Assembly (NCBI RefSeq): GCF_048593235.1
Contig: NC_133617.1
Location: 488,230,958 to 488,294,957, forward strand
DNA length: 64,000 nucleotides
Direction: 5' to 3'
Source: Sminthopsis crassicaudata
Taxonomy: Eukaryota
The notes under the pieces are model-generated. The model saw only the letters and a list, made by a program, of their open reading frames with translations, was not told the DNA's origin and ran no database searches. This document shows positions 1-64,000 of the stretch, piece after piece. A program made the position numbers and the translations under genes. The stretch's first letter is position 1. Each line of letters begins with the position of its first letter.

Positions 1-13394: not shown

Positions 13395-13780
13395 AAAAGA
13401 GTGGAGAGAAGAGACAAGAAAGAAGGAGGGGGTGGGAAAAGAGAGAGAAGAGAAATAGAGAGAGGAAGAAGGAATAAAGAAAGGGGAAGGAGGGAGGAGA
13501 GAGAGAGACAGAGAGACAAAGAAAGAGAGAGGGAGAGAGAGATCGAGAGAAACATAGACAAACACAGACAAAGAGAGGAAGAGAGAGGGAGAGATTCAGA
13601 TACACAGAGAGACAGAAAGAGGGAGAGAGATACACATAGAAACAGAGATGCACACAGAGACAGAGATAGAGACAAAGAGAGACAGAGACAGAGACAGAGG
13701 AGGACAGAAAGAAGGGGGAAATAAGGGAGGGAAGAGGAATGAATTGGGGAAAGAAAAGAGGAGAAAAGAAGAGAGAGATT
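13395..13780 (+). repeat. Purine-rich (GA/GACA)n low-complexity tract
   Basis: About 380 nt dominated by A/G; accounts for several spurious ORFs. Confidence 0.95.
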
Positions 13781-14597
13781 CCTGCAAAGATTTTGAGAGT
13801 CTAATTACTAGAAGAATCAATTGATTAGCTCAACGGAGAGAGTTCAAATCAGAGAATCCCAAAATGGCTTTGGGAAAGCTCTGAAAAGTCTTGATCTTTT
13901 CCAGGCAGTGGAGGAATCAACCGGTTGGCATGGAAATACTTGTGTGAACTGACACAAAGTGAAGTGAGCAGAGCTTAGAGAACAAATGATGTAAGAACCA
14001 CATTTTTGGACATGATTAACCTAGGGATTACTTGACTATGCATGTATATAATAAGAATTTTGCTTTTCTTTTTTTCAACACTTTGAGGATAGAAAAAAGG
14101 GAGAAATAATTCCCCCACTCCTGCCAAAAAGAGAAATGAGCAGAAGACCAGAAGGATTCTCAGATAAGGAGGATAACTGTGAAATGCTGTTGTGTTTATC
14201 AGTTGTGTCTGAGTCTCTTGTCGGGAGACCCCTTTTAGGGTCTCAAAAATGTTGGAATGGTTTGTCATCTGAGTGACTTGTTCAGGATCACACAGCTAGG
14301 AAACATCTGAGATCACATTTGAATTCAGGTCTTCCTTTTTCTAGACACAGCAATCTACTTGCCCCTTTTGAAAAGTTACATATTGAATTTATTATATATT
14401 TAAGTAAAGCAAACTCTACATAGTAGAAATTCAAAAGTTCACGTATAATCTCCTGTTCTTCATTTTATGTGTAAATGCTCATTGTATTTGAAATTCAAAT
14501 AAAAAATAAAGTGAAATTTTTTTTAAAAATCTGGTGTATCTTCAGAACTGTAGCAGGGAAGGATAAAGAGTGGTAATTAGGGATAAAGTGCAATAGA

Positions 14598-15185
14598 TGT
14601 TAGAAACCAGGGGCAGGAGGGAACCAGGATGGACAATGCCTCAAGTGGTTGTTCAATTGATATAAACTGTGTCCCCTTTAATTTGGGGGGGAAGGGTGCT
14701 CTTGACTCTCAAATTCTCCCAGCCTCTGGGAGGGGACCACCCAGGAGGGGCCCACCTAGTCATGAAGGGCCACCCTTTCATGAGGGAAACTCCCAGATAA
14801 GTAATCTCATTCAACTGGAGATCTTGGCCAGGGGCATAATCATCACCCTCTATTAACTAAAGATTAGTCTCTCAAACTACTCCCCAGCTCCGGGGCCAGG
14901 ACAAACTTGATAAAACCCAAGGCCTGTCAATCCATCTCTGCTAATTCCTAATCAGGAAAGCCCACTGATGAAGATATTTTCTTCTCAGGGTAAACCCATC
15001 TTTGCAATAGTCCTAACAGTATCTTGCTCCTAAGAAAGCTGTTTTCTCAATGTAAATAAGCCCATTCTTGCCACAAACCTCAAGGTTGTATTCATTGGGG
15101 TTTGTGAATTCTTTTGAAAAAACTACCACGGGCCTAGGGGAATCCAATTGCTGTCTGGGGATCTCTCAGTTTTCACACCTCAACA
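14598..15185 (+). mobile_element. Probable solo LTR
   Basis: tgttag...tcaaca termini; TATA-like gataaaa at ~14909; poly(A)-like aaataag at ~15054; no TSD found. Confidence 0.5.
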
Positions 15186-15394
15186 TAATGATCAGTAAAG
15201 GTTTGAAAGTACTGAAGACATTTGTCTTGGGTCTACTGGTAAAGGTCCTTAGCCTGATTTTGAGTAGAGAGAAGTGTGGATAGCCTGACTTCTGGAAACT
15301 ATCCTTCATTACTGTACGGGTGGTTGTCTCAGTCACCCTGAATCCTGTTAAAAACCTTAGCTTAAAAGGGGCAAGATCTCCCACTGCATCCAGG

Positions 15395-15545
15395 ACCATC
15401 TGCAGTCATCCTGATCTGCTTCTGGCTACTGGACCCATCAGGGTCTGGAGGGGAAAAGGTGGCTGACCTTCCAACTCATTTGCATGTCATGGTATCACTT
15501 CCATGATGTCATGGTCATTTTTGAGAACAAAGGACAAACAACTTG
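15395..15545 (+). mobile_element. RTE-tail SINE/LINE fragment
   Basis: Ends catggtcatttttgagaacaaaggacaaacaac, an RTE/Mar1-type 3' tail. Confidence 0.65.
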
Positions 15546-16619
15546 ATTTAGGTCAGGAGCTGAATCTTTCAGTTATGTAAGCTAGAAATGCTATAAGTCT
15601 TTTCCTGCTTCTTCCTCCTCATCTAGACCATGTCCAAGCATTCTTCTCACCCACCACCCAAATCCACCTCCCAGCTGACCAGAGCCATTTTCTGGATGGG
15701 GATGGTACACAGAGATTCTCAGGGCTTCCCTCCCCAATCTGATTTCATCCCCCCTCATCATTGTAACTGTCCCTGGCTCTTTCCCACAAGGTCACAGACC
15801 ACACACACACACACAGGCTCTGACTCAATAGTTTCCTTTTCTTTGCAAATTTCCTCTCTGCATGTCAACACTACCCAAGATGTTTTCTTGTGTTCACACC
15901 CATTCACCACAGACTGAGCAGGGCTGGGTTAGCCAGGGCCGAGTCTCTTAGGATGGGCTTTGCACTTTGGACTGAGCTGGATTGGACCAGACTGAGTTTA
16001 GCTAGGGTTAAAATGGTGAGACTAACCTAAAGGGCCAGAGCCCATTTAAAAAAAAAAAAAAAAAAAAAGGTATTATCTCCCTGCCACTCCCCTGTGCTGA
16101 GGAAGGAAGTTCCAGGTTCCCCAAACCTAGTCTGACTTCCCTTTTGTGGTCATAGTTTACTCTCCTGGGCCAGGATAGTCAGTTAGGAACACAGACATAC
16201 TTGACTATGAATAGGAGGTTTAGAGATGGGACCAGGCAAGAAGGTCCAAAACCTGCATGCACAACCTCCAAGTACTGCATTATTTTAGTCATCAGGCTCT
16301 TCCGGACCCCACTAGGGACTTGCTCCGCAGCCATTCCCTTCTCCAGTCCATTTTATAGATGAGGGAACTGGGCAAACAGGATTAAGTGACTTGCTTAGGC
16401 TCACACTACTAGTGTGTGTTCTATTAATCCATGAGGATGAGTCTCTCTGGTTCCAAAGTCAGTGATCTATCCACTGTGTCACCTAGCTGCCCTGCCAGAT
16501 AGAATAGGGAACTGAAATAATAGAAATAAATTCTTCTGGAAAAGTGATCAAAGTAACTTCTGGAATGAAAAAAATATAACACATAAAGCACACATTTTGC
16601 CTAATAAACTCTTGGATTC

Positions 16620-16625
16620 TTTATT
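16620..16625 (-). terminator. Putative SPN polyadenylation signal
   Basis: AATAAA on the minus strand followed by a GU/U-rich element (tgtgtgctttatgtgttatatttttttt). Confidence 0.5.
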
Positions 16626-16979
16626 GGATCACAAACAAGAGATACCCATTCTTCCCCCTTATTTCTCCTCTCTACAGTTGTCAGAGATAATGCTCACCTC
16701 TTTCCCAATTCATTCCCCTAGGCTCCCGACCCCATTCCATCCAGAAACTTTATAAACATTCTCTGTGTACTACTCCACTTCACCCTCTTCCCAGACTTCT
16801 TCTTGGTGCCCATTCCTGGGAGTTCTTGGGAAGAAACCCTTCAGTCCAGAGACAGTATGATTTGGATTTCCACATCCCTAAATCCCTTAAGGAATATTCA
16901 GTAAGGCCCAAGGTCTCTTTACTGTGGTGTTTCCTGTAAATATCAATTAAGAAGCATTTTTTTTTTTTTAATAGAGTAA

Positions 16980-17134
16980 GGGAGCAACTGGGTGGTGCAG
17001 TGGATAGAGCACCAAGCCCTGAAGTCAGGAGGACTCGAATTCAAATCTGGCCTCAGACACTTAACATTTCCTAGCTGTGTGACTGAACAAGTCACTAAAC
17101 CCCAATTACCTCAGAAAAAAAAAAAAAAAAAAAA
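16980..17134 (+). mobile_element. Young marsupial SINE (WSINE1-like)
   Basis: tRNA-like head ggtggtgcagtggatagagc..gaattcaaatc, cccaattacctc and a 20-nt poly(A). Confidence 0.88.
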
Positions 17135-18268
17135 GATTAAGGAACTACTGAGAGGCAGCAAAGTACAGCACATTTGAAAGACAGCTGCTCTCAAAGCCAG
17201 GAATATTTGGGTTTAAATCCTACCCATAACACATACCTGTGTGATTCAGGCAAGTCATTCAACATCCAAGCAGTTCTGTAAGGTAATACCTTGCAGAGAA
17301 AGTGCTGACCTGCTTTGCAGAGACAATAGCCTCTCTCAAAATTTCTGAACCAATGAAATCAAAATCAGAGATCTGGTCAGTATTCCCATCTCTATTTCTA
17401 CTATTTGTCTGGCCCAAAGATTTCACAGATAAAAATGAAACAGTCTCTGTTTTCAATGAGCTTGCATTCTAATGACAGAGACAATGGATACACATGTAAG
17501 CAAATACAAAATATGTATAAAAATACAAGGTGATTTGGCTCTACTCAAGGAGGCACCAATAGCTTGAAGGATCAGAAAAAGCTTCACATAGGAAGTGGTA
17601 TATGACTTAAGCCTTTCAAGAAACTACAGATTCTAAAAGTCAATGCTGAGGAAGGGCATTGCAGGCAGGGGGGACAGACATGGAGATGAGGAACAAGGCA
17701 GTTGGTTTGGCTGACACAGAGAGCATGAAGTGTAGTAATATGAAATGTCTGGAGAGGTAGGCCGGTTATGAATTAGAATAAAAATCATCAATTAGGTCAT
17801 CAATTAGGCCATTGAATGAGTGAATAGGGAAGGTATGGAGGCAGATTCTATTGGAGATATGAGAGATGTGTTGATGCCCCGGTGGGAATGAGTGTCCTAA
17901 ACTGAAGCACAGCTGATGGCTCCTGTGGTAGAATTTGAATGAGTGGGGCAAATTCATGATGTGAGCTTGTCAAAATATGTTTCTTAAAAATGAGGCAATC
18001 CAGAAATTTCATTGCATCAGGATTTTACTGGAGAGACCATGTGTTTCCCAGGCAATACTCAGTGATCATTATAAAGAGGAAAATAATGAAAATGATGGCC
18101 ATGGAGAAGACACGGGTAGAGAGGATGGAAATAATGGAAAAAAAAAAAAGATTAAGATGATTAAGAGTCTATGAAGAATGAGAAAGTTAAATTCCTTGAG
18201 GGGAGGTTCCATCTCATACTACCTGGATTGCCTTCAAAAATGCTCACTGATTGATGATCCTGGTCCTT

Positions 18269-19348
18269 TCATACATTGGTCACTGGGCTTGATGGCAAGT
18301 TCCCATCTCCTGCTACGGACTCATCAGCACTTAAGCCGTCAGCTTCAGGGAGCTTTACAGCCTCATCCATGTTTTCCACAAGAGGTTCACTCTCGACTTT
18401 GAGGTCACTGGTGGCTACCCCAGCCTCCAGGTCCTCCAGCATCACAGAACCCTGTCTAGACTTTCGCTTGCCAAAGAAGGTGGTGAGTGTGGGCCTACCA
18501 ACAGCCCCCTCACCTTCAGGATTCCTTGTGTCGCCTTCACCTGCTGCTGACCCTGACACAGCCTGCTCATCTACAGCCTGAACTGGTCCAGCCCAAGCAT
18601 CCCCAGCTCCTTTATGTTTCCCATTTCCCACAAGCATCAGAGCCCCCGTCCTCCTCTTCTGCCGCCGACGCCACAACAAGAACAGGACTACCAAGAGAGT
18701 TGCCACCAGAACTACCACCACCAGAATCACCAGCACAGAGTTACTGCCACCCTGTTGCAATTTGTTTGCAATGGTCAATGAGATGGAAGATGTGGAAGTG
18801 GTCTGGGACCCTTGGAAACTTGTGGAAGTAGTCTTAACTGTTGAAATATCCTTGGAGGGGGTTGTTTCTTTAATGACTAGGGTGGTATTCTCTTCCTGCC
18901 CTCCAGTGGCATTAAAGGCAGAGGGTACTGAGGCGGGAGTTGTTGTCAAAGCAACTACAGCCTTGATACTAGTAGACAGAGTAGCCGCATGTGTAGCCAG
19001 TTCCTGGGTGCTATTAAGGTCTTTCTTATCCACTGAGGTCAGCCCAGAACTAAGAGTGGTAGAGGACGCCACCTCAGCAGTAGGAGTGCTATCCCTGGCC
19101 TCTGTCATTGAGGACGTCAAAAGTCTGGCATCCAGGGCTGCAGAGGACATGAGGGTCGGATCTGAATCTGAGGCTGGCAAGGATGTGGCTTCCAGGGGTG
19201 GCTGAGAGGTCAAGAGCTGCAGATCCGAGAAAGAGCTTGACACAGACACTGTATCCACGGCCTGGGAGTCAGTGGTGGCTATTGAGATCCAGAAGCACTC
19301 AGTGAGGATGAGAAGCAACAAGAGAGACAGAGGGGACACTATCGCCAT
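18269..19348 (-). CDS. SPN: Leukosialin / CD43 / sialophorin, 359 aa, single coding exon
   Basis: Signal peptide, S/T-rich mucin ectodomain and TM, then WRRRQKRRTGAL, DAWAGP and RPTLTTFFGKRKSRQGS, matching the conserved CD43 tail. Non-coding exon 1 donor cag|gtaaga at 19802 and acceptor cag| at 19409 give a 394-nt intron. Confidence 0.97.
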   Translation of the reverse strand: MAIVSPLSLLLLLILTECFWISIATTDSQAVDTVSVSSSFSDLQLLTSQPPLEATSLPASDSDPTLMSSAALDARLLTSSMTEARDSTPTAEVASSTTLSSGLTSVDKKDLNSTQELATHAATLSTSIKAVVALTTTPASVPSAFNATGGQEENTTLVIKETTPSKDISTVKTTSTSFQGSQTTSTSSISLTIANKLQQGGSNSVLVILVVVVLVATLLVVLFLLWRRRQKRRTGALMLVGNGKHKGAGDAWAGPVQAVDEQAVSGSAAGEGDTRNPEGEGAVGRPTLTTFFGKRKSRQGSVMLEDLEAGVATSDLKVESEPLVENMDEAVKLPEADGLSADESVAGDGNLPSSPVTNV

Positions 19349-19907
19349 GACAATAAGTAGGATCTCCCACGGACCAAGAAAGATTCAAGGGTGTGTGCGA
19401 GTCAAGACCTGTGAGGAGAGACACAAGGAGGAATCTGCAGAGACCAGAACATCCTCCCCATCCTGCCCACATCCCTATCAGCTGCTTGGCTGAGCTTGTG
19501 GTTCAACGGCTTTTTCCAGTCTCAGAAATAATCAGGGTGGGGATGCCCAGAATGAATGCCCTCCTACTCACTGAGTATTTCTGGATCTGACTCTTCTTAG
19601 AAACCCCCTTTCCAATGATTAACCAAGCCCTCGACCCCCAATTCCCAACCTTCCTATTATACTCTTGGATAAGAAATCTTCACCTACTTCTGCTTCTATT
19701 TGCCCTGCTTCCTAGTCTTTTCTTAAAGGATGTTCTTTAGCCTCACCCTTGCCATGGGCTGCCCCAGCTCTAGTCACAGCCCTGACTTATGCTCATTCTT
19801 ACCTGCAATTATAGTTGAGATATCCTGGGGGTAGCTTGTTTGTCTGTCTGAGTTCAGAGCCCTTCTCAGACTAAGACTGGCGGGACTTAGACTGAGGGCC
19901 CCTAAAA

Positions 19908-19937
19908 GGGAAGGAAGTGGCCCTAGCTCCACCCTCC
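19908..19937 (-). promoter_or_regulatory. SPN proximal promoter: GGGTGG (Sp1/KLF) box next to an ETS GGAA core
   Basis: Minus strand GAGGGTGGAGCTAGGGCCACTTCCTTCCC, about 105 nt above the exon-1 donor; TATA-less. Confidence 0.65.
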
Positions 19938-22264
19938 TTATGTGTATAGGTCCCCATCTCTCCATTCTCAACATCCTGCATCCTTAACCTGCCCATATCT
20001 CAATAGTGAAAGTTTAAGGAACACAATGCCAGGATATAATTTCTCTTTCCCATCTGCAAATACATCTGAAGATGGTATTCCTGGGTCCAAGTTGAAAAGA
20101 TAGCTAGCTAGATATCAGCTAAGACTGGTATGCCTAGGTCTGAACTGGCAGGGAGTATAGTTCCATGCTGGGAAATGGGATCCGAACTGGAATACAAAAT
20201 GCCTACTTGTGAACCAAAGAACAGGGTGCTCATTGGAGACAGGACAGGATAATTAATCTAGAATTAGAAGAGACCTCAGAGGTCATCAGTCTAACATCCT
20301 TTTTTACAGATGGGGGGAAACTGGAGCTCAATGAAGCTAAGTGACCTACCAAGGATACACATGGAGCAGGACCCAAACCAGGTCCTCTAATGAGGGCAGT
20401 ACTCCTTCCACTCTATAAGGGCATCCTGGATCTGAGTAGATGTACCCCTACTGAGGACTACAGTGATGAGGATGTCAGCATCTGCCTGCATGGGGGTCCA
20501 AGCCACCTGGGTCCAATTAGGGTAAGAGAGAACAGAGGCAAGGAGGGCCGTTTCCTGTGTTTGTGGTCCTTGCCCTACTCCTTAATTCTCACTGCTGATG
20601 AGCCACATCCTGTATCAGAGCTTTCCTCAGCCCCTGACCCCAGATCATAAGAGAAAATGGGGGATAAGTTAGCTCCTTCCCACCAGGACCCATGTTCCTT
20701 GGAAAGAAGAATCTGGGGGTAGGGCTGGAGCAGAACACAGGCTGAACCCCAGGTACCCATGCACTCGAGTTAAGCTGGATTTGGATTCAAAGGTCCTGGG
20801 TTCAAGTCTTGAACTTGAACCATTTACCATTTGTGTACCATTGGGCAAGACACTTAATCTTCAATTTCTTCATCTATAAAATAAGGGCATTGGCCTAGAT
20901 GATCTCAGAAGGCACTTCTGGCTATAGATCTGTGATCCTGTGAGTGCAGGAGAAGCTAATGGATCCTGATGCGAGTCCAGCAATGAGCAGCCTGAGGCAA
21001 TCAGACCCCAGTTATTGGGAAGAGGTAACCGAAGGTGTAGACCCAACCCTATGCCTAACTTATTGGGTAACCTGGAGAAAAGTAATGACCCCTCTGAGCT
21101 TCAGTTTCCTATAAAAAAAGAGGCAATGATACTTATACTATCTATCTCACAGAGAAACCAAATTGCATAATCTTAAAACTATATAAATGTTATTAAACTA
21201 TGGTCTATTATCACTACTAACCTTCTCCATCTTCATATAGGATGAAACTGATTAATCAAAACTGCTTCAGATAAGTAGGAGGGAGACTTAAGTATCCATG
21301 TAGGTACACAAAGGGCAGATAGGTTGATGCATCCTAGTACATACAATCAAGGGACACAGTACAAGTTGCTCAGGCCAGGCCGGGGATGCTTTCTTTTGCA
21401 ATTGCATCTAAGCAAACTTCATTCAATGTAATTCAAGAAACCCAGGATGTGATGTAGTTATTGCATTCCTGATGTTGGGAGTTGATGGACTAGCTGGAGA
21501 CATGAGACATACTTCACCATCTGAAGACAATATCTGAGTTCGTGAACATTAGAATGTCAAAACTAACCTCACCATATTTTAGTAAGGGGGAAAGTGGGAT
21601 CCAGAGAAGGGAAGGAATTTATCCAGTATCATACAATGAAGTGAGTCAGAAGCAAACTGAGAAGTATTGTAGGACATTGGTCTCAACATGTGGACCTTTG
21701 GGAATGAAAAGGAGAAAGGGAAGGGTTGATTACTAGTATCCAAATGACTCAGTATAACAAACTAAGCAGTTGATTAAATATATATTCTAATATTATTATT
21801 TTTCGAATCTATGCAGAGGTTATTGTAATAAAATACAATTTCATTTTAAAGCCTGGCTGAATTTAAAGCAGCTTTTTGTCTTTGTGTTCTCTCAAGAAGT
21901 ATTAATAGGGCAGGTACTATCACCTGACTGACTGATGGGGTGGGCATATCCCAGAAATGTTGAAGTCAAAAACATGTCTCTATAACCAATTTTTTATGCT
22001 TAAAAGGTTGGGAAAATAACTGTAGAGATGCAGAACCAAATATTGGTTTGTGATAAAGGGATATTTTGTTCATGAGTTAATAGCTGTTTCCCAGCAAAGA
22101 AGTGTTAGATTATGATTAGGCAATAATATGGGCAGAGCTCCTAGCATCCATTAAGAAGGCTTTCCGATTGTCTGAGGCAAACCCTAAAATTTTTAGTGTG
22201 AACCAATTAGTTCAATTCCTAAAGCTTAAATGGGAGCCTTCTAGGATAGAAAATCACTATCTTA

Positions 22265-23306
22265 ATCAAGCCATTCTCCAATTGATAAATGGTCAAAGGA
22301 TATGAACAATTTTCAGATAATGAAATTGAAACTATTTCCACTCATTATGAAAGTGTTCCAAATCACTATTGATCAGAGAAATGCAAATTAAGACAATTCT
22401 GAGATACCACTACACACATCAGATTGGCTAAGATGACAGGAAAAAATAATGATGAATGTTGGAGGGGCTGTGGGAAAACTGGGACATTGATGCATTGCTG
22501 GTGGAGTTGTGAAAGAATCCAACCATTCTGGAGAGCAATCTGGAATGTCCAAAAAGTTATCAAACTGTGCATACCCTTTGATCCAGTAGTGCCACTACTG
22601 GACTTATATCCAAAGGAAATACTAAAGAAGAGAAAGGGACCTGTATGTGCCAAAATGTTTGTGGCAGCCCTTTTTGTAGTGGCCAGAAACTGGAAACTAC
22701 GTGGATGCCCATCAATTGGACAATGGCTGAACAAATTGTGGTATGTGAATATTGTGGAATATTATTGTTCTGTAAGAAATGACCAGCAGGATGAATACAG
22801 AGAGGCTTGGAAAGACATCAATTGATGCTGAGTGAAATGAGCAGAACTAGATCATTATACACTTCAACAATGATACTGTATGAGGATGTATTCTGATGGA
22901 AGTGGATATCTTCAACATAGAGAAGATCTAATCCAGTTCCAATTGATCAATGATGGACAGAATCAGCTGCACCCAGAGAAGGAACACTGGGAAATAAGTG
23001 TAAACTGTTTGCATTTTTTGTTTTTCTTACCAGGTTATTTTTACCTTCTGAATCCAATTTTTCCTTTGCAATAACAACAACAACAAAAAAATTTGGTTCT
23101 GCACATATATATTGTATCTAGGATATATTATAACATACTTAATATGTATGGGAATGCTTGCCATCTAGGGGAGGGAGTGGAAGGAAGGGGGAAAATTCGG
23201 AACAGAAGGGAGTACAAGGGATACTGTTATAAAAAATTACCTATGAGTATATACCGTCAAAAAATGTTATAATTATAAAATTAATTTTAAAATTAAAAAA
23301 AAAAAA
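22265..23306 (+). mobile_element. 5'-truncated young L1 with 16-bp TSD
   Basis: ORF 22424..22825 is the ORF2 C-terminus; poly(A) at ~23295; TSD gaaaatcactatctta (22249-22264) and gaaaatcacgatctta (23307-23322). Confidence 0.95.
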
Positions 23307-23659
23307 GAAAATCACGATCTTAGGAGACCATGGCCAAGAAAGCACAAACTAGATATAGATACCTTATAAATACTCAGTCTGAGATTGGACGGATTTTTTC
23401 TTGTGATACCCTCTAGTGTACTATTTCTTAACTCCTGTTCTTTTTCCTTGTTAAGTAAATCCTTAAAAACTACTTCTTATAAGATAGTGTAAGGGTAAGA
23501 AGTGAAGGAAGAAAGAAAGAGCAGAAACTAGGCCATCCAGTTCCAGTGGACAATCTCTGAATCCAGGGCCCAAATCATTTCAGAAACTGGGAAAGTCTAA
23601 GACACTCAGACTCAAAGTAAGAGTTTATCTAGAAGGTAAGCTTCCCTGCTGTATATGAT

Positions 23660-24870
23660 TCAATATTACCATTTTTGAAAAGCATTTTGATATAATGCAA
23701 ATAAAGTGGCTAAAATGTCCATGCCCTTTAACCCAGAGATTCTATTGTTGGCTTATACTTGAAGAATTTAATTAGATTAACTATTTATAAGAGCACTTTT
23801 TGTGAGAGCAAAGAACTGGAAACAAAATAGATGCCTATTGAGAAATGGTTAAACAAATTGTGGTACATGAATGTAATGGAATATTACTAGGCTATAAGAA
23901 ATTATGAATTTCGATAGGATGCAAATATCTACATGAATTGATGAAGAATGAACTAAGCAGAGCCAAGACACACATAATGACTATAACTAACTGGAAAGAA
24001 GAGCCACACAAAAAAAGCATATACTGCAGTTACAAAGATTCAAAAGAAGAAATTTCAAAAGAAACCTTTGCAAAGGTAGGGGGTCCAGAAGAGTATAATG
24101 CATATATTTTCTGATATGTACTGATTAGTTATGCTGATTCCCACATACACACCCTTTTGTCTTTAAAAAAAAAAGTTATATAATGTCCATCAATTGGAGA
24201 ATGGTTGAATAAATTATAGTATATGAATATTATGGAATATTACTGTTCTGTAAGAAAAGATCAACAGGATGATTTCAGAGAGGCCTGACATGAATTGATG
24301 CTGAGTGAAATGACCAGAACCAGATCATTATTAATAAGACTATACAATAATCAATTCTGATGGACATTGCTGTCTTCAACAATGAGTTGATTCAAACTGG
24401 TTCCAAGTGTTCAATAATGAAGAGAGCCATCTACACCCAGAGAGAGGATATGGGAACTGAGTATGGACTTATATATAGCATTTTCACCCTTTATGTTATT
24501 GTTTGTTTGCATTTTTGTTTTCCTTCTCAAGTTTTTTGTTTTCTTTCTAGATCCAATTGCTCTTGTGCAGCAAGATAAACGTATAAATATGTATACATAT
24601 ATTGGATTCAACATATTTAACATGTATTAGACTACCTGCCATGGGGCGGGGGGAGAATCTGAAACAGATGGTTTTGCAAAGGTAATGTTGAAAAATTAAA
24701 ATTACCCATGAATGTTTTGTAAATAAAAATCTATAATAAAATAAAAATAATTAATTTTACTTTCTTATTAAAAAAAAAAGTTATATAACGCATAGCTAGC
24801 TGAAAAGGATACTTCATAAAATTATGGTGTTATAGAAAACAAAAGACAGCATTAAAAACATTTTTTAAAA
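23660..24870 (+). mobile_element. Older L1 3' fragment with a nested L1 3' insertion (24184-~24770)
   Basis: Two sets of L1 3' motifs; the nested copy is flanked by duplicated aaaaaaaagttatataa. Confidence 0.8.
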
Positions 24871-24894
24871 TTAACTTAGCAAGGACAGGCTTCT

Positions 24895-25110
24895 TCTTTT
24901 TTTTTTTTTTTTTGCAGGCAATTAGGGTTAAGTGATTTGCCCAGGATCTGGTGTTAAGTATCTGAAGTGTCTTAACACCAGAATCTGGTGTTAAGTGTGA
25001 AGTGTCTTAACACCAGAATCTGGTGTTAAGTGTGAAGTGTCTTTTAAGTGTCTGAAGCCAATTGGTTCTCCTGACTTCATGGCTGGTGCTTTATCCACTG
25101 AGCCCCAACT
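24895..25110 (-). mobile_element. WSINE-like SINE whose body contains an amplified hairpin array
   Basis: T-tail, then gcaggcaattagggttaagtgatttgcccagg and ctgacttcatggctggtgctttatccactg; internal repeat at 24946-25043. Confidence 0.8.
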
Positions 25111-25419
25111 CCCCAACTCATTTTTTAAAATCTTTGTATTTCTAATACTTAGCATAGGGTAGGCTTGTTGGTTACCTGAAGGTTTCAATGTTTGGAAAAT
25201 ACAGCTATAAAAAATAGCAAAAACTCTGAAAGCACAATTCCAAAGGAGTTGTGAAAAGCCAAGGTTAACTAGGTTTTTAACAGCCTCATACATCCTGCCT
25301 GATAAACAATTATAAAAACAATGCCTCCTCAACTCTTACTATTATCCGTGCCCCAAACCTTCTTTTTTTTCCCTATCAGAACACTGTGCTGAAGTCCAAA
25401 GTCTGAATCTGAGGCCCTA

Positions 25420-25680
25420 AGGTACAGACTACTTATTGTTATTTGTCCTTCATTCTTGAAGATGATCATAAAATCAGAGAGATGCCATGACATGAAGTGA
25501 ACTGAATTTTTAAGTGATCGAGGGCTATGCAAAATCACCAGCTTCATCCTTTCTTCCCTAACCATCTGAGTATAGTGGCAAGATATAAATCAGTATAACT
25601 AGAGATGGCCCTGGATAGAGTGAGACTCTTTGGTCTTTAAGTTAAAGTCTTTAACATATTTCAGTTTGATTGAGGTAACA
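25420..25680 (-). mobile_element. RTE-type 3' tail
   Basis: ttgttatttgtccttcattcttgaagatga.. is the reverse complement of the RTE tail seen at 15395 and 3800. Confidence 0.65.
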
Positions 25681-26688
25681 CCTAATCAGTAATTACAGTT
25701 AAATAAGAAATTTAAAAAAAAAAAAAAAAAAAAAAGAGAGAAAAAAAGGAAAAGAGCCGATTGTCCAGCTCCAGGTCATCAGTAGAGACTTTCCTACTCC
25801 TACTCACAAAGGTTGTTTTTGTCCTTAGTTCTTGAGAAGGATCATGGGAGTTAAATGGGAGCAGAACACTTATAACAACTTTATATATGGAGGTGGATGT
25901 GGGGAAATACTGCAAAGAGGTCCTTTAAAAAGTGGAATAAATTAAATAAATTAAAAATAGAGGAAAGTATCAACAATGGCGAAATTTTGGGCATCTGATC
26001 AGGAATAAGAAACTTTTTTTTGGAGGGGTAAGTACAGAGTAGTGTTGATGATAACCTTTCCAGTTTATCAATCTTGGAATCATCATGTACCACCTCCTAC
26101 TCACTCTCTGCCCCAATATTCAATTGACTTCAAGGTTTTGTCAGCTTTCCACATTGATCCAGATTTCTAGCTCAGGCTTTCATCCCCTTTCACTTTTATA
26201 GAAATAGCCTCCCAACTGGTTTCCCTGCTTCTGATCTCTCCCCTCATCAATTAACACCCCCCTATTCCCATAGAGCTACCAAGTTAATTTTCCTAAAGAC
26301 ATCTTAAGATTATGTTCTTCATTCCTGTATGCTATGCTACAATGGTTCTCTATTCTTTATTAGATAAAGCAAACACCTCTATCCAACATTTTAGTCCCAG
26401 ACTAACCTTCCATACTCACTATTCCTATTTGCCATTCCCCAAACATAATCCGTCTTACACTTACACACCCAGGACATTCCCGTACTCACTTCTAACTTCT
26501 GGAATTCTGTTTAAGGCTGAGCTCAGGTACTAACTTCAAGGCCTTTCCTCATCCTCCCCAATTACATTGAATAGAAAGTGTATTTATTTGTGTAATGTTG
26601 TATCCCCCAGAAGAATGTAAGCTCTTTTAAGGCAAAGACTGCTTGCTTCACTTCATGTTTGCTGAACCAAATATAATCTGGGCTAGCT

Positions 26689-26866
26689 CAAGACTTCTTA
26701 AACTTTTTCCATTCATAACCTCTTTTGCCTGAGAAATTTTTTACAAACCCCCAGGTATATAGTATATAAAATAGACATACAAATTAAACATTTACTGATA
26801 ATAAATCATAATTTCATGACTCCCACATTCAGTTAAACCACCCCATATGGGGTTTAAGAAGTTTTG
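26689..26866. mobile_element. hAT (Charlie-type) MITE, 178 bp
   Basis: 15-bp TIRs caagacttcttaaac / gtttaagaagttttg (1 mismatch); perfect 8-bp TSD GGCTAGCT at 26681-26688 and 26867-26874. Confidence 0.88.
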
Positions 26867-27904
26867 GGCTAGCTGACTGGTGATATAATTGAGGCTTTAT
26901 TACAGCTGGAGGTGAAAACAGAGAGGCATGAGTTTGCACCCCACCACTTTCAGAAGGCAGGAGGCCCTTAGATCCAAAGGGGACCATCATTTTCTGGCCA
27001 AGGGAGGAGGAGGAGGAAGTAGACTGACTGGAAGCATTAAGTCCAACTCTTCCAGGGACTTATAAGAGTAATCCTCAGGCAAATCCTTTCCCTGCTCCAT
27101 ATGCTTTTTTTTTTAATTTATAAAAGGAGGGAACTGGACTGGTTTAGGTCACTGAAGCCTCTTTCAATCTAACATTCAATATCCTAAGGTTCTTCCCTCC
27201 CCATTTCCCCCTTCCATCTGCCCCAATCAGAATATGAAAAAAACAAACAAAAAAACAAACCAATTCCCTTGATAAAGCATCTTAAAGTGTTACAATAAGT
27301 CACATTTCTCAAGCACTTTAAGGTTTACAAAGTGCATTCCCCACAACAACCCTGTGAGGTAGGTAGTATGATTATCCCCATTTTATGATTAAAAAAAAAA
27401 ACTGAGACTCAGGGAAGAAACAATAGAATTAGGCAGATCTATAGCCGACAGTTTATGATTCAAACCCCAAGTATCCTGACTTAAGCTCAGGACTCTCTCA
27501 TGGGATCCTTTAACATGGTACTAAATCCAGATTCACAAATGTGGACGCAGACCCAGAGAAGAGGAAGTTGTCATATATGTATATATATGCTCATGATCAC
27601 ACACTGGTCAGTAGCAAAGTCAGGATAGAAGTCCAGGGATCTTTCTGAATGGAGAGACCTTGTAAGGATCATTCCATCGATCTTATGGGAAGCCTGATCG
27701 GGTAGTAGGGAAGTGAGAAGGGAAAAGGGGAAGGAAGGTCTGGCACAGACCAGGATATTATAATTTAGGAACATAAGTCCATTTTGAACAGTTGGAAGCA
27801 GCAGTACCTCTAGGGTGAAGAGCAAAGGGGAATCAGGCTCTTGGCACAACTATGCCCACTCCCTTCCCTCCACATTGGACACCCCTTTTACACAACTAGA
27901 GATT

Positions 27905-27910
27905 TTTATT
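27905..27910 (-). terminator. CD2BP2 proximal poly(A) signal (distal candidate at 26896-26901)
   Basis: AATAAA about 160 nt after the stop codon; a second AATAAA about 1.17 kb after the stop. Confidence 0.5.
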
Positions 27911-28068
27911 GAGACAGGAAATGGCCTCTCCCAACTCTGGTGCCATCCTCCCCACCCCATTTAAGGTCCATACAATCCCCAGACTAAGCCCAGGGCCTCC
28001 TCCTGAAGGCATGGCCTGGAAAATGCTTGCCCCAGCTCTCTTCCCCTACCCAAAAAATAAAAACAGCT

Positions 28069-30173
28069 TCAGAAGTAAAGACCAAAATCTATACGTTTGG
28101 AGTTGTAGAACTGGCCTTCAGGGGGATCCAACTTCCGACAATAAACACCATCTGGAAAATAGCCTTCATCTGCCCAGGTCTAGGAGAAAGGAAAGACGAG
28201 AGGTAAGTGGGGGTATTTATGGTAATATCTCTAATACAGGAATTAGGGAGAGAGGTAGGTAAGGTCTGGGCAGAGAGAGAATTCTTACCTGCATCTGGGC
28301 ACTGGTGAAGGGCCCATAGAGCTCTGCATCATTTGTGTTTTCCCATTTGTATTCCCACATCACATCAGCCAAGCCATCTCCCAGGGCAGCTGCTTCTAGA
28401 AAGACAACCAGAGAAATCCTTCTCAGGTACATTGCCCAGTTCCCTAAGCCCAAGTACAGTCTACCCGACCTGTTTTCTCCCTACACATAATCTATCCCTG
28501 TCTCCCCTTATAATTCCTATCACACTTCATCCCCCCCATACAAACTCACATCCCATCTATCCTCCACAGGTCCCATATTTTTCCATTTAGCTCTGCCTCT
28601 CACCCCCACACACAAATGGTTCCCACATCCTCTGAGTTTTCAGTCTTCTTCTGATATCTTGTCAGATTCTATAACCTTCCAAGTCTCCATTTCCCTGAAA
28701 GGAATCTACAGTTCCAAGCCTTCAACCCTCACCTCCTCCTTGGGCTGGGGTTGGGGTCTCTAGTTCCCCTTCCCCAACCTCTTCAGCAAACATGTCCAGA
28801 ACTGGACGAGGTGCTGTGTCTGGAAGCCCAGGTGTGGGGCCCCCCAGCGCTTTCAGCCTCACAGCTAGCCGTTCCCTGGTTTCCTGGTACACTCCGTGGT
28901 TACCGCGGGCAACCATCTGGTCAGCCAATCCTGAGAGTCGGTCTAATCGTTGTGGGGAATTTGGCCGCTGGGGTCCATTACCACCCTTCCTGGCACCTAG
29001 CCGCCTCAGGGCCCCAGCAACTGTCTCCCCTGGCAACAACATCTCCAAGAGACCCTCTAAGAGGGCTTGAGGGCCCAGTGGCGTCTGGCCAGGACTGTCT
29101 TCCTCCGAATCTGAGGCAGGGGGCTGGCCTGGAGGGCGCTCCCGGATCTTCACCTAAGATAAGATAGGACAGGTTACTTTTTTAAACCTTTTAGGCTTAT
29201 CCCTTCTAGGATCTAGGTATACTGCTCCATAGCCCCAGTCCCCACTGCAGGCACCCGGTCTCTCTGCTGGATCCATTTCACAAATGAAGCATGTCACTCA
29301 GCCAGGACTCCTGGCTAGGGGCTCTAACCCAGTCTATGTTGTCCAGCCAGCTGTCCCGAATCTGGGCATCCCGGTGCAGAAAGTAGTTGCCATCTGAGTC
29401 AAAGTGGCCCTCTTCCATTTCTTCCTGCAAGTTGAAGGGTGTGATACGCACACCACCCTCACTTGGGAGTGTGGCCGCCTCCTGACCTGGATGAACAGAT
29501 ACCCAGAATTGGGCAAGAAAAAGGGAAGCAACACTTCAATCCAACTTACAATATCATCCTCCAGCCTTCCCACCACATCTTGGCACCAGACTAGGCACGG
29601 ACCAAGACTTAATGTTTGCTGAAAATTCCTCTGGGAAGAATCTACCTTCAACTTTCAAGAATCAAACGGGAGGCTGAGAAGGATGTGAGGAGAAGGGAAT
29701 AGAGCCCTCAGGTCCCATGGCCTCACCTTCCACATCTTCTGAAGCTAGGATGACATACTTGCTAGCACCATCTTCATCCTCATCTTCTTCATCACTGTCC
29801 AAAGAATGTTTGCCTTTAAACCGGCTCCCAGGACCCCCTGCTCCTGTCACAGGATCCACCAGCTACGGGCAGAAAATAGGGCTGGATGCAGTAGACTCAA
29901 ATGCAATGAAGTCCCGTGTAGTTCAGTCCCTCCCAACCACACTTACTGGGGAACTCAGGCATTCTAACCCTCCCCCCTTCTTTTTAGAGAGATCCCCTCT
30001 ATTCCACATCCTGGAAACTCAAGCAGCCTGACCCCCCCCTTCTTTCTGGAGAGATCCTCTCCATTCTGTGTCCTGGAAATTCGGGCATTGTGACCCCTCA
30101 CCTTCTTTTTGGGGAGATCTTCTCCATCCTCTTCAACTCCCACATCCTGGAAGGTTACTCTCCGCTTGGGCAT
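28069..30173 (-). CDS. CD2BP2: CD2 antigen cytoplasmic tail-binding protein 2 (U5-52K, GYF domain), 334 aa
   Basis: Coding exons 30102-30173, 29727-29862, 29329-29486, 28733-29153, 28289-28395, 28069-28179 (1005 nt). All GT-AG and phase-consistent. Motifs [44 protein letters not shown]. Non-coding exon 1 donor at 30881, exon 2 acceptor at 30211, Kozak ccaccATG. Confidence 0.98.
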
Positions 30174-30975
30174 GGTGGGGCTTGCAGGATAGGATCAGGT
30201 CTTCCCAGGAGCTGAGCAAAAAGGAGCCCGAGGGTCAGGGAGTCCTAAAACGGCGCGATGGACTGAATGGGGTCCGGGAGTTCAGCATCCACCTCCCCCT
30301 TCCAGGAGGCTACTCCTCAGACCCGGGAAGTGTCACTCTGGGATCATATAAGGAAAGGGAGAGAAGGGAGTAAGAGCGCGCATCGGGGCCCCCAGGAAGC
30401 TGCCATAACTCTTGATGGGGGTGGAGAGGGAGGGGGCAGGGACCGTAGCTCCTTTGACTTGGGAGGGGGAGGGGAAAGGATGCGCCCGGACTGCCAGTGA
30501 GGTCCCGCTGCTACTGCTCAGCGGGGAGTCCCTGGCCCTACATCGGGACCTGCAGCCTCCCCCAGAGGATGTATGTCTTCTATCCACGGAGCCCCCTTAC
30601 ATTTGGGGTGAGAGGGCAGCGGTCTCCACCCGGGGATTCCCCTTGGCCGCGCACTCTCGCGGCCCTGCCACCCCACTTCCAACCCGAGGGCCCTTCCAGG
30701 ATTCGGGACCCACTTTTGGGAGCCCCACTCCTCAATACCCCTCCACCCCAAACCCGCCTCAACTCCCAGTCCATCCCTTACAAGCGCCCCCGCCCCTTCT
30801 TCCTCCTCTTAATATGTAAATGAGCAGCGAGTCGATGGAACCCCGCGGGATTCGGGGCTCACTCCGCGTGCGCGCCCTCACCTGGGGCTCCGGGAGGGGA
30901 AAGGAGGAGAGGGGAAGAGGGGGCGGGGGGGGGGGGGAAAGAACGCTATCGCCGAGGTTACATCCAGGGAGTCAA

Positions 30976-31190
30976 CCGGAAGAGATTCAGAAATTACCCG
31001 GAAGTGACTTCTCTCGCTTCGGAAGACTGTTGGGAAAGAGGCGGAAATAAACACCTAGAAACCATGTGGTTGACATCACTCTCCATGGGCGAAAGGACTG
31101 ACTGTAGTGAGGGCGGAAGTTGCGTCAAGCTGGTCGGAAGTAGCTTCTCTTCTAACTACTTTGGACTGGAGAAGAACTAAGGGCGGAAAT
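30976..31190. promoter_or_regulatory. CpG-island bidirectional promoter with seven CGGAA (ETS/GABP) cores
   Basis: CGGAA at 30977, 30999, 31020, 31042, 31114, 31135 and 31184; lies between CD2BP2 (-) and the PHETA-like gene (+). Confidence 0.75.
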
Positions 31191-32026
31191 CTTGTTTGCC
31201 GCGAAGGGACACAAAAAGAGGAATGGGGCACAAACGGAAAGGCCAGGGAGAAAAGTGTATACCCCATTGCCTTTGCCTAAGCTTGGACCAGAAAGCAAGG
31301 GGATCTCAGGGTTCCGCTCTTCCTTCTGCGAAACCACCAGCCTCTCTCCCTTTCCAGTTTTATTGTGAGGAAAGGAACATTTTTCAACTTTGTCATTTTA
31401 AGGGAAACCTCGTTAATTCTCTAACCACCTCCAGTTTCCCCTGAAAATCTAGAGCCCTCTAGGACCCAGGAGGAAGTCTCTTTTTGTACTTCGGCCTGAC
31501 CTGGGGCGGTCTCCGGGAGGATTTCCTGGTTTCTGGGGTGGGGTGTGAGCCACCAAGAGATAGGGAAACGACTGCCCCGCCCCTGCACCTGTTCCCACTG
31601 TCCCAGCTTGGAGGGGCCCTGCAGCCCCCTGCTCTCAGGTAGGCCCAGACGTCCTAGGCCAGGTCGCACCGGCTTCCTTTGCAGCTGCATCCCATAACGC
31701 TGGAGCCTCAGTTGCCCAGTGCTCCCCGCCGAAGTGCCCTGCCAGGACTCTGTTTTCCGCTGACTACCTTGTTCCTTCAAACCTCAAGCACTGGGGTACC
31801 AAAAACAAGTCAGGACCTTCAGAGTTACTATGACGTTAAAACTAATCTGTCGTGTAATTGGGATATATTTCCATGAAAGCAGGGACAGCCTTCTTCCCCA
31901 GAGTACCCCGGGCAGCACCGCCCACAGCGGGCACTCAAATATGTATCTCTGCTTTGCCCACCCCACGATTCCTCCCTCCCCTCACACCTTCCTTGAACCC
32001 ATGGTCCCTTCTCAGGTTTAGCTACC

Positions 32027-32605
32027 ATGAAACTGCACCGGAAACCTGTGCTCAGCTACCTTCGGGGAACAGGGGACCGGGCGCCAGATCAGGAAGGAAT
32101 TTTGCTGAAGAAGGGGACCCGCAATCCCAGCTACCAACGCCGCTGGTTTATCCTTCGTGGAAATCTCCTCTACTACCTGGAGCACCAAGGGGATCGGAGT
32201 CCCCTAGGCCTCATCTTGTTGGACAACTGCCGGGTGGAGCCCCGAGCCAGTACCAGTGGGCTCTATGCTTTTACCATCCTGGCCTCCGCAGAAGGTGGCC
32301 GGTGCTACAAACTGGCAGCAGAGACCAAGAAGGACTTCGATAATTGGCTTCAAGCCTTGGTTTGGGCAGGATGGAGCCAGCTGTGGGAGCTCCTGCAGCC
32401 CTTACAGGAGCAGTATCAAAGAGTGTGCCAAGAGGCTGGAGTGGAGCCCCGGTCCCCACCTCAGGAAGAGATATTTCTGAGCCTCCCCTGCTCTCCAGCC
32501 CCCTCTGGCTTCCCGGAATTGCACCAACGCTTTGGGGAAGAGATTCAGGCACTTGCCAGGTCCAGGGCCACCAGGAGGCAAGTGGACCTCACAGAATTTG
32601 GGTGA
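32027..32605 (+). CDS. Sesquipedalian/PHETA (FAM109/IPIP27)-family protein: PH domain + short helix + C-terminal F&H motif, 192 aa
   Basis: Intact ORF with Kozak gctaccATG. Acceptor ccttctcag| at 32015 with branch-like ctcac. PH motifs EGILLKKG..YQRRWFILRGNLLYY..LAAE..NWLQAL. The N-terminal MKL and the FPELHQRFGEEI motif resemble PHETA1 (MKLNERS.., FARLHECYGQEI; recalled). AATAAA at 32699 and 32733. Confidence 0.9.
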   Translation: MKLHRKPVLSYLRGTGDRAPDQEGILLKKGTRNPSYQRRWFILRGNLLYYLEHQGDRSPLGLILLDNCRVEPRASTSGLYAFTILASAEGGRCYKLAAETKKDFDNWLQALVWAGWSQLWELLQPLQEQYQRVCQEAGVEPRSPPQEEIFLSLPCSPAPSGFPELHQRFGEEIQALARSRATRRQVDLTEFG

Positions 32606-32732
32606 AGGAGGAACCAGAATCCTGGGTCTGGGAGAGAGGATGATATGGCAGGTCTAGAGCTCTCTTAAGGGACATCTGGGACTGACAATTGGGGACAAAA
32701 TAAAAGGGGTTCATACAGCCTGGAAACACTTC

Positions 32733-32738
32733 AATAAA
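32733..32738 (+). terminator. Poly(A) signal of the PHETA-like gene (second AATAAA at 32699-32704)
   Basis: Two canonical AATAAA 94 and 128 nt after the stop codon. Confidence 0.65.
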
Positions 32739-34069
32739 AGTCCCAAAGCTAAGCACTTGTCTGATCAGTGTCTATTGTACACCCATCCATTCCATCCTTA
32801 TGTCCCAATCTCCAAAAAAAAAAAATAACCAAACAAGAGTCAAGTATAGGGCAGGACAGTAGATTTGTTCTTTCCTGGTTCCACAAAGCTCTGTACAGTT
32901 GTGGGGGAAGGGGGACAATGCAATAGGGAAAGTGAGGGGGCAGAAAGAGAATGTAAACATGAGGGCCCCCCCACCCCCTTAGAGAACAGAGAGGATGCCC
33001 AACCCAAAGGGGAGCAAGAGGTTCAAGGAACAAAAGAGGGGGAGAGAATGAGGAAGACTTGATCATGGAAAAAATTAGAAAGGGCCCGAGAAGGATGAGA
33101 TGGGTGTGTGAGACTGGTAGATGTAGTGGAAAAGAGTACATGAGGAAAAGCAGCTAGAAATGGGACTGAAAGGCAAGCAGTCTAGCTGAGGGATCCTTCC
33201 TGCTGCAGGTCAACTCCCCTTAAATTAACCAACCAGTGAACAGAGCAAGAGAGGAAGTAGAGATTGAACCCCCCCAGGGTCCTGTGTACATAATTACAAT
33301 GCAGAGACATCAGATATATATATTATATATATATTCATATATATATATAATATAGAGAGGCCCCTCCGCTTCTTAGTCTGGCACAGAGGGGAGATGTAGG
33401 GAGATGGTTAAGGCTTAAGGGAAGAGGAGAGGCTCACACAGCTTTCTCCTTGTGGAATTTGGAAGCTGAACCACCAAAAGTGAAAATTTAAAAACAGCCA
33501 AGGCCCATCTTCAAAGATCCACTCATGCTGGAAGGTATGAAGAGGTTAGTTCAGCAAGAGAGGGGAAAGGAGAAATCAATTGTTCCTGGGAAAGAACAAC
33601 TTTAGTTAGGTAAAGGAGAAACTTGTGGAGTCAGGAAAAGAAGAACACTGGTTGAGTAGAATAGGGAAAGGGGGAGAGGGAATTGGGGCTCACTCCACAT
33701 TGTCTCATGAAATGCTGCTAATATTTGGGATTTCAAGCCCACGAGAAAGGGCTGGCTTGGGGAAAGGGTCCAGCAACAGCTGAGGAAAATATCGGGCCAG
33801 CTCCAGTTCATGGAACAAGGCCCGCCGAGAGATCTGGGAAAACAGCACTAGCTCCTTCTGCTCCTCTTGAGATGTGGCCGCTTATTACAAGATGGGGACA
33901 AATACAGCCTTCTCTAGGAGAGAATATCACTGACCAAGTAGAATGAAAGGAGACATGGCTGGCTCCCTGGGTCTGAAAGGTCAAGGGAGTGAGAGGGCAG
34001 GTAATGAAGTTCATCTCAGTGAAGGGAAGCCAGTGCCCCTACTAGCCCCAGCATGGAAGGGAGAGAAGG

Positions 34070-37000
34070 TTAGAAGTAAGCGTCCTGTCGTGCCGAAGCT
34101 GCTGAGTTCCCATCTCCTCCATCTTGTGGGGGTGGAGAACCATCAGCCTTCCGTCGAAGGGACATCTTTCGTCCTTGAGCCTTCTTCTCTTGTTTCTGCC
34201 TCTCCTTTTCCCTTTCCTTTTCTTGTTTCTGTCTCTCCTTCTCCTGTTTCTGTCTCTCCTTCTCCTGCTTCTGAAGCTCCTTCTCCTGCTTCTGCCTCTC
34301 CTTCTCTTGTCGCTTGCTCTCCTTTATCGGACCCAGAGGTGTGCTGTTTCCAGTTGGTGAGGGCAGAGAGGGATGCAGCCCTTCAGCTGTGACCACAGGG
34401 CCTGGGGCAGGGCCAGCACTGGCTCTCCGAAGAGGAGGTGGTGGGGAGGAAGAAGCCCCACCCCTGGAGGCACGACTTTTGAGGCCTGGAAGGCTGAGGA
34501 GGCTAGATGATGGGCCAAGGGGGGGCTGCTGTCGTCTTCGCTCCTCGTGGATTGCCCTTGAGCCATGGAGTCTCCTGGATGGTCGGTACTGCAGCTCCCC
34601 CCGAGTCTCTCTCCACTTCTTTAGCTGAGCTGCATTTTCACGCTCTATCAGGGCTTCTGTCACAGGGAGGTTTGTTACCTAAAAGAAGAAGAGTGGGTCA
34701 TGAGACACAAGTCTCAGGAAGAATAGACTCAGGCAGCTGACTCCAGAAAATAGAGAGAGGCTGGGAAAGACAGAGCAAGAGATGCCCACCTCATGCACAA
34801 GGAATTCTTCCTGCATGCACTGCTGAGGTAAGTTCCTCAGTTGTTCCATGGTCTCATACATTCCCTGGCAGGATCGAAGCTTCTCTACAGAGCCCAGCGT
34901 ATGCCGAAGAAGCACCAGAGCCACCCTGAAGATGATCTTGACTCCTGAGGGAAGATTAGGTGTTGGAGGTCCGGAAAGGATAGAGGAGGCTGGTGAAGAC
35001 CTAGCTGATTCAAAAGCTCTTACTCCTTTTAAAATAGCAAGGCCTAGGAGATACCCTCCCTTTCCCACCTTCACCAAATAATGATGAATTTTGCTTGAGG
35101 ATTTGTGTCCTGGGTCATCAGGAAGATGATGGCTTTGCTAGCAACAGGAATTAGCAATGGAAACCACTGTGCTCTGAAGAGAATTGTTCAACTTAACCCA
35201 AGGACAGTCTGTAGTTCTCTCAGTGGTAGCTGGGCCAAGGGCATCTATTAAGTGATCAGGATTATGAAGGAAGTGGTACCAATATCAGCCAACTAGGGGG
35301 TGGCTAGGTGGCACAGTGGATAGAGCACCAGCTCTGAAGTCAGGAGGACCTGAGTTCAAATCTGGCCTCAGACACTTAATCCTTCCTAGCTGTGTGAGCC
35401 TGGGCAAGTCATTTAACCCCAATTGCCTCAGCAAAAAAAAAAAAAAAAAAATATCAGCCAACTAACAGGAAGAGGAAACTAAGAGAAACCTATTAGATAT
35501 GGAGGTGTACCCACTCTCAAGGTTCACCCTCTCTTTTAGAGCTATGTTGTGATGAGATTAGAAAACTCTTGAAACCACTTTGATAAAAGGAGTCAGTGAT
35601 GACAATGCATGACAGTAAGTATCTGGCTCCTCTGAGAGGGTTTTGCCTTCTGACAGGAGCAGATGAACAGTAATAAAACAGAAGTCCCAAAAAGGAAACT
35701 TGAGTGAGAATTGTAGGGCTAAAAGTGCTACCTTCACAAAAGAACATGTCCCAGACCCGGAGAACTGAGGCCCAAGGCAGAGTACGAGCAAAGATACACA
35801 TGAACCACTCAGTCATGTAAAGTACAGGGTCAATGCGCTGGCGCCGAAGGTGTCGGTGAGCTAGAGGGGAAGCTCTCCGAAGAAGCGCAAAGAAGATCTC
35901 TCCATCCAGCTGGATAGCCTCCTAAATAGTGAGCAGAAACATCAAAGTGAACCTCCCTCTGACTTTCTCTTCCCTCACTTCTCCCTTCCAGCTGGCCTTG
36001 CTTCCATACCCTTTCTAAAGCCAAAGTGTCACTTACCAGCCCAGCACTGTAGTAGCCAGGAAGGTATTTGTCACAAATCTGTACCAAGCACCAAAAGGCT
36101 TGCTGCAAAGGAAAACAGGAATGGATGTGTGAGTAATGAAGAGCACGGTTAAATATCTCCCCATTCCCACTTGACTGAGAGCCCTGTGGTCACTCCCATT
36201 CTTTCCACCCAGGGTTTCTGGAGCGGTCCAGTCAGCTCTCTGAACCAAAGCAAAGTATTGCAGGAGACTGCAGCTCCCCCCATTGTCCAACCCTAGATCC
36301 CTTATCCCTGCTCTCTGACCTCAGCAGGCATATGCATAAGCAGCACAGCTGCCACAGGGGCCTGGGCTTGGCAGTAACCCTCATCAGGCCGATAGATGGT
36401 GTAGGCCTTCAAGATTCGATAGAGGTCTTGCTGCCTGCAGGCATGGGAAAGGGAAGAAAGTTACCATAGTAACTGGGATCCAATGGTTCTGGAGGACATC
36501 TGTTCAGACTGCCCCAAATCTCCTAAGAAATTGCCTACAGCATGTGCCACTCTAGCCCTTCTTCTTAGCTCAAATCTGTGCCACACATCCACAGCTACCA
36601 GATTAAGCTTCTAACATGAAGCTATAATTGTGTCATTCCCACTCATCTACTCAAAAGCCTTCAATGACTTCTTCCCACTGCCCACAAAATAAAAGTCCAA
36701 ATTCCTCTGTCTGGCTCTCAAGCCCCAACCTATCTTCCAGCTTTATATGCTTTCCCCCTCCTTCAGATACTTCACCCAAATTAAACTATGTACAACATAT
36801 CAAAACATCTAGTTTTTTTCTTTGTGTTCTTTGGCTTGCATTGTTCCTACTACAGATAAAAGGAATTTATAAATTTATAAAAGGAACCAATTCCCTACTA
36901 CAGGGAATGCCCTCCCCCTTCTCTACCAATCAAAATTCTGCCTATTTTTTGGTGCTCAACTCAAATGCTCTTCCAAGATTCTTTTTCTTAATTTTCTAGC

Positions 37001-40000
37001 CAGAAGTTCTTCAGCAGTTGGCATCTTTCTTGTGGCACTAAATCACACTCTAATCTTTAATTTGATTGTCGTTCCTCCATACTAGACTATGTACAGAAAT
37101 CAACCAACCAACTATCTTTGCATTCTGCATAACACTGAACAAAAGAGCTCTTGAACTGTATCATAATTTTTGCTGAATGAACTGTCCAAGATCTTTTTTG
37201 ACTGTACACTGTCATCCACCCCTAAATCTTACCCGTGACCCCCTCGAGCAGCAAACATTTCATGAAAGGGAAATTGTCGATGCAAATCCTTCTCAATGAC
37301 ATCCAGCCACTTAGGGTCTCCAGGGGCCCGCTCCAGCTCCTTCAATGAAATGGAGAAGTTATATCTCTATGCAGCAATCCTCCCCCCCCCCCCACATTCA
37401 AGGGAAAGCTCTCTAGATTCTTCTCCCAACCCTGGTTGTAGTAGAGTCTTGACTTGATCAGAACATTTCAAAATAAATATTCTCCTGACAACTAGCTGTC
37501 ATCCATACCTCAAATTTACCAGGGTTCTGATCTAGGAGTTCCTTGCTGTTGGACAGGAACTGCCAGGCTTTGGCTCTAAGAGATGAGGGGATGCCCTTCC
37601 GGCATCGCAGCTTCACCTAGCAGAAAGGAGACATGGGTGGGAAAGATGACATATATGAGAACAGACTTTTATTCAGCCTAGATAAACCCATCATCAGACT
37701 GATCATCCCCTCAGGACTCATCAAAAAATCTAGTTTCCAGCTCTCAGCAGGGCTGGTCCTCAGGTTATCCCAATGTCAGATAAAATAAAAGCATTTGTGC
37801 CTTAGGTTTATATTTTTAAGATATGTCATTTTCATTCCCCCAACACACAGCACAATATATTATCCAATCTACTTGGCTAATCCTATTCCTGTACATAATT
37901 TTCCCTCAAAGATTTCTAGATGTTTTTTACTTTCTCCCACCCTCCTTATTACTGGAAAGGTTTAAGGGCAGAGAAACTGGAAGGAATAGGAAGGCCTGCA
38001 CAGGTGAAGGGTGTATCAAACTTTGACCTTGCTCTCCCCATTTAAAGTACCTTCTGAAATCGACGAGATAACCACTTATCCCAGTTACTGAACATGTCCA
38101 GCCATTTTAGCTCCCGCTGACGGGCCACATCAACAGGAACAGAACTTTCCCTGGAGGAGAAAGGAAAAAGAGTTCAACTGATGTCACACCAACCATAAGT
38201 TTCTCCATCCTTTCTTCAGTAAACCCTCAAACTTCTCCCTTCCAAATCTCCTCAGATTCCACAACTTCCCATTTTTAAACCCTAATCTTTAGGTGTTAAA
38301 CCATTATATCCATGATGACCTAGCCCAGGGGAACGGAGGCATCAGGGGTCATTCCATTATGTGGTAGGAAGGGGAACAAGGATGACCAGGATCCAGATAG
38401 AGGGAAGGAAGGAGTCATAGCAGTCACACCCCACACCTTGGGAGGGAGTGACTCAGGCCATAGGAGGCAAGGGAACTAGGAAAGAGGGCAGGGCCCAGAG
38501 AGAAGAGGAAATGGAGAGGCACTCTTACCCCTTTCTCCTGTGAAAACCTAGAAGTCCCTGCGCCCTCACTCAAAAAAGTTTCATTCAGTGTTCACCTTCT
38601 CCTAAATCACATTCTACCCCTTTATACTTTGAATGACATCCCACTTCAAGGCAGGAAGGAAGTAAAGAACATGGAATTGGCTCCATATACCCTGGCCCCA
38701 CCCTTCAGGTTAAAATCAGGAATCTCTGGTCACCTAAATTACACTAAAGACATTGTGACTTCCTTGCCTAAATAAAAAATAATCTCCATCGAAGCTTGTA
38801 ATCCAACTAAATTTCTAAATACTAGTCTTAACTGGTTATTTAACCCTTGAACCAATAAGAACTGGTTCCCTACCTGTGGCCACATTTTAATATTAGAGAA
38901 TCACAGGCTATCAGAAGTGGAAGAGGCCTTAGAAACCTAGTACAATCTCTCTTTTTACAGATGAGACAAAACCCAAAGACTACTGAATGACTTGTCTAAG
39001 GTCAACACTGCAAGTTAGGAACAGAAATGAAACTAGAATTCAGATGACCCAGTACTCTCTGCTCCACCATGCTCAACCACACAATGATCAATGGTCAATC
39101 TAATTGAATTAAACTTCCTTTTGAAGTTTAATTCAAAATAACCCTTAATACTGCCTAAGACTGAATTCCAAATAGGAGGAACTATGGAAAGGACAGGACT
39201 TATAAATGTCACCCCTTCTGAAGGGCCCTTTCATCCCATGCCAGGAGTGGTCCCATGGGGTCCCCGGTACTCACAGGCTTCCAGAGTACTGGCTGCCCCC
39301 CAGGAATCCATATTTGTCTGTCTTGCGAAAGGCAAGCCCGTTGATTTCCGAGTCTGAGCCCATGGAGCTCACATCATCTGCCAAAGACTCCAAGGTCCCT
39401 GACATGAGGCTCACAGAGTCCAGGTAGCTCAGGCTGTCTGGGGCCTGTCCCCGAGGTCCTTGAATTCCAGGACCCAAGCTAGACATGGAGCCCAGGTCCT
39501 GGGAACCTTCAGCTGGCTCAGGGGCTGGGGTCACAGTTACCATGGCTACTGGAGTCTCACAGACCGCAAGAGACTCCGTTCCTGTCCCCAGCGGCACCTG
39601 GACGTCTGGGCCTGTCGTTGCCACTACTGCAACTGTTTCACCTGTTGCCATCGTCCCTGTAGCAGCTAGCCCATCTGTTGTCAGTCCTGCTGTTACAATA
39701 GTAGCTGGTCCAGCTGGTCCTGAAGCTACCACCATTCCCGGTTTGGGGGCAACAGGCGGTTTGGCTGTCACTGCACCAGAAGTTGCTACAACAGGCACAG
39801 GAGCTGTACCCTTTGCTGGCATGGACACAGATGCTCCGGAGAGGGCCGAGTCAGCGTCCTGGTCCAGTCTCGATGCTGCCATCGCTTCCGCTGGGGTCAC
39901 TCTCACTGAGCCGGGGACGAGGGAGTCACCTCCCAGGGCTGCCTGCGAGTGCGCTGAGCTTGCTGTTGCTGCCTCCGTCCCCACCTCGGGGGTCACAGCA

Positions 40001-40512
40001 CCCACGGGCAAGGCTGTTCCTGCTGCCGCCCCCGTTCCTGAGGCCGCTGGCCTGCCATGAGGGTCAGAGGCTGACCCCGGCCCAGGCTCTGTCCTTGTGG
40101 TTCCAGTGGTGCGAGGGCTGTCTGTCCTCATCTCCTTGGTGGGTGCGGGGTCAGGATCCGGCCCCAAGGCCGAAGCTGCAGCCACAGCTTCCAGAGTCAG
40201 CACCACTACCGTGCTGCCGCCGGTTCCTGTGCCGCCAGCCGGCCCCGGTGACCCTGCAGTAGGGGCTAGAGGAGGCGGCGGCCGGCTCCCGGGGATGTCG
40301 GGCGGGGGCCTGGGGCCGCCAGACACCCAGGCCGGGCGGGCCTCCCCGGGGGCCACCAGAGTGACTGGAGAGGAGGTGGCTGTGGTCACTGGGGGCCCCG
40401 GTGCCACCACCAGCACAGGCCCAGCCCGGGAGCCCCGAGGTGGTGGGGAGGGGGCCACTGAGGCGCCATGGCGGCGTGGGGGGGCCACCAAGGGCGCCGG
40501 GCCTGTCTCCAT
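34070..40512 (-). CDS. TBC1D10B: TBC1 domain family member 10B (EPI64B, Rab-GAP), 895 aa
   Basis: Coding exons 39275-40512, 38051-38150, 37509-37616, 37233-37339, 36320-36434, 36037-36102, 35732-35921, 34790-34944, 34070-34678 (2688 nt), phase-consistent. TBC motifs [10 protein letters not shown] and YCQAQ; (K/E)RQKQEKE repeats; C-terminal DAYF. Confidence 0.98.
35296..35449 (+). mobile_element. Young WSINE1-like SINE in TBC1D10B intron 7 with 15-bp TSD
   Basis: TSD aatatcagccaacta at 35281-35295 and 35450-35464; intact A/B-box-like head and poly(A). Confidence 0.93.
36560..37140 (+). mobile_element. L2 3' relic in TBC1D10B intron 4
   Basis: ctcaaaagccttcaatgacttc..caaaataaaagtccaaattcctc..ctcaagccc L2-like motifs. 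Confidence 0.55.
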
Positions 40513-40958
40513 GGTGACGGCCCCGCTCCGAGGTGCTCCTCACATCCCCCTCCCCGGAGGCTGGGCCTGGGGGAGGAGCCACCCCACCCACCGGGAGGGA
40601 AAGAGGGAGGGAGGGAGGGAGGGAGGGGGCAGAGGGTGAAGGGCGCGGCCTAGCCAGATGGCGGGCGCCCGAGCAGGAGTGAGAGGGAGGGGGAGGGAGG
40701 GAGGGGAGGGGGAGGAGGGGGCCACACAGGGCTGGCGCCTCGCTGGGGTCCGGCTCGCGCCCTCTCACCCTTGCTCGCGCGCTAACTCTCTCCCCCCTTT
40801 AGGCTGGCGGCCGTCTTCACGCCTGCGCACAATATCGTTAGCTGGGCGGAGCGCTCCCCCCCCCCCCCAACTGGTGCTCCAGTCAAACTACTAGCGCCTG
40901 CGTGAAGTGTGATCCCACCCACCTCACCTTCCCTAGTCTGCCTTCAAGGGGATCCTAG

Positions 40959-41503
40959 CCAATCACTTGGAGACGGAGAGTGTCACTCCTACCAATCGGG
41001 AGAAAGTAGGTGGGATCCTTGGGAAGAGGAAGAGGATGCTGTGAAGCAAAAGCTCTAGAAACCAACCAAAATGTGAGGCAAAGCGGAAGAAGGCGGGCTG
41101 AAGAAAGCAGCCAATTAAAAAAAAAGGGTGTGGCAACGTTTGGCCAATAAAAAAAGTTAGCGAGAGTTTGACCGCGGAAGGATAAAGGAAAGGGTGGAGT
41201 TTGAGGGGGAAAAGGTAGGGGCTGGAGTTTTCTAGCTATTATGGAGAAAAGGAGCCGGGTGAACCAATGAGAAAGGAGTAGTAGGATCCAAATTGACAGA
41301 TGTGATGTCATATGTGGGCGGTGACTGACGGCAAGTATAATCAATAGAAAGCTTTAGAGACATGCGGTCCTCCGGAGAAGCGGAGAAGAGAATGACCGCT
41401 AGTGGGCGGGCTAAGTGTTGAAAGGATTTTCCCTTTTCAGCCAATGAATGCGTCTTCTGAAGCCGGGGGCAGAGGAGAGAAACTGACGACTGTGACAACC
41501 AAT
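40959..41503. promoter_or_regulatory. TBC1D10B upstream promoter / CpG island with seven co-oriented CCAAT boxes
   Basis: CCAAT at 40959, 40992, 41111, 41144, 41264, 41441 and 41499; GC boxes and TGAC/CRE-like sites nearby. Confidence 0.7.
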
Positions 41504-44087
41504 GGATATTTCAATAAAGTCCCGCGGCCGCCAGCGGGCGTGGCGGCGAGGGGGACAGCGGTGACAGTCCGTGGCAGGTGGCGGGAGGCGAGAGCGGGTG
41601 ACTGGAGACTGTCGGGGACAGCGCCTCCTTTCCCCTCCTCCCTGCCTCCCTCTGCGCCCTTTATCCCCTGGAAATGCTCTGCACGCCGTGGGAGCGTCAA
41701 ACATTTGCTAGGAGTGAATGGCTCTCCAGCCCGGAACATTTCCCCCCAGAAATCCCAGTCTGCCCGTGCTGGGCGTGCTGCCTGATTCCAGCGCTTAGCA
41801 CGGGTCCGGGCATATAGTAGGCGCTTAATAAATGATCTGTCTTGATTTGATCCGTTTCCTCGCTCCCTCCCCCTTCTCCCTCATGACTCTCTGGAATCCC
41901 CTTCCCAGCCACTCAGCATTTCTCTCGATACCATTCCCCACTCAACTTTCCTGAACCCTTAAACTTTCCCCCAGTAATCCCGTTCTGCCCAGAATTCAGA
42001 CACCAGATATCCCAACCCGCAGACCCCATCCTGAGACCCTCCGCAGTTCCCTGATCTTTCTCTAAAGCATCTCGTTTTTTTATCCAGGACCCAGATTCCA
42101 GGCCCTGGATTTCAAGTCGTCCTGGAGTTCCTCCATAAGCGCTCTGGGGCCCCGTTTCATACCTAGAACTCCAAAGTTTATTAATTGGCAGGATTTGGGA
42201 GTCTGGGGGAACTCCATTCCCTATCCAGAACTCAAGCATCCAATTCGCTCTCTTTTCTCCTCACCTTTCCTGCAGCCCCCCCAATCTCTCCCTGAGATGA
42301 GTTCCGTGGACAATTCAGTGTTCCTCTGATTTCTTCCTGCGTCTCCATTCCCTACCCAGAAGCCGGAGCCCTACTTTTCAGACACCCTACAGACAGAACT
42401 ATAGACCCCAGGAATAATTAATCTCTGCTCTCCCCAGCCATAGTCTAAGTCCCCTCTCCCCATCTCACTGGGTCCCAGTTGCCCATATAAGGTTCTTCAG
42501 CAGTGGGGCCCTGGGGTCAGGGGATAGGGTGGGAGGGGAGGGTGAGTTGGGAGGCCAGCAGGGGGGCAGCTGGTGCTAAGTTTAGGTGGCTCCTTCCCCC
42601 CTCCCATCAGAGACAACAGGTGGCCTGTCCCCAGTGCCCAGAAAGGAAAATGTCTTAGAGGCACTGGCGTGGTCCTGGGGGAGGAGCATTCTCAGAGGCA
42701 AGGAGCACTCCCCAGACCGGCAAGTTCTTGCAGAAGAGACAAGCTTTTTAGGGTCCCCTAATCTGCTGGGCTCTATTCATGTTCTCAGGTCCATCCCCTA
42801 AACCTAACATGTTCTCTTTCATTAGCCATTCATGCTTTTGGTCCTTAGCCACACAGTGCCGGATTTTCTTTCTGGGGGGTGGGGGTGGGGTCACTATGGC
42901 CTTGCCTTCAGGTCTCCTTTCCCCTACCTAAGAGAGAACAAATTATTTGTCAGAACGGCTTAGGACATTCTCTTGCTCACAAACTTTCAGAAAATCCCTG
43001 TGACCCATAGGATCAAGTCTGAACTAGCCTATTACTCAAGGCCCTCTAGGCCTAACTTCCTTTTCTAGCCTAACTACTCACAATTTCCTGAAGAAAGGGA
43101 AGGGATTAAGCACTTATTAATCACCTACCTTGGGTCAAATGCTTTACAAATGTCTTCCCATTTGTCCCTCAAAAACCACCCTGAGAGGTAGATACTATTA
43201 TTATCCCTACTTTATGTATGCGGGAACCGAAGTTCAGAGAAGTTAAGTGATTTGTCCTGAGTTACACAGCTAGTATCTAAGGCCAAATTTGAGCTCAGTT
43301 CTTCCTGCCTCCAAATCCCAGGACTCTGTCCACTATGGCACTAGGTTAGGAATCCTCACACGTTCAGATTTTTGGCATGTTTCCTAACATTGGTCTCCCG
43401 TTTGCAATGCCTTTTCCTGACCCTTCTAAGTTTTATCTATCTGTCAAAGCCCAGAGTAAATCCCATCTCCTCTATGGAGAATTCTTAGATTCCCAGTCCC
43501 GCAATGATTTTTTTTCCTTCCTTTATATTTCAACTTTGGTTATTGCTGGGAACACACATGTGGTATCTAGCATAACATCCTGGTATTGTTAGCTCATCCT
43601 CAGTATGAAAATGTTTTACTTCCCGTTGGACTCCATAAGGAAGGGATGGATCTTATTCCTTTTCATACCTCCTTTACTGCCCAGGAAGCCAATGACCTCC
43701 CTGACTTCTCATTCCTTCCCCAGTCTAGTCTCCCTGAACCTTTATGCCATCCTGAAGGCCCATCCTGACTTCATCTGCCACACCCACACTCTGCCTCCCC
43801 CCCCCCACAACTGGTACACTCGTCCTTCACGAAGACCCATGCCTGAGTTAGAACCAACCCTAAGATCTCCCTCCATCTCCAGTTGCTTCCCTCCCCCTCA
43901 CTTCTCCAAGAAAGGAGAAGCCTGTGAGCTGGAGCTATTTCGGTATCTTGGGTAGCCATCTGTTCCCCCCCCCTTCATCCCTCCCCCACATTGGCCCCTG
44001 GCTCCTTTTTTACCCAGCCCCTCCCTTTCCCAACTCTAAGACTCGGCTAAGGTTACCCTGGTATGTTAAAGGCTCCCCAGGGTGGGG

Positions 44088-44094
44088 TATATAA
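44088..44094 (+). promoter_or_regulatory. MYL11 TATA box
   Basis: TATATAA about 95 nt upstream of the ATG|gtaagt exon 1. Confidence 0.8.
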
Positions 44095-44184
44095 CCCCAG
44101 AGGAATTGTCCAAACCTCGTCACTTTGCTCCGATTCCTGCCAGCGTCCCACCAGAGCCGTCACCCAACCCCATAGAGAGAAGAT

Positions 44185-45051
44185 ATGGTAAGTGACATCT
44201 CTTACCCCTTCCCCACCCTAAGACCTCCAGACACAGCCTCCCAACTCTGTTAAATTCCAGGACAACTTCTCTGGGGAAGAACAGGAACATTTTTTGAAGA
44301 AGTGAGAGCTAAAAAGATGATTCTGTGGAGATCAAGGGAGAAAAGTTTAACCTCCTAGAAAAAGATGTCAGTAACAAAGACGGGAATGTCCCTAACATGA
44401 TGAAGTATCAAAATGTTAAAGGTAGAAAAAACCTTTGAGATCACCTCGTCCAGCCCTTTCACTTTACGGATAGAGAAACTGAGGCTCAGAGAGTCATAGT
44501 GTGACTTGCTTAAGATTGAGTAGTGAGTGAGCAACAGAGCAGACAATTAAACTGGAACTGATAAAACATCCCCTACTAACCTACTCCCACTTCCATCCTC
44601 ACCCACCCCACCCAAAAAGACAAATCTCTACCCAAATAATATTACATTGAAAATATCGCTCAGTGTTCAAGAATAGATGTACTTAAAGTTATTCCAGTAA
44701 CTGCTATTGTAACACCTGGAAGAAATTCCTAGCTCATCCCCCTCTAATATTGCCTTAAGATTGGAGGATCATAGAGCTATAAATAGTAGGATAGTGTTTG
44801 CTTTAAGACATCAGAATCTGCCAACTTGACCTGCCAACATTGAATCAGAGAAGTTGACCTCTTCCAAGTCTAACTTCTAAGATCAGAAAAACCCCATCAG
44901 CATTACTGCAGATGTGACTGGCAATCCCCTCTCATCTCCCTCCACCTTCACCTTTGTAAGAAAATCCAGTTCCTTCAGAGTTATTCTAGGAACAAAGACC
45001 TTAGTCAAACGTTACTCCAGAGACTGTGATGAAATCCTCCCTACACTTCCC

Positions 45052-45100
<49 letters not shown>

Positions 45101-47895
45101 AGAAGAATCCATAGCCCCATAGCCCAGTTAGTGAAATAATAGGATTTAAGGGACTCTAAATAGACCGTCTAGTCTCAATGTCTGTTATTTTCCCCAGGAA
45201 AAATAATTTGCTTGAGGTCATAAAGCTAGTGATAGAGATCCCTGAAGTACAGCTCTGATCCTATTCTCTTCCTCCTCCCAAATCTTCAGAATACAGTCTT
45301 GTATTAGAGCATACTGGAATAGCAGAAACACTCTCACGATACCCTGACAACAAAGATAATTCGGCTAATAACCATGGTCTGAGTTTTCTGAGATAACTGA
45401 GCCTTTCTCCCCATCATCTACCTTGATCTGGTCCTACACCAGCCAAATTCAGAGTCAGTTTTTAGTCAAGAAGAGATAAGTGATCAATCTTTCTGTCCAA
45501 CTAAAGGGAAAGAGTTCTGTCTCTATGAGAAAAGAAATGTTGGAAAGAGAGGGGAATAGAAAGAGAGAGACAGAGAAAAGGGGAGAGNNNNNNNNNNNNN
45601 NNNNNNNNNNNNNNNNNNNNNNNNNNNNNNNNNNNNNNNNNNNNNNNNNNNNNNNNNNNNNNNNNNNNNNNNNNNNNNNNNNNNNNNNNNNNNNNNNNNN
45701 NNNNNNNNNNNNNNNNNNNNNNNNNNNNNNNNNNNNNNNNNNNNNNNNCTCCATGGGAGTGTCTATTTTCCTGCCAGTAGTATGTTCCTTATAGATCTCC
45801 TGGCCCCATCACCACCACCATCATTACTACTACCACTCTATCACTTTGGGGGTGCAATAGAGACCATAAATAATCAAGGGATGAGACAGTCAATCTGCTC
45901 AGATCCCCACATGCTCACTCCTGCACTGAGGACTTTAGCCTGTCTTCCCTTCCCTTCTACTCTATGGTGACTGATTCTCCAGTGATTTTTCACTAAGCCT
46001 TGCTAGCCTGAAGGTCTTGGGCATCTGACCTTTTTGTCTTCCCATCTCCTCTCCCTTAGGCACCCAAGAAGGCCAAGAGAAGGGCAGCAGAGGGTGGCAG
46101 CTCCAATGTCTTCTCCATGTTTGACCAAACACAAATCCAGGAGTTTAAGGAGGTAAGGAGCAGGGGGGTGGGCACTGAGAGTAAGGGGCATGAGGGGAGG
46201 TGATAAGAGAATAAGGAATCCTGGTGGCAGGCTACTTTCATGAAGCCAGGTGTCCTAGGTCCCCAGCTGTCAATCAACATGATTTCCTCCAACTCTGAGT
46301 TCTTCTCCCCCCCTTTCCTTCCCCCCACTCCCTGGAATGTGCACCTGTCCCAGAGTAGGGATGGAGATGAAGGAAAGGAGAGATGGAGAATTCCTTGGTT
46401 CCTGGGGGCCGATCTAGCAGGGGGACAGCTGGGCTGAGGTGGGGGGAGGAATGGAACAGAGAATGAAGTGGGGACCCTGCTGAGTCCTAGGAATGAAAAT
46501 AAATGGTAGAACCCCCCAGACTCTCTCTTTTCCTGTCCTGCAACAATCTCCTCCCTTCCTAGGCCTTCACCGTCATTGACCAAAACCGAGATGGCATCAT
46601 TGACAAGGAAGACCTAAGGGATACCTTTGCAGCCATGGGTAAGAATGCCTCTGTCCCTTGGCCCTTGAGTCCTGATCATATAAACACAAAAAACCCAAGC
46701 CTCTTAGCCTTCTCTATCTTAGTCTTTGGTAGCCACTGTTGTCTTCAGACTTGACTTAGCCCCTCTGTCTCAGCTTCTCATAGAGTCCAAGTTATTAATT
46801 AAATTAAATAATTATTAAAGTTGGAAGGAACATTATCACAGAATCCAGTCTCCCCAATTTCCGGAGGAGAAAACAAAGGCACAGAAAGGTGATTTGCCCA
46901 ACATTATACAACCTTTTGCTGGCAATGGTGGGACCCATCCCTGCCTGGGTCATTGCATTCATTCCTGGCCCTTCCCAGAATCCTATTGCCTAGCTTATTT
47001 GTCCTACCAGCTTCCTCCCTACACACCCTATTAACCAGCCTTTCCCAGTAGCACAATTTGAAAACCATCCTCTTCCCCATCTCCCCCATAGGCCGACTGA
47101 ATGTGAAGAATGAGGAACTGGATGCCATGATGAAGGAGGCCAGTGGACCCATCAACTTCACTGTCTTTTTGACCATGTTTGGAGAGAAATTAAAAGGTGG
47201 GTTTAATGGTCTTAGGTATATATATTACCCCTCTTACCTTACTCTCTTTGGGGCTCCAGGACTCTCCCCCAAGAAATACACCCTTCTCCCCAAAACATGG
47301 AAACTTAGCTTCCAGCTTTCCCTGCCTCCAGGTGCTGATCCAGAGGATGTGATCACTGGAGCCTTCAAAGTCCTGGACCCTGAGGGGAAGGGATCCATCA
47401 AGAAGCAGTTGTGAGTAGAGGCTTATTGGTCTGTTCACAGGCAGCTCTCTCCCTATCTCTAAGGTCCCATGCTCTCCCTTCATATCCTGCTCCATGTTTC
47501 TAGGCCCAGATCTTCCCATCTGTAACTTTTTTTTTTTATTTTTGGGGTAAGGAGATAGCCACTATTCTCCAAAATAAACTGATTTATTCCCAATAACTCG
47601 TCTTTTCTCTCCAGTCTGGAAGAGCTGCTCACCACCCAGTGTGACCGATTTTCTCAGGAGGAGGTAAGTTTTTTGGAAGAAGAAAATTGAGGAAAAGAAA
47701 AAGGGAAAGCCTTTCCATTTAAGGGAGGAGAGAGGGAAGAAGGAGGTTCCTGTGGAAGATGGCTTCCTCAATCACTTGTCTCTATTCCAGATCAAGAACA
47801 TGTGGGCAGCCTTCCCCCCAGATGTAGGCGGCAATGTGGACTACAAGAACATCTGCTATGTCATCACTCATGGAGATGCCAAGGACCAGGAGTAG
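44185..47895 (+). CDS. MYL11: Myosin regulatory light chain, fast skeletal (MYLPF), 169 aa
   Basis: Coding exons 44185-44187 (ATG only), 46060-46152, 46563-46638, 47092-47196, 47332-47410, 47615-47663, 47791-47895 (510 nt). [22 protein letters not shown]; EF-hand [12 protein letters not shown]; ends HGDAKDQE. Confidence 0.98.
45053..45098 (+). repeat. (CA)n microsatellite
   Basis: About 23 uninterrupted CA units in MYL11 intron 1. Confidence 0.95.
45588..45748. other. Assembly gap (161 N) after a GA-rich tract
   Basis: Run of N in MYL11 intron 1. Confidence 1.
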
Positions 47896-47982
47896 AGACC
47901 TCCAGAGCCTCAATCTCCCTTCTTTGGTCCCCTGGAATGGGGAGCATTGAGCTCCTCTGGATCTGAACCCTTTTATCCCCCA

Positions 47983-47988
47983 AATAAA
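47983..47988 (+). terminator. MYL11 poly(A) signal
   Basis: AATAAA 87 nt after the stop codon, followed by a GT-rich tract. Confidence 0.85.
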
Positions 47989-49546
47989 GATAATCTTGTG
48001 TTTCTTATTAGTGACCTTAATATATTTCTGTGTAAGGGATTCAGGGGAAGAGAGGGGATCTTTGTTTTTCACCTAAAATGAGGAAATCTGGTGAACATGG
48101 GATTAGGACTGAAAAAGTTCCTCTGGAAAGCTGCTGATGCAGGAAAACCTATGCAAAAAGTTTTTTGTGTGAAGTCTCTAGTTGGATTCCATGAGAGGGC
48201 TGAACTGGGACCTAGAGTGATAAAAAGAACTAAAATCAAGTCAAAGACTCCTGCCTCCTCTTCCATATGTCCATACAGTAGACCTTGGGGTACTCTTAAT
48301 TTCGATCAAATAAAGGACATTTTGGAACAAATAGGAATGTTAAGGGCAGTGAGTAGGAAAGGAGGGAAGATTTGCCTGCATTCATAAGATGATAGAACTG
48401 GAAGGAACCTTAGAAATTTAAAAGTACAACCTCTCTCATTTATAGGGAAACTGAGGCACAGAGAAGTTAATGACTTGCTCAGAGTCACAAACAAGTGTCC
48501 AGTTTTCCTGATTCACCATACAAAGCCACTACCAATGGCTTAAGACCATACAAAAAAGTCCCTTCCCATCTCTGGATCTCAATGTTTTCATTGCTAGAAT
48601 GAGAGAGCCGGATTCGAGGGCTTTTATTATAATGTCTAACTCTAAGATCCTACAACCTTATGAGCATATGAGGGAAATGTATATGCACGGTGGAGGTTAT
48701 GTAAGTGTCTATGTGCATGGAAGGCGTGTACATTCAGGGAAGGAAATGTATGTAGATGTTTGTGGAGAGTTTATATGTGAGAAGAGGAAAGTCTTAAGGC
48801 TGTAGCAAGATGTACATGTATGTAAAGGAAAGGCATATATGTCTAAAAAGTTATATTTGTGGGAGAAGTATAAATATGTATAGGGGCATTTTGCAGAGGA
48901 ACATATGGTATATATCTTTCAAATATTTGGGAGGAGCCTATGTACACACACACACACACACACAGGGAGAGTATATCCATGCATGAGGTTGGAGAGTACA
49001 TACAGAATGTGAGAAGGGGAGTGTATATGTTTGTGGGGAGGATGGGCAGCACGGGGCGGGGGAGGGGCTGCAGGATATTGCATCAGGGACAATCTGCTGC
49101 TAGCTCAGGCTAGCCCAGGGATGGAGTGATACCAGGACTCAGTCTGGGATGGGGGTGGGGCCCAGCACTGCCTTTCCCAGCTCCTCCCTCACCAGCCCTT
49201 TAGTTCGATGGCTGCTAAAGGCTATAACTCCATTAGGCTCCTTAAGGGACCTGGCTAGCTTGTTTCCCCAGTCCCAGGCACTCCCTTTGTCCTCTCAGAT
49301 TGCCGGAGACAGGGTCTCCACCCCCTCCCTATTCCAGTCTGGCATGCAGCAGGGTTGGGCCCCTCTAGAACTAAGGGAAGCATTTGGTCTGGCTGTTGCT
49401 ATTCTTCTTTCCCGGCTCAAACATTAAGCAGGTGTTTCCCAAGCCACAGACTACCCTCTTCTCCCCCTACCCTGCCCCAACACAAGACTATTTTCCCCAC
49501 CCCTCTTCAGCAATAAGCAGAGCAAGGACCCCGAGAGAAACACATT

Positions 49547-49552
49547 TTTATT
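49547..49552 (-). terminator. SEPTIN1 poly(A) signal
   Basis: AATAAA on the minus strand about 400 nt after the stop, followed by aatgtgtttctctc. Confidence 0.7.
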
Positions 49553-49951
49553 TCAAGGTATTGGGGTACATAGTAAGTGCTAAACAAACGTTTGTTGTGA
49601 AGAGCCAGATCAACTCCATCTTGGAGTAGCCTTGATAATTAGACAGCTGACTCCGGGGAGCAGGGAAGCAAGTGGAGAAGGGTGTTCCTGTGGCACAAGA
49701 TCAGGTGGAATAGAAGACGTCTGAGAATGAGAGATGGGGGATGAGGGGGTACAAGGAGGCCATAGCATTCCCAAATGTCCGTGGAGAAGGAAAGGAGTCT
49801 CAGTGGGAGAGGAGAAAAGACTTTAGCCTGCTGTGTTCCAGAGGGAGCCCAGGAGAAGAGAGCCCAGCGATTTGCCTGGATGCTGAGGGACCAGGGGACA
49901 AGGGGCAGGACTGCAGGCAGGTCCCCAATGGGTAAAAGGAAGACTGGGGTT

Positions 49952-52900
49952 TCACAGGACATCAGACTGCTCTCCCTGGCTCTGCTGCATCTGGGCCTGC
50001 ATCTTCTCCAGCATCTCCTGCATCCGGCGCAGCTGCAGGAGGAAGATGTTGGGGGAAACCCAGCTGGATGTGAGGTGGGCCCCTCCCTATCAGTGGAGGA
50101 ATGGGACGGGATGCCCAGCTCCTCCCTGAGGCTGAGGAGGCAGCCCAAGGAACTCACCTCCTCATCCTTTTCTCTGATAAGTTTCTCCGTCTCTGCCAGG
50201 GGCAGCATAGGGAGGGGGATTTCAGTGGCACTCTGTCGGGACAATTTGCTGGAGGCAGGGAGGAGAAAGCAAGAGATTTGGAAGGGTTCAGAACTTATCA
50301 AGAGGTAATTTCTCCTCTCCCCCCTCCCCCAGCCACTCAGATACCACCTTCCTTGGCCCCACCCAGGAGCCAGGGTTGGGGAAGGGTTTGTGATGCAGAG
50401 GGCCAACCTTCACCTTCGACTGGCCCGTTCCCGGGCCCCAGGACGAGCCAGGCTCTGGAGGCAACGGGCACGGTAGCCCTCATAGAGCAAGTCATGGGTC
50501 ACCTCCTTCAGGTCCTGTAAATGAGTCTGTACCAACATCCTTCGCAGGTTGACAAAGTCACAGTGATGAGGATTTTCCACTGGTAGGATATGAAGGAGAA
50601 GGTGAAAGGGAGTAGAAACAGCAGGGAGGTCATGAACACATTTGAGAATATGGGAATCAATAGAAAACTGTTTGGAATCACAGAATGTCAGAGATGGGAG
50701 CGAGAGATCATTTGGTCAAACTCTCTGATCGAGTTCTATATAGGTGAAGACAAGTTCTATAATCAATTAAACACCTCTTTAATAATATGATTGCATTCTT
50801 CTCAATTTCTGTGTCTGTGCTGCAGGAAACAAAAAATCTTACCAAGAACTCCACTGACTCACTGATGAAAGGAGGTATTTTACTTACATTCTTGCAAGAC
50901 TGGGTGCTCAGCCAGTTCCAACGGCCGTATGATGGTGAGAGCCATCTGCACCCAGAAAGAGGACTATGGGGCCTGAGTATGAATCACAACATACAATTTT
51001 CACTTTTTTGTTCTTGTTTCTTGCATTTTGTTTTCTTTCTCATTTTTTAAAAATTTTTTGATCTGATTTTTCTTATGCAGCATGATAATTATGGAAATGT
51101 GTACAGAAGAATTACACATGTTTAACATATTGGATTACTTGCCATCTAGGTAGGAGAGGAGGTGGAGGGAAGGAATTGGAAAAAATTTGGAACACAAGGT
51201 TGGAAAAGGTGAATGTTGAAAATTATGTATATGTTTTGAAAATAAACAGCTTTAATCAAAACAAAACAAAAGAATGAGTGCCTAGGTTAGTAAACATACT
51301 TTTGAAACTGCAGAGGAAGAATTTTATTTCCTATCCAGAAGCACAAGCCCCTCCACTGACTCCCTATTAATACGATGTTTTATAGAAGGTATACAGAGTG
51401 AATCTCAACTCCTCAATACATAGCCAGTCCCATCCCCAAGGAGCTAACATTCTTAAGGTGGGGAGATAACCAAGGAGGGATGGGGGGCAAAGAACAAAGG
51501 ATTCTTTTCAAATCTCAGACCAGCACTCCTGATTACAAAAGGCAGTTCCTGCCCCCAAGGAGCTTACCTTCTTATGGAGGGAAAATTCAGAGGGCTCAAT
51601 TCAAATCTAAAACCTCCATCCCTCCATGTCTGATGATGCTTTGATGTCCTGGTGGGTTTCAGTTTTCTAATTTAAGTTTCACTTCTCCAATTTAATTTTC
51701 ATAACTGTGGAAACCAAACGCCCATTCTTTTCTCACAGTATCAATTATGAGGGCAAAGGGAACCACTTCCCTTACATAAGATAAGAAAGCTAATGACAGT
51801 GGTCCTCAAACTTTTTAAATAGCGGGCCAGTTCACTGTCCCTCAGACTGTGGGAGGGCCGGACGATAGTAAAAAAAAGCTCACACTCTGTCTCTGCCTCT
51901 CAGCACATTTGCCATAACCCTGCAGGCCGCATAAATGTCCTCAGTGGGCCTCATTTGGCCCATGGGCCGTAGTTTGAGAACCCCTGGTTTAGAAAGATGA
52001 AGTGATGTCCAATGTCATAGCATATAAGTGTTTAATAAATGCTATTTCATTCTCCCAATGACACATTCAGTCAATGAAGAATACAGGACTTGTCCCTTGA
52101 AGATTTTCACTTTGGGCCATCCTTGGACCAATGAGGGTTCTCCTTCTACTTGCCCTGTCTAAACCACAGATTACTGGCCATGGTCAGTACTACCTCTGCA
52201 GAGACTGTAACAGGCCAGGTTAGAAAGCCTTCCCCTCCTCCGCCCCCTCAGCCTTTCCCTCCCACTCTACCTACCTTCTGCTGTACCCCAGGGATAGAGT
52301 CGGCCCCTCACCGGCCGGGAGCCATCCCTCACCACAGTAGTGGAGCCAATCACAGCGAAGGGGATGCTGTCCTGAGGGAGGGCAAGGGTCAGGCGGCTCA
52401 GCCAGGACCACCCAGCTCTTGCTCCCATTCTCTTCCCTCCTCCCTCTTCTCCACATCGGTCCTCTGACTCCTCACCCCTCACCCCTCTCTGGGCCCTCAC
52501 TTTCATCTCAGCATCCTGTTTCTTGAAGTCTTCGTCCTCGTCTGAATCACAGTCTGGAAACTGGTAGATGTTGATCTCCTGTTCCTCCAGTTGCTCCCGG
52601 ATCTGGCAGTGGAGAGGAGAGAGACAGAGGAAGGCCCGGAGGACATCATCATAACAAAGCTTCCCTTTCCGAAGTGCTTTCCTCCTTCCATCCAGATTTC
52701 ACACATTATCTAGGCCCTAAATGTGTATTTGCAGCAGACACCCAGACCCAGTCTACCACATGGCTTTCTTATGGCTACTCTTTCTGCCTGTAAGCCGGCC
52801 TGTACAGGAATCACCCCAGAATGGGATGTTTTCAGTTCTATTTTTAAAACCTGGGCAGAAAGAACTCCACCAGGTCCTTCAGGAAATCTTTTCAGTCTAA

Positions 52901-54317
52901 ACACCTACGGGGAAATTCACTGTTAAGTGCAAGTACTTTCTTGAAAAAAGAAAATTAGTCCAAGTAAAGATGCAAGGCAGAATTAGAGTTTAAACTTTGG
53001 CTTCTTTTAAGGAAAGCAGTCAGAGGTTAGCATCCCCCAGGCACACACCTCCCTCCCCAAATATACCTTCTGCTTGAGGATCTGGGTTTCCTTAGGAGTC
53101 AAGGCATCAGCTTTCCCAATGACAGGCACGATGTTGACCTTCTCATGCACAGCCCGGAGGAATGCTATATCTAAGGGACGGAGCCTGAGCAACAACGGCA
53201 GTTAGGGTCTAGACTTCTACCCCCTTGCACTCCACCCAGGGCCTTATTCCACTTCCCCTCACTTTTCTACCTCTATTTTCTCCCCAGACAACTTCCAAAG
53301 CAAAAGCTTTCTCCTCTTCCATCCCTAAGGCACATCTCTGCCTAAGGGAAGAATCAGATCATAGTAACTTTTTTTCTTTTTATTTTTATAATAGCTTTTT
53401 TATTTTTCAAAATATATGCAAAGATGGTTTTCAATATACACCTTTGCAAAATTTTGAATTCCAAATTTTTCTCCTCCCTCTCCACCTCCCCCTTCCCCTA
53501 GACAACATATGCAGTTCTTCTAAAGGTATTTCCACATTATTCATGCTGCACAGAAAAATCACATCAAAAGGGGAAAAAATGAGAAAGGAAAAAAACAAAC
53601 AAACAACAAAAATAATAAAAGGTAAAAATACTATATTGCAATCCACATTCAGTTCCCATAGTCCTCTCTCTGGATGCAGCTGGCTCTCTCCATCACAAGT
53701 CTATTGGAATTGGCCTGAATAGATCATAGAAATTTAAAGGTGGGGAGGGATCTTAGAAGATGTCTAATCCAACATACCCAATAGAGAAATTCCCTCAGTA
53801 TCCCTGATTGAATGCCACTAAACTTCCTAGTTGAGTTGGGAGTTGGGGTCAGATAAACTAGATTAGGTGAAGTGGACCTTCAAAGTGATAAAGTCCAGCT
53901 TCCTCATTTTACATGGGAGGAAAGTGAGTTCCAGAGAGGAGCCATGATTTGACTAAGATCATATAGCAAAATAATGACAGAATCAGAACAAAAACTCAAT
54001 TCTCCTGTTTTCTAATGGGTTAAGTTAGAGGTTAGACTAGGTGATTTCTAAGGTTTCACTCTAACATTCTACATTCTTTAGTTCTTTCCACTATACTATA
54101 CTGCCAACATCCAATATGTAGGAGTCAGCTTGTTCCTCTGTTGTGAAATTTTTGGTCAAATAAATTTGAGTATTTATATCTCAGAAATCAGCCATAGCCA
54201 TTTCATTATTAGAGGTTGACTTATTATTTTATTAATTTTTAAACTTTAGAAAATGATGGAGAAATGTTAATAACACAAATTAAACCTAAAAGTATATCTC
54301 ATTCCCTTTTTTTTTTT

Positions 54318-54349
<32 letters not shown>

Positions 54350-54359
54350 AACAGAGAGA

Positions 54360-54391
<32 letters not shown>

Positions 54392-55756
54392 TATTTTGAG
54401 ACAGAGAGAGAGATTTTGAGACAGAGAGAGACAGAGATAGAGAGAGGGAAGAGAGGAAAAGGAAGGTGGGGGGTGAGATCAGTTGTTAAACATTTACCAG
54501 CCTCCCTCCTTAGTCATTCTGGTCAGAAACTTCCTACACTTAGGACTTACCCTCGACCAAAGGGAGAGATGAAGTAGAGACAGCAATGGACTCTGGAATC
54601 CTGTATATTCTTCCTGTTAAGGCCACTCTCATCTCTCAGATACTGCTCGAATTGCTCCTCGATGAATCGCACCACGGGCATCCAGCTGGAAAGGATTGAG
54701 AGAGGGGAGAAGAACCTCAGGTTCTGGAGCAGAGGTAAGGAAGAAGGGAGCTGGGCAGGGCCGTGATGGGAATCTGGTGATCTCCCTCACCCCAAACTGA
54801 GACTGCCAGACCTGCAAGGGAGATCAAGTCCTGTATATCCATGTCCAACTCAGGCCTGTGGCGGAGGGGAAGCCAGAGGAAGAAAACTGGCAAATAGCGG
54901 AGACCCACAGCTAAGCTCAGAAGAATTAGGATCCTGAAGATAATAGCTAGCTCATTTTAGGTGCTTTAGGGTTTGCAAAATGAGCTACCAATATTATATT
55001 ATTTGATCCTCACAACAACCCCGGGAGATTGGAGCTATTATCCCCATTCTGTAAAGAAGCAACTGAGGCTGACAGAAGTTAAGTGAATTGCTCAGACATA
55101 TAGTTAGTAAGTATATGCAGTGGGATTCATTCTTCTCTTTTTCTGTGGAGTTCTGAAAGAGTTAGGCAAAGATAGAAACAAGGTTTGCCAGCAGCCAATA
55201 TTTCTGACCCTAGAACAGGAGATGACCAGAATGTCACTGGAGAGCCTTGGAAACACAAACAAGGCCGCCAAAGTAAGGGTCTGGACAGATTGAGTTTGTC
55301 TTTGATGTTCCTTTCAGTAAACTTTCAGCATTGGAAGTGATGTGTGCACATGCATGTGTGGATCAAAGGAACTGAGCTCACTCTGAGTCACTCAGCTTAA
55401 CAAAGGGACTGTCTCTAATCCCCTTCCCAACCACTCAAGCAGGAGGTCCAGAGGAATGACAGTCCCCTGATGGTCTGGACCCAGGAGTCAGATAGACTTC
55501 TTTCTGTAATTGAACACGGGGGATCTTCTCCTGCCATCCCCATGTTCCCAAATCAGCTTGTATCCAGATTAGATGCCCAGTGACTCCTGGTTGATAATTC
55601 TAGCTTCCATTTGGGGATTCCAGGTCAGGAACACCCAAGGGAGACAACGATAAAGGGAAACAAGCCTGATCCAAGCTCCCACATTTCTTCTCCATGGCTT
55701 CCCCCCAGCTCCAGGTACTCTTCTTCCCCTTCATTCTCCTTCTTGTCCTAAGGCTT

Positions 55757-55791
<35 letters not shown>

Positions 55792-57502
55792 GTCTCCTAT
55801 ACCCTTGACATTCTGGTGAAACTCATGAGCCTCTTCTTAGAATAGCATTTTTAAATGAAAAAAATAAAAACATATGCTTACAAAGGAAGCCAATTATGTT
55901 AAAATGAAGATAAAGATAAAATGAAGATTTTTGCTCCCATCCAAGTTCAGAGATTCCTTAAAACCTGTCAGGATCTATGGTTAACAAGAACTGGAAAAAC
56001 TTACTTTTATTCAGCTTCCTCTTCCTTTGCAATGTTTTTCATTGCCTGACAACATATACTTAAAGTCTATTCTCTTTCTCAGGCTGTCAAATCAAATTGT
56101 TCTAATTGTCTTATATCATTAATCACCTTCAATATTTATGGTATCTGCTCTGGGCCAGAGCCTTCTGCCCATGAATCATGCACTCTGTCCCTCAGCCTCA
56201 CCAGTCTCCATTGTCCACTGCATCACCAAAGCCTGGGGTGTCCACCAAGGTGAGCTTCACTTTGATTCCTTCCTCTTCGATCTCCACACCCCTGCGCTCA
56301 ATGGTCAGGGTCTGGCTCAGGCGAGCTATACCAGAGCAAGACAAGGGTCAAAGGAATGTCCCAGAAAGGGGTGGGTGCCAGGAGAATCGGGAGGCAGGAA
56401 GATCTGAACTTAGGAAAGCGACAGGGACTTGGAAGGGTGAAAGATTCCCTCTAGGGGAGAAGGGGACTGGGGACTTCCAGTGCCTCCAGCCTTAAGGATG
56501 ACTGGATTTCTCAGTCTGTTTTCTTCCCTAGCCTAGCTGTTCCAGGACAGCCAGAGAGGGAGAACATCCCATCCCAGCCAGGGGCCCTTCACTCACCACT
56601 GGCATCAGGTATCAGGCGGTCCTTATAGACTTCAGTGAGAAAGAGGCTGTTGATAAGGGTTGACTTCCCCAGGCCTGACTCCCCTAATGAGATCAACCAG
56701 GATCAAAGACAGAGAAAAATGAATTGTCTCCTTAATCCATTTCCTTTGGACCTTACATTTATTTACTAATAATAGCTTTTTATTTTTCTAAATATATCGT
56801 GTATTGTTTCAACATTATGTTCATGTTTTTTTTTCCCTCTCTCCTCCCCTAGACATCAAGTAATCCAATATGAGTTAAACAGGTGAGATTCTTCTAAAGA
56901 TATTTCCACAATTATCATGAGACACAAGAAAAATCAGAGAAAAAATGAGAGAGAGAAAAAAAGCAAGCAAGCAAACAACAAAAAAGTGAAAATCCTCCGT
57001 TGTGATCCACATTTCAGTCCCCAGAGCCCTCTCTCTGTCTGCAGATGGCTCTCTCCATCACAAGTCTATTGGAATTAGATCTTACATTTCTAAAGAGAGC
57101 TGTTTCTCATCCCCACACCCAGACTTCTCACCTGCCACCATGAGGGTGAAATCAAATCCTTTCTTCACCGACTTTCTGTGCAGCTGACTGGGCAGGGCTG
57201 CAAAGCCCACATATTCTTTGTCCTGCAGTGGAAAGAGCATATGGGAGGGAGGAGGCTAGGTTTTGAGGGGAAAGAGCAGGATAGAGCAAAGCCTGGGTGG
57301 AAAGCATTTGAATCATTAAGGGAGAGAAAACTCTGTTGGGGAGACCTGGATTGGCAATGTTAGAAAGGGAGGCAAGTGGGAAGGTGGAGAAGGCTGGAGC
57401 CTGAGAATTGGGAGGGAGTCGTGTCACAGAATGTAAGGAAGGGGGTTGTGGATCCAAGCAGCCTGAGGAAGGATGCTAGGCTTCCCAAGAAGGGCTCACC
57501 AT
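49952..57502 (-). CDS. SEPTIN1: Septin-1, 364 aa
   Basis: Coding exons 57500-57502 (ATG), 57132-57222, 56597-56683, 56202-56325, 54551-54685, 53067-53184, 52501-52602, 52275-52371, 50414-50579, 50158-50248, 49952-50032 (1095 nt). G1 [10 protein letters not shown]3 DTPGFGD, G4 GKAD; ends [10 protein letters not shown]. Confidence 0.98.
50860..51270 (+). mobile_element. L1 3'UTR fragment in SEPTIN1 intron 8
   Basis: gagccatctgcacccagaaagaggactatgg..ttggattacttg..ggaacacaagg motifs shared with other L1 ends. Confidence 0.8.
51797..51986. mobile_element. Non-autonomous OC1 (OposCharlie1)/hAT-type MITE, 190 bp
   Basis: TIRs cagtggtcctcaaact / agtttgagaacccctg (14/16). The 5' body ..ctttttaaatagcgggccagttcactgtccctcagac..gagggccggac resembles the OC1/nhAT1 family (recalled). 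The 8-bp TSD is not preserved. Confidence 0.8.
53370..53720 (-). mobile_element. L1 3'UTR fragment in SEPTIN1 intron 5
   Basis: Reverse-complement L1 tail (T-rich start, ccccttcccctagac, attatcatgctgcacag, gctctctccatcacaagtc). Confidence 0.8.
54318..54450 (+). repeat. (GA/GACA)n microsatellite
   Basis: Direct reading of the sequence. Confidence 0.9.
56760..57080 (-). mobile_element. L1 3'UTR fragment in SEPTIN1 intron 2
   Basis: Same reverse-complement L1 tail motifs as 53370-53720. Confidence 0.75.
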
Positions 57503-57539
57503 CGTCTTGGTGTCTTCTGGCTGCACCTGGTTCAGCTCC

Positions 57540-57602
57540 CCACTTCCTCTGCGAGGGGAGGAAGTTGACAGTGGTTTTAGCCAGGCTGCGCAGGAAGTGG
57601 TG
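57540..57602 (-). promoter_or_regulatory. SEPTIN1 promoter/5'UTR with ETS and RUNX-like motifs
   Basis: cacttcct (57541-57548), aggaagtt, gtggttt and aggaagtgg within 100 nt of the ATG; TATA-less. Confidence 0.5.
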
Positions 57603-58719
57603 TGCCTATGGGGGGGCTGGAGTAGAGAGGGGGTTGTGTATGTGTGTGGGGAGAAAGAGAATAAGGGAAGAGTTCATACCTATTCTTGAGAAGAGGGTAA
57701 AGGGAAAGTGGACTGAGCCTCCCAGGGGACTCCTGAGGGCTCTCAGAGATCAAAGAGGGGACCCTGAGTCCTTCCCCTCAGGATTGGGGAAATTCACACT
57801 CTTTACAAACTTTTGATTTTTATCCATTCTTTGTCCCCTTATATACTTAAATTTCTCCATCTTCCTCATTCCCATCACTTTTTGTGAGAGTGTTGAAGAG
57901 ACACACTTCTTATGAGGTGGGAAAAGCAGAGAAAAGCTGGAGAAATCTATTCTGATCTATGTCTGAGTGGAACCAAAGCTATCTATGGATAATAACTAAA
58001 TGGAGCCTTCAGTAGTAGAGATAGACTCAAGTACTAGAACTAGAACTAGATGGATTCTGAAGAACTTTTCTATTCTGAAAGTATGAGTCTATGGGCATAA
58101 AATTGGAGTACAGAGCTGGAAGGAGGAGGCGTGAATCCATTAGGACGCTCATTTTATGTTGACCCACTCACTACCCGATCTGGACTAAGGAGCAGGAAGT
58201 ATGGCATCCTTTTATGGATATCCTTTGTGGATAAGTCACAGATATAGGCTGCAGCCTCTGAGAATAGTCATCATAAGGGATATAGGAAGAAAGCAAAAGG
58301 CTTGGAGTTCAGAGATATGGGCTGTAGTTCTGGCTTTTTGGACTAATTCCCAGTATGGCTTCAGGCAACTAATTTACCTCCCCTCTTTAAATCTCACTTT
58401 CTTCTCCATCAAATGGGGATAGCAAAAACTCACCAGAATCTTGTAAAGGTAAAATGAGATAACAGATTTTAAAGTGTTTTTCAATGCTAAAAGTCCCATA
58501 GGAATATGGGAAATTGTAACCTATGTGTCTGAGACCCTCAGAACATGAAAAACTTGGATCTTGTTTTGCTTTCTTTAGAAATGGTTGTATATTACTCATC
58601 TTCACTTATCCCATATGCAGTAATAATGCCATAAAAGAGTCTTGTTATTTTTATATTCAAAAACAAATTTCCAATTAAATGTAAAAATAGACTTTAACAT
58701 TCACTTTTTTTTTATTTTG

Positions 58720-60590
58720 AGTTCCTATGCCCAATGGGCTATCAAACTGTGCATACCCTTTGATCCAGAAGGTCTCTACTGAGCATATATCCCAAAGAGA
58801 TCTTAAAGGAGGGAAAGGGGCCCACATGTGCAAAAATGTTTGTGGCAGCCCTTTTTATAGTGTCAAAAAAAACTGGAAACTGGGTGGATGTCCATCAATT
58901 GGAGAATGGCTGAACAAGTTATGGTACATGAATGTTATGGAATATTATTGTTCTGTAAGAAATGACCAGCAGGATGATTTCAGAGAGACCTGGAGAGACT
59001 TACATGAACTAATGCTAAATGAAATGAGCAGAATCAACAGATCATTGTATATGACAACAGCAAAATTATACAATGATTAATTCTGATAGACATGGCTTTC
59101 ATCAACAATGAGGTGATTCAGACCAATTCCAGTGATCTTGCCATCTACACCCAGAGAGAGGATTGTGGGAACTGAGTGTGGATCACAACATAGCATTTTC
59201 ATTCTTTTTGTTTTTGTTTGCTTTCATTTTATTTTCTTATTTTTTCCTTTTTGGTCTGATGTTTCTTGTACAGCAAGACAATTGTACAAATATGTATACA
59301 TCTATTGGATTTAACACATATTTTTTTTTACCATGTTTAACATATATTGGATTACTTGGGGGAGGGGATGCAGGAAGGGAAGGGAAAATTGGAACACAAG
59401 GTTTTGCTAAGGTTAATGTTGAAAAATTATCCATGTATATTTTTTGAAAATAAAGTTTTAATAAAAAATAAATAAATAGGAAAAAATATGATTTTGAGTT
59501 CTAAATTCCCTCCCTCCCTTATTAAGAAGGCAAGCAATTTGATGTAGGTTGTATATGTGTAGTCATGCAAAACACATTTCCATATTAGTCTTTTGTGAAA
59601 GAAAACACAAATCAAGAAATGTCTCCCCACTCCTCTTCCCCTCCAAAAAATTTAGTTTTTAAAAAATATACTTTGAGCTTCATTCAGACTCCATTAATTC
59701 TTTCTCTAGAGGTAGATAGCATTTTTCATAAGTCTTTCAGAAATGCAAATTAAGACAACTCTGAGGTACCACTTCACACCTCTCAGACTGGCTAAAATGA
59801 CAGCAAAAGATTGTGATAAATATTGGAGGCACTGAGGGAAAATTTAATACATAGTTGGTAGAGTTGTGAACTGATCCAACCATTGTGGATTATGCCCAAA
59901 GGGCTATCAAACCCTTTGTTCCAGCACTGTCTGTGTCTGTATTCCAAAGAGATCATAAAAAAGGGGAAAGGATCCATATGTGGAAAAATGTTTGTGGCAG
60001 TCCTTTTTGTAGCAGCAAGGAACTGAAAACTGAATGGATGCCCATCAGCTGAAGAATGGTTGAATAAGTTATGGTATATGAATGTTATGGAATATTATTG
60101 TTCTGTAAGAAATGCTCAGCAGGATGAATACAGAGAGGCTTGGAGAGACTTACATGAACTAATTAATGCTAAGTGAAGTGATTAGATCCAAGAGAACATT
60201 GTACACAGCAACAAGATTGTCATGATCAACTGTGATTGACTTGGCTCTTTTCGACAATGAGGTATAAAGAAAGCCATTTGTATCCAAAGAGAGGACAATG
60301 GGGATTGAATGTGGATCACAACATAGTATTTTCACCTTTGTTGTTGTTTGCTTGCTTGTTTCTTTCTCTTTTTTTTTTTTTTCCTTTTTGATCTGATTTT
60401 TCTGTGCAGCTTGATAAATGTGGAAATATGTTTAGAAGAATTGCACATAAACACATGAAATCTGTATTAAATTACTTGAGGTCTAGGGAAGAGGAGAAGG
60501 GAGGAAGAAAAATTTGGAACACACGGTTTTGCAAGGATAAACATTGGAAACTAGTTTTGTATATATTTTGAAAAATAAAAAGTTATCCTA
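58720..60590 (+). mobile_element. Cluster of L1 3' fragments (two + strand copies with a - strand tail between them)
   Basis: ORF 58727..59080 and 59750-60200 carry ORF2 C-terminal motifs, each followed by a 3'UTR. Confidence 0.88.
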
Positions 60591-60599
60591 AAAATGTCT

Positions 60600-61900
60600 T
60601 TCAGAACTTTCTTAGATCATTGTACTTAGGAAAATAACTAAGTCATTCATAGTTGATCATCACACAATAGTGTTATTATTATGTACAATATTCTCCTGGT
60701 TCTGCTTATGTCAATTTGCATCAGTTCATGTAAGTCTTTCCAGGTTTTTCTGAAACCAACCTGCTACTCATTTCTTATAACACAATTGTATTTCATAATA
60801 ACCATATACTACAACTTGTTTGGTCATTTCCCAATTGGAAGGCATCCCCTCAATTTCCAGTTCTTTGGCACCACAAAAAAAGCTGCTATAAATATTTTTG
60901 TGTGGATAGGTCTTTTTACTTTTCAAAAATATCTTTGGAATATAGACCCAGTAGTGATATTGCTGTGTCAAGGAGAATGCCTGGTTTTATAGCCTTTTGG
61001 GCATGGTTCCAAATTGCCCTTCAAAATTCTTGGATCAATTCACAACACTGTACCCTTAATGTCCCAATTTTTCCACATCTCCTCCAACATTAGTCATTTT
61101 CCTTTTCTATCATAATGATCTATCTGATAACTATAAAGTGATACCTCAGAGTTATTTTCATTTATATTTCTCCAATCAATAGTGATCAATAGCATTTTTT
61201 TCATATGGCTACAGAGGGCTTTAATTTCTTCATCTGAAAACTTCTTGTTCATATTCTTTTACTATTTGTCAATTGGGGAATGAATTATATTTTTATACAC
61301 TTGACTCAGTTCTTTCTGAATTTGAGAAATAAGGCCTTTATCTGAGAATTAGAAACCCCCGCTCCCACCTTTCCAATCCCCTACTCCAGAGTTTTTAGGT
61401 CCACTTCTAATCTTGACTCCATTGGCTTTGAGTAAAAACTTTTTTAATCTAAGGTAATCAAAATTTTTCATTTTACATTCTGTAATGCTCTATTTCTTGT
61501 TTAGTCATAAATTCTTCCCTTATCCACAAGTAAACTATTCCATGCTTCCTTAATTTACTTACGTTATCATTCCTTATGTCTGAATCATATACTTATTTTG
61601 ACCTTATCTTGGTATAAAGTGTGAGATGTTGGTTGTTTATATCTGGTTTTTGCCAAACTCCTGTTTTCCCATCAGTTTTTGTCAGATAATGAGTTCTTGT
61701 CTCAAAAGCTCAGCTCTTTGGGCTTACCAAACATTTGATTACTATAGTCAATTAATATTGTGTATTATGAACCAAATCTATTCTCCTGATCCATCACTCT
61801 ATTTCTTAGTCAGCACCAGATAGTTTTGATTACTGCTTTATGATAAAGTTTGAGATTAAATATGGGTAAGCTCTTTTCTTTCTTTCCCCTTTTTCCCCAT
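60600..61900 (-). mobile_element. Older L1 ORF2 3' region, antisense
   Basis: Reverse complement of ORF2 motifs; ORF 60768..60971 is a decayed ORF2 C-terminal stretch. Confidence 0.82.
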
Positions 61901-62238
61901 TTATTTTCTTGATATTCAAGTTGGTTACTTTTATAAAAGAAAATCAATTAATTACAAAACAAACTCCTATCATATGCTAAGCACTGGGAATATGCAATAT
62001 GTTTCCAAAATCTTAGTGCAGTTTTAAGCCTTAATAAAATCAAAATATAAATGCTATAAACACAAAAAGCTGAAAGGGTAAATATGTAAAAGTTTTAAAT
62101 ATTGATATATTTCTTATTAAAATTCAACATAACTAATGTCTTGGGCTATACATTGCTCTACTCAATTTCAGAACTCTATAAAAATTTTCATCTGTTGCTG
62201 TTCAATGACTGAAAGGATTTCATTTGCAATATTAACCT

Positions 62239-64000
62239 TTGGATGACATGATGGTATACTTAGAGAACCCCAAAGACTCTGCTAAAAAGCTATTAGAAAT
62301 AATTCAGAATTTTAGCAAAGTCGCAGGATACAAAATAAATCCACATAAATCCTCAGGATTTTTATACATTACCAACACAATCCAACAGCAAGAGATACAA
62401 AGAGAAATTCCATTCAAAATAACAGTCGATAGTATAAAATATTTGGGAATATATCTACCAAAGGAGAGTCAGGAATTATATGAGCAAAACTATAAAACAC
62501 TTGCCACAAAAATAAAGTCAGATTTAAATAATTGGAAAGACATTCAGTGTTCTTGGATAGGCCGAGCGAATATAATAAAGATGACAATACTCCCCAAACT
62601 AATCTATTTATTTAGTGCTATACCAATCAGACTCCCAAGAAACTATTTTAATGACCTAGAAAAAATAACAACAAAATTCATATGGAAGAATAAAAGGTCG
62701 AGAATTGCAAGGGAACTAATGAAAAAAAAGTCAGAGGAAGGTGGTCTAAGTGTATTTGATTTAAAGCTATATTATAAAGCAACAGTCACCAAAACCATTT
62801 GGTATTGGCTAAGAAATAGACTAGTTGATCAGTGGCATAGGTTAGGTTCACAGGGCAAGATAGTGAATAAAAATAGCAATCTAATCTTTGACAAACCCAA
62901 AGATCCCAAATTTTGGGATAAGAATTCATTATTTGACAAAAACTGCTGGGAAAACTGGAAATTAGTATGGCAGAAACTAGGCATGGACCCACATTTAACA
63001 CCACATACTAAGATTAGATCAAAATGGGTCCAAGATTTAGGCATAAAGAACGAAATCATAAATAAATTGGAGGAACATGGGATGGTTTACCTCTCAGACT
63101 TGTGGAGGAGGAAGGAGTTTGTGTCCAAGGGAGAACTAGAGACCATTATTGATCACAAAATAGAACATTTTGATTACACCAAATTAAAAAGTTTCTGCAC
63201 AAACAAAACTAATGCAAACAAGATTAGAAGGGAAGTAACAAATTGGGAAAAAATTTTTACAGTTAAAGGTTCTGATAAAGGCCTCATCTCCAAAATATAC
63301 AGAGAATTGACTTTAATTTATAAGAAATCAAGCCATTCTCCAATTGATAAATGGTCAAAGGATATGAACAGACAATTTTCAGATGATGAAATTAAAACTA
63401 TTTCCACTCATATGAGTGTTCCAAATCACTATTGATCAGAGAAATGCAAATTAAGACAACTCTGAGGTATCACTACACACCTGTCAGATTGGCTAAGATG
63501 AGAGGAACAAACAACGATGAATGTTGGAGGGGCTGTGGGAAAACTGGGACACTGATGCATTGTTGGTGGAGTTGTGAAAGAATCCAACCATTCTGGAGAG
63601 CAATCTGGAATTATGCCCAAAAAGTTATCAAAATGTGCATACCCTTTGACCCAGCCATACTACTACTGGGCTTATACCCCAAGGAACTACTAAAGAAGGG
63701 AAAGGGACCTGTATGTGCCAAAATGTTTGTGGCAGCCCTTTTCATAGTGGCTAGAAGCTGGAAGATGAATGGATGTCCATCAATTGGAGAATGGTTGGGT
63801 AAACTATGGTATATGAATGTTATGGAATATTATTGTTCTATAAGAAATGACCAACAGGAGAAATACAGAGAGGCTTGGAGAGACTTACATCAACTGATGC
63901 TGAGTGAAACGAGCAGAACCAGAAGATCATTATACACTTCAACAATGATACTGTACAAGGATGTATGCTGATGGAAGTGGATTTCTTCAACATAGAGAAG
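62239..64000 (+). mobile_element. Young 5'-truncated L1: ORF2 from the RT DD motif to the C-terminus, one frameshift, runs off the window
   Basis: 398-aa ORF DDMMVYLENPKDS..KYLGI..IIKMTILPKLIYLF, then a 179-aa ORF with the Cys-rich domain; frameshift near 63415. Confidence 0.97.

What the first reader, a model, noticed from the sequence alone, without database searches (positions are those of the whole stretch)
32016..32738. Intact, apparently unnamed third sesquipedalian/PHETA (IPIP27) paralogue between CD2BP2 and TBC1D10B
Seen in sequence: a 192-codon uninterrupted ORF with a strong Kozak, a splice acceptor 11 nt upstream, a candidate non-coding exon-1 donor (cag|gtaggc at 31639, 377-nt intron) and two AATAAA signals. 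The protein has a full PH fold (aa ~21-113), an amphipathic helix (aa ~115-136) and a terminal F-x-x-L-H-x-x-(F/Y)-G-x-E-I motif (FPELHQRFGEEI, nt 32510-32545). Established: PHETA1/2 (Ses1/2, IPIP27A/B) have exactly this PH-coiled-coil-F&H layout. They bind the ASH-RhoGAP domain of the 5-phosphatases OCRL (Lowe syndrome) and INPP5B through the F&H motif. Humans have only two members, on chr12 and chr22. As I recall, the human locus here has no coding gene, only a divergent lncRNA (CD2BP2-DT). Inference: this is a functional third OCRL/INPP5B adaptor kept in marsupials and lost or decayed in human.
Basis: partly seen in the sequence, partly recalled or inferred. Interest (0 to 1): 0.92.

Follow-up and report, generated by a model that had tools for sequence, protein, structure and literature searches.

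The report
Third, overlooked PHETA/sesquipedalian adaptor gene
This marsupial window carries an intact gene under purifying selection for a third member of the PHETA/sesquipedalian family of adaptors for the Lowe-syndrome phosphatase OCRL; the gene is as old as jawed vertebrates, is broken in apes and monkeys, and was not found as a protein in mouse or human, so it has no name or literature.

Summary

- **Protein:** a PH domain (Pfam E=1e-16), a following helix and a complete F&H motif. The F and H are invariant in 36 orthologues from shark to marsupial.
- **Family:** its best full-length structural matches are Sesquipedalian-1 and -2.
- **Phylogeny:** it is not a recent copy. It falls in a strongly supported clade (100/98) containing sharks, coelacanth, lungfish, ray-finned fish, amphibians, lizards, turtles, monotremes, marsupials and many placentals. 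This clade is separate from the PHETA1-type clade (AU p=0.012).
- **Synteny:** the CD2BP2 / gene / TBC1D10B order holds in marsupials, platypus and a jackal. A frog keeps the TBC1D10B-like neighbour, and a teleost orthologue sits next to mylpf.
- **Selection:** marsupial dN/dS is 0.15-0.23.
- **Losses:** the bonobo and colobine gene models are frameshifted relics. No mouse, rat or human protein was found.

NCBI already labels the gene "sesquipedalian-1-like", but no paper I could search describes it. Three points are inferred, not shown:
1. OCRL/INPP5B binding.
2. A conserved clathrin-box-like C-terminus.
3. Orthology with zebrafish "pheta2".

Verdict: a real gene, a new member of a known kind.

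The parts
31425..31638 (+). Non-coding exon 1. The 5' end is not determined; the conserved block starts at about 31425 or earlier. The donor is cag|gtaggc.
   Evidence: This block is conserved with two other marsupial loci far better than the intron is, and the donor is kept. Koala isoform P0003 reads through this exact junction. The frame has stops in the window.
31639..32015 (+). Intron, 377 nt, GT...AG.
   Evidence: The acceptor tract and AG are conserved in L001 and L002.
32016..32026 (+). 5'UTR part of exon 2 (GTTTAGCTACC) before the ATG.
   Evidence: Identical or near-identical in L001 and L002.
32027..32605 (+). Coding sequence, 192 codons plus TGA, in a single coding exon.
   Evidence: Orthologues share 88/83/76% identity in other marsupials. 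dN/dS is 0.15-0.23, with bootstrap upper bounds of 0.40 or less.
32090..32365 (+). PH domain (aa 22-113).
   Evidence: Pfam PF00169 E=1.2e-16. AF2 pLDDT is 83-95. PDB sequence matches to cytohesin/GRP1 PH domains reach E about 1e-11.
32375..32437 (+). Helix after the PH domain (aa 117-137), the candidate dimerisation or coiled-coil segment.
   Evidence: AF2 helix 117-137. L122 is invariant and L126 and Y130 nearly so. This segment has the lowest dN/dS, 0.13. IPIP27A/B have a predicted coiled-coil region and form homo- and heterodimers (PMC3046058).
32507..32545 (+). F&H motif 13-mer GFPELHQRFGEEI (aa 161-173): F at position 2, H at 6, F at 9, G at 10, E-I at 12-13.
   Evidence: The criteria come from PMC6743453 (F2 and H6 are absolutely required, bulky hydrophobic residue at 9) and PMC3046058 (F, H and EI mutants lose OCRL1 binding). 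It sits in predicted helix 162-182.
32585..32602 (+). Extreme C-terminal motif DLTEFG (aa 187-192), the local version of the clade-wide [DN]-L-[IM]-[DE]-[LF]-[GSE] ending. It resembles a clathrin box.
   Evidence: Alignment A2. 109 of 118 teleost orthologues carry the motif in their last 8 residues, and 74 end in NLIDFG. LIDFG is the documented clathrin box of Ack (PMC3038647). None of the PHETA1-type sequences fetched shows this ending; some of those models are truncated or aberrant at the C-terminus.
32699..32738 (+). Two AATAAA poly(A) signals (32699-32704 and 32733-32738), 94 and 128 nt after the stop codon.
28072..30173 (-). Upstream neighbour, the CD2BP2 orthologue (GYF-domain gene), head-to-head with the PH gene. 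Its start codon lies about 1.85 kb from the PH gene's ATG.
   Evidence: tblastn of the koala-like locus GYF gene pieces gives up to 94% identity. Pfam GYF is recorded on the orthologous product.
34072..40512 (-). Downstream neighbour, the TBC1D10B orthologue (RabGAP-TBC), tail-to-tail.
   Evidence: RabGAP-TBC is recorded on the orthologous products.
46016..47889 (+). MYLPF orthologue (fast skeletal myosin regulatory light chain) exons.
   Evidence: They match, at up to 82% aa identity per exon, the EF-hand gene lying 3 kb downstream of the teleost orthologue in L008.

Best explanation
This is an expressed protein-coding gene under purifying selection for a third member of the sesquipedalian/PHETA (IPIP27) family. 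It belongs to an old vertebrate paralogue lineage, distinct from the PHETA1-type genes, located in the CD2BP2-TBC1D10B-MYLPF neighbourhood.

The 192-aa product is a minimal Ses-type adaptor with four parts:
1. An N-terminal PH domain.
2. A conserved helix, probably for homo- or heterodimerisation as in IPIP27A/B.
3. A short disordered linker without the PACSIN2-binding PPPxPPRR motif.
4. A helical F&H motif that most likely docks on the ASH-RhoGAP-like module of the 5-phosphatases OCRL and INPP5B.

The conserved extreme C-terminus (LIDFG/LIDLG in fishes, DLMEFG/DLTEFG in marsupials) may add direct clathrin binding.

**Shown here:** the gene structure, family membership, separate clade, synteny, purifying selection, motif conservation, and decay in catarrhine primates.

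**Inferred:** OCRL/INPP5B binding, dimerisation, clathrin binding and transcription in this species.
For: - **ORF and signals:**
- **PH domain:**
- **Family:** the top six full-length Foldseek matches in Swiss-Prot are Sesquipedalian-1 (human, mouse, rat) and Sesquipedalian-2 (cow, mouse, human), E = 2e-12 to 7e-11.
- **Tree:** a careful IQ-TREE of 62 proteins gives a 38-member clade containing the window protein, supported 100/98. It is separate from the PHETA1-type clade (100/99), with the outgroup set (unnamed representatives, presumed invertebrate) outside both. Forcing the mammalian genes to join the PHETA1-type clade costs 26.9 lnL, p-AU 0.012.
- **Clade members named by their sources:** sharks, coelacanth, lungfish, bichir, paddlefish, gar, teleosts, caecilian, newt, frogs, Anolis, turtles, monotremes, marsupials and placentals.
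- **Synteny:** the GYF gene (-) / PH gene (+) / RabGAP-TBC gene (-) order holds in three marsupials, platypus and jackal. A frog keeps the TBC neighbour, and a teleost has a mylpf neighbour.
- **Selection:** pairwise dN/dS among four marsupials is 0.15-0.23, and 0 of 1000 bootstraps reach 1.
- **Motif:** F162, L165 and H166 are invariant and G170 nearly so across 36 orthologues. All positions that PMC6743453 and PMC3046058 report as needed for OCRL binding are present (F2, H6, hydrophobic 9, E12-I13).
- **Splice junction:** it is reproduced by koala model P0003.
Against: - No binding, expression or localisation data exist for this protein in any species that I could find.
- The window species has a proline at motif position 3 (FPELH), where all other mammals have Q. 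It also has T instead of M in the C-terminal motif. Either change could weaken the proposed contacts.
- The F&H helix is modelled with only moderate confidence (pLDDT 62-69).
- Bona fide mammalian PHETA2 was not in the tree, so 'separate from PHETA2' rests on three indirect points: the deep age of the clade, synteny, and published similarity values (PMC7272357).
- Repeated loss in primates, a bat, baleen whales and a mole-rat shows the function is dispensable or redundant in many lineages.
Confidence: 0.8

Rival explanations
1. It is a real, selected PH-domain protein, but the F&H-like helix no longer serves OCRL/INPP5B, or never did in this lineage. The protein would then work through another partner, for example clathrin via its C-terminus, a phosphoinositide via its PH domain, or heterodimers with PHETA1/2.
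For: - It has no PACSIN2 motif and a much shorter linker than PHETA1/2.
- The clade has its own conserved C-terminal motif, not seen in the PHETA1-type proteins fetched.
- The PH domain keeps the cytohesin-like K28, R32 and R39 basic signature.
- The window species has proline at motif position 3.
Against: F, L and H are invariant, and G and E-I are kept, over roughly 450 Myr of divergence. That is hard to explain unless the same OCRL-type pocket is the target. The same motif positions are the ones required experimentally for OCRL binding (PMC6743453, PMC3046058).
Confidence: 0.14
2. It is a recent lineage-specific duplicate or retrocopy of PHETA1 or PHETA2 that happens to lie between CD2BP2 and TBC1D10B.
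For: It has a single coding exon, and NCBI names it 'sesquipedalian-1-like'.
Against: - Orthologues sit at the same syntenic position in monotremes and placentals, and in part in a frog.
- The clade reaches sharks.
- The AU test rejects union with the PHETA1-type clade.
- There is an upstream intron with a conserved junction.
Confidence: 0.02
3. It is a non-functional relic in this species: an open frame kept by chance, or transcribed only as a divergent non-coding RNA of the CD2BP2 promoter, as in human.
For: The equivalent human locus is described as a lncRNA, CD2BP2-DT, with weak coding potential (PMC12005790). Primate models are frameshifted. No expression data exist for this species.
Against: - The 192-193 codon frames are intact in all four marsupials and both monotremes.
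- dN/dS is 0.15-0.23, with no bootstrap replicate reaching 1.
- The lowest dN/dS values fall in the PH domain and the helix.
Confidence: 0.04

Closest known systems
PHETA1 / Sesquipedalian-1 / IPIP27A / FAM109A (human chr12q24, next to CUX2-SH2B3-ATXN2)
   Same: Both have the N-terminal MKL... helix, a PH domain, a following helix and a C-terminal helical F&H motif with F, L, H, aromatic, G and E-I at the same positions (PFARLHECYGQEI in a primate Ses1 versus GFPELHQRFGEEI here). It is the best full-length structural match. Both lie near a myosin regulatory light-chain gene and in ATXN2/SH2B-type paralogous regions (MYL2-CUX2-PHETA1-SH2B3-ATXN2 in PMC12898128; MYLPF in this window).
   Different: It belongs to a different clade. 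Identity is only about 26-30%. The window protein is shorter (192 versus 249 aa), lacks the proline-rich linker and the PPPxPPRR PACSIN2 site, and has an extra conserved C-terminal clathrin-box-like motif.
PHETA2 / Sesquipedalian-2 / IPIP27B / FAM109B (human chr22q13, next to NAGA-SMDT1-NDUFA6)
   Same: It has the same architecture and also lacks the PACSIN2 motif (PMC7272357). Foldseek matches it over the full length.
   Different: Identity is 24-25% and the chromosomal neighbourhood differs. A direct tree test was not possible because no mammalian PHETA2 sequence could be fetched.
Zebrafish 'pheta2' (zgc:153733, chr3:32.82 Mb; Ates et al. 2020, PMC7272357)
   Same: It is probably the orthologue of this gene. 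The paper reports only two PHETA genes in zebrafish, no synteny of pheta2 with human PHETA1 or PHETA2, and greater divergence from both. Here, teleost sequences split into a PHETA1-type clade and this clade. The teleost members of this clade lie directly upstream of mylpf, and several NCBI models even fuse the two genes. The double mutant with pheta1 has renal endocytosis, cilia and craniofacial defects.
   Different: The zebrafish sequence itself could not be fetched, so orthology is inferred by elimination and synteny. Fish proteins are longer (about 270 aa) and carry a conserved SPKLWPK linker motif that tetrapods lost.
APPL1 and Frabin/FGD4 (other F&H-motif partners of OCRL)
   Same: They use the same kind of short helical F&H peptide to bind OCRL/INPP5B (PMC6743453).
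   Different: Their domain architectures are unrelated (BAR-PH-PTB; DH-PH-FYVE-PH), and they are not homologous outside the motif.
Ack (TNK2) clathrin box LIDFG
   Same: Fish orthologues end in ...NLIDFG or ...DLIDLG. LIDFG is a documented non-conventional clathrin box that binds the clathrin heavy-chain terminal domain (PMC3038647).
   Different: The marsupial version is L-[MT]-E-F-G, and placentals have replaced the tail altogether. The resemblance is a five-residue match and has not been tested.

Membership tests
Sesquipedalian / PHETA (IPIP27) family | N-terminal PH domain preceded by the conserved MK[LI]... N-terminal segment | tested here: met
   Pfam PH covers aa 22-113, E=1.2e-16. The AF2 PH core has pLDDT 83-95 and an N-terminal helix at 5-13. 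M1, K2 and L3 are conserved across the clade and are shared with the PHETA1-type and outgroup family members.
Sesquipedalian / PHETA (IPIP27) family | Helical or coiled-coil segment directly after the PH domain that mediates homo- and heterodimerisation | tested here: inconclusive
   A helix at 117-137 is predicted, with conserved L122, L126 and Y130 and the lowest dN/dS. Dimerisation itself cannot be tested here.
Sesquipedalian / PHETA (IPIP27) family | C-terminal 13-residue F&H motif: F at position 2, H at 6, bulky hydrophobic residue at 9, E-I at 12-13 | tested here: met
   GFPELHQRFGEEI is at aa 161-173. F, L and H are invariant in 36 orthologues. The criteria come from PMC6743453 and PMC3046058.
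Sesquipedalian / PHETA (IPIP27) family | Nearest relatives by whole-protein comparison are Ses1/Ses2 | tested here: met
   Foldseek ranks 1-6 in Swiss-Prot are Ses1/Ses2 over query residues 1-186. In the phmmer representative search, family-type proteins make up most of the single-domain hits of 160-460 aa.
Sesquipedalian / PHETA (IPIP27) family | Direct binding to the ASH-RhoGAP-like module of OCRL and INPP5B | not testable with these tools
Orthologue or recent copy of PHETA1 (or of the PHETA1/2-type clade) | Groups inside that clade and shares its chromosomal neighbourhood (CUX2-SH2B3-ATXN2, or NAGA-SMDT1-NDUFA6 for PHETA2) | tested here: not met
   It forms a separate clade, 100/98 against 100/99. 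The AU test gives p=0.012 against union. Its neighbours are CD2BP2, TBC1D10B and MYLPF. Mammalian PHETA2 itself was not in the tree.
PHETA1-type PACSIN2 adaptors | PPPxPPRR motif in the linker (PMC7272357, PMC4694765) | tested here: not met
   The linker aa 138-160 is EPRSPPQEEIFLSLPCSPAPS, with no PPPxPPRR. PHETA1-type sequences fetched here do carry PPxPPRRR.
Clathrin-box proteins (L-hydrophobic-x-hydrophobic-[DE], or the Ack-type LIDFG) | A motif fitting the consensus in a disordered, accessible region | tested here: inconclusive
   Fish, coelacanth, shark and turtle orthologues end in LIDFG, LIDLG, LIDLS or LIDLE. The window has LTEFG in a disordered tail (pLDDT below 50). T at the second position departs from the consensus, and binding has not been tested.

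The most novel reading that the evidence does not exclude
Jawed vertebrates ancestrally had a third PHETA paralogue ('PHETA3'), probably dating from the early vertebrate genome duplications, in the CD2BP2-TBC1D10B-MYLPF region. It couples an OCRL/INPP5B-binding F&H helix to its own C-terminal clathrin box.

If so:
1. It was lost independently in catarrhine primates, probably in muroid rodents, and in some bats, baleen whales and possibly archosaurs. That would explain why the OCRL field never met it.
2. The human relic survives as the lncRNA CD2BP2-DT.
3. The zebrafish gene studied as 'pheta2' is really this gene. The published pheta1/2 double mutant would then remove PHETA1 and PHETA3 rather than modelling human PHETA1 and PHETA2.
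Probability: 0.5. Interest if true: 0.68.

Novelty: new member of a known kind. Interest (0 to 1): 0.55.

Why it matters
[quoted passage not shown] The field works with two Ses/IPIP27 proteins, the only ones in Swiss-Prot for human and mouse.

A third, older family member has four consequences:
1. It changes the family's evolutionary picture. There are three ancient vertebrate lineages, not two.
2. The zebrafish model may be mis-assigned. The gene called 'pheta2' has no synteny with human PHETA2 and probably belongs to this clade.
3. It gives an evolutionary origin for the human cancer-associated lncRNA CD2BP2-DT, as a likely unitary pseudogene.
4. It offers a natural minimal adaptor (PH, helix, F&H, possible clathrin box, no PACSIN2 site) for dissecting what each module contributes.

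Species that keep it, such as dog, ruminants, squirrels, marsupials and Xenopus, could differ from mouse and human in OCRL-pathway redundancy.

Tried and rejected
- **Earlier findings:** the look-up near this place returned nothing.
- **Pfam scans of neighbouring single ORFs:** uninformative. I identified the neighbours instead by tblastn with pieces of the annotated orthologous loci.
- **Zebrafish Pheta2:** the sequence could not be obtained. The teleost search lists only the best 120 hits and zebrafish was not among them. The paper's supplement holds no sequence. No paper links pheta2 and mylpfa.
- **Mammalian PHETA2:** it could not be obtained.
- **Loci with no useful context:** the Latimeria and Polyodon loci are not on record. 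The gar, catshark and bichir loci show no recognisable neighbour within 10 kb.
- **Literature:** Swan et al. 2010 (PMC2840420) is not held, so I took the motif criteria from PMC6743453 and PMC3046058. Searches for PHETA3, sesquipedalian-3 and sesquipedalian-1-like found no paper.
- **Hypotheses rejected:** a recent retrocopy (tree, AU test, synteny, intron), and a chance ORF or pseudogene in this species (dN/dS, intact frames in six non-placental mammals).
- **Not done:** I did not look at any human sequence, and I left the N run at 45588-45748 untouched.
Full report
**1. The observation**

The window holds an uninterrupted ORF at 32027-32605 on the + strand, 192 codons from ATG to TGA.
- Exon 2 begins at 32016, after ...cccttctcag, 11 nt before the ATG.
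- A donor, gctctcag|gtaggc, has its GT at 31639.
- The intron is therefore 377 nt.
- AATAAA occurs at 32699-32704 and 32733-32738.
- The start context is ACCATGA: the -3 purine is present, but +4 is not G.

A tblastn of the protein against the window finds no second copy.

**2. What the protein is**

Pfam places a PH domain at aa 22-113 (E=1.2e-16, 61.6 bits against a cut-off of 25.1). The closest solved sequences are the cytohesin/GRP1 PH domains (E about 1e-11).

An AlphaFold2 model built on 36 orthologues has mean pLDDT 77 and shows:
- an N-terminal helix at 5-13;
- a seven-strand PH core with its C-terminal helix at 101-114 (pLDDT 83-95);
- a second helix at 117-137;
- a disordered linker;
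- a helix at 162-182;
- a disordered tail.

Against Swiss-Prot models, the six best matches are Sesquipedalian-1 (human, mouse, rat) and Sesquipedalian-2 (cow, mouse, human). Each is aligned over residues 1 to about 186, with E = 2e-12 to 7e-11 and 24-30% identity. Against the PDB, only PH domains match.

The 13-mer at aa 161-173, GFPELHQRFGEEI, has F at position 2, H at 6, F at 9, G at 10 and E-I at 12-13. These are the requirements found by peptide arrays and mutagenesis. F2 and H6 are absolutely required and position 9 is a bulky hydrophobic residue (PMC6743453). F, H and EI mutants lose OCRL1 binding (PMC3046058). A primate Ses1 fetched here reads PFARLHECYGQEI at the same positions.

**3. 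It is an old gene, not a marsupial oddity and not a recent copy**

A search of about 5.8 billion proteins returns full-length orthologues that their sources call 'sesquipedalian-1-like':

| Group | Species and identity to the window protein |
|---|---|
| Marsupials | koala 88%, Gracilinanus 83%, Macrotis 76% |
| Monotremes | platypus 62%, echidna 60% |
| Placentals (53-62%) | shrew, moles, hyaena, dogs, seals, lion, hippo, ruminants, squirrel, marmot, beaver, kangaroo rat, tree shrew, armadillo |
| Amphibians | a frog, 40% |

An exhaustive phmmer search plus cluster look-ups adds turtles, Anolis, Sceloporus, Xenopus, a caecilian, a newt, lungfish, coelacanth, bichir, paddlefish and sturgeons, gar, many teleosts and three sharks.

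A careful maximum-likelihood tree of 62 proteins puts all 38 of these in one clade (100/98). This clade is separate from a PHETA1-type clade (100/99) containing bear, fox, mandrill, lizard, turtle, crocodile, goose, frog, pike and toothfish. Lamprey and hagfish sit beside the new clade, and the outgroup set (unnamed representatives, presumed invertebrate) lies outside both. Forcing the mammalian genes to join the PHETA1-type clade costs 26.9 log-likelihood units (p-AU 0.012).

**4. Synteny**

In the window the gene lies head-to-head with the CD2BP2 orthologue (coding 28072-30173, -) and tail-to-tail with the TBC1D10B orthologue (34072-40512, -). MYLPF exons follow at 46016-47889 (+).

The same order, GYF gene (-) / PH gene (+) / RabGAP-TBC gene (-), is annotated in three other marsupial loci, platypus and golden jackal. 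The frog Pelobates has the TBC gene downstream.

In the striped bass, the clade member lies 3 kb upstream of an EF-hand gene whose exons match the window's MYLPF at up to 82%. Several NCBI fish models even fuse the two genes under the name 'myosin light chain, phosphorylatable, fast skeletal muscle b'.

PHETA1 on human 12q24 sits in the run MYL2-CUX2-PHETA1-SH2B3-ATXN2 (PMC12898128). From general knowledge, MYLPF, SH2B1 and ATXN2L lie on 16p11.2. That arrangement is what paralogues from the early vertebrate genome duplications would look like.

**5. Selection and gene structure**

Nei-Gojobori dN/dS between the four marsupial sequences is 0.15-0.23. The bootstrap 95% upper bounds are 0.40 or less, and none of 1000 replicates reaches 1. 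Against platypus and jackal the ratio is 0.18-0.43. By segment:

| Segment | dN/dS |
|---|---|
| Helix 115-140 | 0.13 |
| N-terminus and PH domain | 0.19 |
| F&H helix and tail | 0.29 |
| Linker | 0.35 |

Across 36 orthologues, F162, L165 and H166 are invariant and G170 is nearly so.

Exon 1 is conserved between the window and two other marsupial loci much better than the intron is, and donor and acceptor are kept. A koala isoform model (P0003, 288 aa) reads ...PLLSG|LATMKLHRK, which is exactly the 31638|32016 junction. In the window that upstream frame has stops. Exon 1 is therefore 5'UTR here, and the conserved MKLHRK is the start.

The interval to CD2BP2 is GC-rich with moderate CpG content (observed/expected up to 0.61), which fits a shared bidirectional promoter.

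**6. Losses**

In primates only broken models exist:
- The bonobo 'uncharacterized protein' begins with 21 residues that match the third reading frame of codons about 38-59 of the intact jackal gene, then rejoins the true frame.
- The colobine models run in frame to about codon 90 and end in a tail matching the second reading frame of codons about 97-114.

These are different lesions, so the inactivations were independent or followed an earlier relaxation of constraint. The ring-tailed lemur, a pipistrelle, two baleen whales and a mole-rat also give truncated or scrambled models.

No protein from human, macaque, mouse, rat, horse, pig, elephant, bird or crocodilian appeared. This is an absence in a word-seeded search of predicted proteins, not proof of loss.

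At the equivalent human position, the literature describes a 1215-nt lncRNA with weak coding potential, CD2BP2-DT (chr16:30,355,922-30,357,108; PMC12005790). It is very probably the transcribed relic. I did not examine human sequence.

**7. Features peculiar to this clade**

- **C-terminus.** The extreme C-terminus is conserved...NLIDFG or DLIDFG in teleosts, with the motif in the last 8 residues of 109 of 118 proteins. Coelacanth, shark and turtle have DLIDLG, LIDLS or LIDLE. Monotremes have LLDFG and marsupials DLMEFG, with DLTEFG in the window. LIDFG is the documented clathrin box of Ack (PMC3038647), and IPIP27A/B are enriched in clathrin-coated vesicles (PMC3046058). Placentals have replaced this tail. 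The PHETA1-type proteins fetched here do not show it.
- **Linker.** Fishes and sharks carry a conserved SPKLWPK motif in a long linker that tetrapods lost. There is no PPPxPPRR PACSIN2 site.
- **Window-specific changes.** There are two changes in otherwise fixed positions: Q163P inside the F&H motif and M189T in the tail.

**8. Mechanism proposed**

The protein is a minimal Ses-type adaptor:
1. The PH domain and N-terminal helix place it on endosomal or coated membranes.
2. Helix 117-137 dimerises it, possibly with PHETA1/2.
3. The F&H helix recruits OCRL or INPP5B through their ASH-RhoGAP-like module.
4. The C-terminal motif may tie the complex to clathrin.

Only the sequence and structure features are shown here. 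Every interaction is inferred.

**9. Relation to zebrafish work**

Ates et al. found only two PHETA genes in zebrafish. They noted that 'pheta2' (zgc:153733, chr3:32.82 Mb) has no synteny with human PHETA1 or PHETA2 and is more divergent from both than pheta1 is (PMC7272357).

In my tree, teleost proteins fall either in the PHETA1-type clade or in this clade, and the latter are mylpf-linked. By elimination, zebrafish pheta2 should be the orthologue of the gene in this window, not of human PHETA2. I could not fetch the zebrafish sequence to confirm this.

One caveat: inside the clade, sharks group with tetrapods, while coelacanth and lungfish group with ray-finned fishes. Hidden paralogy within the clade is therefore not excluded.

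**10. Novelty and verdict**

The gene is already predicted by annotation pipelines as 'sesquipedalian-1-like'. Searches of about 8.4 million papers and preprints for PHETA3, sesquipedalian-3 or sesquipedalian-1-like found nothing, and the OCRL literature speaks of two Ses/IPIP27 proteins.

I file it as a new member of a known kind. It is a real, ancient, selected third PHETA-family gene, overlooked because the main mammalian models lack it. Interest is moderate to good: 0.55.

Noticed in passing
window 18269-19348 (-): A single-exon 359-aa ORF with a long Ser/Thr-rich ectodomain, one transmembrane segment and a basic cytoplasmic tail. It looks like a mucin-type membrane protein (CD43/sialophorin-like by eye). 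Pfam gave no significant family.
   Followed up: no
window 22366-22825 (both strands): Overlapping ORF fragments of 122-133 aa that look like a decayed LINE-type retrotransposon ORF. This was judged by eye only.
   Followed up: no
window 45588-45748: A 161-base run of N just upstream of the first MYLPF-like exon match (46016).
   Followed up: no
L008:10001-17612 and proteins P0246, P0255, P0307, P0311, P0315, P0321: In several teleosts, NCBI names the PH-domain protein 'myosin light chain, phosphorylatable, fast skeletal muscle b' or 'myosin regulatory light chain 2'. One model carries both PH and EF-hand domains. These are gene models merged with the adjacent mylpf gene, which incidentally documents the tight linkage.
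   Followed up: partly
tree (proteins P0051, P0081, P0056, P0113, P0340 and others): Inside the new clade the topology is not the species tree. Sharks group with tetrapods, and coelacanth plus lungfish group with ray-finned fishes. The cause could be a rate artefact or an older hidden duplication within the clade.
   Followed up: no
L003:9400-10014 (Macrotis lagotis): The bilby locus has no sequence alignable to the intron or acceptor of the other marsupials. Its ATG is preceded directly by GCCGCC in a very GC-rich stretch, so the 5' structure of the gene may differ there.
   Followed up: no
window 32513-32515 and 32591-32593: There are two window-specific substitutions in otherwise fixed motif positions: Q163P (FPELH against FQELH in every other mammal) and M189T (DLTEFG against DLMEFG in the other marsupials).
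   Followed up: partly
P0207 (hagfish isoform) and P0333 (turtle): A hagfish family member ends in ...GDLLHF, reminiscent of the clade's C-terminal motif, which hints that the motif predates jawed vertebrates. Separately, a turtle orthologue is mis-named 'sperm-associated antigen 8' in its source.
   Followed up: no
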